A DNA stretch of 64,000 nucleotides from an uncultured Poribacteria bacterium (GTDB lineage: Bacteria; Poribacteria; WGA-4E; WGA-3G). The notes beneath the pieces were generated by a model. The model was not told the DNA's origin. It did no database searches and saw nothing but the letters and a program-made list of their open reading frames with translations. A program made the translations under genes and the position numbers. The stretch covers positions 1,920,001-1,984,000 of the forward strand of contig CATQHZ020000001.1 in assembly GCA_958296135.2 (NCBI GenBank), written 5' to 3'. Shown here in pieces: positions 1 to 64,000 of this stretch; position 1 is the first letter of the stretch; each line of letters opens with the position of its first letter.

Positions 1-920
1 CAGCTTGGCACCATGCCGGGGGGCGGCGGTATCGGATACATGCACCGATAGCAGGGGCCCTCGTTCGGTTTAAAGAGAGAAACCTGCCCCTCAAATTGGA
101 AGATGCTGCCATGGACGATGGGCTTATTCATCAATACGGCTGCATCGTTGACGAGGTAGCGCGTCGCGAAGTTATCGCAGCCATCAACAATCACGTCGTA
201 TTCTGCGAAGATGTCCTCAACGTTCTCCGCGGTCAAACGGAGATTATACGGCGTGACATCAACGTCCGGGTTGAGCGACTTAATCGTAGTCGCGGCGGAT
301 TGGACTTTCGGTGTGCCGACAGCCTCCGTGCGGTGGAGGATCTGGCGTTGCAGATTGCTCAACTCAACGACATCCGAATCGATGATGCCGAGGTGCCCGA
401 TACCGGCAGCACCGAGGTAAACTCCCGCCGGTGAACCTAAACCGCCCGCGCCGACGAGCAACACTTTGGCATCAAGCAATTTGGATTGCCCCTTCTCGCC
501 GACTTCCGTGAGCATAAAGTGCCGGCTATACCGGTCGAGTTGTTCGTTGCTCATCGACTTGTCTTGTGCGGTTGCGTAGCCGGCGGCAGCCCAGTCTCGG
601 TAGCCGCCGGCCATGGAGACGGTATCCGTATATCCCATTTCGCGCAGCGATTTCGCGGCGAGGAGAGAACGGAGCCCCGCGGCGCAGTAGACAATAACCT
701 TCTGCTCCCGGTCTGGGATGTAATTCTCAACAGAAAATTCAAGCATCCCGCGGGTGACATGAACAGCATCGGGGATATATCCGGCGCGATATTCGTCTTC
801 ATCGCGGACATCCAGAAGCACGAAGTCACCGCCGTTCTCCTGATTCGCCTGCACCTCGTCCACGGTCACCTCGGGGATTTCTGTTTTTGCCGCCTCAACG
901 ATTTGTCTGTAGGATTTCAT
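1..920 (-). CDS. moeB: Rhodanese-domain ThiF/MoeB adenylyltransferase (3' end runs off the window)
   Basis: Manual minus-strand translation from ATG 920: MKSYRQIV...LLDVRDEDEY...VYCAAGLRS (rhodanese), then RYSRHF, VLLVGAGGLGSP, SNLQRQ, DGCDNFATRY, GPCYRC. Absent from the ORF track because there is no stop in the window. Confidence 0.92.
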   Translation of the reverse strand, partial: MKSYRQIVEAAKTEIPEVTVDEVQANQENGGDFVLLDVRDEDEYRAGYIPDAVHVTRGMLEFSVENYIPDREQKVIVYCAAGLRSLLAAKSLREMGYTDTVSMAGGYRDWAAAGYATAQDKSMSNEQLDRYSRHFMLTEVGEKGQSKLLDAKVLLVGAGGLGSPAGVYLGAAGIGHLGIIDSDVVELSNLQRQILHRTEAVGTPKVQSAATTIKSLNPDVDVTPYNLRLTAENVEDIFAEYDVIVDGCDNFATRYLVNDAAVLMNKPIVHGSIFQFEGQVSLFKPNEGPCYRCMYPIPPPPGMVPS

Positions 921-1022
921 AAAATTTCTCCAAGCGGGCAGATATGGAAATCTACCCGGACGATTTTCACTCTTGTAGGCACTTCTTCACAATTTTGGAC
1001 TGCTATCAAAACTCCTGAAGAC

Positions 1023-1125
1023 ATTATAACACAAATCCATGATATTGTCAAAAATTTTTAAGGTGCCGCATTAGGATGTCAAATTCAGAAATTTATTGAC
1101 AATATCGTTGCGAATGTGTTAAACT
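1023..1125. promoter_or_regulatory. Divergent sigma70-type promoters
   Basis: Minus strand TTGACA-N17-TATAAT (1051-1023) towards moeB; plus strand TTGACA(1096)-N18-TAAACT towards the gene at 1203. Confidence 0.7.
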
Positions 1126-1202
1126 TTTTAAGATGAGGAACCGTGCAAGTTATGCGAAAAAAACGCGGGTAGCCTCTAATAGAAAGAAATAAGGAGTACC
1201 CA

Positions 1203-2090
1203 ATGTTTAATATAAATCCTTTTCAGCAGCCGGGGCAGTGGTATCGCGGAAATACGCATACCCACAGCACCGAGTCCGATGGGAAGTTGCCAATCGCCGA
1301 GCGGTTCGCCGCGTATCGCGAGAGGGGCTACGACTTCCTCGTGTTGACAGACCATCGGAAAGTGAACGATGTGCGACGCTACAGCACTTCGGACTTTTTG
1401 GCGATATCAGGGAGCGAGGTGCATCCACAGAATCCGTATGGCGGCGCGACGTATCACATCGTCGCCATTAATATCCACGAGCCGGTGAATTGCGCAAAGA
1501 TGCACCCGAATGCTGTGCTTGACGACATTAAGGCACAAGGCGGCGAGGCAGTCCTCTGCCATCCCTATTGGTGTGGGCACACGATTTCAGATTTCCTGCC
1601 GTTGCGCGGCTATTTCGCCGTTGAAGTCTACAACGATACCTGCATGGGCATCGGCAAGGGGTTTGCGGAGCAGGCCTGGGATGACCTGCTGGACAGAGGC
1701 GGTCCGGTGTTCGGCATCGCCGCGGACGATGCACACGGGATAACCCACGACTGCTTCCACGGGTGGGTGATGGTGAAATCGCCGGATCTTACGCTTGAAA
1801 ATATCATGGCAGCACTGCGCACCGGGGCTTTCTATTCAACGCTCGGACCCGAAATCTCGGACATCAACATAAATCATGTCGATAAAGAGATAACCGTGAA
1901 ATGCTCATCCGCGCAATCAATTGTCTTCAAGGCGGAATGTCATAGCGGGCGGCGCGTCCTCGCACCGGAAGGGGAGGGCTTGACTGAAGCCGCGTATCAA
2001 GTCCCCGAGGCCGCGAAATACGTTCGCGTCGAAATAACGGATGAAACAGGGAAGAAGGCCTGGTCGAATCCGTTCTTTTTTAGTCTCTAA
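1203..2090 (+). CDS. PHP-family (CehA/McbA-like) metallohydrolase
   Basis: GNTHTHS..SDG, LTDH, CHPYW and ADDAH metal motifs; AAGGAG RBS. Confidence 0.85.
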   Translation: MFNINPFQQPGQWYRGNTHTHSTESDGKLPIAERFAAYRERGYDFLVLTDHRKVNDVRRYSTSDFLAISGSEVHPQNPYGGATYHIVAINIHEPVNCAKMHPNAVLDDIKAQGGEAVLCHPYWCGHTISDFLPLRGYFAVEVYNDTCMGIGKGFAEQAWDDLLDRGGPVFGIAADDAHGITHDCFHGWVMVKSPDLTLENIMAALRTGAFYSTLGPEISDININHVDKEITVKCSSAQSIVFKAECHSGRRVLAPEGEGLTEAAYQVPEAAKYVRVEITDETGKKAWSNPFFFSL

Positions 2091-2107
2091 CTTGCAGGTT
2101 ATCGCTG

Positions 2108-3148
2108 TTGAAACGGACGATACGGAAAATCCTCGTGTGTCAAACGGGCGGTTGGATAGGTGACATGGTGCTGCTCACCCCGGCGTTGCGCGCACTGAAA
2201 CAGGCATATCCCGCGTCACATCTCACCCTTTGGTTGCGTCCTCGCGTCGCCGATTTGATGGAAACGCATCCTTATGTTGACGCGTGCCTTGTGGATACGA
2301 AAGCAGCGGGGAGGCTCCGGTCGCTGGCGCGTTTAGTTCAGCAGCTCTGCGAAGGTAATTTTGACGTTGCGGTTGTGCTGCATCCTACCTCGTATCGGAA
2401 CGCGCTCATCCCTTTTCTCGCTCGCGTGCCGATACGTATCGGGACTAACGTCAGCGGGCGCGGCATCTTGCTCACCGCAGCTTGTCGCGATAACAAGGAT
2501 GTGCATGAGGTGCACCGTTACCTGCGCGTTCTACAACTACTTGGAAGTGACATCACCTCGTCGGACGATAGTTTAACGTTCTGGCACACTGACACGGATA
2601 GGCAGGCAGTCCAACAACTCCTGCACGACACGCACAAGCGGCTCATCGGCATCAATTTAGGCACAACATGGGAAACGAAGCGGTGGCGTGTGGAGAATTT
2701 CGCGGCGGTTATCCGGCAGATTGCGCAGATGCATCCGGATGTAAAAATCGTTTTAACAGGTTCTGCGGCTGAACGTAAAATCGCAGCGGTGTTGCACTGT
2801 CCAGGGACAACCTTGAATCTCGTTGGAAGAACGCCACTCTTGCAACTCGGCGCGCTCATCGAACGGTTCGCTGTCTATCTGACTTGCGATAGCGGCCCAA
2901 TGCACATCGCCGCTGCTGTTGGCACGCCGACTGTATCTCTCTTTGGGCCCACTGCACCGGCACGCCATGGGCCATACGGAAGTGGACATATCGTGCTTGA
3001 GAAACCGGTGTCGTGCCGGCCGTGTTACAAACGCGCCTGTCACCGAGAAGATGCGCCGCGCCTCTGCATGACAGACATTCGCGCCGCCGATGTAGGCACC
3101 GTGTTAACAAAATTTTTAGACAAGGCTCACGAGGAACGCTCTCGGTAG
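2108..3148 (+). CDS. Glycosyltransferase family 9 (LPS heptosyltransferase-like)
   Basis: WIGDMVL, TKRW, DSGPMHIAAAVGTP, LFGPT, CRPC. Confidence 0.9.
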   Translation: MKRTIRKILVCQTGGWIGDMVLLTPALRALKQAYPASHLTLWLRPRVADLMETHPYVDACLVDTKAAGRLRSLARLVQQLCEGNFDVAVVLHPTSYRNALIPFLARVPIRIGTNVSGRGILLTAACRDNKDVHEVHRYLRVLQLLGSDITSSDDSLTFWHTDTDRQAVQQLLHDTHKRLIGINLGTTWETKRWRVENFAAVIRQIAQMHPDVKIVLTGSAAERKIAAVLHCPGTTLNLVGRTPLLQLGALIERFAVYLTCDSGPMHIAAAVGTPTVSLFGPTAPARHGPYGSGHIVLEKPVSCRPCYKRACHREDAPRLCMTDIRAADVGTVLTKFLDKAHEERSR

Positions 3149-3171
3149 GCGCGGTTTCAAGCCGCGCCTAC
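3145..3171. repeat. REP-like palindrome, family A (GTAGGCGCG-N9-CGCGCCTAC)
   Basis: GTAGGCGCGGTTTCAAGCCGCGCCTAC. Related copies at 3974-4000, 4825-4851, 14162-14188, ~21489-21511, 24072, 25056, 45907-45962, 57929-57953 and 60690-60716. Confidence 0.85.
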
Positions 3172-3215
3172 CGGACCTGATGGATTCAAGCCTGTCCTAT
3201 AGCATAGGAGCATCA

Positions 3216-3968
3216 ATGAAAAACATCCGCGCACTGATTTTTGATTTCGGTGGAACTTTAGATGGAAACGGCATCCATTGGCTCGAACGAACGTATCAAT
3301 TCATACACAAACATCACCCCGAAATCACGCGGGAAACGTTCAACACGGCGGATAAAGCCGCCGTTGCAGCATTTGCCCTCGGCGACACCTCCGTTGTAGC
3401 CCCGCAGTATCAAAGCGGTTCCATGATCCCAGTCAATGGCATGGCTGCCGATGGTGCAGCAGCGCGTTGCACGCTGCGAGAAACCAGCGAAACGATTGCG
3501 GCTGGTATTTACCAACGCCTCGGACTGCGTGAGGACTTGAAAGATGCATACGTCGAAGGGTTCTGTCAAGATGTCGCGGAGAATCTTGAGGAAAATCGGC
3601 GGTGGCTGGAAACCCTGCACGGCACGTATCAATTGGGTGTCATCAGCAACAACTTCGGCAATACGCGCGGCTGGTGCGACGAATATGACCTCTCGCCGCT
3701 GCTAGACGTGATTGTCGATTCAACTGCCCTCGGCGTGGCGAAGCCAGACGCACGCATCTTTCAGCATGCACTATCGGAACTCGGCGTTTCGCCAAACGAG
3801 GCAGTGTATGTGGGCGATAGTTTCGTCCCCGATATGATGGGAGCTAAAGCCGTCGGTATGTGGACGGCATGGCTCATCGGGGACGAACCGAAGGCCTGTC
3901 CAGACCCGGCCATGGTGGACGTGCGGTTGCACCATCTCCACGAATTGGAAACGTTTCTGGACGCGTAA
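3216..3968 (+). CDS. HAD-superfamily hydrolase
   Basis: IFDFGGTL, ISNN, KPD, VGDS..PD motifs; AGGAG precedes ATG 3216. Confidence 0.88.
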   Translation: MKNIRALIFDFGGTLDGNGIHWLERTYQFIHKHHPEITRETFNTADKAAVAAFALGDTSVVAPQYQSGSMIPVNGMAADGAAARCTLRETSETIAAGIYQRLGLREDLKDAYVEGFCQDVAENLEENRRWLETLHGTYQLGVISNNFGNTRGWCDEYDLSPLLDVIVDSTALGVAKPDARIFQHALSELGVSPNEAVYVGDSFVPDMMGAKAVGMWTAWLIGDEPKACPDPAMVDVRLHHLHELETFLDA

Positions 3969-4008
3969 ATCGCGTAGGCGCGCTTTCAAAGTGCGCCTAC
4001 TGAAGAAA

Positions 4009-4602
4009 CTACATCTCTCGGTGCAGGCCGATAACCTTACCGAGGATCCGCACGTCATTCACCGGAACGACGCGCGGTTCGTGGTTAGGGTTCTCCGGGT
4101 GCAGGTGCACCCGCTCACCGTCGATGAAGAAGCGTTTGACGGTAGCCTCGTCTTCGATCAGCGCGACGACAATATCACCCGGGTCCGCGTCCGCCTGTCG
4201 TTTGACGATAACGAAATCGCCTTCAAGGATGCCGGCATCGATCATGCTAGAGCCGATGATGCGCAGCGCGAAGCACTCATGGTTATCCACCATCCGCAGC
4301 GGCACCGGCAACGAGCCCTCGATATTCTCGGAGGCGAGGAGCGGTGAGCCAGCGGCGACGCGCCCAACAATCGGCACCTCTTTAATCTGCCGGCCGGGGA
4401 TCGAAATCGCGCGCGGTTTGCCGGGAACCCGCTGGATATACTTCTTCTTCTCTAGCGCGCTGAGATGGTCATGCGCTGCTTTCTCGGAGAAGTTGAACTC
4501 CGAACCGATTTCCCGCACGGTCGGCGGGTAACCATCTCTATTGATGCAGGTCCGAATGTAGGCGAGAACCTGCCCTTGCCTGGTCGTCAAGCGTTTAGAC
4601 AT
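4009..4602 (-). CDS. lexA: SOS repressor LexA
   Basis: GYPPTVREIG wHTH, VAAG cleavage site, catalytic Ser (GSSM) and Lys (TVKR). Confidence 0.95.
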   Translation of the reverse strand: MSKRLTTRQGQVLAYIRTCINRDGYPPTVREIGSEFNFSEKAAHDHLSALEKKKYIQRVPGKPRAISIPGRQIKEVPIVGRVAAGSPLLASENIEGSLPVPLRMVDNHECFALRIIGSSMIDAGILEGDFVIVKRQADADPGDIVVALIEDEATVKRFFIDGERVHLHPENPNHEPRVVPVNDVRILGKVIGLHREM

Positions 4603-4891
4603 TGTGTGAATCTCCTTTTATACGTAAACTAGACTCTATCTCATAAATACCGGAAGACGCGCTCTCGCGACCGCGATTCCTTTTTATTTCACTGCATTTA
4701 TTATTATACTATACGAAACGAAAGTTAACAAAGCAAGAAAAATCGACCTAAGGGGCATTTGCAACCAAATCGCGTTTCTAACGTCTTATATTTTAGCGAA
4801 CAAGACTTCCACAGAACAAGTCCTGTAGACGCGGTTTCAAACCGCGCTTATCCGAAGATGCGTCAGTCCTATATTACTAAGGAAACAGATT

Positions 4892-5518
4892 ATGAAGACA
4901 TTCGTTCTGAGAATCAGCCTGATATGCGCGTTCATTGCTGTCACCGTGCTCTCTGTCTCTAGCAAAGACGAGCCGGAGCCCGTGCAACTTGATGCCATCG
5001 TCAAAGATTTTCGTCTTGAGGATGCAGCGGGTAAAATCCATTCTTTGCAACAGTTGAGCGAGGAGAAAACAGCCACCGTAGTGCTGTTCCTTGCGACGCA
5101 GTGCCCGATAGCCACCGATTACGCTGAACGCATCGTCGCTTTGTTTGACGCGTACGCCGAAAAGGATGTGCAATTTGTCGGCATCAATTCAAACAAGCAG
5201 GAACCTGTTGAAGAAATCGCCGAATACAGCGAAAAACACGGTTTTGACTTTCCGGTGCTGAAAGACTCGGGCAACAAAATCGCTGACTATTTCGCCGCGC
5301 GCAGGACCCCGGAGGTGTTTCTGCTGGATAAGGAACGCATCCTCCGCTATAGGGGCGCGATTGACGATAAGCGGGACGAACCGACGAAGCACTATCTGCA
5401 AACCGCGCTAGATTTGGTAATCGCGGGACAGGAGATTCCGGAAAAATCGAAAAAGACTCGGGCTGTTGGATGCACGATCAAACGGGTCCGGAAAACGGGT
5501 GTGGATAGAACGCCTTAA
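4892..5518 (+). CDS. Exported thioredoxin-fold/redoxin (AhpC-TSA-like) protein
   Basis: Signal peptide, QCP, VGINSN, RTPEVF, YRGAIDD, VGCTIK. Confidence 0.8.
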   Translation: MKTFVLRISLICAFIAVTVLSVSSKDEPEPVQLDAIVKDFRLEDAAGKIHSLQQLSEEKTATVVLFLATQCPIATDYAERIVALFDAYAEKDVQFVGINSNKQEPVEEIAEYSEKHGFDFPVLKDSGNKIADYFAARRTPEVFLLDKERILRYRGAIDDKRDEPTKHYLQTALDLVIAGQEIPEKSKKTRAVGCTIKRVRKTGVDRTP

Positions 5519-5553
5519 CACTGAAACCGTCCACGCCACCGTAGGAGCATAAA

Positions 5554-8055
5554 ATGCGTCGATTCTTCAATGCCATTTTTCAAGGCTTGCTTGCGCTGTT
5601 TTTCAGTGCCTGCATCCTTGTGTTTATCGTCATTTTCGTCGGCATCGGATTTGGATGCGGCGTGATGCTGGCCTGCTGGCAAGATATGTCCAACCTCGAT
5701 CTGGTGCGGCTAGAATACAAGTCAGATAAGAAGACATGGCGGCAACACTTGGAAGTCTACTCCTCTGTCTGCGAAGTCCAGGAAGCGGATAACGTCGATT
5801 TCCTCATAGATAAATTGGAACGCTTGGAATACGAGCAGGTCGGCGAGATAATCCCCAGATTGAGCTCGCCGGGGGAATACTCGACCAAGTTGAACGCGGA
5901 AAAGAGCGGCACGGTCCGCATCCATCTGCGCGAGTTTGAATACCCGCGCCTTACCCCGGAAGTGGGGCAGGTTCAAGTCTCGGTGAAAACGGGCAAAATT
6001 GTCGGCATCCGCAATTCAGAGGGCTCCCCACGCCAGCATTTTTATCTTGAACCGGAACTGATAGACGAATTTTCCGATGAAGAAGGCGCGACCCGCCGCC
6101 TTATCCCTCTGATAGAAATGCCGGAGAGACTCTATGGTGCCTTCATCGCTATTGAAGACCGGCGGTTTTACAACCACTGGGGGATTGACATCATACGCCT
6201 CAGCGGTGCTGCCAGCAGATGGCTCTTGATGGGAAGACGCTTGAGTGGCACAAGCACCCTGACGCAGCAACTTGCACGAAATATCTACTTGGGACGTGAG
6301 CGCGAACTTATCCGTAAAACGCGAGAAATGTTACTCGCCGTGCGCATTGAGAAAATGTTCTCCAAAGATGAGATTTTAGAGCGGTATCTCAACTACGTTG
6401 ACTTGGGTAGGTATCGTGGGAAAACGTTCCACGGCGTTCAACGGGCCGCCATGGGCTATTTTGGAAAAGAGGTTTCGGAACTGGCCTTCCACGAATGCGC
6501 CGTGCTGGCGGCACTGCCGAAGGGCCCCAGCGATTATTCCCCAATTTACAGCCCGCAAAAATCCAAACAGCGGCGCGATACGGTGTTGCAAGCAATGCTA
6601 AACGAGGCGTTTATCACCGATTCCGAATACCTCGCGAGCATCAACGCGCCACTCATACAACAGAATCCGCACAACAGCAGTTCCAAAAAGACATGGAAGG
6701 AAGCAGGACACTTCCTCGCTTACGTGCATCAAGAACTCATCAAACTCGCCGACAGCATTCATCTCCCGGATACGGGAGATAGATACCTTTATCTGAAAGA
6801 TGAATTGTATAGCGGCGGGTTGAAAGTCTACACCACTATAGATATGTCCATGCAAGCTGTCGCCGAAAAAGCCGTGGCAGACCATCTCCGGTATATGGAT
6901 GGAAAGTGGAGCCGCCTTCCGAATTACGATGTAAATAAGAGGAACCCGAACGGCCTCAACCCGATCAAGGATTACCTGCAATCGGCACTCATTGCGTTTG
7001 AACCGAAAACAGGGCACGTGAAAGCGATGGTGGGAGGCCGCGATTATAACATCTTTGGGAAGAAGATTAACTTCTACAATCGTGCCATCGGCACTGCTAA
7101 ACGGCAACCCGGTTCCGCCTTTAAACCGATCGTCTTTGCCTCTCAGCTGGCGGGACCTAACCCTATCTTAACACCCGGAACGCCGATAATTGATGAACGG
7201 TGGGGAATTGTCCCCGCACCTGGGCAGTCTACGTGGTATCCTCGTAACTACAGCAAGACGTTTAAAGGCGCGGTCAACTTGCGAGAGATTCTCACTGCTT
7301 CAATTAACATTCCAACGGCGCGAACTGTGCTGGAAACACCGATTGGCAAAAACGGCATCTGGGAGGGGATTAACCGCATCGTCTCACTGGCCAAAAAGAT
7401 GGGGATTCAGAGTTATCTGGACCCGAAACCCGCGCTCACCTTAGGTTCATCGGGGATGACGGTGCTTGAGCTGACCTCGGCGTACGGCATCTTCGCGAAC
7501 AGCGGCATTAAGACGGAGCCTGTTCACATCCAATATATAGTCAACTCGGACGGGAATCTTATCTATCCGCCGAAGGGGCATCAAGTGGAACGCCCCCGCG
7601 CCTTAGATGAAGGCGTTGCGTATCAGATCACTTCCTGCTTGCAGAGTGTGATGACGAATGGGACAGGTAGGCGCGCAGGAAACATGGGACTTACTCGGCC
7701 ATCAGCCGGCAAGACAGGCACGACGAATGATTACGTAGACGCGTGGTTCGTCGGTTATACGACAGATATGGTTGTCGGAGTCTGGGTGGGATTCGATGAA
7801 CCGATAAAACTGAATCGGCATAACTACAACCAGCAAGGTGCTTGGGCGGCACTGCCTATCTGGGCCCGCTTCATGATTGACGCGTCCCGGGGCCCCGAAA
7901 AGGAATTCTCTGTGCCGGATAACATCGTCTTCCGAGAGGTGGACAAAGTTACCGGAGGCTTGCGGCGCGTCGGCAAGTGCCCAGAGAAAAATATCAGTAA
8001 CGAACCGTTTATCAGGGGACAGGAGCCGCAGCATCTTTGTCCAAAGCACCGGTAG
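5554..8055 (+). CDS. Class A penicillin-binding protein (transglycosylase-transpeptidase)
   Basis: N-terminal [32 protein letters not shown]. Confidence 0.93.
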
Positions 8056-8137
8056 GTGCGAACTCCTGCTCGCAATATATCTTACCCAAATGCCGGCGGG
8101 TAAGCTCGCCGTGCTCAGGTTTAAACAAGGAAATCGC

Positions 8138-8587
8138 ATGAGAGCCGTTATTCAACGCGTCACATCTGCCAGTGTCACGGTAGCGGGTGAGCTTGTCTCT
8201 GAAATCGGAGAGGGGTTGCTCATCTTCCTCGGCATTGCCCATGACGATACTGAAGCCGAGTTGGACTATATCGCGAACAAGGTTATCAACCTGCGCATCT
8301 TTGAAGACAGCGAAGGCCGGATGAACCGTTCGCTTTTAGAGACAGGTGGTGCCGCGCTAGTGGTGTCACAATTTACGCTATACGGCGATTGCCGGAAGGG
8401 GCGGCGGCCGAGTTTTATCAATGCCGCGCGCCCGGAACAGGCGAAGGCATTGTATGAGCAGTTCATTGATGTTCTTGCATCGCGGCACATCCCGACACAA
8501 GGCGGCACCTTCCAAGCGATGATGGATGTGCAATTGGTGAATGATGGGCCTGTCACGATTTTGCTGGATAGTCGTAAGCAATTTTGA
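8138..8587 (+). CDS. dtd: D-aminoacyl-tRNA deacylase
   Basis: [19 protein letters not shown]. Confidence 0.95.
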
Positions 8588-8687
8588 AAAGGCTTGACAT
8601 TTGTCAGAAAATAGGGCTCGGTGCAGTGGCGAGAACTCTATGAGAATCTAGCAGAACCTACCCTAATCTATCGATGTGCATTTTGAC

Positions 8688-8716
8688 TTGCATTCCGCTT
8701 GATTTTGTGGTATAAT
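8688..8716 (+). promoter_or_regulatory. Sigma70 promoter for the tnpB1 leader
   Basis: TTGCAT-N17-TATAAT with an extended TG. Confidence 0.75.
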
Positions 8717-8720
8717 ATAG

Positions 8721-8813
8721 TTACCGTTGTGGGCGAGACATCCAAGCACGGCTTCCCGCCGTGTCTCTCGCCCAACCTACCTTGGATGGAGGTTAACCAA
8801 CGGCGAACGGTGA
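8721..8813 (+). ncRNA. Candidate structured, pseudoknotted 5' leader RNA of tnpB1
   Basis: Pairings CCGTTG/CAACGG, TGGGCGAGA/TCTCGCCCA, CACGGC/GCCGTG, AACCT/AGGTT and CATCCAAG/CTTGGATG; covaries with 10983-11237. Confidence 0.55.
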
Positions 8814-9932
8814 TGCCTATGAGATTGAAAACGCATTTAATGGTGTTGGACCCGAATAATAAGCAGGCGACGCTGCTTGCAAAGCACTGCGGCTATGCCC
8901 GCGTAGCCCGTAACCATGCGCTCTCGGAATTCAAGGCAGGACTCGACCGCGATGAATTCCTATCCGATAGGGACTTGCGCAAAAGATTCAACGCCGTGAA
9001 AGACGAACGCTACCCGTGGTGCCGCGAGCTCAGTCAAAATGCATCGAAGAATGGGATTTGCACTCTCGGTGATGCAGTGAAACGCTGGGTCTCTAAACAG
9101 AACCGCTTCCCGCGCTATAAGCACCGATCTGGTAGGATTTCCTACCAAGCTGACAACGGCGCAGGCACGGTGAAGGTGGAGAAAAAGCGTGTGAACCTTC
9201 CGAAGATTGGCTGGGTTCGCCTGCGTGAGAAGTTGCGTTGGCATGGCGAGATTCGGCGGTGTGTCGTCTCAAAACGTGCGGGCAGGTGGTTTCTATCGGT
9301 TCTCGTGAAGGTGGTTTCCGACAGTGCGCCACGTGTGCGTTCTCCGCGCGGTCCTGTGCGTGTGGTTGGTGTTGATGTTGGCATCAAGACACTTGCCGTG
9401 ACATCCGATGGTGTTGAGTTTGAAAACCCGAAGGCACTTTACCGCTATCTGCGGAAGTTGCGGCGTGCGCAGCGTCAATTATCTCGTTCGGTTTACCGAA
9501 GCAGGAATTGGTATCGGAAGCAGTTCCGCGTGCAGAAGAGTCACTATCGTATCTGCTGTCTCCGTGAGGATGCACATCATAAGGAAAACCAGCACGGCGA
9601 TTGTAAAGTCGGCTGACGTTCTCGGCATCGAGCGTCTACGCGTGGCAGGCTTGTTAAAAAACCGCCGTCTTGCAAAGGCGTTGAGCGATGCGTCATTAAG
9701 TAGTTTCCTGACGATGCTTCGGTATAAAGCAGCGGCACACGGCGTTGAGATTATCGAGGCACCGTCGAACTTCCCATCGTCGAAGACGTGCAGTGCTTGC
9801 GGGAATAAGAAGACGAAGTTGTCCCTCTCGGAGCGGACATATCACTGCGAGGCATGTGGCGTGGGTATCGACCGCGACTGGAATGCCGCGCATAATTTAA
9901 GAACCCTCGCCGCGAGCTTGACGGAGAGGTAA
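8813..9932 (+). pseudogene. tnpB: TnpB RNA-guided nuclease, frameshifted
   Basis: LPKIG and GVDVG in one frame; GIE, SSKTCSACG and DRDWNAA in another. About 4 extra bp at 9584-9587 relative to the paralogue. Confidence 0.88.
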
Positions 9933-10081
9933 AACGGCTGCGGAGCGACTATAAGCCCTCATAGTAGGCACACCTCGTGTGTCTCGGAGGCACGCCGCAT
10001 TGAAACAGCAACTACGACAGATAAGAGGACAGGTTAGATTAGAATAGATTTGTCCAGATTATCATAAGTTCTAGGGAGCGG
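9900..10081 (+). ncRNA. Putative omegaRNA/reRNA scaffold of tnpB1
   Basis: Overlaps the tnpB 3' end and runs to the right end; shares GAACCCTCGCCGC, TTGACGGAGAG, CTG.GGAG, TTGAA.CAG and TTGTCCAGAT with 12306-12493. Confidence 0.6.
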
Positions 10082-10088
10082 TAGACTA

Positions 10089-10952
10089 ATGAAACGTTGG
10101 ATCGACACCATAAAACAAGGCGACTGCATTCAGTTGATGGCGGAAATGCCGGAGGAATGCATCGACCTGCTCATCACGGATCCGCCGTTCGCCATTGATT
10201 TCAAAGCGATTCGACATAACTACAACCGAAAAGGAGAACGTGTTCTTCAAGGTTACAACGAAATTGAAGGTAACGATTACCTCGCGTTCACGCTTGAGTG
10301 GCTCTCACAAGCGACGAGGGTGCTTAAGGATTCTGGTAGCATGTATATCTTCTCCGGATGGAATCATCTGAAAGAACTGCTGATCGCCATCGATTTTTGC
10401 GAGCTGACAACCGTTAACCATCTGATTTGGAAATATCAGTTCGGTGTGGTAACACGGCGAAAATACGTCACGTCGCATTACCACTGTCTTTTTGTTTGCA
10501 AAGAGGACAGGAAGCGGCAGTTCCATCCCTTTTCCCGTTTTGATCAGGATGCCAAAACCGAAACCGGCGGTTCGGCACACTACAGAGACAAAGAGGATGT
10601 TTGGGAAATCAAGAGAGAATATTGGCAGGGCGCGGTGAAAACGCCGACAAAACTGCCCGCCGAGCTCATTGAGAAAATCCTCGATTATTCCAGCGAGAAA
10701 GGCGATGTGGTTTTGGATCCGTTTTTAGGTTCGGGCCAGGTTGCTGTCGTCAGCAAAATGAAAGGACGACATTACGTCGGATTTGAGATTGTGCCGGCGT
10801 ATTATGAATTCGCACGAGATAGACTCAAATCCGGAAAATATCTAATTCAGCACGCAGAAAAAGAGGCAGAGGGGCTAGCACTGTTCAACAAGGAGGACGT
10901 TCCTAGCTTCCGAAAATCGAGACACATCGTGATAAAAGCGGATTTATCGTGA
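10089..10952 (+). CDS. Orphan N4-C/N6-A DNA methyltransferase (beta-class motif order)
   Basis: TDPPF motif IV precedes DPFLGSG motif I; no adjacent restriction nuclease. Confidence 0.9.
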   Translation: MKRWIDTIKQGDCIQLMAEMPEECIDLLITDPPFAIDFKAIRHNYNRKGERVLQGYNEIEGNDYLAFTLEWLSQATRVLKDSGSMYIFSGWNHLKELLIAIDFCELTTVNHLIWKYQFGVVTRRKYVTSHYHCLFVCKEDRKRQFHPFSRFDQDAKTETGGSAHYRDKEDVWEIKREYWQGAVKTPTKLPAELIEKILDYSSEKGDVVLDPFLGSGQVAVVSKMKGRHYVGFEIVPAYYEFARDRLKSGKYLIQHAEKEAEGLALFNKEDVPSFRKSRHIVIKADLS

Positions 10953-10982
10953 TAAACGCCAACATAAGTGCTATACGAAGTG

Positions 10983-11237
10983 TTACCGTGTTGGGCTCGG
11001 TCGAGCGTGCAGTGTTATTCGGGAGACCGAATAACACCTCTTCGGCTCAGCAGATCGTGCAGTGTTTTTTGTAATAACAAAAAACACATCTTCGGAAACC
11101 GGTTTGGAAACCTTTGCAAACCTGCCTACACGAGCTGCAGCAGCGTGTATTCACGCTCGCCTACACGCCCGCCCGCCAATGATATCACCGCCAGCGCATT
11201 GCCCACCCTAGTGATATAGGCGAAACACGGCACACGG
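10983..11237 (+). ncRNA. Candidate structured 5' leader RNA of tnpB2 with a 181-bp insertion
   Basis: CCGTGTT/AACACGG; TGGGC+AATG/CATTGCCCA split by the insertion at 10997-11177; CCTA/TAGG hairpin whose loop GTGATA pairs with TATCAC. Confidence 0.55.
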
Positions 11238-11246
11238 GAACACCTC

Positions 11247-12326
11247 ATGAAAACGCACAATATTGCACTGCGCCCGACAGCGGCACAGGTTACCCAATTC
11301 CATCAGCACGCGGGCTATCGCCGATTTGTCTATAACTATGCTCTGTCCGATTTCAAAGCGGGCTTAGCCGAAGGCGAATGGCGAAACGGCCGCACGTTGC
11401 GAACTCGGTTTAATGCCGTGAAGGACACGCAGTTTGAATGGCAGCAACCGCTCATCGCCCGCGTAGCATCACATGCCTTCGATGATTTTAACACGGCGTG
11501 TCAACGGTGGAAAAACAAAATCGCCAAGTTCCCGAAGTATAAGCGGAAGTCGGGTAAACAATCGTTTCGCGTCGACAATAAACGCAATGCGATAAAATGT
11601 GAAGGTAAACGGCTTTACCTGCCAAAGATAGGTTGGGTGCGGACGTTTGAAGCGTTGCGGTTCAAAGGCGACGTGATGCGCGTAGTGATTAAGAAGCGAG
11701 GACATCGTTGGTTTGCATCGGTGCTCGTCGAAACCACGCCCCGAGCCAAACCCGATTTACGCGGGTTGCCTCCCGTGGGTATCGATGTCGGTATCAACAC
11801 CCTCGCCACTTGCTCTGATGGACGCACCTTTGGAAACCCACGCGCCTTGGCCCATTATCAACGTCAACTCCGCCGTGCGCAACGCGCCCTAAGTCGTTCA
11901 GTCTATCGCAGTCAGAATTGGTGGAAGAAGAAGGAACGTGTTGTCCGTATCCACTATCGTATCGCTTGCATCCGCGAAGACGCGCATCACAAGGCCAGCA
12001 CGGCGATTGTGAAAGGTGTCTCAGCAATCGGGATAGAATCTCTGAACGTGAAAGGCATGATGAAAAACCGTCGTCTTGCGAAGGCATTGTCGGACGCGGC
12101 ACTCGGGGGATTTCTCTCCAAGTTGAAGACGAAAGCACAGGCACTTGGCGTGCATATTGAGGAAGCCTCTCAGTGGTTCGCTTCCTCGAAGACGTGCAGT
12201 GCATGCGGACATAAAAAGGATACCCTCACGTTATCGGAACGTGACTATCACTGCAGCGACTGTGGATTGCGGATAGACCGCGATTTGAACGCTGCAAGGA
12301 ATTTGGAACCCTCGCCGCTGGTTTGA
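11247..12326 (+). CDS. tnpB: TnpB RNA-guided endonuclease, intact
   Basis: RuvC D/E/D (GIDVG, GIESL, DRDLNAA) and C4 zinc ribbon (CSAC, CSDC). Confidence 0.93.
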   Translation: MKTHNIALRPTAAQVTQFHQHAGYRRFVYNYALSDFKAGLAEGEWRNGRTLRTRFNAVKDTQFEWQQPLIARVASHAFDDFNTACQRWKNKIAKFPKYKRKSGKQSFRVDNKRNAIKCEGKRLYLPKIGWVRTFEALRFKGDVMRVVIKKRGHRWFASVLVETTPRAKPDLRGLPPVGIDVGINTLATCSDGRTFGNPRALAHYQRQLRRAQRALSRSVYRSQNWWKKKERVVRIHYRIACIREDAHHKASTAIVKGVSAIGIESLNVKGMMKNRRLAKALSDAALGGFLSKLKTKAQALGVHIEEASQWFASSKTCSACGHKKDTLTLSERDYHCSDCGLRIDRDLNAARNLEPSPLV

Positions 12327-12493
12327 CGGAGAGGAGTGGGTATTACCTCTCGTATCCGAGAGGTAATACCTTAAACGCCTGTGGAGCTCGTGTCAGACTT
12401 CGGTTGCGAAGCAGTGAGTGTTGAAGCAGGAACTTTAGAAATCGGACAGACTCATACGGACTTGTCCAGATATGTCTCGATTTCAGGGAACAG
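12306..12493 (+). ncRNA. Putative omegaRNA/reRNA scaffold of tnpB2
   Basis: Homologous to 9900-10081, with an extra perfect 14-bp hairpin GGTATTACCTCTCG-TATC-CGAGAGGTAATACC. Confidence 0.6.
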
Positions 12494-12500
12494 ACACCCC

Positions 12501-14141
12501 ATGCATAACAGACCTCCGACTATCGGCGAATATCTCTTACGAAAACTGCATCACTACGACATTGAACACATCTTCGGGATCCCCGGCGATTATGTGCTGC
12601 GGTTCTATCACCTCATTGAGCAGGGCCCCATCCAGCACATCGGCATGACACGCGAAGACGCAGCCGGATACGCAGCCGATGCTTACGCACGCCTCAAAGG
12701 CATGGGTGCCGCTTGTGTCACCTACTGTGTCGGCGGACTGTCAATGGTGAACGCTATCGCGGGTGCCTACGCCGAAAAATCGCCTGTCGTCGTGATTAGC
12801 GGTGCACCCGGCATCAAAGAACGCGGTAAGGACGCACTGCTGCACCACAAAGTGCGCGACTTTCACACGCAACAGCGCATCTACGAGCAGATTACCGTCG
12901 CAACCGCACTGCTGGATGAACCATTCTCCGCCTTCAACGAGATCGACCGGGTGCTTGATGCAGTTTACCGATATAAACGGCCCGGCTACATTGAACTCCC
13001 CCGCGATATGGTGGACATCCACGGCTCTCTCCATCAACGTCCCTCAACAGGCGGACACCTCAGCGACCCGGCCGTTTTGGATGCCGCCGTTGAAGACGCG
13101 CTCGATTTCATCAACCATAGCAAAAATCCGGTGATTCTCGCCGGCGTGGAACTCCACCGATTCGGGTATCAAAACAAACTGCTCAGGTTGGTGGAAGAAA
13201 AGCGTATCCCCGTGGTGGCGACACTCCTCGGCAAATCGGTGATGCAGGAGGGACATCCGCTCTACCTTGGCGTTTATGAGGGCGCGATGGGAAGGGAAAA
13301 TGTCCGCCAATTCGTCGAGAACTCCGATTGCGTCATCATCCTCGGGGCCTTCATGACAGATGTGAACCTCGGCATTTACACAGCCAACCTTGAACGCGGG
13401 AAATCCATATACGCGACATCGGAAAAGATTGCCGTGCGCTATCACGCTTATGAAGAAGTCATGTTGGACGATTTTATTCACGGCCTCACCTCACCGAATC
13501 TTCGGAAACGGAAGAAACCGAACGTGGAATGGGCAAAGCAGCCCTCCGAATCTTTTGAGGTATCTGCAGACGCGCCGTTAAGCGTGGCACGTCTGTTCCA
13601 GCATCTCAACGAATTCATGAGCGAAGGGCTGACGGTTATCGCCGATGCAGGCGATAGTCTTTTCGGCGCGTTGGATTTGCGGATGCGCCAACGCAACGAT
13701 TTTATCAGTCCTGCTTATTACACTTCCATGGGGTTTGCTGTGCCAGCATCCGTCGGCGCGCAGCTGGGCAGGCCGGACACGCGGCCTATCGTTATCGTCG
13801 GCGATGGCGCGTTCCAAATGACCGGGACAGAACTCTCCACAACGGCGCGCTACGGGCTCAATCCGATTATCCTCGTCTTAAACAACCACGGTTACGGCAC
13901 GGAACGGCACCTCCACGAAGGCAGGTTTAACGACATTCGGGACTGGAACTATAGCCGACTGCCGGAGGTATTCGGTGCTGGGAGAGGCTACCATGTCCGC
14001 ACCGAGGGCGAATTTGACGCTGCCTTCAAAGCCGCACTCGCGGAGACTGAGCACTTTGTCCTAATCGAAGTGGAACTTGAAAAGTTAGACAAGTCACCGG
14101 CATTGGCACGGTTGGCAGAACGAATGTCTGATAAAATCTAA
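12501..14141 (+). CDS. TPP-dependent alpha-keto acid (pyruvate/indolepyruvate) decarboxylase
   Basis: IFGIPGDY, AADAYAR, LLHH, GDGAFQMT...NNHGY. Confidence 0.9.
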   Translation: MHNRPPTIGEYLLRKLHHYDIEHIFGIPGDYVLRFYHLIEQGPIQHIGMTREDAAGYAADAYARLKGMGAACVTYCVGGLSMVNAIAGAYAEKSPVVVISGAPGIKERGKDALLHHKVRDFHTQQRIYEQITVATALLDEPFSAFNEIDRVLDAVYRYKRPGYIELPRDMVDIHGSLHQRPSTGGHLSDPAVLDAAVEDALDFINHSKNPVILAGVELHRFGYQNKLLRLVEEKRIPVVATLLGKSVMQEGHPLYLGVYEGAMGRENVRQFVENSDCVIILGAFMTDVNLGIYTANLERGKSIYATSEKIAVRYHAYEEVMLDDFIHGLTSPNLRKRKKPNVEWAKQPSESFEVSADAPLSVARLFQHLNEFMSEGLTVIADAGDSLFGALDLRMRQRNDFISPAYYTSMGFAVPASVGAQLGRPDTRPIVIVGDGAFQMTGTELSTTARYGLNPIILVLNNHGYGTERHLHEGRFNDIRDWNYSRLPEVFGAGRGYHVRTEGEFDAAFKAALAETEHFVLIEVELEKLDKSPALARLAERMSDKI

Positions 14142-14200
14142 GTTTTTTTAAGGCAAACGCGCTAGGCGCGCTTGCAAAGCGCGCCTAGCGTCGTTCCAAC

Positions 14201-16474
14201 TCATTTTCGGATGAGCATTTTGCGCGTCGCCGAAAAGTCACCGGCGTGAAGCGTGTAGAGATAAACCCCACTACTCACAGGCTCCCCTACCTCATTGCGG
14301 CCATCCCAGTAGACTTCCTGCGCTGGAGAGGCATAGTCGCCAGATGGCAGTATGCCCGGCGATAGGACGCGAATGAGTTGTCCTGTTGCGGCGTAGATGC
14401 GTACCGTGACAGGGCTCTCGTTCGCAAGCCGGAAGGGAATCCATGTTTCTGGATTGAACGGATTGGGAAAGTTTTGTAGCAGCTGATTTTGCTTCATCTG
14501 CCCCAAGGTAACGATGCGTTTCCCACGCGGTTCAACGGCAACAGCCCCTGATGGTAACAGTTGCCTCCCATCCCAAATCAGAATTTGCCCTGTCTCATGA
14601 TAGGAGAGGACAACGGAGCCGTCTTGACTCACGGCGAAATACCGTGGAATAGGTGGATGGACAAGAGGTGTGTTGGTTTGCCACTCCCAGATTTGGAGGG
14701 AGTCGTTTTGATCGGCGAAAAGATAGCGTCCATCGGGACTAAAATGCGCGGGAGAGTCTGCATCCAACAACGTTGCTATAAGTTCCGGATGCTGTTGGCC
14801 TAACCTCCAGATTTGGAGGTGCTCTCGGCCCGGCACGGCAAGCACCGTTGAGCCATCAACCTTACCAAACGCATACCTTTCCCACCCATTCGTCCAAAGT
14901 TCAGGCACGTCCCATGCATAGTGGAAGACGAAGGTATCTCCTTCGCGTTTCCATAATAGCACTTGGCGTTCTTCGTCGCCGGTGGCTGCCAAATATGCGT
15001 CATTTTCACTGAACGCAAGCCCATCGAACCATGTGGAAATCCCTCTGTCAGCTGGCACGGCTCTCCTACTCTTCTCAGGATTTTCGACATCAAAGAGGAA
15101 GATTTCTCCATAACCACGTGCGGCTACCCACCCTCCGGTTGAACTGAAGGCAATGTCAGAGTGGCCGCGGGTGTAAGGAAACTGCATCTCAATGGCACCT
15201 GTCTGAAGATTGTAGACTTGAATCCACGGATCTCTGCCGACAGCCAATTTTTGTCCATCGGGAGAAATGGCGAACATTCGGAACGTCCCACCTTCCGCGG
15301 AAATAAGCTGACGCAATTGCTGTGAAGCGAGATGCCAAACTTTAATGAAATAGGGGGATACGGAGACGAGGGTTTGCCCATCAGGGCTCAGCACAGGTGG
15401 GTAAAAACTGCCCTCAAAATCGGCCCACACCCTCAGCTGTTGCCTTGCCTCAATGTCCCACAGGACAATAGCATCTCGATAATGTAGGAGTGCGGTTTTT
15501 CCGTTCGGCGATAAGGCGAAGGCTCCCAACTTACGAAATTCTGTCCCGAACGTATCAAGTTGTTGTCCAGATGCAACATCCCAGACGCGCACCTGGTCAT
15601 CCCAACCTTTCCAAGTTTCGCCGCCCGAAGAATAGAGCGCATCTGTTTCAGTTGCAACGTATAAACGTTGGCTGCCGGGACTAAAGACGGCACCTGAAAC
15701 GTTTCCAATGCCGCTCTCTCTGTCCCATAAAAGTTCTTGCGTCTCCAGACTCCAGAGGTAAATGGAACCCGATTCCGCTCCAGTTGTTGCGAGAAACTCG
15801 CCGTTTGGACTGACAGTCGCCCCCTCTACCCAACTGCCCACATGGCTTTCAAAATGCGCTTCCAAGCGGCGAGTTTCAACGTTCCACAACTCCACATCCA
15901 GCCGTGCCGAGGTGACGATGAGATAATCCGCGTTCGGGGTAAAAACCAAGGTGTGCTCCGCGCAAGTTGCGCCGCCGCTTGCGTGGGAGTGGCACTGTTT
16001 CGATGGCCGACGTTCACCCGTCATTGTGCCGAGCCACTCACCGGTTTGCCAATTCCAGAGATGAATCTTATCGTCAAAACCGATGGCGAACAGCGTGCCT
16101 TTTGGACTGAATGCCCCGGCACCAAGGTAGGCAGGAACTTCCCACTCCGATATTTGTTGGCGCAGTTTGACATCCCAAACAGTAACGCGAGTCGTTTTTG
16201 GCTCAACACCAGGACTCAGAATGGCAAGATGTTCCGCGGATGGACTCAATACCACCTCGCTGATATCGGACTGCTCGGCAAATTCGTCAATAACCGCGCC
16301 TGTCACTGGATGGACAATCTGAAGATGCGTCCATCCAACGCGCAGGATGGTTCCATCTGAGAGAAAGGCGTGCTTTTCTGGAAACGGCTGCCCAATTGTG
16401 CCGACAGGTTCAATAGCAAGGGCAACACACGGTATCCAGATAATGCTGCAAAGCAGGAAAAACAGCGTCTTCAT
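14201..16474 (-). CDS. Exported WD40/beta-propeller protein with C-terminal FlgD-Ig/T9SS-like sorting domain
   Basis: Signal peptide MKTLFFLL, repeated SPDG...LWD blades, C-terminal NFPNPFNPETWIP...YWDGRN...RKMLIRK. Confidence 0.85.
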   Translation of the reverse strand: MKTLFFLLCSIIWIPCVALAIEPVGTIGQPFPEKHAFLSDGTILRVGWTHLQIVHPVTGAVIDEFAEQSDISEVVLSPSAEHLAILSPGVEPKTTRVTVWDVKLRQQISEWEVPAYLGAGAFSPKGTLFAIGFDDKIHLWNWQTGEWLGTMTGERRPSKQCHSHASGGATCAEHTLVFTPNADYLIVTSARLDVELWNVETRRLEAHFESHVGSWVEGATVSPNGEFLATTGAESGSIYLWSLETQELLWDRESGIGNVSGAVFSPGSQRLYVATETDALYSSGGETWKGWDDQVRVWDVASGQQLDTFGTEFRKLGAFALSPNGKTALLHYRDAIVLWDIEARQQLRVWADFEGSFYPPVLSPDGQTLVSVSPYFIKVWHLASQQLRQLISAEGGTFRMFAISPDGQKLAVGRDPWIQVYNLQTGAIEMQFPYTRGHSDIAFSSTGGWVAARGYGEIFLFDVENPEKSRRAVPADRGISTWFDGLAFSENDAYLAATGDEERQVLLWKREGDTFVFHYAWDVPELWTNGWERYAFGKVDGSTVLAVPGREHLQIWRLGQQHPELIATLLDADSPAHFSPDGRYLFADQNDSLQIWEWQTNTPLVHPPIPRYFAVSQDGSVVLSYHETGQILIWDGRQLLPSGAVAVEPRGKRIVTLGQMKQNQLLQNFPNPFNPETWIPFRLANESPVTVRIYAATGQLIRVLSPGILPSGDYASPAQEVYWDGRNEVGEPVSSGVYLYTLHAGDFSATRKMLIRK

Positions 16475-16639
16475 GAGAAACCTCCAAATGCCGATCCGTT
16501 TGTCTTTTAACCATAATAGCAATAGCAATTTTCATGCCAACAGAATCGCATTCAAAGGGAGGTTTCAACCGATTTTTCTGACAAAATGCGTCAGGGCTGT
16601 TCAGTTTCTGAACAGAAAATCAGACACTATGCAACTCAT

Positions 16640-17446
16640 CTATTGCGATGCGGAAATCTTCTCGCGCAAGAAACCTGTGCAAAAAGGCACTTGCGCCTCC
16701 GAAAGTCCGTGCAGCACAACCGCGCCTTCATAACCCGATTGCTTGAGCAAACTGAGATACTGCTCGTAGTCCAACAAGCCGGTGCCAGCGGCGAGATGTC
16801 CCGCTTGGCCGTCTCTGTCCAAGTCTTTCGCGTGTGCGAGCGCGATGTCTTCGCCAAGGAGGTCGAATGCCTCATCGATAATTTCGCGCATCCGCGGCAG
16901 TTCGCCTTTGTGGAAGATGTTCGCGCCATCCATCACCACCTTCAGATGCGGCGACTGCATTTCGTCAATCAAGCGACGGGCCTTCTTGGCAGAATCGACG
17001 ACGTTCGCCACTTCCGGCTCAATGGCAAGCGTGACGTTGTATTCCTGTGCCACCTCTAACGCCTGCGCCATTGACTCCACCAGATCTTGCCACGCCGATG
17101 CCGTATTATTATCGGGATGGGCGCGCCACATGCTGTCCGCATCGCGGCTGCCGGTGCAGAGTGTCATCACCGAAGTGCCAAGTGGTTCGCACGCCGCCGC
17201 GACAGAACGCAACATGTGTAATCCATCGTGGCGTTTCTGCACATTCGGATGAACCATGTTGTAAGTGCCAGACAACGCAGATACGGTTATCTGCCGAGCA
17301 TCCAACGCCTTGCGAATCTCCGCCAGCGGCGGTGCTGCTGCGGAGACGTGATATTGTAAATGGTAGATACCGTGTTTGACGATGGCATCCAGCGTTTCGC
17401 CGAGCGTTTGCCGGCGGATGGTGCCTTCCATCAGTCCGATTTGCAT
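16640..17446 (-). CDS. Sugar phosphate isomerase/epimerase (xylose-isomerase-like TIM barrel)
   Basis: LAIEPE, MDGAN, AHAKD, GTGLLDY. Confidence 0.85.
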   Translation of the reverse strand: MQIGLMEGTIRRQTLGETLDAIVKHGIYHLQYHVSAAAPPLAEIRKALDARQITVSALSGTYNMVHPNVQKRHDGLHMLRSVAAACEPLGTSVMTLCTGSRDADSMWRAHPDNNTASAWQDLVESMAQALEVAQEYNVTLAIEPEVANVVDSAKKARRLIDEMQSPHLKVVMDGANIFHKGELPRMREIIDEAFDLLGEDIALAHAKDLDRDGQAGHLAAGTGLLDYEQYLSLLKQSGYEGAVVLHGLSEAQVPFCTGFLREKISASQ

Positions 17447-17508
17447 GGGTTTTCTCTCCTACTGCGCGGGGGGCGGATATGAGCATCCGCCCCCAAACAT
17501 ACTTAGTT

Positions 17509-18951
17509 CTATTCTTCCGAACGCTCAGAAGATTTACCACCGAGGAGCTGTTCGATCAATTCTGCTGTCTCTGCATCATCGGTTTTGAGCCGGCGAAGAC
17601 CCTCCCTCGGTCCATAACGGTTCAAGGTTTCCATTGCGCGCTGGAGACGTTCCGGTTCCAACTGCGCCAGCCTCGCCCGATAGTTGGCTTCTGGCTCCAA
17701 CTGCTTGCGGAGCTCCGCCTCAATACTTTCGTCTGTAGGAAGTTCCGGCACCTGCGGCGTGAGCAGCTCCTCAAGTTCCGCATCGCTTAGCGTTGTCCAC
17801 TCGCGGGCCCGTTCTTGCGCGCGTTCAAATGCCTCTTGCGCAGCGCGGGCGGCTCCCTGAACCCGGTCTGGCGCGTCATCAGCAGGTTCGGATGTGGATT
17901 GCGTTGAGAGATCCAAGGGCTCTGGCATCTCTATCGCAGCACCGTCGGATGGAACAGGTTCTGCAGTTGAAGTTGGCGCGGGTTCAATGCCCATCTTCTC
18001 GCGCACCGCCTCACGCGAGGGAAGGGGAGCGTCGTTGAGAACATTGCCTTTCTCATCAACGTAGACAACTTCCCAGCCCTCCGGTTCTATGCCTCTGTAA
18101 AGCAGTTCAAACCGCTGTTTTTCAGAGAGTCGCGGTCCCACAATTTCCGTTATCTTCCCACTCTCATTCCTTGTTACCGAACTTGACATTGACGCAATAG
18201 AGGCATCTGTTCCCGATCTCTGAACATACATTCTCCCTGGAGTAGATGGAAGAACATTTTCACCTATCGTCGTCCAATTGTCCACGGAGGCATTGGATTG
18301 CTTTACCTCTCGGACGCGTTGATACTTCTGAAGTTGGCTATCAATGAACGCCATTTTCGCGGCATCCCAGTCATTTGCATCGGAACTATGTTCCTCGCGA
18401 AACAGTCTCGTGCGAATGTTCAGATAGGCCTCATAATCGTCAAAATTGTGAATGGTGGTGCCTTTTTCAAGGAGCATCTGAATCCACTCGGCGCGTGGGT
18501 GTTTCGCGTCCACTTCATCCTGCGTCCAACTGACTTTTTGGCGAAACTCCCCATTTTCGTCCTCAAGCGAGAAAGTCCCGCTCGCGCCTTCGTTCCTCAT
18601 ATCGTATTCGACATCAAACGCTTCTATGAGAGCTGCAACGGTTTGCGCCCTAGGATGTATCGCTCTGATACCGGAGAAAAGGGATGAATTTCGGCGTTGC
18701 ACTTCGGCGCGCTTCTCAAATTTCGCGCGCAGTTGGTGCCGGATGTCAGCAACCTGTGCGTCGTTCAGCGGTTCGGCATCCGGGTTCTCCTTCGCAAAAT
18801 TTTCAATTGCGTGGTTGACAGCGGTTTCTGTCTGTTCATCCACCCAGTTATCCCACCCCGCCTTGGAACTTTGCTCGGCGCGCCACACGAGGAAGGCAGC
18901 TCCCAAAACGAGCGAAAGTAACACGGCGAGGACAATGTGTCTGGCTTTCAT
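17509..18951 (-). CDS. Hypothetical membrane-anchored protein
   Basis: 480-aa ORF with GGAG RBS, N-terminal TM and an acidic Pro-rich linker; no family recognised. Confidence 0.7.
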   Translation of the reverse strand: MKARHIVLAVLLSLVLGAAFLVWRAEQSSKAGWDNWVDEQTETAVNHAIENFAKENPDAEPLNDAQVADIRHQLRAKFEKRAEVQRRNSSLFSGIRAIHPRAQTVAALIEAFDVEYDMRNEGASGTFSLEDENGEFRQKVSWTQDEVDAKHPRAEWIQMLLEKGTTIHNFDDYEAYLNIRTRLFREEHSSDANDWDAAKMAFIDSQLQKYQRVREVKQSNASVDNWTTIGENVLPSTPGRMYVQRSGTDASIASMSSSVTRNESGKITEIVGPRLSEKQRFELLYRGIEPEGWEVVYVDEKGNVLNDAPLPSREAVREKMGIEPAPTSTAEPVPSDGAAIEMPEPLDLSTQSTSEPADDAPDRVQGAARAAQEAFERAQERAREWTTLSDAELEELLTPQVPELPTDESIEAELRKQLEPEANYRARLAQLEPERLQRAMETLNRYGPREGLRRLKTDDAETAELIEQLLGGKSSERSEE

Positions 18952-19085
18952 GGTAGTTTCTCCATATAGTGGGCAAATTGCCTTGAGAAAAAAGAGCGTC
19001 CCTTATCAGCCTTTCACTTGGATAGAGTCTATTGAACCGAAAAAAGATAGTAAAATCGGAAGATTGCGAGGGACAGGCCCTCGCG

Positions 19086-20354
19086 TTACGTTTCACAGAT
19101 AGTTTTTCCTCTCCTTAACGCGCCCAGCAAAGAAACCATCTCCTCTTGAATCACTCCCTCCACAAACGGTTCCAATGCCAACCGATACGGCCCACTCAGC
19201 GCATGGTTTCGCGGGCCTGCTTCGTAGCCGCCACGCAAGCCCAACTCGTAGGCACGCTGCGTCGCAACATAGACTTCGCTGCCGTTGGTATAGCCGAAAA
19301 CGAACGTGTGTCTGAACGGCGAATTTTCATCGGCAAACAACTGATACTCCGAGAAGAGTTCGTGCGAGACGGAGAGGAAACAGAGCGCATCGCCGACAGC
19401 AAAGCCACTCATCGGAAACGGCAAAGTCCGTTTTTCACCGCTTTTGGCAACCTCTAACAGCGCGACGTAACGTTCGTCATCGGGAAATTCGGCGATAAGT
19501 TGCTCACACTCGGCAACCGAAGGTGGGGAACGAAACGGTAAATTCAGGAGAACGGAACGCGCTTTGAGCGGTGCAGATCGAACCTCTTCCGCCGTGCTTA
19601 ACGCTTGCGCTGCCGCAAAGGCGAGCGCGAGCCCGGCGACATCGCACGCGCTGAAACCGCCGCGCAACGGATACCCGTTGATATCCGCCGCGCACCCCTG
19701 CGCGAACATTAAAACGGTCTCGGGTTTCAAATCCGCACCGATGAAATTGCGCAGATGATTGACAGCGTAACCGGGGTAATCCGCACCCATCTCATCGCTA
19801 GCCCAGTGAACAATCACGGGATGCGCGGCATGCGAGAACAACACGGCGATGAGCTGCCCGTTCGCATCGTCTACACCTAACACGTCAACCCACGGCACCA
19901 CCGGCCCTTCGGGATTTGGTGCCATCGTGATATAACCGTCGTCGTTCATCAGTCGGCGGTTGTAGCCAATCTGCCCCGAGGCGCGTCCGGCGCGTAGTGT
20001 CGCCGGTTCAAGTGCCACCACTGCATCCGCTACCAATTCTGCCAGACAGTTTGCCAGCCACGCTTCGGATTCTTCGGTTATCCAGCGTCCATCAACGCCG
20101 GGCGCGTTGTGCGTGTGGCTACAGTTGATGACGATGTGCTCGGGTGGGATATCGGTGGCACGGTAGATTGCGTCTAGCAGCACCTTGTTATAGTCAAGCG
20201 GAAACTGCCCGAAGTCTGCCGTGACAATGGCGAGCCGTTTCTCGTCATCGGCAACCACCAACGCGCGGGCATAGAGTTCGGCGTAGACTTCGGGCCTGTC
20301 CTTTATTTTGGTAATGGGGGTTTCGGCGGCACCTGCCCTTAACGTGGTGTTCAT
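19086..20354 (-). CDS. Neutral/alkaline ceramidase N-terminal-like hydrolase
   Basis: LYARAL, SHTHNAP, AHPV, ADYPG, QGCAADIN, GGYE. Confidence 0.8.
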   Translation of the reverse strand: MNTTLRAGAAETPITKIKDRPEVYAELYARALVVADDEKRLAIVTADFGQFPLDYNKVLLDAIYRATDIPPEHIVINCSHTHNAPGVDGRWITEESEAWLANCLAELVADAVVALEPATLRAGRASGQIGYNRRLMNDDGYITMAPNPEGPVVPWVDVLGVDDANGQLIAVLFSHAAHPVIVHWASDEMGADYPGYAVNHLRNFIGADLKPETVLMFAQGCAADINGYPLRGGFSACDVAGLALAFAAAQALSTAEEVRSAPLKARSVLLNLPFRSPPSVAECEQLIAEFPDDERYVALLEVAKSGEKRTLPFPMSGFAVGDALCFLSVSHELFSEYQLFADENSPFRHTFVFGYTNGSEVYVATQRAYELGLRGGYEAGPRNHALSGPYRLALEPFVEGVIQEEMVSLLGALRRGKTICET

Positions 20355-20390
20355 CGTGGGCCTCCTATTTCCATTCTGCGGAGATGGCGG

Positions 20391-21449
20391 TTACGTCAAA
20401 TCCGCCAACTGCGGCATCACCTCATTCCGCAGCAAATCCATGGAATGCACCCACTGCTCCTTGGGCTCCCACTCATGTCCCATCGTGAGGAGCATGCCGA
20501 AGCCGCCGACTTCCTCATAGAGTTCGCGCAGACGGTTCGCGACATGCTCAGGGCTGCCGACAATCCACAGCGTATCTAAAAGATGCTCCAGACATGCCTC
20601 GACATCAGCAATGTCCGGATCTTGCTTGAATTTCTCCCATCCGAACAGACGGAACCAGTAATCTCGGAAATCGCGGGCGAGTGTGCCTTCGAGTGCCTCT
20701 TTGCGCGCCCGTTCGGTTGTATCGGCGACGTAGACCTCGCGGGCGATGCGCCAGGTAGAACGAGAGGGCGAGCGCCCGGTTTTTGCCGCCCCTTCCTCAA
20801 CGGCATCCCAGTGCGTTTTGATAACAGAAACCGGTGCGAGATTGATGCTCATCGGCATCCAGCCACGCTCGCCCGCTAAGATGAGCGTGTCGGATTTGGT
20901 AGAAGAGCCAGCTAGCGCAATTGGCGGGTGCGGTTTCTGATACGGCTTCATGTGGATGCTGACGATGTCCGGGCGCGTTTCAGGGATTTTGAACTCCCAG
21001 AAATCGCTTTTGTAGTGGCCGGGCTCCGGGTCCTCCCAGATTTTGAGGACAGCCTCAATGCCCTCGCGCGTCGCGCGCCGTCTGTCGCCATCAGCCATGA
21101 ACATCTCCGCGTCGCTTGGGGTGGAACTCGAGCCGACACCCCAGTGGAAACGTCCATGTGCAAGATGGTCCAGTTGCGCGATGCGATGCGCGACAACCGC
21201 GGGGTTGTGTATCGGCATGCAGGTAATCCCGGTGCCGAAGATGATGTTTTCTGTCATCGCGACCGCTTTCGCGATGAAGAGATCCGGGGATGGGATATTC
21301 TCCCACGTGAAGGTGAAATGCTCACCGATGTAGGCTTCTTTGTAGCCCATCCGGTCCAGCGTCACCATCTGCGCCATGTCATCGTCCAGCGTTTTCGTGG
21401 TGTCGCTACCGGGGGGATGCAACGGCATCGTGAAAAAACCGAGTTCCAT
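20391..21449 (-). CDS. LLM-class flavin-dependent oxidoreductase
   Basis: MELGFFTMP, IGEH, AHRIAQLDHLAHGR, VGSPEHV. Confidence 0.88.
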   Translation of the reverse strand: MELGFFTMPLHPPGSDTTKTLDDDMAQMVTLDRMGYKEAYIGEHFTFTWENIPSPDLFIAKAVAMTENIIFGTGITCMPIHNPAVVAHRIAQLDHLAHGRFHWGVGSSSTPSDAEMFMADGDRRRATREGIEAVLKIWEDPEPGHYKSDFWEFKIPETRPDIVSIHMKPYQKPHPPIALAGSSTKSDTLILAGERGWMPMSINLAPVSVIKTHWDAVEEGAAKTGRSPSRSTWRIAREVYVADTTERARKEALEGTLARDFRDYWFRLFGWEKFKQDPDIADVEACLEHLLDTLWIVGSPEHVANRLRELYEEVGGFGMLLTMGHEWEPKEQWVHSMDLLRNEVMPQLADLT

Positions 21450-21763
21450 GAAAGTGCTCCTCTTGTAAGCGGGCGTATTCTGTCCGATGCGTGGTTGGAA
21501 ACCGCGCCTACGGGGCCCGTTTCCGCGTAACTTATTTAAAAAACGTGACAATCTAGGCAAAATGTGTTATTATATGCATGCATTTCTTGTTATGAAGGTT
21601 CCGTAATTAAGGCGGGCATTTTCGGATGGCGTGCCGCGAGAGACTGTAAAGGCGGATTTCTATAGTTTCCGCCCGTATCGCTCGCCAGAAATAACCCGTT
21701 TATTTTTTGAATCTTCATTACAAGAAATTAGCATAAACTCAAACATTTTGCAAGGAGAATTTT

Positions 21764-22960
21764 ATGAAACTCAAATTTTTCACGTTAACGGCATTCGTTT
21801 TGCTTTCCGTTCTCATCGTCTGCCTGTCAGGGTGTGAACGGGTAAGAACGGTGGTTGTGCCCGATGATACAGCCGCACCGATGGCGGATGCGACACTAAA
21901 AATCGGGGTGATTCAGCCATCGAATACCTTCTCCACCTTTAGCCAAGGTGCGGAAACTGCACGCGCTCAAATTAACGAAAAAGGCGGCGTGCTCGGCATG
22001 CAGGTGGAGTTTATCTCGCGGGATAACCAACCCGTGGCGACTGCACCCCCAACACCGGAAGCCAGCGCGATCGCGGCGACTGAACTCATTGAAATGGCGA
22101 ACGTCTTCGCGCTCCTCGGCCCGGTCTACTCTACCAATACTGTCGCCGTGGGCCCAATTGCGCAAGAGGCACAGCGGCTCTTGCTGCCCGGTTCAAGCGG
22201 TTCGCACGTACCAGAGAGCGGGAATCACGTTTTCCTCATCACCGTGCCAAACGCCTTCCAAGGCAGTGTCATGGCGAAATTCGCGATGGATGCTGATGAA
22301 CTCGGTGCCAAAACGGCGGCGACAATTCATCAGCGCGACGACGTTTACTCCGATGATCTGGTGCAGGCATTTCAAACCGCTTTTCAGGAAATGGGCGGTG
22401 AAATCGTCAGCAGCAGCACCTATACCGTCGGTGATGCGACGTTTAGCGAATTGCTGGCAGAAATTAGCGCGGTAAATCCTGACGTTGTTTTCTGTCCGAG
22501 TTTCCTCCCAGAAGTCCCACTGCTCATCAATGAGGCACGGAAGATAGGCATCAACGCGCCCTTCCTCGGCGGCAGTGCTTGGGATGACAGAGAGCGGTTC
22601 CTCAGTATTTTGGAGGATAACACCGTTTTAAATGGAAGTTACTATCCCACGAACTTCTCAGTGGCTACCCAGGATGCCGATGTGCAAGAATTCGTGCAGG
22701 GCTATATGGCACTCTTTGAGAGTCCGCCTGATGGCATCGCCGCATCAGGCTACGATGCAATGCGGCTCTTGGCATTGGCGATAGAGACAGCCGGTTCGCT
22801 GGACGCGGTTGCTGTTCGCGATGCCTTCGCCGCAGTCAGCGGTTACAAAGGGGCCACAACAATTTCGCACTACACCGAAAACCGGCACCCTGTCAAGAGT
22901 CTCGCCATCCAGACATATCGCGAGGGACAGGTAGAGCTCTACAAAATCGTGGAGCCGTAG
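21764..22960 (+). CDS. LivK-like ABC substrate-binding lipoprotein
   Basis: Lipobox LSGC, INEKGGVLG, LGPVYS, GYDA. Confidence 0.85.
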   Translation: MKLKFFTLTAFVLLSVLIVCLSGCERVRTVVVPDDTAAPMADATLKIGVIQPSNTFSTFSQGAETARAQINEKGGVLGMQVEFISRDNQPVATAPPTPEASAIAATELIEMANVFALLGPVYSTNTVAVGPIAQEAQRLLLPGSSGSHVPESGNHVFLITVPNAFQGSVMAKFAMDADELGAKTAATIHQRDDVYSDDLVQAFQTAFQEMGGEIVSSSTYTVGDATFSELLAEISAVNPDVVFCPSFLPEVPLLINEARKIGINAPFLGGSAWDDRERFLSILEDNTVLNGSYYPTNFSVATQDADVQEFVQGYMALFESPPDGIAASGYDAMRLLALAIETAGSLDAVAVRDAFAAVSGYKGATTISHYTENRHPVKSLAIQTYREGQVELYKIVEP

Positions 22961-23031
22961 TCTCGCTGTTGGACTGTTATGGGCGGCTTTTTATATCCAC
23001 CCGAGCCGCCCATTTTCGGAGGGAGATTCGT

Positions 23032-24075
23032 ATGACACAAACCATTCACCTGGGAGTCGTTGGCTGTGGCTGGGCAGGTTGCCAAGCCATCCGCGCCGCG
23101 AACGCGACATCTCGGTTAAACGTTATCGCCATCGCCGAACGTGACTCAAGTCGCCGGGAGCAGGCAGGCACTGACTATGCAGTTCCACATCACCACAGCG
23201 ACTATCAAGAGCTCTTGGAGAATGCCGATGTTGATGCTGTCTACCTCGCCACATCTCCTGCGGGCCGCTTGCAGCAGGTGTTGGATACATTGAGTGCTGG
23301 CAAGCACGTCTTGGTTCAGAAACCGCATGCGATTCGCGCGCCGGAAATCCTAGAGATGGAAGCGGCGGCGGCGCAATCCGGGAAAACGCTCCAATTCTGC
23401 TATTTTATGCGTCACTTTCCGCAGAATCGGCAAATTCGACGGGCAATTCAGAACGGGAAAATCGGCACGCCATACCACGCCCGCGTCTTCGGGAAATATA
23501 ACTTCATTCCCGATTTTGATGAAAATAGCCGCTGGCTGCACGTCTACGGACAAAAAGGCGGTTCATTGGGACAACACTATTCACACGAGCTCAACCTCAC
23601 GTGGTGGTGGATGGGCTGTCCGAAACCAGAGTGGGCGTTTGCATCCAGGCATGTGCTTTATCCGCAGTATGACGGACCGGAGGGGCCTGCCGAGGATTAT
23701 TTCAGCGGCCTCGTCGGCTGCGAAGGTGGGAAAACCCTCCAGATTGACTGCTCCCGGATGAGCCATTCGGATTCGGCGAGTGTTGTTGAATTTTACGGGA
23801 CTACCGGTGCAATCACGAACGGCGGCATCTCGCGATTCAAAGATGGCGAATTCATCAGAGAACCAATCGATGAACCGGTAGAAATCGAGCACGGTGAGTT
23901 ACCAGAAGAGGTCCCGGTTTTCTTCTATGAGCTCAACCACTTTGCGATGGCCATCGCGGGGGAAATCGCGCCGGATGTTTCCGCTGACGATGCCTATACG
24001 TTCATGAAAATTTTGGATGCCCTCTACGACAGCGCGAAGAGTGGGGAGAAAGTTTATATCGCTCATCAACGGTAG
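23032..24075 (+). CDS. Gfo/Idh/MocA oxidoreductase
   Basis: GVVGCG, GKHVLVQKP. Confidence 0.88.
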   Translation: MTQTIHLGVVGCGWAGCQAIRAANATSRLNVIAIAERDSSRREQAGTDYAVPHHHSDYQELLENADVDAVYLATSPAGRLQQVLDTLSAGKHVLVQKPHAIRAPEILEMEAAAAQSGKTLQFCYFMRHFPQNRQIRRAIQNGKIGTPYHARVFGKYNFIPDFDENSRWLHVYGQKGGSLGQHYSHELNLTWWWMGCPKPEWAFASRHVLYPQYDGPEGPAEDYFSGLVGCEGGKTLQIDCSRMSHSDSASVVEFYGTTGAITNGGISRFKDGEFIREPIDEPVEIEHGELPEEVPVFFYELNHFAMAIAGEIAPDVSADDAYTFMKILDALYDSAKSGEKVYIAHQR

Positions 24076-24111
24076 GCGCGCTTTAGTAGCGCGCTGTAAG
24101 GAGAGCACATT

Positions 24112-25059
24112 GTGAAAGCCATTGTGACAAGACTTTTGCCAGATAAACGACGCGAGAAGGTTGTCGTTACTGACTGGCCAGAACCTGCACCGCCTGTCGG
24201 CAACGAAGTGCTCTGCGAGGCCGTCTACACAGGGCTCACCAACGGCACTGAACGCAACCAAATCATCGGCGGCAACTATTCGGCCCCGGATGAACGCTTG
24301 CCAGCAGGCGGCGGGTATCAGAACGTCGGCCGTGTCACTGAGACGGGCCCGGACGTAACCCAACTCCAGCGCGGTGCGCTCATCTACGCTAGCAAGGACC
24401 ACGTGGAAAGGTTCACCATTGCAGAAGATGGACTCCTGCTGAAATTGCCAGCGGACATTGAACCGGCTGAAGCAGCCCTTTTCGGTATTTCCGGCGTGGC
24501 GATGCACTGCTGCCGCCGCATTGAGCCGCGCATCGGCGAAAAGGTGCTAATCATTGGACAAGGATGCATCGGCATGTTTGCGGCGCAAATCGCCAACGCT
24601 ATGGGCGCGCGTGTCACGGTGTGTGATATTGAAGAATCTCGCCTAGCCCAAGCAAGACAACTCAGCGCAGCAGAACAGGTTCTCAATACCAGCGGCGATG
24701 GTTGGGAAACCCAGATAGAAGCCGACGCTTACGATGCTGTCATGGACTTCGCCGGTGCCCCTGACATGGTAACATCAATGATACGTGCCTGCAAGCCGCG
24801 CGGACGAGTGCTGTTAGTCGCTGGACGATTTGACGTGAACTACACCTTCAACGTCGGGCAACACAAGGAGATCGGCGTTTTGCAGTGTAGTCACTTCACA
24901 TGCGATGATTTGGAAAACGTCTGTCGACTTCTTCGGCAAGGCACTTTCAGCATCGCGCCGCTCATCCGGCATCGGGTGCATGTCGACGAAGCACCGCAGA
25001 TATATCGGTGGCTCCGCGATGAACCGATGCGTTTGTTGGGCACAGTCTTTGAATGGTAG
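24112..25059 (+). CDS. Medium-chain (zinc-type) dehydrogenase
   Basis: GTE, GYQNVG, IGQGCIG; GTG start after AAGGAG. Confidence 0.82.
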   Translation: MKAIVTRLLPDKRREKVVVTDWPEPAPPVGNEVLCEAVYTGLTNGTERNQIIGGNYSAPDERLPAGGGYQNVGRVTETGPDVTQLQRGALIYASKDHVERFTIAEDGLLLKLPADIEPAEAALFGISGVAMHCCRRIEPRIGEKVLIIGQGCIGMFAAQIANAMGARVTVCDIEESRLAQARQLSAAEQVLNTSGDGWETQIEADAYDAVMDFAGAPDMVTSMIRACKPRGRVLLVAGRFDVNYTFNVGQHKEIGVLQCSHFTCDDLENVCRLLRQGTFSIAPLIRHRVHVDEAPQIYRWLRDEPMRLLGTVFEW

Positions 25060-25156
25060 GCGCGCGTTGTGAAGGACAGATGTCTCTAGCTGCCCGCTAC
25101 GGAATAGAACGGGCGGAGATAGAAATCCGCCCTTAAACAGTAAGGAGAAAGACTTC

Positions 25157-26122
25157 ATGTCAAACGTTAGATTAGGTTTTATCGGCACGGGCGGCAATAT
25201 GAACCGCCATCTGCGCGAATTGACAGAGATTGGTGGCACGAAATTTGTCGCCTTTTGCGATATTGTCGTTGAAAAGGCGGAGAAAGCCGTAACGCACTAC
25301 GGCGGCAAGGCATACGCCGACTACAACCAGATGCTGGCGCAGGAGGAATTAGACGCAGTTTACATCTCCATTCCGCCGTTCGCGCACGGCGCGCCGGAGA
25401 AAGCTGTCATCGCCGCGGGACTGCCGATGTTCGTCGAAAAGCCGGTGCACATGGATGCCGACGAAGCGAAGGAAATCGCCGCGCAAATTGAGGAAAATGG
25501 CATCATCACCGCGACCGGATATCAGGAACGTTACCTTGATATTATTGACAAGGCGCAGGAGCTCCTCGCCTCCCGACGCGTTGGGTTTTTCATGGGCTAC
25601 TGGATGGGCGGCATGCCCGGCGGCTGGTGGCGCGATAAGTCAAAATCCGGCGGGCAACTCATGGAGCAAACAACGCACGAGTTTGACATGGCGCGTTATC
25701 TGTTCGGCGAGGTGAAGACTGTCTATGCCGTTGCGCGCAACGGGCTGGTGCCGGATGCCGATTACGATATTGAGGAAGCATCCGCTGTCTCATTGCAATT
25801 TGAGAGCGGCGTTTTCGGTGTCATGTTCTCCGCCTGCTTCACCACGACAGGCCTCATCCGTTCCGGGTTAGATATCTTCTGTCAGGACGGTTCGCTGGAA
25901 TATCGCCTCCGGCGCGCCCTAGTGCTCTCCACGGCGGAAGGCGAAACTCGGTGGGAGCCGCAGAATAATTGCACCATCGACATGGACAGCACCTTTATTG
26001 AAGCTGTCCGCACCGGGGATGGCAGCAACATCCGTTCGCCCTATGCGGATGCCGCCAAAACGGCGATTCTGTCCATCGCAGCGAATCACTCTTTGGCTAC
26101 CGGGGAACCTGTTCATTTGTAG
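25157..26122 (+). CDS. Gfo/Idh/MocA oxidoreductase
   Basis: GFIGTG, FVEKP, SGGQLMEQTTH. Confidence 0.9.
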   Translation: MSNVRLGFIGTGGNMNRHLRELTEIGGTKFVAFCDIVVEKAEKAVTHYGGKAYADYNQMLAQEELDAVYISIPPFAHGAPEKAVIAAGLPMFVEKPVHMDADEAKEIAAQIEENGIITATGYQERYLDIIDKAQELLASRRVGFFMGYWMGGMPGGWWRDKSKSGGQLMEQTTHEFDMARYLFGEVKTVYAVARNGLVPDADYDIEEASAVSLQFESGVFGVMFSACFTTTGLIRSGLDIFCQDGSLEYRLRRALVLSTAEGETRWEPQNNCTIDMDSTFIEAVRTGDGSNIRSPYADAAKTAILSIAANHSLATGEPVHL

Positions 26123-26170
26123 AGATACCGGTGCCATAGGTGCACTATCGGTTTTGTAGGATTCATAAAA

Positions 26171-28543
26171 ATGGAACACCACATCACCCTTCCCATCACC
26201 GGGATGCATTGCGAAAACTGCGCCTCACTTATCACGCGGAACCTAAAAAAGATGGAGGGCATTCTGTCCGCGGATGTCAGCATCGCTACGGAGCAGGCGG
26301 CCGTCACATTTGATGCGGACTCCGTAAGCGAGGACGCTATCGTCGACAAAATCCGCGCCCTCGGATTTGACGTTGTCGATGCAGACGCGGAATCAACGGC
26401 GCGCGCAGCGGAATTCCAGCGACAAAAGTTGCAATTCACCGTCGGCGTGGTTCTCACGCTACCGCTTTTCCTGCTCAGCATGGGGAGAGATTTTGGGGTT
26501 ATCGGCGGCTGGGCACACGCGCCGTGGGTTAACGGACTCATGTTCGCCTTGGCGGCACCGGTGCAGTTTTACGTCGGTTGGGACTACTACGTCGGTGGAT
26601 TTAAGGCACTGCGCAACCGGGCTGCCAATATGGATGTGCTCGTCGCGATGGGCTCCTCTGTAGCGTTTCTTTATAGCGTCGCTGTCATGCTTGCCGGGTT
26701 CGCGGGGATAGGCGCGCTCGGCATGCATGTCTATTTTGAGACAGCAGCGGTGATTATCGTGCTGATTAAATTAGGGAAATTGCTGGAGGCACGCGCCAAA
26801 GGACAGACGAGCGCGGCTCTCAAAAAGCTGCTAGGGCTATCGCCAAAAACGGCGTGTCTCCTGGTAGGAGGGACCTCTGGTTCTGACAGAGAAGAACAGC
26901 AAATCCCTATCGTGCAGGTTGCAGTGGGACATCTACTCATCGTGCGCCCCGGCGAGAGCATTCCTGTCGATGGTGTCGTGCGCGAAGGCGAAAGCGCGGT
27001 TGACGAAAGCATCTTCACCGGCGAAAGCCTCCCGGTAGATAAAAAACAAGGGAGTGAAGTAACCGCGGCAACGATTAACCAAAGCGGCATGCTGACGATT
27101 GAGGCGACGCGCGTCGGTTCGGAAACCGCCCTCGCGCGCCTCATCCAACTCGTGCAGGCGACGCAGCAGAGCAAGGCACCCATCCAACGCGCCGCCGATG
27201 CCGTGGCGAGTGTCTTTGTACCAATCGTTATCGGAATCGCCTTCGTGACATTCTTCGCGTGGTGGCTCTTGGTTGGGGCGGGATTTACCCCGGCGATGCT
27301 CCGACTGGTAGCAGTGTTAGTCATCGCGTGTCCGTGTGCATTAGGGCTTGCTACGCCGACAGCCGTCATGGTAGGCACCGGCATCGGTGCGCAGCGCGGC
27401 ATCCTCTTCAGAAATACCGAAGCACTCGAACGCGCGGGGGCGTTATCAACTGTTGTCCTTGACAAGACCGGCACCTTGACACAAGGAAAGCTCACGCTTA
27501 CGGACATCATCGTGCGGGAGGGAGCGCGCTTGGAAAGCGCGCCTACCGGGCAAGAGGAGCATCGAGACAGGAGGGCTCTCCTACGGCTTGCTGCTTCTGC
27601 CGAGCGTGGGAGTGAGCATCCTATCGGCAAGGCAATCGTCCGCGCCGCCGCCGAAAGCGGGATTGATACCGTCGTGCCTCCCCAATTCACGGCAGTCGCG
27701 GGGCACGGCATCATAGCACAATTAGAACTCCCCAATGACAGAGAATCCGAGCCCGTAGGCGCGCTTTGCAAGGGCACTAACGTCATTATCGGCACCCCCG
27801 CGCTCCTGCACCAACACGGAATTTCCACCGTAGGAGAGCCCTCCCGGTCTCGATTCAGCGAAGAGCCCTCCCGCTCTCAACTCGCCTTAGAAGCAGAACG
27901 CTTGCAAACTGAAGCAAAAACTGTGCTTTGGGTAGCCATCAACGGACAAACCGAGGGCCTCATCGCCGTTGCAGATACGCTGAAGCCGGAGGCGAAAGAG
28001 GCAGTTGCAGAACTCCGCCACCTCGGTTGCACGGTGACAATGATGACCGGGGATAACCACGCAACCGCCGAGGCCATTGCCAAAGCCGCCGGGATTGACG
28101 ATGTCATGGCGGAACTTTTGCCGGAAGACAAGGCATCCGCGCTGGAGAAAAAACAGACTGAAACTGATGGCCTTGTTGCCATGGTAGGCGATGGCATCAA
28201 CGACGCGCCCGCGCTCGCGCAAGCAGATGTCGGCATGGCACTCGGCACTGGCACCGATATCGCCATGGAAACAGCAGCTCTGACGCTCATGCACGGCGAG
28301 CTGCGCGCAATTCCTGAAGCGATTCGCCTCAGCCGCGCCACGATGCGCACGATTCGACAGAACCTCTTCTGGGCATTTTTTTACAATGTGCTGTTAATTC
28401 CCCTCGCAGCGGGGGTGCTGTATCCGTTAACCTTCCTGCCGATGATGCTCCGCGAATTGCATCCGATGCTAGCGGCGTTTGCGATGGCGTTTAGCAGTGT
28501 CTCGGTGGTGCTAAATAGTTTGCGTTTGCAATGGAGAAAGTGA
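26171..28543 (+). CDS. copA: Cu(I)-translocating P1B-type ATPase with REP-derived in-frame inserts
   Basis: [38 protein letters not shown]. Confidence 0.93.
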
Positions 28544-31500
28544 TGATAACTTACGGAACAATCGTTGAATCCGAACTCTGGCCAGAACCGGTTCAAGTTA
28601 TTGCCTACCAGCGGCTTCCCGATGGAGATGTCCATATCGTCGGTAGATTGACGCATTCGCAACGACAGATTAACCAGGAGCTCACGTCGGAGGAGGCAGC
28701 AACGTTGAAAACCGCCTCGGCACAACTGGATTGGACAGCGGATGCGCGACACGCCTTCCTCAGCCTCGAAGCGAAACGTTACCGATACGCTGCCCTCTAC
28801 GCTCCGACTTTAGCGGTGAGTATTTCCAAAGTGGATCCGCTCCCGCATCAGATCGAAGCAGTGTGGCAGGTTCTGAAACAGACGCGCATCCGCTTCCTCA
28901 TCGCCGATGACCCGGGTGCCGGCAAGACGATTATGGCGGGGCTCATCGCGAAGGAACTCAAACTCCGCAATCAAGCGCAACGCATCTTGATTGTCGCCCC
29001 CGGACATCTCGTCGCGCAGTGGAGATACGAACTGAAAAATCGGTTTGAGGAGAATTTCACCGAAGTCACGCGCGCTTATGTCAACGCGCGTTCACAGGAA
29101 AACGTTTGGGCGCGCGAACATCAACTAATCACCTCCATGGATTTCGCCCGGCAGGAAGACATCCGCGATGCCATCGCGAACGCGCATTTTGACCTGGTTA
29201 TCGTAGACGAAGCGCATAAGATGGCTGCCTATCAGTATGGCGACAAAATTGAGAAAACGAAGCGGTACCAGTTGGGCGAATGCCTCTCTCGCCACACCAC
29301 GCACCTCCTCTTCCTCACAGCAACACCACACCGGGGCGATTCCGAAAACTTCCGGCTTTTCCTCGATTTGCTTGAGCCCGGCTTCTTCGCCGATGCCGCC
29401 CAAATTCAGGAATCCATTCGGCAACAAGACAATCCCCTCTTTATCCGCAGAATAAAGGAAACCCTCAGGGATTTTGAAGGGAAACCCCTCTTCCTGCCGC
29501 GTCATGTAAAGACGCACCCGTTCCATATCGGTTCAGAGTCCGAAGCCGAGATGAACCTCTATAATGCCCTCTCGGATTACATCAGAGAGCAGTATAACCG
29601 CTTTTCCGAGGAGTCACAAAAGCGAAACAACGTCGCCTTCGCCTTAGTCATCTTACAGCGGCGGCTCGCCTCCAGCACGCAGGCACTCTGTTTATCCCTC
29701 CAACGCCGAAAACAGCGGCTCATAGAACTGCGCCAGAAAGCCGCAATACTAGCGGATACCGTGCCAAACCAACAGGCCCTCGACGAAGCGGAAGACCGGG
29801 AGGAAACCGAACGGTGGGAGCTTGAGGAGAAGTGGGAAGTCCTCTCTGTCGCCGGGAACCGCGAAGAACTAGAAGACGAAATCGATACGCTAAACCGCCT
29901 CAAACGCGACGCGCAACGGATTATTGACAACGAAAGCGAACTCAAACTTAAGGCACTCCGAGAGGCACTTGATGAACTGAACCGGGACTACCCGAATCAG
30001 AAAATTCTCATCTTCACCGAGTATTTTGATACGCTGGATTACCTTGAGCAGAAGGTAAAGACGTGGGGGTTTTCTGTCTCCGTCATCCACGGAAAAATGC
30101 AGCACGAACATCGGATAGCGGCACAGGAAACGTTCCGCAACGAAACGCAGCTCCTCCTCGCAACCGAAGCAGCGGGCGAAGGCATTAACCTCCAATTCTG
30201 CCACCTCATGCTCAACTATGATCTGCCGTGGAACCCGAATCGGTTGGAGCAGCGGATGGGGCGTATCCACCGATACGGACAGAAAAATGAAGTCCATGTC
30301 ATTAATCTCGTGTCCACCGATACGCGAGAGGGAGCCGTCTTTAACCGTCTTTTTGATAAACTAGAAACGATTCGCGCCGAGCTCGGCAGCGACAGGGTTT
30401 ACGATGTCATCGGCGAACTCTTCCCGAAGAAGAATCTGGCACAGCTCATTTTGGAAGCCGCAACGAACGCGCGCGGCCATAACCAACAAATCATTGACGA
30501 AATTGAAACGACGCTGGACAAGGCGCAACTCAACTTCCTGAAAGAGTTCAATCAGGATACGCTTGTTTCGCCGTTCATTAACCTACCGCAGGTGAAGGAG
30601 CTCCAGCAGCAGTCGCGCGAACACGGCCTCATCCCGGAATACACGCGCGAATTCTTCCGGAAAGCATTTGAAACCCTCGGCGGTGAACTCCGGCCCCGCA
30701 GAGACGGATTTTTCACGGTCCCACGCATCCCTGCCGAAATCCGGAGAATTGCACAGAAAACACCCAACGCCAGTAGGAGAGACCTCCGGACCCGAAAAGT
30801 GACGTTCGACAAATCCCTCGCGCAGACGGACCCAACGGCAGAATTCATCTCGTTCGGGCACCCCCTCTTTGAGGCAGTCATCCAATGGGCAGAGCAAACT
30901 CTCGCCGATGCCCTCAAAACCGGTGCCTGCTTTGAAGACCCGGGTGGCAAATTCAATGGCGTTATCGTCTTCTACGAAGGCGAAATCCGAGACGGTGCAG
31001 ACGATGTCGCCGGAAAACGGCTCTTCGCCTTCTACCTCCCCGAAAACGCCGCCGGTGTGGAAACGCTTAATCCGACACTTATCTGGGACTTCCAAGAGGC
31101 AGAACCGACTCCGGAAACAGAACCAATGCAGATAGCAGAACTTGATGCAAAGGTAGGCGCGCAACTCCGTCAGCAGCTTAAGGAGTATCAGGACCAGCTT
31201 ACCAAGGAGCGGCAACGACAGGTGGACATCAAAAGGCGATACGGGGTCGCCTCGTTGGAGCGGCTCATCATCAAACTAGATGGCAAACTGCTAAAGTTGG
31301 ATATCCGTAGCAACAACGGCGAAGATGTCCGGCTTGTCAGACAAAACAAGGAGGAACAGAAAACCCGTTACGAAGACGAAAAAGAGCGGTTGGAGAAGGC
31401 GTGTCAGCAAGAAGTGACGCTTTCCAGAAAGCCGCCTATCTTCGCCGGTGCGATTCGCGTCAGACCGGCGGCGGATGCGGATGCCGTCATGAAAACCGCC

Positions 31501-31866
31501 CCGGAAATCGAACGCATCGGCATGGAAGAAGCCACCCGCTATGAGGAAGCGCGAGGCAACACCGTTGAGGATATCTCCGCAGAGAACCTCGGCTTCGATC
31601 TTCGTTCAACGACACCGGATGGCACCATCCGATGCATTGAGGTAAAGGCACGCGCGGGCCGCGACCCGGTTGTCCTCACCCGCAACGAGTGGCACAAAGC
31701 GAAGCAGCTGCAGGGTGCCTATTATCTCTACGTCGTCTTCAATGCCGCGACAGAGCCGGAACTTCACCGCATTCAGAACCCGGCGGAGCGGCTTCCTAAC
31801 GTGATGCCTATCACGGAGGTTCGGTATCAGGTCTCGGTTTCGGAAATAGTGAGACATGGTCGATAA
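28543..31866 (+). CDS. SNF2/RapA-like helicase with C-terminal DUF3883 nuclease domain
   Basis: ADDPGAGKT, DEAH, TATPH, EGINLQ, QRMGRIHR; C-terminal GFDL...IEVKAR..LTRNEW. Start could also be 28531 or 28540. Confidence 0.9.
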   Translation: MITYGTIVESELWPEPVQVIAYQRLPDGDVHIVGRLTHSQRQINQELTSEEAATLKTASAQLDWTADARHAFLSLEAKRYRYAALYAPTLAVSISKVDPLPHQIEAVWQVLKQTRIRFLIADDPGAGKTIMAGLIAKELKLRNQAQRILIVAPGHLVAQWRYELKNRFEENFTEVTRAYVNARSQENVWAREHQLITSMDFARQEDIRDAIANAHFDLVIVDEAHKMAAYQYGDKIEKTKRYQLGECLSRHTTHLLFLTATPHRGDSENFRLFLDLLEPGFFADAAQIQESIRQQDNPLFIRRIKETLRDFEGKPLFLPRHVKTHPFHIGSESEAEMNLYNALSDYIREQYNRFSEESQKRNNVAFALVILQRRLASSTQALCLSLQRRKQRLIELRQKAAILADTVPNQQALDEAEDREETERWELEEKWEVLSVAGNREELEDEIDTLNRLKRDAQRIIDNESELKLKALREALDELNRDYPNQKILIFTEYFDTLDYLEQKVKTWGFSVSVIHGKMQHEHRIAAQETFRNETQLLLATEAAGEGINLQFCHLMLNYDLPWNPNRLEQRMGRIHRYGQKNEVHVINLVSTDTREGAVFNRLFDKLETIRAELGSDRVYDVIGELFPKKNLAQLILEAATNARGHNQQIIDEIETTLDKAQLNFLKEFNQDTLVSPFINLPQVKELQQQSREHGLIPEYTREFFRKAFETLGGELRPRRDGFFTVPRIPAEIRRIAQKTPNASRRDLRTRKVTFDKSLAQTDPTAEFISFGHPLFEAVIQWAEQTLADALKTGACFEDPGGKFNGVIVFYEGEIRDGADDVAGKRLFAFYLPENAAGVETLNPTLIWDFQEAEPTPETEPMQIAELDAKVGAQLRQQLKEYQDQLTKERQRQVDIKRRYGVASLERLIIKLDGKLLKLDIRSNNGEDVRLVRQNKEEQKTRYEDEKERLEKACQQEVTLSRKPPIFAGAIRVRPAADADAVMKTAPEIERIGMEEATRYEEARGNTVEDISAENLGFDLRSTTPDGTIRCIEVKARAGRDPVVLTRNEWHKAKQLQGAYYLYVVFNAATEPELHRIQNPAERLPNVMPITEVRYQVSVSEIVRHGR

Positions 31867-31875
31867 AAACTTAAT

Positions 31876-31904
31876 TTGACAAATTAGGATTTATATAGTA
31901 TCAT
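31876..31904 (+). promoter_or_regulatory. Promoter for the TIR cassette
   Basis: TTGACA-N17-TATCAT. Confidence 0.65.
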
Positions 31905-31970
31905 ATTAATGTCTCCGACTTGCCGTAAGTTGGATGCGTAACACCGTAACTCAAACCGGAGGTTTTCATT

Positions 31971-32387
31971 ATGAGAACCCATAATCTCTTTATCAGTCAT
32001 TCTTGGGCTTATAGCGATACATACAATCGGCTCGTCAATTTGCTTGACGCGAGGCCCTATTTTCGCTACCGCAACTACTCGGTGCCCAAAGATAATCCGC
32101 TGCACACCAGCGGCACTGACAAAGCACTCTATAATGCCATTAAAAATCAGATAGCCCCTAGTAGGGTTATCCTGATATTGGCCGGGGTTTATGCAAGTTC
32201 AAGTTACAGCAAATGGATTGACAAAGAGATCCAGATTGCTAAGACTGAATTCCAAACCCCGAAACCGATTATTGCCATTGAGCCGTGGGGCAGTCAACGG
32301 ACATCTGTGGCAGTCAAGAATGCCGCCGATGCAATCGTCGGTTGGAATACGGAGAGTATCGTCTCCGCGATCCGGAATCTATCATGA
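31971..32387 (+). CDS. TIR-like protein (MTH538/DUF1863, ThsB-like)
   Basis: LFISHSW, NYSVP, WIDKEI with the catalytic Glu, KPIIAI, IVGWN. Confidence 0.88.
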   Translation: MRTHNLFISHSWAYSDTYNRLVNLLDARPYFRYRNYSVPKDNPLHTSGTDKALYNAIKNQIAPSRVILILAGVYASSSYSKWIDKEIQIAKTEFQTPKPIIAIEPWGSQRTSVAVKNAADAIVGWNTESIVSAIRNLS

Positions 32388-32866
32388 AAATGGATAGTAA
32401 ACAACAAGAATTGCTGGAGATCTATAAACTCCACGCGCAACTCGCGGATAACGTGAGCAATAGGCGAGCAACAGCAAATCGCTTCTACATGCTAGTTTTG
32501 TCGGGATTAGTCGTCCTCTTCTCCGCGCTGACCCAACGTCAAAACGGCATCCCACTTGGCTGCCTGATGGTAGGCTTCGGGCTATTCGGCATGCTTTTGG
32601 CGGCGGCATGGTATGTCGTCATCCGTTCTTACCGCCAATTGAACACCGGCAAATTTCTGGCGTTGCATGAATTGGAAGCGCAACTTGCATATCCGTTTTT
32701 CAAACGCGAATGGGAATTGCTTGAGGAAGGCGAGAAGCAGCGGACCTATTGGAAATTGACCGTTGTCGAAACCTTTGTCCCTGCTATTTTCTTTATCTGT
32801 TTCGCAGTCCTGTTGGGTATTGGAATTTACCTGCTGATTGCAAATGGGGCAGCTGGCGCGCCATGA
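32384..32866 (+). CDS. Small 3-TM membrane protein, RipA-like
   Basis: ATGA overlap with the TIR stop; LEIYKL..ADNVSNRRATANRFY, SYRQLNTGKF..LE and LTVVE motifs; three hydrophobic segments. Confidence 0.72.
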   Translation: MKMDSKQQELLEIYKLHAQLADNVSNRRATANRFYMLVLSGLVVLFSALTQRQNGIPLGCLMVGFGLFGMLLAAAWYVVIRSYRQLNTGKFLALHELEAQLAYPFFKREWELLEEGEKQRTYWKLTVVETFVPAIFFICFAVLLGIGIYLLIANGAAGAP

Positions 32867-32891
32867 AAATTAAGAAGGTGGAGAAACACCC

Positions 32892-33197
32892 ATGAGCAAA
32901 CTCCCAAAAAATCTACCGCCACGCGACCCGCAGGCACTGACTTTCCCAACCGTGTGGAAAGAATCCTATTTTATGAGAAACTTCAATGAGAACTGGGGCG
33001 GCTATGTCTGTCCAGACTGCGATAAGGTTTTCCTTGGCCCCGCAGACTTTCGGCGGCTTGAAGCCGAGCATATAAAACCGCAAGCAGATGGTGGGTTAAC
33101 AGTGTGGGAAAACCTTATTTTGCGATGCAAACCGTGTAGTCTCGCGAAGCGTAAAGAACAGCGTGCTGTCGCCAAGCTTTCTAACGCCCAATTTTAA
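32892..33197 (+). CDS. HNH endonuclease-like protein
   Basis: CPDC...EHIKP..DGG...ENL...CKPC. Confidence 0.8.
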   Translation: MSKLPKNLPPRDPQALTFPTVWKESYFMRNFNENWGGYVCPDCDKVFLGPADFRRLEAEHIKPQADGGLTVWENLILRCKPCSLAKRKEQRAVAKLSNAQF

Positions 33198-33199
33198 AC

Positions 33200-33228
33200 T
33201 TGCCAAAAATTCGGAATTAGGGTAAAAT
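33200..33228 (+). promoter_or_regulatory. Promoter upstream of 33255
   Basis: TTGCCA-N17-TAAAAT. Confidence 0.55.
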
Positions 33229-33254
33229 CTTAACGTAATTCCAAAATCTCCGCG

Positions 33255-33566
33255 ATGGAGGCAAACATGCTCAACTTTTTCAACAGTCTCTTTCGTAAAG
33301 AGACACCTCAACCCGAGGCTGATGTCTTGAACTACATCCCTTTCCAATTCGTGAAGGATTGGGAAAAAGGCGATAAAATCACCGTAGCTGGCGAACCTGC
33401 GACAATCTACGATGTTGTTCCTCGTAAGAGCCCCGCAGGAAAAACAGTTGCATCCATCGGTGTGATGTACGACGATGAGCCCGGCGTTGTTCGGCTCGTT
33501 GATTTTGATTTTCATCTCCTCAAACAGGAACACAGACACTCACCAGCGGCCGCGCATGGGAGATAA
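33255..33566 (+). CDS. Hypothetical protein
   Basis: ORF after a promoter; a GGAGG suggests the true start is ATG 33267. Confidence 0.55.
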   Translation: MEANMLNFFNSLFRKETPQPEADVLNYIPFQFVKDWEKGDKITVAGEPATIYDVVPRKSPAGKTVASIGVMYDDEPGVVRLVDFDFHLLKQEHRHSPAAAHGR

Positions 33567-33656
33567 CTCCCTCGGCCGCTCAAGTGAGGATCGGGTTTCC
33601 TATGCAATAGTTTTTAGGCAGTCCTCTCCTCAACCGACAATCCACGGGAAATCGAA

Positions 33657-34541
33657 ATGGAAAAACAAGATCGAGCGGTATTGTGGAAAGAGTTATCCCA
33701 GCAGATTGCCTCTTGCACTTTTTCCAAAGCAGACTTAAGGACGCTTTGTGAAAGACTGCAAGAGGCAAGTTGCGAAGCAGCGGATGAGGAGATAAGCCAT
33801 TACACGCCGCAGGACCGACCTGCGGAACAGATTCTCGTAGATAAAGAATTGCTCAAATCGGGATTTGAACTCAAGGTAACCGTGAGCGGTATGAACGACG
33901 AAACGGTCTTGGGCACAATTTCTATGGTGTTTGACTCTGCCCGTTTTCCGGAAAAAATTAAGAGTCTTTACATCAACAGCGGACAAGAGTTAAGAAGTCT
34001 ACACAATTGGGTCCCACGGAATCGTTTTGAGTTGGTCTTAGATTTCACCAAACCCGAACTCTTCAATTTCTTACTGTCGCCCTCCGGGCCTACTCCAAAC
34101 GCAAGCAATATTTTTGTTACCGGCCTGAATTCTACTTGGGTTAATGGAGTCTATAGGGAGGTTGCGGCTTTCGTTAGGGAACGAAAAACGCATCGCCGAC
34201 TCCTCCACAGAAACGGGGTTTATGATTTGTGCCTGCTCTGCGGAGGCATCCCCTTCGCCTTTTCGATCGCCGCTAAACTCTCCGATATCATGAACACGCT
34301 GTTCGGCGAACTCTCCGGACTGCTGCACAGTGCCGCGCAAGTATACGTTTTCTTCATTGCACTCAACTTGTTCAGAATTTTGTTTGATTATGCCCGATGG
34401 ATATTCCCTCTCGTAGAATATCATGACCCGACTGGAACAGCTCTTAAACATAGAGTCGTTTTAGGAGTACTCATCCTCGGCGTTCTGGGAAATTTCATCC
34501 ACGATTTGCTCAAAATTATCCCCACGTTCCTAACCCCCTAA
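33657..34541 (+). CDS. Hypothetical protein, soluble N-domain plus about 3 C-terminal TM helices
   Basis: 294-aa lower-GC ORF with hydrophobic C-terminal segments. Confidence 0.72.
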   Translation: MEKQDRAVLWKELSQQIASCTFSKADLRTLCERLQEASCEAADEEISHYTPQDRPAEQILVDKELLKSGFELKVTVSGMNDETVLGTISMVFDSARFPEKIKSLYINSGQELRSLHNWVPRNRFELVLDFTKPELFNFLLSPSGPTPNASNIFVTGLNSTWVNGVYREVAAFVRERKTHRRLLHRNGVYDLCLLCGGIPFAFSIAAKLSDIMNTLFGELSGLLHSAAQVYVFFIALNLFRILFDYARWIFPLVEYHDPTGTALKHRVVLGVLILGVLGNFIHDLLKIIPTFLTP

Positions 34542-34568
34542 AAAAAGCGTTTTTTTTGCTATTTTTAT

Positions 34569-34597
34569 TTGACAAACGCGCTTTTTTGTGGTATAAT
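34569..34597 (+). promoter_or_regulatory. Consensus sigma70 promoter for the DUF1156 gene
   Basis: TTGACA-N17-TATAAT with an extended TG. Confidence 0.8.
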
Positions 34598-34633
34598 TAT
34601 TAGTAATTTACGATTTTTCCCGAAACAGGGAGA

Positions 34634-37375
34634 TTGGGGTTATCAATAGTGGCGACAAGGGAAAGCGACAGACGCATCATCAAGGATGCCTCATTTCCAG
34701 TGAAGGCAGTCAGCGAACAAGGCTCCCACGACAAAAAGAAGCAAATTACGGGGCTCCACACGTGGTGGGCACGGAGACCTTTGGGTGCCTCTCGCGCCAC
34801 CTGCTACGCCGCACTCGTTTCTTCTACGAAGCAAACAGGACCTCTTAAACTCCGAAAACACCAATTCATCGCGGAACTCTCTAAATCAGAGAATCTCTCA
34901 AACCCTCTATGGATAACCTCAGCGCAAACAGATATTCTGGAGGAAGAACGGTTCGCGGGCGAAAACCCCAAGGTGCTTGATCCGTTCGGAGGAGCGGGAT
35001 CTATTCCTTTGGAAGCACAACGCCTCGGATGCGAAACCCACTCATGCGATCTGAATCCTGTCGCTGTTCTGATTCAGAAGTGCCTCCTTGAATATCCACA
35101 AAAGTATGGGGACTGTCTCCACGAGGATGTTCAGAAAATGGGGGAACAAATCCTCAACGAGGTGACGAACGAATTAAACTCGTTTTACCCGAAAGACCCC
35201 GATGGTTCTTCCCCTATCGCCTATATCTGGGCGCGTACGCTTCCTTGTCAGAATATCAGATGCGGTGCCGTCATTCCACTGATGAAACAGTTTTGGCTAG
35301 CGAAGAAAAAGAAAAAACGGGTTGCACTCTTCCCTTATGAGAATGAAGGACAGGTTGCTTTCCGAATCGTTGGTACAGGCACCCATGTAGCCTTGCCTGA
35401 GGGTTTCGACCCATCCAAGGGTACTGTCAGAAATGCAGTCGTTACCTGTCCTCTTTGCAAAAGCACTATCTCCGCTAAAGAAACGCGCGCGCTTTCAAAG
35501 GATAACGGAATAGGCGAACGGATTGTTGCCGTAGTCACCTTGCATCCTAACAAGAGAGGGAGACGCTACCGCCTTGCTACGGATGCCGACGCAGCTGCTT
35601 TTACCGCTGCACAACAGCAGCTTTCCAAAAAACGGGCGTTTCTGGCGAAGGACTGGGGACTCGATCCGGTTCCAGACGAAGCCACTCCTGAAGGAAGCAA
35701 ATGCGGCTATCGGGTCTCCAATTATAATCTCATCACCTATGGTTCGCTCTTCAACGCGCGCCAGCAACTTACTCTCGTGACCTTAATAGAGAAGATCAGA
35801 GCGGCACATTCAGAAATGTCCTGCGAAGAAGGTGACCGGGCGACTTACGCAGCCGCTGTCACTACGTACTTAGGACTTTGGCTGAATCAGATCCTCGATA
35901 TCTTCTCAAATCTTTGTCGATGGCGTAGCGATAGCGAAGCCGTTGTCGGAGTTTTCGGGAGATCGGGTGTACCCATGGTTTGGGATTACGCGGAGAGCCA
36001 TCTGGCACCCGCATCGGTTAACCGGCTAGAAGGTGTCTTAAACACAATTAAGTACCTTGCTCAAATACGCGCTAAGCCTGCCAAAGTCAAGCGAGCTTCC
36101 GCGGCCAATCTTCCTGTTGAACATTATCCCGACGCGTTTTTTGATGCAGTGCTAACCGATCCGCCCTATTACAATAACATTCCCTACGCGTACCTGTCTG
36201 ATTTCTTCTACGTCTGGCTCAAAAGAAGTATCGGTGCAATCCATCCGGAACTCTTTAAGACAGAGTTAACGCCAAAAAAAGATGAAATCGTCGCGTACAG
36301 CCACCGCGAAGGCGGGATGGAAGCCGGTAAGCGTTCTTTTGAGGAAGGCTTGCGTAAGGCTTTTGCCGAAATCCATAGGGTGCTGAAACCAAACGGAATT
36401 GCTGTCATCGTCTACGCGCACAAGTCAAATGAAGGCTGGGAGACGTTGATTAACGCGCTCCTTGATTCAGAGTTTGTCATTACGGCCGCGTGGTCCATTG
36501 AAACCGAGTTGAAAGGTCGCTTAGTTGCTCAAAATACTGCCTCGCTTTCTTCATCCATCTACATGGTAGCGCGAAAAAAAGTCCGTGAACCCCTTGGGAT
36601 GTACAAAGATGTCAGGGCAGAATTAGAGGAACACCTCAAATCACAGTGCTCAGCACTGTGGGAGTCGGGTATCTCTGGCGCAGACCTGTCTATCGCAGCA
36701 ATCGGAAGTGCCCTCCAGATATTCAGCAAGTATGAAGAAGTTATGGATTACGAAGGAACTCTCATCCGTGCTGAGAGTATCCTTACGGATATCCGAGAAT
36801 TGATTGCCGCTTACGATCCAGAAAAGATACATACCGGCACCTCGTCAGTATCCGCGGGTGGCCATGTATCTTCTTATGCTCAACGCATTGAAACAGAAGC
36901 GACACCACTAACTCGGTTCTACCACCTCTGGCGACAAGAGCATGGCGAAAAACGGATGCAGTTTGACGCAGCCAACCAGTTGGCGCGCTCACTCGGCATT
37001 GACTTGACAACTGAATGGGGAGAGCGGAAATTCTTATGTCAGGAAGGTTCATTCGTCCGTGTGCTAGGACCGCATGAACGCCATATTGACGATGTCACCG
37101 ATAGCGAGGAGTTGATAGACGTTTTGCACCACGCGCTTCTCCTATGGCGTTCCGGCAAACGTGAGGAGATGTTCCAATGCCTCGCCCGCAGCGAAGTGGG
37201 TGTCAATGAACTCTTATGGAACGTCGCGCAGGCGGTGAGTTTGGCTCTCCCGCTTGAGGCGGAAGAACGCCGATGGCTTGAAGGATGGCTCGCCGATAGA
37301 GAAACCATTAAGGCTGAGGTCTCGGCAATTCTGGAAAAGCCAGAACAGGAAACGTTATCGCTAAATGGCCAGTAG
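34634..37375 (+). CDS. DUF1156-type adenine DNA methyltransferase with Zn ribbon
   Basis: LHTWWARRPL, DPFGGAGSIP, DLNPVA, CQNIRC/CPLC, TDPPYY. Confidence 0.88.
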   Translation: MGLSIVATRESDRRIIKDASFPVKAVSEQGSHDKKKQITGLHTWWARRPLGASRATCYAALVSSTKQTGPLKLRKHQFIAELSKSENLSNPLWITSAQTDILEEERFAGENPKVLDPFGGAGSIPLEAQRLGCETHSCDLNPVAVLIQKCLLEYPQKYGDCLHEDVQKMGEQILNEVTNELNSFYPKDPDGSSPIAYIWARTLPCQNIRCGAVIPLMKQFWLAKKKKKRVALFPYENEGQVAFRIVGTGTHVALPEGFDPSKGTVRNAVVTCPLCKSTISAKETRALSKDNGIGERIVAVVTLHPNKRGRRYRLATDADAAAFTAAQQQLSKKRAFLAKDWGLDPVPDEATPEGSKCGYRVSNYNLITYGSLFNARQQLTLVTLIEKIRAAHSEMSCEEGDRATYAAAVTTYLGLWLNQILDIFSNLCRWRSDSEAVVGVFGRSGVPMVWDYAESHLAPASVNRLEGVLNTIKYLAQIRAKPAKVKRASAANLPVEHYPDAFFDAVLTDPPYYNNIPYAYLSDFFYVWLKRSIGAIHPELFKTELTPKKDEIVAYSHREGGMEAGKRSFEEGLRKAFAEIHRVLKPNGIAVIVYAHKSNEGWETLINALLDSEFVITAAWSIETELKGRLVAQNTASLSSSIYMVARKKVREPLGMYKDVRAELEEHLKSQCSALWESGISGADLSIAAIGSALQIFSKYEEVMDYEGTLIRAESILTDIRELIAAYDPEKIHTGTSSVSAGGHVSSYAQRIETEATPLTRFYHLWRQEHGEKRMQFDAANQLARSLGIDLTTEWGERKFLCQEGSFVRVLGPHERHIDDVTDSEELIDVLHHALLLWRSGKREEMFQCLARSEVGVNELLWNVAQAVSLALPLEAEERRWLEGWLADRETIKAEVSAILEKPEQETLSLNGQ

Positions 37376-37490
37376 GCGGGACATTCTTGTCCCGAACATT
37401 GTTCCGATAGGCGGGACATCCCTGTCCCGATATACACTGCATCGAGACCAGGAAGTCTCTCCTACAAGGAGGCAAGAATCGAGACTGGGA
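37372..37490. repeat. REP cluster (families C GTAGG.GGGACAT..TTGTCCCGA and B GTAGGAGAG.C.TCC.GGTCTCGAT)
   Basis: Two GGGACA..TGTCCC hairpins plus ATCGAGACCAGGAAGTCTCTCCTAC; the same families recur at 57960-58235. Confidence 0.8.
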
Positions 37491-37522
37491 GGGAGGAACA
37501 GAACGACAAGGAGAACGTAACT

Positions 37523-40033
37523 ATGGCATCTTTTGAAAAAATCGCCAAACCGCACAACGACATTCTCAGCGGTAATTTCACCTTGGAAACCTATGCCGCA
37601 AACCTCGGTGACGTAGTGAAGGGGCAAGGTCCTATTGAATATCGAAACGCGAATCGGTTTTTCAAGAAAACCTACATGACCGAGGGGTTAAAGGCGTTAC
37701 TTCAAGGCGTGGAACGCCGGTTGAAAGGGCGCGGCGGCGATGCAGTTATCCAACTGCAAACCCCCTTTGGCGGCGGAAAAACCCACACGCTGATTGCCCT
37801 ATACCACAAAGCACGCGAGTGGAAGACGAAGCCCATCGTCATTGCCGGTTCCGTCCTGGACGCAAAACGGACGCTTTGGGCTGAAATCGAAGTGCAACTG
37901 ACAGGTGAGGTGCAGCGTTTCAAAGGGCGCGTCGCACCGGGAGGAGAGGAAATCTCTGCCTTGTTCCGCCAAAGCGATGCTCCTGTGTTGCTCCTCATGG
38001 ACGAGATTCTCCACTACCTTACACGCGCGAACGCCATCTCCGTAGGAAAAAGCACCCTCGCTGAGCAGACGTTGACGTTCGTGCAATCGTTGACTGAATC
38101 GGCGGCATCCGCCAAAAACGTCGCTTTCATTGCAACGCTGCAATCTGAGGGACTTGAACGTTACGGAGAGAAAGCGGATGTACTCGCCTCCCGCTTTGAG
38201 AAAGTTATCGGCAGAGTGGAACAAGTGCGAACGCCTGTCACTGATACCGAAATCGCCAAAGTCATTCGGAAACGGCTTTTTGTCGAGGAGGAGATTGATA
38301 AGGCCGCAGTCAGAAAAGTGGTGCGCGCGTTTGCCAATTACGCGGCGGAAGAGAAGATTCTGCCACCCGGCGTTCAAAAATCGGAGTATCAGGAACGGTT
38401 CATGGAGAGTTATCCGTTCCAACCCGAAGTCATTGATGTCCTCTATCAACGGTGGGGTGGTTTTCCGACGTTTCAGCGGACGCGCGGCGTGCTGCGGCTC
38501 CTCTCCAATGTTGTCGCTCGCTCATGCAAGAAGAACCTGCCTTACATCACCCTCGCCGATTTCGATCTACGTGATGCGAACATCCGAGGCGAACTCCTAA
38601 AGCACGCGGGGAACGTGTTTAACAGCATCATCGCGAACGATATTACCGGCACGGATGCCGGCGCGAAAGCGGTAGATGCCGGACTCGGCGATACCCACAA
38701 AAACCTCGTATTAGGCACGCGCACAGCGACTGCCATCTTCCTTTACTCTTTCACAGGCGGACAGGAACGCGGCGCGACGATCGACCAGGTGAAGCGGAGC
38801 GCAGCACACCCTGACAATCCGTCTGCAATCATCGATTCGGCGATAAATCAGCTGAACACGCACCTCTTTTATCTGCGCACCGAAAACAGCAAATCCTATT
38901 TTGATACACAACCTAACTTAACGCGGATTGTGCAGATCCGGATGCAGAATCTTGAGCCGGAGAGAATCGCTTCGCGTGCTGATGCGCAACTCAAGAAGAG
39001 CTTCACCTCCCGAACCGGGGCGCGTATGAAGATGTTCATCGCACCGAAAAATGGAATGGACATCCCGGATACCCCAGAACTGAAATTGATTATCCTTCCG
39101 CAACGCGACGACGCGTTTTGTCAGACCGTGTTGGAAGCGCGTGGCGAAACCCCGCGCGTCTATCGCAACACCCTCTTCTTCCTCACCCCACCTGAGGAAG
39201 GCGCGAAACAACTGCAAACCGAGGTGAAAAGCGTTCTCGCCTACGAGGATATTCAGAAGGACCGCGGACTGAATTTATCCGCCGCCCAAACGAAAGAGGT
39301 AGTGGACAAATTGCGGCAAGCCGGTACTATACTAGACGAAGCAGTCCGCAACGATTACCGCACTCTTTTAATTCCTGCCAAAGACGGTTTTCGCGTGGAA
39401 GACCTCGGGCTGCCTGCACACGGTATGAACACGCCGTTTGACGCGAAAGTCTACGATCTGCTCCGTTCAAAAGAGGAAGTTCTGGAGACAATCGGCGAAC
39501 GCATCATCCTGCGGCACTACTTACGGGAACAGGATACACTTGAGACTGCCCGGTTACTCCACTCCAGTCTCCGCACCCCCGGTGAACCTCGCGTGCTCCG
39601 TGAGGCGTGGGTAAGGGGTATCCGCCAAGGCGTGCAGCAAGGACTCTTCGGCATCGGCGATAAGATGGGAGCTGAACTCATCCAACGCGCTTTCAAGCAA
39701 GAGGGAGCAGAAGTGACGCTTGGCGATAAAGAGGTGATTATCCATCCATCGCGTTGCAAACAGATTGTTCTGGAACCGAAACCGCCGCAACCTAAAGTAG
39801 CTCCGCCCGAAACAGATGAGGAAACTTTTGAGCCGCGACAATCGGTTCGTCTCCGGTTTACCGTGCCGAGTGGAAAGGTAAGCAACATGTCCCAACACGT
39901 CAACGCGTTGCAAGCGCAATTCAAAAACATTCGGATTGAATTGACAACTAGCGATGGCGAAATTTCCGAGACAGACTACGAACAACTTAAAGCAGATTTC
40001 CTTGCGTCAGGCATTGAGGTGGAGGAAGTCTAG
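37523..40033 (+). CDS. DUF499 AAA+ ATPase
   Basis: FFKKTYMTEG, LQTPFGGGKTH, LLMDE, YPFQPE, FQRTRGVLRLL. Confidence 0.88.
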   Translation: MASFEKIAKPHNDILSGNFTLETYAANLGDVVKGQGPIEYRNANRFFKKTYMTEGLKALLQGVERRLKGRGGDAVIQLQTPFGGGKTHTLIALYHKAREWKTKPIVIAGSVLDAKRTLWAEIEVQLTGEVQRFKGRVAPGGEEISALFRQSDAPVLLLMDEILHYLTRANAISVGKSTLAEQTLTFVQSLTESAASAKNVAFIATLQSEGLERYGEKADVLASRFEKVIGRVEQVRTPVTDTEIAKVIRKRLFVEEEIDKAAVRKVVRAFANYAAEEKILPPGVQKSEYQERFMESYPFQPEVIDVLYQRWGGFPTFQRTRGVLRLLSNVVARSCKKNLPYITLADFDLRDANIRGELLKHAGNVFNSIIANDITGTDAGAKAVDAGLGDTHKNLVLGTRTATAIFLYSFTGGQERGATIDQVKRSAAHPDNPSAIIDSAINQLNTHLFYLRTENSKSYFDTQPNLTRIVQIRMQNLEPERIASRADAQLKKSFTSRTGARMKMFIAPKNGMDIPDTPELKLIILPQRDDAFCQTVLEARGETPRVYRNTLFFLTPPEEGAKQLQTEVKSVLAYEDIQKDRGLNLSAAQTKEVVDKLRQAGTILDEAVRNDYRTLLIPAKDGFRVEDLGLPAHGMNTPFDAKVYDLLRSKEEVLETIGERIILRHYLREQDTLETARLLHSSLRTPGEPRVLREAWVRGIRQGVQQGLFGIGDKMGAELIQRAFKQEGAEVTLGDKEVIIHPSRCKQIVLEPKPPQPKVAPPETDEETFEPRQSVRLRFTVPSGKVSNMSQHVNALQAQFKNIRIELTTSDGEISETDYEQLKADFLASGIEVEEV

Positions 40034-40034
40034 C

Positions 40035-41003
40035 CTATCCAGTCAAATAACCTGCCACCACCTCCACCACCTGCGCAACAGCAATCCCATCAATTACCGC
40101 ACAACTGCCAGCACCGCATCCACCAGGATGCCGCCCCGGATGACACGGATTACATCCTAACTGCAGCCCACTCTGCACGACGGTGTGCTTCTCACCGTAG
40201 GGACCGCTTCGATGGTGGTTCGTTGAACCGAAAAGGGCAACCACCGGCGTATCCACCGCGGCGGCGATGTGCATCGGACCGGTGTCATTCCCAATGTAAA
40301 CGTCGCATTCCGCGATTAAGGCGGCAAGGTGACGCAGATTTCCTGTTTTGACGAGAATAGGTGAAGGATGCATCATGCTCGCTACCTGCGCTTGGAGTTC
40401 GCGTTCATCCGGCCCTGCGAAGAGGAGGATTGCGGCACCCAGTTTCTCATATAGGATAGTCGCGAGTTGCGCGTATTTTTGCGCCTCCCACAATTTGTAT
40501 ATCCAATTTCCACCGGGATGAATGCCGATGAAGCGTTGAAACCGGGAGGGCTCTCCTACAAGGAAGTGTCGCGCTTCGGTCTGTTCAGTTTCGGTGAGTT
40601 GGAGGTGAGGGCGTGCATCCGTTGTATCAACGCCGCGCCGCTGTAGCACTTCCAGATAGCGGGTGACAGCGTGGCGATTTCCGCTGCTGCGTCCCATTCC
40701 CCAATGTTCCGCACCGATGCATCTCGCCACAAAGCTGTCGCGGAGGTTGATAACGATGTTGAATTTTTCGCGGCGCAAGGTTCGGATGAGGCGCAGCCGG
40801 CCTCTCCAACCGGCATGTTCGCCGCGGTTGTCGTAAATGTGAACGGCATCGATTTGCGGTTCGGTAGTGAAGAGTGCCGCCGCACGCGGGCCAACAAGAA
40901 AGGTCAGATGCGCATCAGGAAAATGTCGCCGCAGCGGTTGGATAACGGCAGTGGAGAGCACGGCATCGCCAATGAAGGTGAAACTGAAGATGAGGATTTT
41001 CAT
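40035..41003 (-). CDS. Glycosyltransferase family 9
   Basis: FIGDAVLS, IHPGG, NDTGPMHIAAA. Confidence 0.9.
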   Translation of the reverse strand: MKILIFSFTFIGDAVLSTAVIQPLRRHFPDAHLTFLVGPRAAALFTTEPQIDAVHIYDNRGEHAGWRGRLRLIRTLRREKFNIVINLRDSFVARCIGAEHWGMGRSSGNRHAVTRYLEVLQRRGVDTTDARPHLQLTETEQTEARHFLVGEPSRFQRFIGIHPGGNWIYKLWEAQKYAQLATILYEKLGAAILLFAGPDERELQAQVASMMHPSPILVKTGNLRHLAALIAECDVYIGNDTGPMHIAAAVDTPVVALFGSTNHHRSGPYGEKHTVVQSGLQLGCNPCHPGRHPGGCGAGSCAVIDGIAVAQVVEVVAGYLTG

Positions 41004-41014
41004 TTGACTGCAAT

Positions 41015-42256
41015 TCAAGCAACAGAAGCCTCAATCAACTTCACCGCCGTTGACAACCCATCTTCTGCGTTGAGTTTTTCGCCGAGTGTGCGGGCGCGTT
41101 CCGCCGTCGCGGAGTCAGTGAGGGTAGATTCAATCCGTTTTGCCAAACGTGAGGGTGTCATCCTGCGGCGCGGGAGGCTCTTCGGTGCCACACCGAGTTC
41201 GGAGAGCCGCTTCGCCCAATAAAACTGGTCTGCGTGATGCGGCACGACTACCGATGGCACCTTGGCGCGACACGCTGATGCTGTCGTCCCCGCGCCGCCG
41301 TGATGGACGATGCAACTCGCGCGCGGAAACAGCCACCGATGCGGCACATAGTCCGCGAAAAAGATGTCCGGCACCTCAGCATTCAATCCCAGTTGTCCCC
41401 ATCCCGATTGGATGATGGCGCGCTGTCCGGTCTTTTTAATCGCCGCAATCAGCAATTCGGTTGTCTCTTTTGCGTTTGTTCCGCCCATTGAACCGAACGA
41501 GACGACGAGCGGCGGCGCGCCGTTCTCCAGAAAATCGTGCAGTGCCGTTGGCGGCGTGTATTCGGGTTCATCTAAAAACCAAACGCCCGTGAATTCATGT
41601 TTTTCAGGGAAATCGGTGGGCGGCGGACAGAGCGTCGGCGAGGCAGCGATGAGGTTCAGTTTTGGGGAGTATATCCCATCGAGCGCGATGTTCCGCCTCG
41701 GTTCTCCACCGACAGCGGTGATAAAACCGTTAAAATAAGGGTCTACGGCGCGAGTCAGCCGGAACTCCACTAACTTCCATAAACCTGCGTTGAGCAAGGT
41801 GCCGCAATTTGGGAAAATATAGGGCGCGCGCGACCGGGTTGGAACAAATCCGGGACAATAACTATGCGTAAACCACGGCAAACCGAGGCGGATGGCGGCT
41901 TCCTGCCCCGGAATATCCCCCGAATGGCAGAGTGCCAAATCGTAGCCTTTCATCGCCGAGAGGCAGTCGTGATACCACTTCTCACCGCCCCTCAAAATCC
42001 CCTCTTTCACGACGACGAGGAGTGGGCCGAGCGGGTCGCGCATGGGAATGATGTCGTCCATCGCTTTGTGAAACTGCGCCAATTCAAAAGCGATACCTAC
42101 TTCATGGAAGCCCGCGCCGATGCGCTGAATGCGTTCCCTATAAAGCGCAGGCGCACAGACGCGCACCTCATGTCCACAGCTGAGCAAGCGTTCTACCAAT
42201 GCCAAAAGTGGATGGACATCTCCGGTTGTGCCCCAAGCCGCTACGACGATTTTCAT
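41015..42256 (-). CDS. GT1/GT28-N glycosyltransferase (sterol/UDP-glycosyltransferase-like)
   Basis: GTTGDVHP, VSFGSM, VPH, HHGGAGTT, DQFYW. Confidence 0.9.
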   Translation of the reverse strand: MKIVVAAWGTTGDVHPLLALVERLLSCGHEVRVCAPALYRERIQRIGAGFHEVGIAFELAQFHKAMDDIIPMRDPLGPLLVVVKEGILRGGEKWYHDCLSAMKGYDLALCHSGDIPGQEAAIRLGLPWFTHSYCPGFVPTRSRAPYIFPNCGTLLNAGLWKLVEFRLTRAVDPYFNGFITAVGGEPRRNIALDGIYSPKLNLIAASPTLCPPPTDFPEKHEFTGVWFLDEPEYTPPTALHDFLENGAPPLVVSFGSMGGTNAKETTELLIAAIKKTGQRAIIQSGWGQLGLNAEVPDIFFADYVPHRWLFPRASCIVHHGGAGTTASACRAKVPSVVVPHHADQFYWAKRLSELGVAPKSLPRRRMTPSRLAKRIESTLTDSATAERARTLGEKLNAEDGLSTAVKLIEASVA

Positions 42257-42348
42257 AAACGTTCCTTTGCACCAGCACGGCGAGGGACAGGTTTTCCTCG
42301 CCCTACAGTTAAAGCACCTCTGTCGTAAGGCAGGCTTCCATATTCTCT

Positions 42349-43404
42349 TTATGACAGAGAGATGCCCTCAATTTTGCGCCATACCTTCTCAACGGGAAGT
42401 TTTTTGGTGCATTCCCAACCGATCTTGCACTTATGCGCGCTGCAGGGCCAACACGGCATATTCCGCCGTACAATAGACGCATTCTCACTCAACGGATGCC
42501 ATGCCACGTAATCCGTCGGCCCGAAGATAGCTACCGTCGGCACATCTAAAGCCGCTGCGAGGTGCATCGGGCCAGAATCGTTGCAAACGACGAGGTTGCA
42601 ACACCGCAGCAGTGCAGCCAATTCGCGAATCGAAGGCGGCGCGTAAACGGCAGCGCGCGTTTGCATCGTTTCCTGAATCTTGCGCGCTAACCTTGTCTCA
42701 TCGGGCCCGTGCAAGAGGAGAATCGTGGCGTTGTACTGGCGCGCGAGTCTATCGGCGAACTCGGCGTAGTGCTTCTCCGGCCACCGTTTATCAAACGAAC
42801 TACCGCCGGGGTGAATGCCGACGAGAAACCTATCCGTGCCGATGCTCCATGTTTTTAGAAGTGCTTCGGCGTTGGCTATTTCATCAGGATTGAGATGAAA
42901 AACGAGCCGCCGCACCCCCTCGCCGTGGCACATCAAACTCGCAAGTTCCAAATTCCTATCTACCTCGTGCGTTTCGCCTTTTCGGTATGTGCCATGCCAC
43001 GCGTGCGTCAGCGTGGATTTAAACCGCTTCTGATAACGTCCCAATCGGTAGGGCGCGCCAGAAAGAAAGGCGACAAAGTGCGGCCACGTCGCCGTTTGCA
43101 TCGCAACGACAAGTTGAAACCGTTCTCGGCGAAGATTCTGATAAAACTGCAGTCTCTCGCGCAAACGCCGATGCGCGCCCCCCCGGTCGAAGACGAGAAT
43201 TCTGTCAACATCCGGGTTGCCTTGTAGCACCAACGCATTGAGCGGCCGCGCCAACACCGTAAGTTCCGCATCCGGGTAGTTTTGATGGAGCAGTGCAATT
43301 GCAGGCGTTGAATTCAGCAAATCGCCAATGCCATCGGTGCGGATAATGAGCATCTTCTTGATGCCCGGCAGCACCTCTCCACTTTTTCGCGCGCGGTGTA
43401 GCAT
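42349..43404 (-). CDS. Glycosyltransferase family 9
   Basis: DGIGDL, IHPGG..KRW, NDSGPMHLAAA. Confidence 0.9.
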   Translation of the reverse strand: MLHRARKSGEVLPGIKKMLIIRTDGIGDLLNSTPAIALLHQNYPDAELTVLARPLNALVLQGNPDVDRILVFDRGGAHRRLRERLQFYQNLRRERFQLVVAMQTATWPHFVAFLSGAPYRLGRYQKRFKSTLTHAWHGTYRKGETHEVDRNLELASLMCHGEGVRRLVFHLNPDEIANAEALLKTWSIGTDRFLVGIHPGGSSFDKRWPEKHYAEFADRLARQYNATILLLHGPDETRLARKIQETMQTRAAVYAPPSIRELAALLRCCNLVVCNDSGPMHLAAALDVPTVAIFGPTDYVAWHPLSENASIVRRNMPCWPCSAHKCKIGWECTKKLPVEKVWRKIEGISLS

Positions 43405-43509
43405 AACGTCTCTCCTTCAACCACTATAGCATAGAGTCAGTTAAAATGCAAAATCATTTCGTCATATTTTCCCTTGCATCGGTGAATGCGGCTATGGTAT
43501 CATAAACGT

Positions 43510-45390
43510 ATGCACCAAAAAGAACACCACGCGCCTGAGACTTCAGCACGCCGCTTTATCCTCGGAACCCTCGTTTTCGGCTCCATTCTCATCATCCTCA
43601 CCTGTTATTGGATCATCTCTGCAGAAAACCGTGTGGTGTGGGAATTGACAGATTTCTCCATTTTCCCCACCGTGTTGTTCACGTTTTTTCTCCTAGCCGC
43701 GCTGTCGCCGCTGCTCACCCGACTCTTTAAAAACTTCGCGCCAACGTCCCGTGAACTCGCGATGACGTATGTGATGGTATCCGTAGCAACCGCGCTCGCC
43801 GGGCACGACATCGTGCGGCAGCTCGTGCCGATGGTTGCGAACGCAGGCTGGTTCGCGACACCCGAAAATGAGTGGGCAGACCTGTTCTTCCGATTCATGC
43901 CGACGTGGCTGACAATTACCGACAGACGCATCCTGCAAGGCTATTTTGAAGGCGACGATACCTTTTGGCAGTCGCGTTATATGGAAGCGTGGATGTGGCC
44001 CATCATCGCGTGGAGCGTTCTGGTAATCGTGCTCTTGTTTATGATGCTGTGCGTCAACATCATCATCCGGAAACAGTGGATGGACCACGAGAAGTTGAGT
44101 TATCCTCTGACAACCCTTCCTGTGGAACTCCTGGGCAATACCGCCGCTCTCTTTCGGAACAAACTGATCTGGCTCGGTTTCGGGGTAGCGTTCGGATTGG
44201 AAATCATCGCCGGGCTGAATTACTTGTTTCCGGTGCTGCCATCGCTCAAAATCAAGTATCAGCTCTTCTTTTCGGAGCGGCCGTGGAACGCGATGGGCCG
44301 GCTGCCAGTCTACGTCTACCCGTTTGCGATAGGGCTCGGCTATTTGATGCCGCTAGAGTTGTCGCTGTCCTTCTGGTTTTTCTATCTCTTCTGGAGCATG
44401 CAGCGTATCTTCTTCAGCGCGACAGGATGGACAACCGCTATCGGTTTCCAAACGGAGCAGCGTGGCGGCGCGTGGCTCGGCATCGGGTTCCTCGCGCTCG
44501 TAACGAGTCGGCGGCAGATTCTAGAAGTGCTCGGCGGCGTGTTCTCCTTCAAATCCAAAGACAAGTTGTCCCACCTCGCCGTTTTCGGGCTCATTATCGG
44601 GCTTGCGTTCGTGCTGACATTTTGGTATTTCGCCGGGCTGTCACCGTGGGTAGCACTCGGCTATTTTACCATCTATTTGGTGCTGTGCATCGGGATGACG
44701 CGCATGCGCGCCGAACTCGGCCCGCCAACGCATGAGTTGCACGGGATGCATCCCGATAGAATCATGCTGCTGTTCGCCGGCAGCCGCCCGTTAGGCGCGC
44801 AAAACCTGACAAATACGACACTGCTGTCTTGGCTCGCGTATGGCTATCGGTGTCACCCGATGCCGCACCAATTGGAAGCGTTCAAAATCGGCAGGCACTT
44901 CAACTTGCGCGAGAACCGCCTGGTCATCGCCTTGATTGTCGCCTCCATTGTCGGCGCGGTTATCTCCGTTGTCGGCCACATCGCGCTCTATTACGAGTAC
45001 CGATTTGCGCAATGGGGAGTCGGCGAGTTTAACCGCTTGCAAAGCTGGATTACCGCGCCGCGCGCGCCCAACCTCCCAGCCATCCAACACATCGCATTCG
45101 GATTCGCCTTCACCGGCATCCTGACGTTTCTCAAACGGCAGTTTCTGTGGTGGCCGTTCTATCCGGTAGGTTATGCTGTCGGCAACGGGTGGGCAATCGG
45201 ATGGATGTGGTTCTCCATCTTTCTAGGCTGGCTTTTCAAGCAGCTGCTCTTCACCGGGGGCGGCGTGCGCGCGTATCGCAAAGCGTTGCCGCTGTTCCTG
45301 GGATTCATCTTCGGCCAGTTCCTCGCGGGAAGCCTGTGGAGTTTACTAGGCATAGTGCTGAACAGGAATATGTATACGCTCTTCCCTTAG
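43510..45390 (+). CDS. Polytopic membrane protein, DUF6785/DUF6784-like (putative transporter)
   Basis: Many TM segments; RKQW..EKLSYPL, RMRAELG, WWPFYPVGY. Confidence 0.72.
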   Translation: MHQKEHHAPETSARRFILGTLVFGSILIILTCYWIISAENRVVWELTDFSIFPTVLFTFFLLAALSPLLTRLFKNFAPTSRELAMTYVMVSVATALAGHDIVRQLVPMVANAGWFATPENEWADLFFRFMPTWLTITDRRILQGYFEGDDTFWQSRYMEAWMWPIIAWSVLVIVLLFMMLCVNIIIRKQWMDHEKLSYPLTTLPVELLGNTAALFRNKLIWLGFGVAFGLEIIAGLNYLFPVLPSLKIKYQLFFSERPWNAMGRLPVYVYPFAIGLGYLMPLELSLSFWFFYLFWSMQRIFFSATGWTTAIGFQTEQRGGAWLGIGFLALVTSRRQILEVLGGVFSFKSKDKLSHLAVFGLIIGLAFVLTFWYFAGLSPWVALGYFTIYLVLCIGMTRMRAELGPPTHELHGMHPDRIMLLFAGSRPLGAQNLTNTTLLSWLAYGYRCHPMPHQLEAFKIGRHFNLRENRLVIALIVASIVGAVISVVGHIALYYEYRFAQWGVGEFNRLQSWITAPRAPNLPAIQHIAFGFAFTGILTFLKRQFLWWPFYPVGYAVGNGWAIGWMWFSIFLGWLFKQLLFTGGGVRAYRKALPLFLGFIFGQFLAGSLWSLLGIVLNRNMYTLFP

Positions 45391-45499
45391 CAACCTCTCC
45401 GGACGTAGGTAGAGCTCGCCCGAGCCCTACCGGGCAGCCCTGGTTGAGCTCAGGCGAGCTCAAACGACAGGCAGGGAGAACGAAATGCCTCTTGAGAAC

Positions 45500-45877
45500 T
45501 CAAAAGCCTTCAAGTGCGTCTGCTTCGGAAGCAAAAACGCCGATGCTTTTCGACAACCCAATGGTATTGAAAATATTCCGCACCTGATTCGATGGATGCG
45601 CAACGCGCAGCACTTGTCCCCTATCACGTATCCTCCAGAGCAATTTGATTATCTCACCGAACCCACTGCTCGTGATGAAACTGCGCCGTTCAAAGTTGAG
45701 CAGCAGCTTGTCAGCACCCTGAACCGCCTCCTCAGCATACGCCTCTATCAGCGTAGATTCAGACGCGTCTGTCAGGTAACCCGTGATGTCAAATATCGCG
45801 ATGTCGCCTTCGTGCCGGATAGAGATTTGCGAATTGGCTCTCACTTTTCCCTCCTCTATAGGTATGTCCCTCATCAA
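45500..45877 (-). CDS. STAS-domain anti-sigma factor antagonist
   Basis: ITGYL, FITSSG, IFNTIGL. Confidence 0.82.
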   Translation of the reverse strand: MMRDIPIEEGKVRANSQISIRHEGDIAIFDITGYLTDASESTLIEAYAEEAVQGADKLLLNFERRSFITSSGFGEIIKLLWRIRDRGQVLRVAHPSNQVRNIFNTIGLSKSIGVFASEADALEGF

Positions 45878-45883
45878 TTCATG

Positions 45884-45987
45884 TAGGACTTACGCAGATG
45901 GGCCCCGTAGGCGCGCTTTGGAAGCGTGCCAGCGTGAGGACACGGTTACAAACCACGCCTACGGAATACCCTCGCGCGTAAATTCTA
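45884..45987. mobile_element. MITE-like unit enclosing two family-A REPs
   Basis: Terminal inverted repeat TAGGACTTACGC / GCGTAAATTCTA; half copy at about 21489-21533. Confidence 0.55.
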
Positions 45988-46037
45988 AACGTCTAATTAG
46001 TTAGTTGCAATCACAGTTGGCGTTCTTCAATCAAAAT

Positions 46038-46964
46038 TCACTCGGACGGATGATGTTCCGGCTGTTCACGGACGACGCTGCCATCTTCAAGATGGAGCCA
46101 TGTCTCAAATCGCCGCTGCCCTTCCCGCAGCCGAATCACCCGTGCGCCGCGTGGAAACCCGTCTCTGCCGTAGGTGTTATAGCCGGTGGCCCGGCCATAG
46201 CAGAGGCGAATCCCATGTAAATCGCCCCAAAAGTCATTCACGTGGTCATGCCCAACAAAGGTGCCCATGACATCGCCAGCCTCGTGCATTGCGGCGAAAA
46301 GGCCGCTATTCAGTTTCGGGGCGCAAACATCCTCGTGCTTTTCACCGTAGCAGATGTGGCAATCCCAAACCTCATCGTATTCGGGGAGTGGGATGTGAAA
46401 AAATGCGAGTGCAGGCAACGGGTGGCAGGCGGCAGCGGTGAACCGTGCTGCTTCGCGCGAATACCATGCAATCTGCGCCGGTTCGAGCCACGCGTAGCCG
46501 CCGATATCCGCTGATGCATAACTGCCCGAATCGATGAAATAGAGCAGTGCCGCCAGGGAACTCTCCCCCGACGCGTCAATAGTTAAAACGTAGTTGCCGA
46601 CACCGGGAACCTCTTCTGGGCCCGGTTGTACCAACGAGTGCGCGCCTTCTCCCATCACTGCCATCAACTCGTGCCGAGTTGCAGTGCCTTCGTCATCGTG
46701 GTTACCAAAGACAGCGGTCCACGGGATGCCCCACTGCTCCACAATTCGGACAACCTCCCGCATCGATGCATGCGCATCCCGACATCCACCGCCTGACAAA
46801 ATGTCGCCTGTCAATACAACCAGGTCTGGTTGGACAGCGGCTGTAATCTGCGCCATCAACGCCTCGGACTCCCGGTCTGCCGGTTCACCGTTGTGCCAAT
46901 GAACGTCGGTGAACTGCACGATTTTGAAGGTTCCATCTTCTCGAAATCGCAATCTGTTTTCCAT
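46038..46964 (-). CDS. Calcineurin-like metallophosphoesterase (Dcr2-like)
   Basis: FTDVH, TGD, GNHD, FHIP, GHDH. Confidence 0.9.
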   Translation of the reverse strand: MENRLRFREDGTFKIVQFTDVHWHNGEPADRESEALMAQITAAVQPDLVVLTGDILSGGGCRDAHASMREVVRIVEQWGIPWTAVFGNHDDEGTATRHELMAVMGEGAHSLVQPGPEEVPGVGNYVLTIDASGESSLAALLYFIDSGSYASADIGGYAWLEPAQIAWYSREAARFTAAACHPLPALAFFHIPLPEYDEVWDCHICYGEKHEDVCAPKLNSGLFAAMHEAGDVMGTFVGHDHVNDFWGDLHGIRLCYGRATGYNTYGRDGFPRGARVIRLREGQRRFETWLHLEDGSVVREQPEHHPSE

Positions 46965-47088
46965 GCTTCATCTCCTTGCTATGTCACTATACCATAATTC
47001 CAAAAAAATGCAAGAAAAAATGGCCTTGCATGCCGCAAATTTTTATGGTAATATATCTCCAGAATTACAAATGGAAGACGTTGACACG

Positions 47089-47904
47089 ATGCAAAAAACC
47101 CGTTCCCCGAACACTTACGATATCCAAACCGCGGTGCTCTCAAACGAGGAGGTTGCGGAGGCACATTATTTACTACGGTGCGAGTGCCCTCAAATCGCGC
47201 AACACGCGCGGCCAGGGCAGTTTGTCCACGTGATGAGCTCAACAGGCACCGGACTGCTGCTCCGCCGGCCGTTTACTATCTACACGGTGGAAGGGACTCA
47301 GATAACGATGCTCTATCAGATTATCGGGGAGGGGACAAAGCGATTGTCGGAGATGCCGATAGGAGCGTCGCTACAAGTCCTCGGACCGCTCGGCAATCCG
47401 TTTGACATCGCGTCAACATCCGAACCTGCAATCCTTATTGGCGGGGGTGCCGGCATTGCTTCATTGATGTTGTTGGCTGTCGCATTATGCGAACGCGGGA
47501 TACCGACCCTCGGCTTAGTCGGCGCGCAGCATCGCGCGCGGCTGCTAAGCGTGACAGATTTGGAAGCCCTCGGCATTGCAGTGCATATCGCCACAGACGA
47601 CGGAAGCATCGGGCATCACGGGTTTGTCACCGATATCCTCCGAGACATCTTAGGCAAAACCGATTGGAAACTTCCGAGGATTTATGCCTGCGGACCGCAC
47701 GGGATGCTCGCCGCTGTCGCACAGATTGCCGCCGATTTTGAGGTACCGACTCAAGTCGCTATGGAAAATCGGATGGGCTGCGCAATGGGCGTGTGCCTCG
47801 GCTGCGTCTGTCCGGTCCGGATTGATGCAAATCAGATTGAATACCAGCGCGTTTGCACCGAAGGACCTGTTTTCAATGCAAACGATATTGTGTGGGAATT
47901 TTGA
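47089..47904 (+). CDS. pyrK: Dihydroorotate dehydrogenase electron transfer subunit
   Basis: PGQF, RRPF, GPLG, ACGP, MGCAMGVCLGC...VCTEGP. Confidence 0.9.
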   Translation: MQKTRSPNTYDIQTAVLSNEEVAEAHYLLRCECPQIAQHARPGQFVHVMSSTGTGLLLRRPFTIYTVEGTQITMLYQIIGEGTKRLSEMPIGASLQVLGPLGNPFDIASTSEPAILIGGGAGIASLMLLAVALCERGIPTLGLVGAQHRARLLSVTDLEALGIAVHIATDDGSIGHHGFVTDILRDILGKTDWKLPRIYACGPHGMLAAVAQIAADFEVPTQVAMENRMGCAMGVCLGCVCPVRIDANQIEYQRVCTEGPVFNANDIVWEF

Positions 47905-47917
47905 GAAAGCGACTACG

Positions 47918-49000
47918 ATGAAACAAAACCTTTATCAGGAATTAATACAGACGAGCCTACAAGACGAACTGCTCTCGGATGCCGTGTGCCAGCAAATCTT
48001 AACCTCGGCAGACGTAGAATTGTTGCCGCTGTTAGACGCGGCATATCAGGTGCGCAAAACCTATTTCCGGAACGAGGTGCAGCTGCACATCCTCAATAAC
48101 GCGCAGAACGGCCATTGTCCTGAGGATTGCCACTATTGCGCGCAGGCGCGTTCCGCGACCGCGGAGATTGAAACCTATTCCTTAAAACCGGACGCGGAAA
48201 TTCTGGCGGAAGCGCGCGCCGCGTATGAATCGGGCGCATATCGCTACTGTATCGTGATGAGCGGCCGCGGGCCTACCCCAAAACGGGTGCAGCACCTGGC
48301 GCAACTCATCCACGCCGTGAAAACCGAATATCCGATTGAAGTGTGCCTCTCTGTCGGGTTGCTCAATGCTGAGGCCGCGCGCACCTTGAAAGCCGCGGGC
48401 TTGGACAGACTCAACCACAATCTGAACACGTCCGAAGCGCACTATCCGAAAATCTGTAGCACGCATACCTATCAGGACAGAATGGAGACGCTGCGAGCCG
48501 CACAGACGGCAGGGCTCGCCTGTTGTTCGGGAGTCATCGTCGGGATGGGAGAGGAAAACGCCGATTTAATTCAGGCGGCGAAAACCTTGCGTCGGTTGCA
48601 AGTAGAATCGATTCCCGTCAATTTTTTCTTGCCGATTTCCGGCACCCAGATTGCGGCACCTTCCGCGCTGACCCCGGACTACTGTCTGCGCGTGTTGTGT
48701 CTGTATCGGTTCCTGAATCCGCGCGCCGAGATTCGCATTGCGGCTGGCAGAGAGCATCACCTTCGTAGCCTGGAGGCGATGGCACTCTATCCGGCGAATT
48801 CGCTATTTTTGGAGGGCTATCTGAATGCGACAGGCACCGCGGCATCGCGCACGCTGCAGATGATTCGGGATGCAGGGTTTACCGTGAAAATGAACGGGGA
48901 GGTTGCGGAAAGAATCACATCTCCGCGCACACCTGCGCCGAGTGATGTGGTAATTAAGGAGTTGGAGGTGCTTCGACCGCGGATGGCATCGGCGGACTAA
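47918..49000 (+). CDS. bioB: Biotin synthase
   Basis: CPEDCHYCAQ radical-SAM motif, NHNLNTS, SIPVN. Confidence 0.95.
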   Translation: MKQNLYQELIQTSLQDELLSDAVCQQILTSADVELLPLLDAAYQVRKTYFRNEVQLHILNNAQNGHCPEDCHYCAQARSATAEIETYSLKPDAEILAEARAAYESGAYRYCIVMSGRGPTPKRVQHLAQLIHAVKTEYPIEVCLSVGLLNAEAARTLKAAGLDRLNHNLNTSEAHYPKICSTHTYQDRMETLRAAQTAGLACCSGVIVGMGEENADLIQAAKTLRRLQVESIPVNFFLPISGTQIAAPSALTPDYCLRVLCLYRFLNPRAEIRIAAGREHHLRSLEAMALYPANSLFLEGYLNATGTAASRTLQMIRDAGFTVKMNGEVAERITSPRTPAPSDVVIKELEVLRPRMASAD

Positions 49001-49166
49001 TATGGCATCGGGGAACTAATAACGAGACTAATGAAACCACGTTTGTAAGGATGAGGATTTGAAAACGAAGATTTGGTTAAAAGCAGGTAGCAAAGGAACT
49101 CAGGAGGAGTCCCCCCCCGATGTAAAGACGGATGGAGGATTCCGCCTTTACATGGAGACACTAAGA

Positions 49167-49240
<74 letters not shown>

Positions 49241-49252
49241 GCAAGATCAGAG

Positions 49253-49338
49253 TGGTCGAGGAGGGACTTGAACCCTCACGCCTTTTTATGGGCGATGGAT
49301 TTTAAGTCCATTGTGTCTACCGATTCCACCACTCGACC
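49253..49338 (-). tRNA. tRNA-Leu(TAA)
   Basis: GGTCGAGTGGTGGAATCGGTAGACAC-ATGGA-CTTAAAA-TCCAT, long variable arm, TTCAAG. Confidence 0.95.
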
Positions 49339-49350
49339 TGATTGTTATAT

Positions 49351-49379
49351 ATTATACCCTATTTTATAGCGTTTGTCAA
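49351..49379 (-). promoter_or_regulatory. tRNA operon promoter
   Basis: TTGACA-N17-TATAAT on the minus strand. Confidence 0.8.
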
Positions 49380-49542
49380 ATTTTTATTGCAAAAAAAACG
49401 TCTTTATTGCGAAAAACGCGGAATTTCGCACAATTTTAATGCAGGATACCCTAAATTTATCAAAACTGCAAGCGAAAAAACGCTTTTTTCTTGATTTTTT
49501 CCGCGAGAACCTCTATCATAGTGCAAAAAAGGAGCACAACTT

Positions 49543-50310
49543 ATGCAAAACGTCACACTTGCATCCGGGCACGAAATGCCGATACTCGGTCTGGGCACTT
49601 GGCAACTGAAAGGCGGACAGTGCGAGCGGATTGTCAAAGAGGCACTCGCGCTCGGCTATACACATATTGATACGGCATGGATGTATCAAAACCAGCGCGC
49701 CATCGGAAACGCGCTCCGCGATAGCCGCATCCAACGCGAACAACTTTTTATCACCACCAAAATTTGGAACACCCATCTGCAGCACGACGATGTCCTCTCG
49801 CAATGTGAGGAATGTTTAGGCGACTTGCAGCTGGACTACGCCGATCTACTGCTCATTCACTGGCCCAACGAAGACGTGCCGTTTTCGGAGACGTTTGCGG
49901 CATTCCAAGAACTTCATGCCGCGGGCAAGGTGAAGAGCATCGGCATCAGCAATTTTAGTATCGCGCAGGTGAAAGAGGCGTGCGATGTCTCCGCGCTGCC
50001 GATTTGCACGAATCAGGTGGAATACCACGTCCGCCGCAACAGGAGCGAATTGCGCGACTATTGCAAGGCCCGTGACATTGGCATCACGGCGCACAGGCCG
50101 TTAGGACGAGGAGAGCTCGTCAACGATGCAGTGTTAAAGAGCATTGGCGATAGGCACGCGAAGACAGCGGCGCAGGTTGCACTCCGATGGCTCATCCAGC
50201 AGGGAATTATTGCCATTCCAAAATCCGGTTCGGTGCCCCATCTCCGCGAAAATTTAGACGTGTTCGCATGGGAATTAACCGACGCGGAAATGCAAACGCT
50301 AGCATCGTAA
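49543..50310 (+). CDS. Aldo/keto reductase
   Basis: GLGTW, IDTAWMY, TTK, LIHWP, IGISNF, IPKS. Confidence 0.93.
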   Translation: MQNVTLASGHEMPILGLGTWQLKGGQCERIVKEALALGYTHIDTAWMYQNQRAIGNALRDSRIQREQLFITTKIWNTHLQHDDVLSQCEECLGDLQLDYADLLLIHWPNEDVPFSETFAAFQELHAAGKVKSIGISNFSIAQVKEACDVSALPICTNQVEYHVRRNRSELRDYCKARDIGITAHRPLGRGELVNDAVLKSIGDRHAKTAAQVALRWLIQQGIIAIPKSGSVPHLRENLDVFAWELTDAEMQTLAS

Positions 50311-50329
50311 AGGATACAATATCAAACGC

Positions 50330-51616
50330 ATGAAATTCGGGCTATTTTACGAACATCAGATGCCACGTCCGTGGCACGAAGGCGCGGAGCATCAACTCTT
50401 CCAAGACGCGCTCGTTCAGGTAGAATTGGCGGACACCCTGGGGTTTGACTACATTTGGGAGGTAGAGCACCACTTCCTTGAGGAGTATTCGCACTCTTCT
50501 GCGCCGGAGGTATTCCTCGCTGCCTGTAGTCAACGCACGAAACAGATTCGGCTGGGGCATGGGATTGTGCTAATGCCGCCCGCATATAACCACCCCGCGC
50601 GCGTCGCCGAACGAATCGCCACCCTAGATTTGGTATCAAACGGGCGCGTGGAATGGGGCACGGGCGAATCTGCCTCGCATATTGAACTCGGCGGGTTTAA
50701 CGTCGATCCGAAACTGAAACGCGAGATGTGGGCGGAATGCACGCGCGAGACAGCGAAGATGATGGTGCAGTCGCCTTATGCCGGGTATGAAGGGAAGTCT
50801 TTCTCCATGCCAGCGCGCAACGTTGTCCCGAAACCGTTGCAAACCCCGCACCCGCCGCCGTGGGTGGCCTGCTCCAGCCGCGATAGTCTCCGATACGCCG
50901 CCCGAGCCGGGCTCGGCGCGCTCACTTTTGCCTTCATCAATGCCGAAGAAGCGAAATTCTGGGTGGAAGAATATTATGAAATCTTCGAGAAGGAGTGCGA
51001 ACCCCTCACGCAAAGGGTGAACCCAAACATCGCCATGGTGTCGGGATTCTCGTGCCACGACGATGAAGCGACTGCCATCGCCCGCGGCTTAGACGGCTTA
51101 CGCTTCTTCCGATTTGCCCTCGCGCACTACTATCACAACGGCTCGCAGGTGCCCGGCGAAACGGATATCTGGCGGCTGTACCGTGCAACACCTCAAGACC
51201 CGGGCGAAGGACGCGCCGGCATCGGCACGCCAGACCAGGTGCAAGAACATTTAGAGATAATGGAAAACGCTGGCGTAGATCAGGTAGTTTTCATTCAGCA
51301 GGCAGGCGCGAATCGGCACGAAGATATCTGTGAATCTTTAGAGGTGTTCGCGGAACGCGTCTTACCTAATTTCAAGGCGAGAGATGCATCGCAAGTAGCG
51401 CAGAAAAATGAGCGGCTGGCGGCGGCAATTGCGCGGGCGGAAGCGCGTAAACCGGCCTTGGCACCTCTCAGCGATGTGCCGGCTGTCGATGCATACCCGG
51501 TCCTCCGTAAAAAACAGGAGGCGAAAACAGCGGAAGCCAACGAACCCAATGAAATGAGTGAAGATGGGAAAAAGTTTCTCCTTTCAATAGAGGGCGGCAA
51601 ACCTAGAATCCCTTAG
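50330..51616 (+). CDS. LLM-class flavin-dependent oxidoreductase
   Basis: VEHHF, AERIATLDLVSNGRV, IGTPD. Confidence 0.9.
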   Translation: MKFGLFYEHQMPRPWHEGAEHQLFQDALVQVELADTLGFDYIWEVEHHFLEEYSHSSAPEVFLAACSQRTKQIRLGHGIVLMPPAYNHPARVAERIATLDLVSNGRVEWGTGESASHIELGGFNVDPKLKREMWAECTRETAKMMVQSPYAGYEGKSFSMPARNVVPKPLQTPHPPPWVACSSRDSLRYAARAGLGALTFAFINAEEAKFWVEEYYEIFEKECEPLTQRVNPNIAMVSGFSCHDDEATAIARGLDGLRFFRFALAHYYHNGSQVPGETDIWRLYRATPQDPGEGRAGIGTPDQVQEHLEIMENAGVDQVVFIQQAGANRHEDICESLEVFAERVLPNFKARDASQVAQKNERLAAAIARAEARKPALAPLSDVPAVDAYPVLRKKQEAKTAEANEPNEMSEDGKKFLLSIEGGKPRIP

Positions 51617-51812
51617 GTCCAGATTGGGCGAGCTGATTTCCCTACGCGGGCGGGGAAAACCCAAACGGAGAACGAAATGGCTCTGGCGACACAATAAAAA
51701 ACTTGATTTTAATTGTGAAATTTGTTATTATTTCATCAGAAACTTTATCCGAAACCCCCACGGCGCGCCTTCCAAAACGCTGCCGCGAAACATGACGAGG
51801 AGATTCACACAA

Positions 51813-54800
51813 ATGAAAAAGACACTCATTGCCGTTTTGACACTGCTCTTAACGGCCACACTCTTTATTTTTCTCACGAACACCACCGCCCAAGTGGAAG
51901 AAGTTGTGTCCATCCCAGATGCCAACTTAGCCGCGGCCATCCGCGATGCCCTCGGCAAATTGCCTTCCGGTGCGCCCATCACATCGCATGCGATGCTCAA
52001 TTTAACGAGTCTGTCCGCGCCGGGCAGTGGGATAACGGACCTCACTGGCCTGGAGTATGCAAGGAATCTGACAGGGTTGAACCTTGGCAGTGACTGGGTC
52101 GATGGTGAGTACTCCATCAATCCGATATCCGATTTGCGGGCACTTGCTGCCCTCACACAACTGACATGGCTGTATCTTAACTGGACGGCGGTATCGGATG
52201 TGGCACCTCTCGCAAAACTTACACAACTGACAGAACTGTATCTTCCCGGCACGGCGGTATCGGATGTGGCACCTCTCGCAAAACTTACACAACTGACAGA
52301 ACTGTATCTTGGCTCCACGGCGGTAGCGGATGTGGCACCTCTCGCACACCTCACACAACTGACATACCTGGATCTTGGCTCCACGGCGGTATCGGATGTG
52401 GCACCTCTCGCAAAACTTACACAACTGACATGGCTGTCTCTTGCCTCCACGGCGGTATCGGATGTGGCACCTCTCGCAAAACTTACACAACTGACAACGC
52501 TGTATCTTTCCTCCACGGCGGTATCGGATGTGGCACCTCTCGCAAAACTTACACAACTGACATACCTGGATCTTCGGAACTGCCCGTTGAATGCCGCCGC
52601 ACACCAGACGCATCTCCCCGCCATACAAGCAAACGGAACAGAGGTCGAATTTGATCCGTTTAAGCCGATCCACTTACCGCGGGTGCCAGGGCTCGTGTCC
52701 CTCATCTACTTCCGGCCCAGCGACCGCCCCGTTCGTCCCAACGTGGACGCTGAAATTGATGGCCTCATTAAGGAAGCCCAACGCTTCTTCGCCGACCAGT
52801 TAGAACTCCACGGATTCAAGAGAAAAACCTTCCAGTTTGAAACGGATGCGCACGGCAACGCCGTGGTGCATCACGTCAACGGGAAATTCACAGACGAGTA
52901 TTATCGTCGGGATAATGGTGGCTGGGGTGAAGAAATCAGTGAGCAGGTTCACGATCCAGATGGAAACATTACTGTCTATATGATAGATACCGATGGACCA
53001 CTACCTGGGGCTTGCGGGGTCGGTGGCGGTTCTCCTTATAGCGGTGGCGGTGCATCCATCTACTGTTGGGACTGGACCACCCTTGCGCATGAACTCGGGC
53101 ATGCGTTTGGAATGGGTTATCACGATTTCCGCGACGATGCCTATATCATGAGTTATGGGTATCAGTTTAGGCAAGAATTGTCTCCCTGCTTTGCGGCATG
53201 GTTAGATGTCCACCCCGCCTTCAACCCCGGTCAAATTTTTAGGGACAGTCGCTCGCAAATTCAGATGCTCCCCGCAACCCTCGTGGCTCCACCGAATACC
53301 ATCCGTCTCCGTTTTGCGGTAACCGCTCCGGCCGGATCTCTCCTTCAAGCCCGGTTGCTTACGCCAGAAAGGAGGAGACATCGCGACGGTAGTAAGTTTG
53401 ACACAGGCGGATTAGTCGGTTGTCAGCGACTGCAGGGGAATCCCACCCGCAGCACCGTCGAATTTGTGACTACCGCTTTGACACCTTATACCGAAAATGT
53501 ATATCTTCACGTTATCGGTACGGATGGCAGCGGACATGGGCAAAGGTTTCCCATTGATGTCTCTTCCCTATTGCCGCCTGCCAAACCTGTCTCCCTCCCC
53601 GATTCAAATTTGGCAGCGGCGGTGCGGGAGACACTCGGTTTGTCTTCCGGCGAAGCCATCACGACGCAGGCAATGCTAAGGTTAGATGCGCTTGAAGCCC
53701 CCAATCGCGGGATAAGAGCCCTCACCGGGCTGGAGCACGCAGTCAATTTGAGAGAGTTGAATCTGGGTGGTGAGTACGTTAGCGGCCAGGGGTCTGTCAA
53801 CAGCAATGCGATATCGGATTTTTCGCCGCTTGCAAAATTAGCCAAACTGCAAACTCTGTCTCTTCGCTTTACGCCTGGCTTGGCGGATGTAGCACCACTT
53901 GCAAACCTCACACAACTGACATACCTGTCTCTTGGCTCCACGGCGGTAGCGGATGTAGCACCACTTGCAAACCTCACACAACTGACATACCTGGATCTTG
54001 GCTGGACGGCGGTAGCGGATGTGGCACCCCTCGCAAAACTTACACAACTGACACACCTGAATCTTGGCTCCACGGCGGTATCGGATGTGGCACCCCTCGC
54101 AAAACTTACACAACTGACAACGCTGTGGCTTGGCTCCACGGCTGTATCGGATGTGGCACCTCTCGCAAAACTTACACAACTGACAGAACTGTATCTTGGC
54201 AACACGGCGGTAGCGGATGTGGCACCTCTCGCAAAACTTACACTACTGAAAAGGCTGCAGCTTCAAAACACGGCTGTATCGGATGTGGCACCCCTCGCAA
54301 AACTTACACTACTGACATACCTGAATCTTCAAAACACGGCTGTATCGGATGTGGCACCCCTCGCAAAACTTACACAACTGACATACCTGGATCTTCGGAA
54401 CTGCCCGTTGAATGCCGCCGCACACCAGACGCATCTCCCCGCCATACAAGCAAACGGAACAGAGGTCGACTTCGATCCGTTTGATGTTTCTGCCCTATTG
54501 CCGGCTGCCAAACCTGTCTCCCTCCCCGATTCAAATTTGGCAGCGGCGGTGCGGGAGGCACTCAGTTTGTCTTCCGGCGAAGCCATCACGACGCATGCAA
54601 TGCTAAGGTTAGATGTGCTTGAAGCCCCCAATGCCGAGATAAAAAATCTCACTGGGCTGGAGCATGCAGTCAATTTGACAGAGTTGGATCTGCGCGGCGA
54701 GTACGTCAGCGGTGAGGGGTGGGTCAACAGCAATGCGGTATCGGATTGGTCTCCGCTTGCAAAATTAGCCAAACTGACAACGCTGGCAATTCCCTATACA

Positions 54801-57800
54801 CCTGGCCTGGTGGATGTGGCACCCCTCGCAAAACTTACACTACTGACACACCTGAATCTTCGCGGCACGGCGGTATCGGATGTGGCACCTCTCGCAAAAC
54901 TTACACTACTGACATGGCTGTCTCTTGGCAGCACGGCGGTATCGGATGTGGCACCTCTCGCAAAACTTACACTACTGACAACGCTGAGGCTTGACGGCAC
55001 GGCGGTATCGGATGTGACCCCCCTGGCAAACCTTACACAACTGACACAACTGTATCTTTTCGACATGGCTGTATCGGATGTGGCACCTCTCGCAAAACTT
55101 ACACTACTGACAGAACTGTATCTTGGCAGCACGGCTGTAGCGGATGTGGCACCTCTCGCAAAACTTACACTACTGAAAAGGCTGCAGCTTCAAAACACGG
55201 CGGTATCGGATGTGGCACCTCTCGCAAAACTTACACTACTGACATACCTGAATCTTCAAAACACGGCTGTATCGGATGTGGCACCTCTCGCAAAACTTAC
55301 ACTACTGAGAGAGCTGGATCTTCGGAACTGCCCGTTGAATGCCGCCGCACACCAGACGCATCTCCCCGCCATACAAGCAAACGGAACAGAGGTCGACTTC
55401 GATCCGTTTGATGTTTCTGCCCTATTGCCGGCTGCCAAACCTGTCTCCCTCCCCGATTCAAATTTGGCAGCGGCGGTGCGGGAGACACTCAGTTTGTCTT
55501 CCGGCGAAGCCATCACGACGCATGCAATGCTAAGGTTAGATGTGCTTGATGCACGCAATGCCGAGATAAAAGATCTCACCGGGCTAGAGCATGCAGTCAC
55601 TTTGAAAGTGTTAGATCTGGGTAGTGAGTACGTCAGCGGCGAGGGGTGGGTCAACAGCAATGGGATAACCGATTTATCTGTCCTTTCCCATCTCACGCAA
55701 CTGACATCCCTGCGGCTTGGCAGGGAGACCCTCTCGAGTGCAGACGAAATCTCGGCGTTCGTGTCGTCGCTGCCACCTCTCAAACCTGTCTCCCTCCCCG
55801 ATTCAAATTTGGCAGCGGCGGTGCGGGAGACACTCAGTTTGTCTTCCGGCGAAGCCATCACGACGCATGCAATGCTAAGGTTAGATGTGCTTGAAGCCCC
55901 CAATGCCGAGATAAAAAATCTCACTGGGCTGGAGCATGCAGTCAATTTGACAGAGTTGCATCTGGGTGGCAATGGGATAACCGATTTATCTGTCCTTTCC
56001 CATCTCACGCAACTGACATCCCTGCGGCTTGGCAGGGAGACCCTCTCGAGTGCAGACGAAATCTCGGCGTTCGTGTCGTCGCTGCCACCTCTCAAACCTG
56101 TCTCCCTCCCCGATTCAAATTTGGCAGCGGCGGTGCGGGAGGCACTTGGACTCTCATCCGGCGAAGCCCTCACGACGCATGCAATGCTAAGGTTAGATGC
56201 GCTTGAAGCACGCAATGCCGAGATAAAAAATCTCACCGGGCTGGAGCATGCAGTCAATTTGACAGCGTTGAATCTGGGTGGTGAGTACATCAGCGGCGAG
56301 GGGGATGTCAACAGCAATGCGATATCGGATTTTTCGCCGCTTGCAAAATTAGCCAAACTGAAAACGCTGGAGCTTTACTCTACGCCTGGCTTGGTGGATG
56401 TGGCACCCCTGGCAAAACTCACACAACTGACAACGCTGAGGCTTAACCACACGGGGGTATCGGATGTGGCACCACTCGCAAATCTCACACAACTGAAAAC
56501 GCTGGATCTTGGCAGAACGGCGGTAGATGTGGCTTCCCTCGCAAAACTCACACAACTGAAAACGCTGGAGCTCTGGGAAACCGGTGTATTGGATGTGACC
56601 CCCCTGGCAAAACTCACACAACTGAAAACGCTGAATCTTAGCGACTCCGGTGTATCGGATGTGGCACCCCTGGCAAACCTCACGCAACTGACAAGGCTGG
56701 GTCTTGGCTTAACGGCGGTATCGGATGTGGCACCTCTCGCAAAACTTACACTACTGAAAACGCTGGGTCTTGACCACACGGCGGTATCGGATGTGGCACC
56801 ACTCGCAAAACTCACTCAACTGACATACCTGAATCTTTCCTACACGGCGGTATCGGATGTGGCACCCTTGTTAGGGATGAGTCCGGGAGAAGATTCTTGG
56901 CAGGGTCTGTATCTGCCAGGCTGCCCGCTGAGTTATGCCTCCCTCCACACGCATATTCCGGCGATACAGGCGAAGGGGATAGAGGTGGAATTTGACAACG
57001 TCGCGCATCCAGCCCTGCTGAAAATCTCCGGTGATGAACAGGAAGGCGCGGGGGACACGGCGTTGAAAAACCCGTTTGTCGTGGAGGCGATGGATGAACA
57101 CGGCAAGCCGATGGTCGGCAAGACTGTTCAGTTTGAGATTCTTGAAGGCGGCGGGAGACTCAGTGCCACCACGGTGAAAACGGATGCACGCGGTAAAGCA
57201 CGGATAACCCTCACGCTCGGTAGGGCTGCAGGAGTGAACAAAGTCAAGGCGACTGCCGAGGGGATTGAGTCTTGGGCGTTGTTTACAACGGTCGCGACGG
57301 AAGCGGCACCGCAATTGGCAGCGGATGTCAACGGCGATGGCGTGACAGACCTGGCAGATCTGGCCATCGTCGCGCAAGCGATGGGCAAACCTGTGCAAAA
57401 CCCTCGCGCGGATGTGAATGGAGATGGGGTTGTTGATGGTGAAGACTTCGCGTTTGTCGCTGCAGCCCTCGGTGAGGGCGAGGCGGCTGCACCGTCACAG
57501 GCCGTGCTCCCTGCAGGGCTCACGCTTGAAAAAGTGGAGTGGGCCCTGAATCTCTTGCATGCGGAGAACACCGGTTCTCCTGCGTTTCAGCGGGGGATAG
57601 CGAAATTGGAAGGATTTCTTGCGCTCCTGGTTCCGGAGAAGACGCTGCTGCTGGCGAACTACCCCAATCCGTTCAACCCAGAAACGTGGATACCCTATCA
57701 GTTGGCAACCCCTGCCGAGGTGACGGTGACAATTTACGCAGCGAACGGTGCGGTGGTGCGGACGTTAGCCCTCGGACATCAGCGTGCAGGAGACTATGCA

Positions 57801-57929
57801 AGCCGGTCTCGCGCGGCGTATTGGGATGGCAGGAATGAAGTCGGCGAGCGCGTTGCTAGCGGGGTGTATTTCTATACATTGCAGGCGGGGGATTTTGCGG
57901 CAACGCGGAAGATGCTTATCTTGAAATAG
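51813..57929 (+). CDS. Large exported internalin-like LRR protein with zinc-metalloprotease motif, Ig-like, dockerin-like and C-terminal FlgD-Ig/T9SS-like domains
   Basis: AGGAG then MKKTLIAV signal; 22-aa LRRs; HELGHAFGMGYH; ISGDEQ..TDARG Ig-like; DVNGDG x2; NYPNPFNPETWIP...RKMLILK. Confidence 0.9.
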   Translation: MKKTLIAVLTLLLTATLFIFLTNTTAQVEEVVSIPDANLAAAIRDALGKLPSGAPITSHAMLNLTSLSAPGSGITDLTGLEYARNLTGLNLGSDWVDGEYSINPISDLRALAALTQLTWLYLNWTAVSDVAPLAKLTQLTELYLPGTAVSDVAPLAKLTQLTELYLGSTAVADVAPLAHLTQLTYLDLGSTAVSDVAPLAKLTQLTWLSLASTAVSDVAPLAKLTQLTTLYLSSTAVSDVAPLAKLTQLTYLDLRNCPLNAAAHQTHLPAIQANGTEVEFDPFKPIHLPRVPGLVSLIYFRPSDRPVRPNVDAEIDGLIKEAQRFFADQLELHGFKRKTFQFETDAHGNAVVHHVNGKFTDEYYRRDNGGWGEEISEQVHDPDGNITVYMIDTDGPLPGACGVGGGSPYSGGGASIYCWDWTTLAHELGHAFGMGYHDFRDDAYIMSYGYQFRQELSPCFAAWLDVHPAFNPGQIFRDSRSQIQMLPATLVAPPNTIRLRFAVTAPAGSLLQARLLTPERRRHRDGSKFDTGGLVGCQRLQGNPTRSTVEFVTTALTPYTENVYLHVIGTDGSGHGQRFPIDVSSLLPPAKPVSLPDSNLAAAVRETLGLSSGEAITTQAMLRLDALEAPNRGIRALTGLEHAVNLRELNLGGEYVSGQGSVNSNAISDFSPLAKLAKLQTLSLRFTPGLADVAPLANLTQLTYLSLGSTAVADVAPLANLTQLTYLDLGWTAVADVAPLAKLTQLTHLNLGSTAVSDVAPLAKLTQLTTLWLGSTAVSDVAPLAKLTQLTELYLGNTAVADVAPLAKLTLLKRLQLQNTAVSDVAPLAKLTLLTYLNLQNTAVSDVAPLAKLTQLTYLDLRNCPLNAAAHQTHLPAIQANGTEVDFDPFDVSALLPAAKPVSLPDSNLAAAVREALSLSSGEAITTHAMLRLDVLEAPNAEIKNLTGLEHAVNLTELDLRGEYVSGEGWVNSNAVSDWSPLAKLAKLTTLAIPYTPGLVDVAPLAKLTLLTHLNLRGTAVSDVAPLAKLTLLTWLSLGSTAVSDVAPLAKLTLLTTLRLDGTAVSDVTPLANLTQLTQLYLFDMAVSDVAPLAKLTLLTELYLGSTAVADVAPLAKLTLLKRLQLQNTAVSDVAPLAKLTLLTYLNLQNTAVSDVAPLAKLTLLRELDLRNCPLNAAAHQTHLPAIQANGTEVDFDPFDVSALLPAAKPVSLPDSNLAAAVRETLSLSSGEAITTHAMLRLDVLDARNAEIKDLTGLEHAVTLKVLDLGSEYVSGEGWVNSNGITDLSVLSHLTQLTSLRLGRETLSSADEISAFVSSLPPLKPVSLPDSNLAAAVRETLSLSSGEAITTHAMLRLDVLEAPNAEIKNLTGLEHAVNLTELHLGGNGITDLSVLSHLTQLTSLRLGRETLSSADEISAFVSSLPPLKPVSLPDSNLAAAVREALGLSSGEALTTHAMLRLDALEARNAEIKNLTGLEHAVNLTALNLGGEYISGEGDVNSNAISDFSPLAKLAKLKTLELYSTPGLVDVAPLAKLTQLTTLRLNHTGVSDVAPLANLTQLKTLDLGRTAVDVASLAKLTQLKTLELWETGVLDVTPLAKLTQLKTLNLSDSGVSDVAPLANLTQLTRLGLGLTAVSDVAPLAKLTLLKTLGLDHTAVSDVAPLAKLTQLTYLNLSYTAVSDVAPLLGMSPGEDSWQGLYLPGCPLSYASLHTHIPAIQAKGIEVEFDNVAHPALLKISGDEQEGAGDTALKNPFVVEAMDEHGKPMVGKTVQFEILEGGGRLSATTVKTDARGKARITLTLGRAAGVNKVKATAEGIESWALFTTVATEAAPQLAADVNGDGVTDLADLAIVAQAMGKPVQNPRADVNGDGVVDGEDFAFVAAALGEGEAAAPSQAVLPAGLTLEKVEWALNLLHAENTGSPAFQRGIAKLEGFLALLVPEKTLLLANYPNPFNPETWIPYQLATPAEVTVTIYAANGAVVRTLALGHQRAGDYASRSRAAYWDGRNEVGERVASGVYFYTLQAGDFAATRKMLILK
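52150..56870 (+). repeat. Intragenic 66-bp tandem repeats in four clusters plus 927-bp and 312-bp block duplications
   Basis: Unit ACGGCGGTATCGGATGTGGCACCTCTCGCAAAACTTACACAACTGACA-NNN-CTG-NNN-CTT-NNNNNN; cap block at 52567/54388/55315; AATGGGATAACC at 55659/55971. Confidence 0.95.
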
Positions 57930-57959
57930 CGCGATTGGGAAGCGTGCCTACCGTCCCGC

Positions 57960-58235
57960 TTCCCCTTGTAGGCGAGCCCTCGGGTCTCGATCTCCCCGGC
58001 CCCTTGTAGGAGAGACCTCCTGGTCTCGATTTCCCCGGTAGGCGGGTCTCGATTTCCCCGGTAGGCGAGCCCTCCCGGCCTCAAATGCGTCGGATATCGG
58101 GACAAGGATGTCCCTCCTACAGGTCTCGATGCATTGGCTATCGGGACAAGGATGTCCCTCCTACGGTGGCTATCGGGACAAGGATGTCCCTCCTACGGAA
58201 GGATGGAAAGGGTGGCTATAGAAATCCGCCCTGAC
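57960..58235. repeat. Mosaic REP cluster (families B and C)
   Basis: Four GTAGG(C/A)GAG...GTCTCGAT-type units facing three TCGGGACAAGGATGTCCCTCCTAC units. Confidence 0.85.
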
Positions 58236-58254
58236 ACAAAAGGGAATCTCAATC

Positions 58255-59685
58255 ATGAAAAACGTTCTTGTCATTGACGACGATGAGAAAATCTGTTGGG
58301 CATTTGAGCAATTCCTTGAAGAGGAAGGCTACGCCCCTAGCATCTCCAACAATGCCGAAGAAGGCTTGCGCCGCATCGCCTCCGACAAACCGGACGTAGT
58401 CCTGCTTGACGTGAAGCTGCCGGGGATGAGCGGCTTGGAGGCACTGGCGCAAATCAAAGCGCGCCACCCGTGGGCAATCGTGATTATCATCACGGCGTAT
58501 GACGATGTGGAGACGACTGTGGAGGCGATGCGCTTACAGGCGTTTGATTTTGTCCCGAAGCCCATCGATCTGGATGTCGTGAAAAGCACTTTGGAGCGCG
58601 CCATCCGAACGCAATCTGTCCGCAGTGCCCTGCCTATTAAACCGACACGCAAACCACCGAAGGGACAACGAGGCCCTCGGCTCGTCGGAAAAAGCGACCA
58701 GATGCGCGAGATTTACAAACTCATCGGCATCATGGCAAGCAACACGATGACAGTGCTCATCGAAGGCGAAACCGGCACCGGGAAGGACCTGGTTGCAAGG
58801 GCGATTCACGCCGGCAGTGAACGGAAAGATATGCCGTTCGTGCCAGTCAACTGCGGTGCCATCCCCGATGACCTGTTGGAGAGCGAGTTGTTCGGCTATG
58901 AGGCAGGCGCGTTCACCGGCGCGAAAGCGGAAGGCAAACCCGGCCGGTTTGAACTCGCAAACGGCGGCACGCTCTTCCTCGATGAAGTCGCGAACATGAC
59001 ACCGGCGTTGCAGGTGAAACTCCTGCGCGCGCTGCAGACGCAAGAAATAGAGAGACTCGGTAGCACCCGCATCCTTAAAGTGGACGTGCGCGTCATCGCC
59101 GCCACTAACCAGGAACTCGGACAAATGGTCCAACTGGGAAGGTTCCGCGACGATCTCTATTACCGGTTCAAGCGCATCGCGCTTCACCTTCCGCCGTTGC
59201 GTGAACGGCGCGAGGATGTGCCAATGCTTATCACGCATTTTCTCCAACTCGCGCAAGACGAACTGAGGAAGCCTATCCGCGGCATTTCTGAAGAGGGAAT
59301 GGCGCTGCTCCGCCGCTACGAATGGCCAGGCAACATTCGGGAACTAGAGAATTGCATCAGGAGCGCGGCAACGCTCGCCCGCGCAGATGTCATCATGCCC
59401 GACGATCTGCCGATAGAAGTGCAGACCGGCAGCAGGCCAACCGCCAATGCATCGCCGCTGGCAGATTCCCTTAAAACTACCTTACACCGCATGATTCAGG
59501 AAGCCATCGCCGACGAAAAAAAGGAACTTTATGAGGAAGTCGTCGCGATGGTGGACAAGGTGCTTATCGGGCTTGTGTTAGATGAATTCTCGGGCAATCA
59601 TAGCAAAACGGCGGAGCTGCTCGGCATGAGCCGAACGACGCTGCTAAAGAAAATCAGACAGCATATTGAAGAACAGCCCCTTTAA
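58255..59685 (+). CDS. Sigma54-dependent NtrC-family response regulator
   Basis: Receiver DDD..D, GETGTGK, GAFTGA, FLDE, WPGNIREL, C-terminal HTH. Confidence 0.95.
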   Translation: MKNVLVIDDDEKICWAFEQFLEEEGYAPSISNNAEEGLRRIASDKPDVVLLDVKLPGMSGLEALAQIKARHPWAIVIIITAYDDVETTVEAMRLQAFDFVPKPIDLDVVKSTLERAIRTQSVRSALPIKPTRKPPKGQRGPRLVGKSDQMREIYKLIGIMASNTMTVLIEGETGTGKDLVARAIHAGSERKDMPFVPVNCGAIPDDLLESELFGYEAGAFTGAKAEGKPGRFELANGGTLFLDEVANMTPALQVKLLRALQTQEIERLGSTRILKVDVRVIAATNQELGQMVQLGRFRDDLYYRFKRIALHLPPLRERREDVPMLITHFLQLAQDELRKPIRGISEEGMALLRRYEWPGNIRELENCIRSAATLARADVIMPDDLPIEVQTGSRPTANASPLADSLKTTLHRMIQEAIADEKKELYEEVVAMVDKVLIGLVLDEFSGNHSKTAELLGMSRTTLLKKIRQHIEEQPL

Positions 59686-59752
59686 CCGTAGAGCGAGGGC
59701 CGTCACACCGTTTGGAGAAGCCTTACTCTATATTCACCGTAGGGCGAGGGCC

Positions 59753-59802
59753 GTTACGCCGAAACTTTGTCATCTCTGCAGCCTCACTGCAGAGATGTCC
59801 AC
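59753..59802 (+). mobile_element. 50-bp hairpin element inserted in a REP; second copy at 63155-63204
   Basis: GTTACGCCGAAAC-N5-CATCTCTGC.GCCTC.CTGCAGAGATGTCCAC in both places, exactly 50 bp, unrelated flanks. Confidence 0.6.
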
Positions 59803-59895
59803 TGTCCCTCGCTAGGTTGAAACTTCGCGGAGGACAGGCCCCCGCGCTACGGCAGCGAGAAGGAAATCAGCCGCCACGCTGCTTGGAGAAATATC

Positions 59896-60678
59896 ATGAA
59901 CCCATGGATCCGGATTGCACATCGTGGCGCATCGGGCACCGCACCGGAAAATACCCTCGCCGCCTTCAACAAAGCACTCGAAATCGGTGTGGATGCCGTT
60001 GAGTTTGACTTGCACGGAACCGCCGATGGGGAGATAGTCGTAATCCACGATGCCTCGTTGGACAGAACCACCAGCCTCAGTGGGCTCGTCAGTAAAAAGA
60101 AATTAGAAACGATTAAGTTCGCGGATGCAGGCGCATGGTTTCATCCTGATTTTAAAGGCGAGTGGGTCCCGCGGGCTGACGCTGCTGGCAGAGAGATTTT
60201 CTGGTTTCCTCCCGATGCAAAAGGGGAGCGCGTGCCGACACTTGAGGAAGCACTCGCATGCATCACGCCCAAGGCAACCGCGGTCGCCGAAATCAAAGAC
60301 CCGAGAATTAGCGAGCCTGTCATCTCAAAAATCCGAGAGGCAAACGCGCTAGACAAGGTAGTCATCATCTCTTTTCACACATCGGTGTTACAGGAGGTGC
60401 GCGCGCTGGAACCGCGCATCCCGACCGGGTGGCTCATCGGGGGACACACTAGCAGGGCATCGCCCGTCGACTTGTGCCAACAACTAAGTGAGTGCGGGTA
60501 CAATTTCCTGAACGTGAACCACCTGCTGATAACCGCTGAGTTCGCTTATGAAGTCCGGCGGCGCGGCACCGCGCTGTGGTGCTGGACTGTTGATGACATC
60601 GTCCGCATGCGCCAGATGAAGGCACTCGGTGTGCAGGGGATTACGTCAAATCATCCAGAGCGGTTCGCGAAGGTTTAA
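59896..60678 (+). CDS. Glycerophosphodiester phosphodiesterase
   Basis: AHRG, PENT, EFD, IHD, EIK, WTVD. Confidence 0.92.
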   Translation: MNPWIRIAHRGASGTAPENTLAAFNKALEIGVDAVEFDLHGTADGEIVVIHDASLDRTTSLSGLVSKKKLETIKFADAGAWFHPDFKGEWVPRADAAGREIFWFPPDAKGERVPTLEEALACITPKATAVAEIKDPRISEPVISKIREANALDKVVIISFHTSVLQEVRALEPRIPTGWLIGGHTSRASPVDLCQQLSECGYNFLNVNHLLITAEFAYEVRRRGTALWCWTVDDIVRMRQMKALGVQGITSNHPERFAKV

Positions 60679-60734
60679 CCTTTGTGCTGGTAGGCGCGGT
60701 TTGAAAGCGCGCCTACGGCGTTGGTTCTTCGGAA

Positions 60735-61622
60735 TTAATGCCGATACGATTCCCCAATCAGATTATTCGCAGCGCGGACTGGCCGGAAAAGCGTCTGCCG
60801 TTTCGCCGGCATCTCCGCGAATAACTTCGGATGCGGATCCCAGTCGTGCCACTTGCTATTCACCGTGTTATAACAGCTAAAAATAGCGAGCCGCTCGTTA
60901 TCCGCATTTGTCCATTGATGCGTGCTATGCGTCAACGCCTCCGTGAAAAAGAGCAACGAACCCGCCGGACACTCATACGTATCCCAAATCGGCGAGTCGG
61001 GTGTCTGAAGTGAATCAGGTGCAGTGTAGACTGCTTTATGACTTCCGGTGACGAACAGCGTCCCGCCTTGCCGATATTTGACTGGGTTGAGCTCCCACAC
61101 CACGCGAGTTAACCCGCTGTATGCCTTGCCGGGGATACACCGATAGAGGTGCGAATCGCCGGGAAAGCGCAACATACCGTTGCCGTTGTGCGGGCCGAAA
61201 TGTCCATCGCCTACCTTGCGGTAGAACATGTGGCACGATTCCATCCGGAACCCATAGCACTCTTGGCTGGATAACGCCGGGTGCGCGAGGAACTCGTTCA
61301 GAAACCCGACAACATGCGGATGGTCGGACAGCTTCTGCATCGGACCGCCGAGAGGGGAACGTTCGTGTTCCGGGATGGACTCCGGTTCATGATGGAGGCG
61401 GTAACCGAACTCCTGCATTTCCGCGAGTTCGTCGCCTGACAGAACGCCCGGCACCAGAAGCCACCCGCGCATGTCAAAGAGGTATTTCTGCTCCTGCGTC
61501 GGCGAGACAACCGGTGTACCATCGGAAGTTGTCACTGTCAACTCGGCATTCTCTATGTCAAGTGCCGAACCTAAATTTTTATCAACAATAAAAGGTTGGG
61601 TGTGCTGCAACTCTATTGCCAT
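60735..61622 (-). CDS. Phytanoyl-CoA dioxygenase (PhyH)-family protein
   Basis: YLFDMRGW, GSHK, AGSLLFFTEALTH. Confidence 0.8.
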   Translation of the reverse strand: MAIELQHTQPFIVDKNLGSALDIENAELTVTTSDGTPVVSPTQEQKYLFDMRGWLLVPGVLSGDELAEMQEFGYRLHHEPESIPEHERSPLGGPMQKLSDHPHVVGFLNEFLAHPALSSQECYGFRMESCHMFYRKVGDGHFGPHNGNGMLRFPGDSHLYRCIPGKAYSGLTRVVWELNPVKYRQGGTLFVTGSHKAVYTAPDSLQTPDSPIWDTYECPAGSLLFFTEALTHSTHQWTNADNERLAIFSCYNTVNSKWHDWDPHPKLFAEMPAKRQTLFRPVRAANNLIGESYRH

Positions 61623-61791
61623 GAGAGTCTTTCTCCTTTGCAATCAGCGAGGTTGCGAACCCCGCCTATGGATATAATACTAAATTATCTCTATAGTTCG
61701 CGCGATGGAAACGCGCGACGAGGACAGGCCCGCGCCCCACGGGCCTGCGATACGGTTGCAGAAATCAAGCAATCGTTTTTACCAATAGTTC

Positions 61792-62982
61792 TTACGCTGC
61801 CTTCGCGCGCTTGAGCGCGTCCTCGGAAACGCTCAACGTCTTCGCGACATCCTCATCGCTATGCGAGACAGACATGAACCAGATATGTCCCCCTGGCAAA
61901 TAGAGCCCGCCATCCAACGTTGCTTCATAGAAGGTTTTGCGGAACTTCTCACTACTATCCGAATTCAGTCCGAAGAAAGGCATGGCACCGATGCCGCCGA
62001 CGCGGGCGCAGTCAATACCGAGGCGTTCCGTCATCTCCCGATAGCCGTCCAACAACTTTTCACCCTGTTTCCACATCAAGGCGACACCGTCGGTTGCTTC
62101 CAATTCCTGAATCGTGGCGATTGCGGCACCGACGAGGGAAACTTCGCCATGGAAAGTAGCGGCTACCCATACATCGGAGACTTCGTCCATAATCTCCTTT
62201 TTGCCGACGACAACCGCCGTAGCGAACCCGTTAGCGAGTGCCTTCCCAAAGACTGACATGTCCGGCGTAACGCCGAAGTATTCCTGCGCGCCGCCCAGAG
62301 CATACCTGAACCCGGTCTTCACCTCGTCAAAAATGATGAGCGCGCCGTTGGAATTGACGAGTGCTTTCGCTTCTTCCAAGTAGCCATCTTTGGGGAGCTC
62401 CTGCCCAGAAGGTTCTAGAATCAGACAAGCAATCTCCCCCGGATGTGCCTTAAAAAGATTCGCGAGTGCCTCCAAGTCGTTAAACGCCACACTGAGCGTT
62501 GCATCCGCCGCGCTCGGTAGGTGCCCGCGGGCGTGGCTACACCAGTCATGCCACCCGTGGTAGCCGCATCTGATAACTTTGTCTCTCTCAGTATAGGCAC
62601 GTGCGAACTTAATCGCCCCGGTCGTGGCATCGGAACCGCCGACAAAGTAAGCAACTCTCTCCGCCGAGGGAATAATCTGCACCAATTTTTCGGCGAGTTC
62701 CACTTCCAGCGTATGGCCAAAGTTATAGACATTGCCGCGCTCCAGATATTTCGCGACTGCCTCTATCACGGCAGGATAGGCGTGCCCGAGTATCATCGGA
62801 CCGTAGCCCATCAGATAGTCAATATAGTCGTTTCCATCGGCATCCCAGAAGTGCGCGCCCTTTCCGCCAGCAATCATAATCGGTTGCGGCGGCTGGCTCT
62901 GTTTATGCGGTTGGCCACCACCGACTAGGGCAGCTTTGGCGCGTTCTTTCCACGCCAATGATTTCTCAAAACTCCGTGCCAT
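61792..62982 (-). CDS. Class III PLP aminotransferase (GSA-aminomutase-like)
   Basis: WDADGNDYID, GYHG, IFDEVKTGFR, PDMSVFGK. Confidence 0.9.
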   Translation of the reverse strand: MARSFEKSLAWKERAKAALVGGGQPHKQSQPPQPIMIAGGKGAHFWDADGNDYIDYLMGYGPMILGHAYPAVIEAVAKYLERGNVYNFGHTLEVELAEKLVQIIPSAERVAYFVGGSDATTGAIKFARAYTERDKVIRCGYHGWHDWCSHARGHLPSAADATLSVAFNDLEALANLFKAHPGEIACLILEPSGQELPKDGYLEEAKALVNSNGALIIFDEVKTGFRYALGGAQEYFGVTPDMSVFGKALANGFATAVVVGKKEIMDEVSDVWVAATFHGEVSLVGAAIATIQELEATDGVALMWKQGEKLLDGYREMTERLGIDCARVGGIGAMPFFGLNSDSSEKFRKTFYEATLDGGLYLPGGHIWFMSVSHSDEDVAKTLSVSEDALKRAKAA

Positions 62983-63049
62983 CCTCACGTCCTCCAATCA
63001 GTTTTACGTAACTATACCACAATTCTGCATTTTATGGCAGATTTTCTTC

Positions 63050-63078
63050 TTGAAAATCGTGCAATGCTGTGCCATAAT
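63050..63078 (+). promoter_or_regulatory. Sigma70 promoter
   Basis: TTGAAA-N17-CATAAT with an extended TG. Confidence 0.6.
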
Positions 63079-63089
63079 AGTTGCAAATA

Positions 63090-63298
63090 GGACTAATACC
63101 AAATAAGTTTGATTCGTCTTGTCTCTATAGGTGGAGATTCGCCCGCTCTTGCCCGTTACGCCGAAACGCTAGCATCTCTGCCGCCTCGCTGCAGAGATGT
63201 CCACCGTCGGGTTTCCGGCGAAGCAGGGCGAGCCTGAACGACAGCGGAAAACTGGGGATGACAGCCCAAGAAAAATCAACATCATTTGGTATGACTCC
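63090..63298 (+). other. Long imperfect rod-like inverted structure (MITE or ncRNA)
   Basis: ATACCAAATAAGTTTGATT..TCTTG pairs with CAAGA..AATCAACATCATTTGGTAT; inner stem TCGCCC/GGGCGA. Confidence 0.45.
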
Positions 63299-63314
63299 CC
63301 GGAGGACATAAAAA

Positions 63315-64000
63315 ATGGCAGAACACCTTTTAACAGACGCGCAGATGCGGGATTTCATTGTGAACGGTTACGTCACCGTCACCACCGCACTGCCGGCGCA
63401 ATTTCACGATGCCATCTATGAAAAGACGGTGGCTGTTTTTGACAAAGAGGGCAACCCTGGCAACAATCTCGTGCCGCGGATACCGGCGATTCAGAAAGTG
63501 CTTGACGATGCGAACGTCAAAGGCGCGCTGACAAGCCTGCTCGGCCCCGATTACTATATGCAGCCCCACCGGCACCCGCACTACAATCCGCCCAGTAGCA
63601 AGGGACAGGGGATGCACCAAGATGGCGGGAAGCGATGGTCTCACCATACGCGCAGGTTGCTCGTCTTCTATTATCCACAGGATACGCCGGTGGCACTCGG
63701 CCCGACAGGGGTTGTGCCGATGAGCCACTACTACAGCACTCGCGAAGGCGCGCACATCTCGCCGGAACAGCCCATCTGTGGGAAAGCAGGAACAGTGGCG
63801 TTCGCCAACTATGATCTTTGGCACCGCGCGATGCCGAATCAGAGCGACAAAAAGCGGTATATGATGAAATTCCTCTATGCCCGGATGTCCGAACCGCAAG
63901 CACCTACGTGGGCAAATCAGGAGACAGAATGGGCGAACATCCCTATAGACGAGGTTTGTAACCCAGTTGAACATCAGGAGATGTTTAAGCACCTCTGGCA
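63315..64000 (+). CDS. PhyH-family dioxygenase (runs off the window)
   Basis: GGAGG RBS; manual translation MAEHLLTDAQMRDFIVNGY...MHQD...FYYPQD..GPT...LWHR. Confidence 0.85.
   Translation, partial: MAEHLLTDAQMRDFIVNGYVTVTTALPAQFHDAIYEKTVAVFDKEGNPGNNLVPRIPAIQKVLDDANVKGALTSLLGPDYYMQPHRHPHYNPPSSKGQGMHQDGGKRWSHHTRRLLVFYYPQDTPVALGPTGVVPMSHYYSTREGAHISPEQPICGKAGTVAFANYDLWHRAMPNQSDKKRYMMKFLYARMSEPQAPTWANQETEWANIPIDEVCNPVEHQEMFKHLW

Follow-up and report, generated by a model that had tools for sequence, protein, structure and literature searches.

A pseudoknotted leader RNA ahead of two tnpB genes

A structured, covarying and pseudoknotted RNA lies on the gene strand of two tnpB elements of an uncultured Poribacteria bacterium, between the promoter and the start of tnpB. 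It occurs twice in the window (the whole 64,000-nt stretch of DNA that was analysed; all features given below are on the + strand), at 8720-8813 for copy 1 and in two parts, at 10982-10996 and 11178-11241, for copy 2. In the usual description, a solo-TnpB element consists of a nuclease gene and a guide RNA on its 3' side, and the 5' RNA described here may act in cis as a switch that controls ribosome access to its own mRNA.

Both host elements are of the IS607 type without tnpA. The boundaries of element 1 (8614-10081) were taken from the flank divergence of about 20 sister copies, and its left and right ends read GGGCTCGGTGCAGTGG... and ...GTTCTAGGGAGCGG. Its tnpB (8819-9932) is frameshifted into the overlapping ORFs 8699-9616 and 9408-9932, which separately carry the Pfam domains OrfB_IS605 and Cas12f1-like_TNB. 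The right-end region (9933-10081), which had no match in Rfam, is presumed, because of where it lies and because sister copies conserve it, to be the template of the guide RNA (omega/reRNA) scaffold. Element 2 (10892-12493), delimited by the flank divergence of 8 sister copies, has the left end GGAGGACGTTCC... and the right end ...TTTCAGGGAACAG, which form the inverted repeat I3, and an intact tnpB of 359 aa (11247-12326; Pfam HTH_OrfB_IS605, OrfB_IS605 and Cas12f1-like_TNB). A weak RAGATH-18-like match (Rfam 24.3 bits, E 0.26, gathering score 44.9) was found in the guide-RNA scaffold at its right end (12378-12432). An N6/N4 DNA methylase gene (10089-10952; Pfam N6_N4_Mtase, E 4.6e-38) is wedged between the two elements, and its final ~60 nt come from element 2. 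In the related IS607 copy L029, tnpA stands behind the same TGTGGTATAATATAG promoter at the position of the leader, so the original prediction was right to place the RNA in the tnpA slot.

The leader, of about 90 nt, is modelled as a three-way junction of P1, the P2-P3 arm and the P4 hairpin, and an 8-bp pseudoknot between the P4 loop and the bulge between P2 and P3 would lock this junction. Copy 1 was identified by its match to the covariance model R2 (94.2 bits, E 5.8e-29), its fold and the covariation of the family. P1 (P1a) can be read in the sequence as CCGTTG (8724-8729) with CAACGG (8798-8803), P2 as TGGGCGAGA (8730-8738) with TCTCGCCCA (8766-8774), and the pseudoknot as CATCCAAG (8739-8746) with CTTGGATG (8781-8788), and the strand CTTGGATG lies inside the loop of the hairpin ACCT/AGGT (8775-8793). 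The fold is completed by the inner hairpin P3 (8747-8763), a 2-nt junction UC (8764-8765), P4 (8775-8778 with 8790-8793) and an A-rich junction (8794-8797). The MFE z-score of copy 1 was -3.16, and none of 200 shuffles was equally stable.

The 5' part of copy 2 holds GTTA, the 5' strand of P1 and the first half of the P2 5' strand, and the 3' part holds the remaining P2, the pseudoknot strands, P4 and both P1 3' strands. P1 is formed by CCGTGTT (10986-10992) and AACACGG (11224-11230), P2 by TGGGC (10992-10996) plus AATG (11178-11181) with CATTGCCCA (11197-11205), and the pseudoknot by ATATCAC (11182-11188) and GTGATAT (11211-11217), and the distal P1 3' strand ACACGG (11232-11237) follows after a single C. 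The P3 hairpin is absent from the copy-2 type of leader. All helices that had been proposed are present in both copies with the pairings first described, and the 181-bp insert reported to split P2 of copy 2 spans exactly 10997-11177. This insert consists of two tandem 50-nt hairpin units (tandem repeat D2) and has four identical copies in the genome, every one within an element of the element-2 type; it is missing from the sister copies L006 and L008, in which GGGC and AATG are joined. The uninterrupted L008 scored 37.6 bits (E 2e-9) with model R2. A coding reading of the region was rejected: copy 1 is open in the tnpB frame (ORF 8699-9616), but leader variants of 94 and 99 nt, with spacers to the ATG that are unequal by 1-2 nt, keep no common frame, and the changes are compensatory in pairs.

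Covariation and folded strand

In 67 distinct copies, 94.8% of the cells were paired compared with 69.3% in 500 shuffles, none of which was as high, the nested helices being counted on a model-fitted alignment, which favours them. When the partners were slid as a control, pairing in the same copies fell to 38-55%. Compensatory changes on both sides were found in 29 of the 32 pairs. The pseudoknot, which lies outside the covariance model, was paired in 92% of cells and had compensatory changes in 6 of its 8 pairs. The covariation first claimed from two copies is thus strong on 67, the pseudoknot included. On the gene strand there were 117 G-U cells and 25 A-C/C-A cells, which means that the gene strand is the folded strand. 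P2 abuts the pseudoknot strand without any unpaired nucleotide in 63 of the 67 copies, and 1-2 variable nucleotides come after that strand. Conserved unpaired nucleotides are few (UC, AC and UAAA).

Promoter and duplicated P1 strand

An extended -10 (TG-g-TATAAT, 8708-8716) can be read in the sequence ahead of copy 1, with a predicted start at about 8723, and its counterpart ahead of copy 2 reads TG-c-TATACG. A simple sigma-70 -35/-10 scan listed the promoter of neither window copy; it misses that of copy 1 because there is no -35 at 16-18 nt from the extended -10. The "promoter-like motif" noticed earlier therefore stands as an extended -10 in both copies, but as one without a -35 in copy 1. 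Counts over the family gave a -10 hexamer in 62 of the 67 copies (25 in mononucleotide shuffles) and a -10 plus either a -35 or a TG extension in 59 (6 in mononucleotide shuffles), and in 58 of the 62 copies with such a hexamer it ends 7-10 nt upstream of P1. A sigma-70 promoter of its own stands immediately ahead of each copy, which places the probable start of the transcript 0-3 nt upstream of P1.

Every sequence class has two tandem copies of the P1 3' strand, the distal one at the ribosome-binding position, so the 5' strand can close the junction in two ways. The duplication takes the forms ACGTGAT-ACGTGAT, ACGCGAT-ACGCGAT, CAAACTGG-A-ACTGG and CAACGG-CG-AACGG, and it covaries with the 5' strand, in agreement with the duplicated strand seen earlier in the two window copies. 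In copy 1 the second 3' strand (AACGG, 8806-8810, read in the sequence) begins the distal strand AACGGUGAU (8806-8814), which in the alternative closure P1b would pair with 8720-8728. This strand contains GGUGAU, which is complementary to the 3' tail AUCACC of the genome's 16S rRNA and lies 5 nt upstream of the ATG at 8819. The idea that P1 could slip onto the start-codon/RBS region thus agrees with the position of the distal copy, and in the model P1b of copy 1 covers the Shine-Dalgarno sequence.

The distal strand pairs with its own 5' strand over at least 7 contiguous pairs in 75% of the 67 copies, compared with 22% for non-cognate strands, and the distal pairing is below 7 bp in the other 25%. 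On alignment columns, P1b appeared in two registers with 54.8% and 64.6% paired, compared with 23-39% at other offsets; as the model leaves the tail unaligned, this column-wise signal is split between the registers and weakened, and the per-sequence pairing count was taken as the better measure. Nested folds constrained to P1a or to P1b were at most 3.1 kcal/mol apart in 10 of 11 representatives, and the unconstrained MFE folds were divided, two variants closing by P1b and two by P1a. In most leaders the distal strand ends 3-8 nt ahead of the start codon, and the downstream ORF starts at most 9 nt from the motif in most copies. One class (L046, L075 and L166-L168) has a U-run after the distal strand and a gene with its own AGAGG-type site 34-160 nt downstream, so masking of the ribosome site is not universal.

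Distribution and downstream genes

A covariance model built from the genome's own copies found 21 leaders in this genome, all of which precede tnpB genes of three protein lineages. A second, broader model, run on related genomes as the original prediction had proposed, matched 90 of the other 111 genomes in the Candidatus Poribacteria family to which this genome belongs. The total of about 548 matches within one bacterial family supersedes the two copies on which the motif was first described. In a sample of the phylum, the leader was present in 79 of 99 and 5 of 26 genomes of two families and in none of the 25 genomes of seven other families. The leader family is thus confined to two Candidatus Poribacteria families within the phylum genomes covered, in which it may be used as a marker for mobile and defence islands of sponge symbionts.

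In other genomes the leader precedes at least 4 further TnpB lineages, so a conserved knotted 5' RNA stands in the tnpA slot of at least 7 TnpB lineages in Poribacteria. Its downstream genes are more varied than this: among 48 downstream ORFs scanned, 11 were TnpB and the other 37 were not, and they included 7 N6_N4 DNA methylases, 2 D12 DNA methylases, GIY-YIG and HNH endonucleases, a TIR protein and many small signal-peptide proteins, without a common metabolic theme. For the small signal-peptide protein there was no Pfam match, and the protein atlas gave only scores below 0.9. The same promoter-plus-leader stands ahead of restriction-modification genes, and on an IMG/VR contig the leader heads an operon of a methylase and a BglII-like endonuclease. 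Restriction-modification operons, orphan methylases, homing endonucleases and a TIR defence gene thus all follow this leader, a pattern that points to common control at the RNA level for genes whose products, if over-made, damage DNA. On viral contigs, the P2-stem pattern was found in at least 120 stretches, and model R2 was run on the 80 loci listed. One of these was confirmed (L246, 46.3 bits, plus a weak second match); the other 79 listed loci were not confirmed by R2 and were discarded as chance matches.

Comparison with catalogued RNAs

Rfam 15 (4227 models) gave nothing on either copy in the window region 8400-12700 at E<=10 and no match at E<=1 on the loci of 20 relatives that hold the motif, and in a scan of the whole window at the gathering threshold only two tRNAs passed. 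No gene resembling a tRNA or tmRNA was called by ARAGORN in 8500-12600. These scans agree with the view that the leader cannot be assigned to a known family. A search of the literature, supplementary motif lists aside, found no paper on an RNA motif of Poribacteria or on TnpB in Poribacteria, a 2026 preprint on noncoding sequence space contained none of five terms looked for, and a search on TnpB leader pseudoknots and translation found no paper on the subject by title or abstract. A 2017 survey reportedly contains a "Poribacteria-1" motif; if this motif is in Rfam 15, it does not match the leader found here. The leader RNA family is apparently uncatalogued so far, and with its covariation, its pseudoknot and its alternative closures it is a well-defined candidate for experiments and for an entry in RNA family databases.

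Function of the leader

We consider it about evenly balanced whether the leader is a cis-acting 5'-terminal switch between two P1 closures that controls ribosome access and perhaps mRNA stability. The structure of the leader, its covariation, position and distribution and the genes that it precedes are observed, whereas its transcription and the alternation of the two closures are what we infer. The transcript would start 0-3 nt before P1 behind its own promoter; closure by the proximal copy (P1a) would leave the ribosome-binding region free, and closure by the distal copy (P1b) would mask it, in copy 1 by covering the Shine-Dalgarno sequence. The leader would act in cis on its own mRNA and set the translation level of a potentially harmful product, such as the TnpB nuclease, restriction-modification genes or homing endonucleases, and, with its 5' end wholly paired, the mRNA would probably be protected as well. 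Riboswitches and other cis-regulatory leaders are similar in that they lie in a 5' UTR behind a promoter, have a conserved pseudoknotted domain and, as modelled here, have two exclusive and nearly isoenergetic pairings, one of them over the ribosome site. In contrast to riboswitches, the leader has no candidate ligand and no coherent set of regulated genes, and one of its classes lies far from the start codon. The few conserved unpaired nucleotides offer no obvious ligand pocket, and P1a and P1b shut the same junction, so there is no evident discriminator between the two closures; both points speak against a switch. A bolder reading sees in the leader a catalytic or sensing RNA of a new kind (a circularly permuted, pistol-like self-cleaving ribozyme class or a riboswitch-like sensor of the cell state), by which Poribacteria and their mobile elements would jointly gate genes for the cutting and modification of DNA (TnpB, restriction-modification systems and homing endonucleases); it seems to us possible but doubtful.

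5' stem-loops are known to stabilise bacterial mRNAs, and the leader could be a 5'-terminal stabiliser and nothing else, a compact paired end that shields the mRNA from 5'-end-dependent decay without regulatory switching, with two P1 registers that keep the fold closed with or without a ribosome at the start region. The predicted transcript start at 0-3 nt from P1, the pairing of nearly all nucleotides, the class whose motif is far from the start codon and the diversity of the downstream genes are all consistent with this. However, a simple hairpin would suffice for it, and the 8-bp pseudoknot, the strict 2-nt junction and the conserved junction nucleotides in hundreds of copies suggest more; the distal strand also tracks the ribosome-binding position. 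We therefore think that stabilisation alone is rather unlikely.

The main rival is a hitherto unknown self-cleaving ribozyme, suggested by a topology that is pistol circularly permuted: the hairpin lies on the 3' side, where pistol has it 5', and a further helix, P1, closes the structure. We rate this rival as quite unlikely. The neighbouring genes (IS605-type orfB/TnpB, DNA methylases and phage-type endonucleases) resemble the setting in which twister, hammerhead, pistol and hatchet ribozymes were found. The junction from P3 to P2 is 2 nt long in 66 of the 67 copies and reads UC in 53 of them, and the linker after the hairpin reads UAAA(N) in 39 of the 67, both of which would suit a ribozyme. 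PMC4604425 names "certain phage genes" as the setting of discovery and gives a definition of pistol that the pairing of the P4 loop with the P2/P3 bulge matches, and the topology also agrees with that in PMC6154101 and PMC6795133. The A-rich linker after the hairpin, the small size and the mobile or phage-type neighbours are further likenesses. But no Rfam ribozyme model matched in the window (E<=10) or in the 20 relatives' loci (E<=1), although a linear model is blind to a permuted form, and the junction is UC where pistol has GU, being GU-like in almost no copy. Pistol has ten highly conserved nucleotides, including U29, purine 32, G33, G40, C41 and G42 around the pseudoknot strand, according to PMC6154101 and PMC6795133, and the conserved catalytic junction nucleotides have no counterpart in the leader. 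The pseudoknot is 8 bp instead of 6, and the copy-2 type lacks P3. Nor would cleavage account for the doubling of the P1 strand or for the constant distance to the start codon. Should the leader prove to cleave itself, it would be the first relative of pistol with a permuted fold.

A 5' RNA module dedicated to TnpB, as a second RNP partner, a guide-like RNA or an autoregulatory TnpB binding site, is very improbable. All 21 matches in the genome precede tnpB of three protein lineages, at least 4 more lineages are preceded elsewhere, and the place of tnpA is taken behind the same promoter, but TnpB accounts for only 11 of the 48 downstream ORFs scanned, and the leader on the IMG/VR contig heads the operon of the methylase and the BglII-like endonuclease. 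The TnpB-specific module or RNP partner first suggested thus does not hold. The RAGATH-18-derived RNAs by which IS607 TnpB is guided are encoded at the right end, according to PMC11061315. They are structured RNAs of the same elements, but the guide RNA is encoded downstream of tnpB, runs into the right end and takes its guide from the flank, whereas the leader is 5' of tnpB, has loops that pair mutually and leave no free guide-like segment, and serves non-TnpB genes too.

A DNA-level signal, either a set of single-strand hairpins as at IS200/IS605 ends or a site for the transposon recombinase, is hardly credible: the elements have structured ends and P1 is preceded in the window copies by TTAC, which we take to be the IS608 target site, but the motif is not subterminal (about 106 nt inside the left end, 8614 vs 8720), stands also ahead of non-transposon genes, always lies between promoter and start codon and favours G-U over A-C by 117 to 25 on the gene strand only, and the IS607 serine recombinase acts on double-stranded DNA.

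For the switch between two P1 closures, which we prefer, the translation-blocking leaders of insertion sequences are also a close comparison, namely the fold-back inhibition of IS10 and the IS200 stem-loop over the ribosome site. In these, as would be the case here, an upstream strand in the 5' region of the transposon pairs with the ribosome-binding site of a transposon gene, but they are simple hairpins of one IS, whereas the leader is a pseudoknotted three-way junction common to unrelated genes across a bacterial family. Among the eight element-2-type copies in the genome, four have the 181-bp insert in P2 and two lack the 5' half of the leader, with tnpB intact. Since tnpB is intact despite a split or lost leader half, the leader is dispensable at least over short times.

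Conservation of the leader fold

All helices of the original prediction were found in the window sequence where it had placed them, in copy 1 (8720-8813) and copy 2 (10982-10996 joined to 11178-11241), and the 181-bp insert of copy 2 was exactly 10997-11177, two sister copies having no insert. We first trained a covariance model (R1) on 15 unique leader copies from this genome. Of 36 other genomes in the same family, 11 contained divergent copies that R1 recognised, and R1 had no match in 24 genomes from three other families of the order. When a second model (R2), built from 25 of the R1 matches, was run on 111 other genomes in the family, 90 had matches, about 548 in total. In a sample across the phylum, R2 matched two families (79 of 99 genomes in one, 5 of 26 in the other) and 0 of 25 genomes from seven other families. 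Housekeeping DNA in the neighbourhood assigned the window to Candidatus Poribacteria. Several leader copies clustered within a few kb on the same contigs.

The alignment A5 contained 69 matches, 67 of them distinct. With the pseudoknot included, 94.8% of cells were paired (69.3% when shuffled, 38-55% with slid partners), a percentage favoured for the nested helices, which the model itself had aligned, and 29 of 32 pairs had both-sided changes. The pseudoknot columns were absent from the model, and 92% of their cells were paired, with 6 of 8 pairs compensatory. The covarying pseudoknotted fold, noted at first from two copies, thus holds in a covariance-model search with 67 distinct copies. There were 117 G-U pairs versus 25 A-C/C-A pairs, so the folded strand is the gene strand.

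No Rfam 15 family matched the leader, either in the window or at the relatives' loci, and it stays unassigned as first proposed. A search of main texts in the literature found no description of it. A "Poribacteria-1" motif is reported from a 2017 survey and, if included in Rfam 15, did not match the leader. We rate the leader as an apparently new RNA family within a known general class, that of structured 5' leaders. Unusual for such a leader are its pseudoknotted junction, its twin closures and its shared use by genes for TnpB, restriction-modification and endonucleases.

Anatomy and proposed mechanism of the leader

A -10 hexamer lay ahead of P1 in 62 of 67 copies (25 in shuffled controls), and a -10 plus a -35 or TG extension in 59 (6 in the controls). 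Because 7-10 nt separate the end of the -10 from the first P1 pair in 58 of the 62, the RNA should start 0-3 nt ahead of P1. The order is P1 (6-8 bp), P2 (7-10 bp), the 5' pseudoknot strand directly after P2 (no spacer in 63/67 copies), P3, a variable hairpin (loop length 3-25 nt) that is absent from the window copy-2 type, a junction of 2 nt in 66/67 copies (UC in 53), the P2 3' strand, the P4 hairpin with the 3' pseudoknot strand in its loop, a junction rich in A that reads UAAA(N) in 39/67, and the P1 3' strand followed by a second copy of the same strand.

In 75% of the 67 copies this second, distal strand paired over at least 7 contiguous bp with the 5' strand of the same copy (22% with non-cognate partners), and it co-changed with that strand across sequence classes, the pairing signal on alignment columns being divided over two registers. 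In most copies 3-8 nt separate its end from the ATG. The distal strand of the window copy reads AACGGUGAU and contains GGUGAU, the complement of the 3' tail of the genome's own 16S rRNA. Folds constrained to the proximal or the distal closure differed by at most 3.1 kcal/mol in 10 of 11 representatives, and unconstrained folds chose either closure, so the leader looks like a two-state element. The suggested slippage of P1 therefore stands as far as pairing and co-change of the second strand go; switching itself we infer.

We favour a 5'-terminal leader that would act in cis at the mRNA 5' end, in which P1 would close in either of two alternative ways, one of them masking the ribosome site; protection of the 5' end is a possible added role. 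Three observations count against masking as a universal rule: distal pairing is weak in a quarter of copies, copies in this genome tolerate the insert or loss of the 5' half, and one class (loci L046, L075 and L166-L168) has a U-run (ACACATCTTTTTT) after the distal P1 strand and a gene for a large exported protein 34-160 nt downstream with its own ribosome site. The U-run class may represent a form of this device that acts on transcription.

A pistol-like self-cleaving ribozyme in circularly permuted order seems improbable. Read as a circle, the leader would have its parts in the order described for pistol (PMC4604425, PMC6154101, PMC6795133), where a hairpin-loop pseudoknot reaches the left P2/P3 junction and the cut falls in the right junction; the leader pseudoknot reaches the same place, the right junction is strictly 2 nt, and the gene setting resembles that of small ribozymes. 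However, pistol's conserved junction nucleotides have no counterpart in the leader, the leader pseudoknot is longer, and a ribozyme would leave the duplicated P1 strand unexplained.

Genes downstream of the leader

A Pfam scan of 48 ORFs downstream of leader copies gave 11 TnpB, nine DNA methylases (7 N6_N4, 2 D12), single ORFs with GIY-YIG/NUMOD3, HNH, TIR, Hypoth_Ymh and IS3 OrfA domains, and about 17 signal-peptide proteins of 113-152 aa without a family. On one IMG/VR contig the leader heads an operon of a methylase and a BglII-like endonuclease. These ORFs share a theme of mobility and defence, and many of their products act on DNA. The idea of a 5' RNA module dedicated to TnpB was therefore dropped, since the leader also fronts methylase, endonuclease, TIR and signal-peptide genes. 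The same theme makes a metabolite riboswitch unlikely.

Leader copies and the tnpA position in this genome

The genome has about 32 tnpB loci, and the fold upstream of them occurs in four sequence versions, with loop-bulge pairings CATCCAAG/CTTGGATG, CCTACTAAG/CTTAGTAGG, CTGCTAG/CTAGCAG and ATATCAC/GTGATAT. In the related copy L029 (G000:C1:3725077-3729144) a frameshifted serine-recombinase tnpA, without leader, lies behind the same TGTGGTATAATATAG promoter, so the claim that the leader occupies the tnpA slot is literally true in this genome. This tnpA (854-1529 of L029) is frameshifted past its N-terminal helix-turn-helix and is the sole one near these element families; despite this, 8 + 8 + 13 tnpB copies exist, with identities of 94-97% or 44-56%. 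Beyond it, the genome gave just two serine-recombinase matches, both distant (42-43% identity to L029 tnpA), at the IS607-like loci G000:C1:3567328-3568795 and 4836328-4837798. Next to each of these recombinases is a weak TnpB match, itself part of a long open frame (555-561 aa).

Several elements contain insertions of small REP- or MITE-like hairpin repeats, each about 50 nt long (GTGCAGTG..., loop, ...CACCTCTTCGG): window 10997-11177, locus L017 (~1110-1190 and 1385-1430), and the left ends of copies C1:203139, 3122327 and 4732826. The 181-bp version has four identical occurrences, each within the leader of element-2-type copies. The CCTACTAAG-type leader precedes two tnpB lineages (T09-T15 versus T23 and T27) only ~45-55% identical to element-2 TnpB, and one copy, at locus L022, combines two leader versions in a chimera. 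It seems that recombination exchanges promoter-leader cassettes. The left end (AACCTACCCTAATCTAGCAG, e.g. window 8650-8670) is similar to CACCTATCTAGCAGC, the P4/pseudoknot segment in leaders of the CTGCTAG type; the similarity may have arisen by chance or may reflect how the leader came into these elements.

The two elements of the window

Element ends were set where the flanks of same-genome sister copies diverge (about 20 for element 1, 8 for element 2). Both are IS607-type without tnpA. Element 1 (8614-10081) has a tnpB frameshifted into two ORFs that divide its Pfam domains; element 2 (10892-12493) has an intact tnpB of 359 aa (Pfam). Between them lies an N6/N4 DNA methylase gene (10089-10952), with its ATG 7 nt past the end of element 1. 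Its last ~20 codons and stop (10892-10952) belong to the left end of element 2, whose insertion replaced the original 3' end of the gene. With element 1 removed (8590-8613 then adjoining 10082-10091), TTGACA (8594-8599) would lie about 14-16 nt ahead of TAGACT (10082-10087), right before the methylase ATG; element 1 may therefore have split the gene's own promoter, in which case its guide would match the methylase gene start.

In Rfam, the right end of element 2 gave a weak RAGATH-18-like match (E 0.26, under the gathering score). This fits the published finding that IS607 TnpB uses RAGATH-18-derived guide RNAs, which are encoded on the 3' side of its gene (PMC11061315). The only matches in the window to pass the Rfam gathering score were two adjacent tRNA genes on the minus strand (49167-49338).
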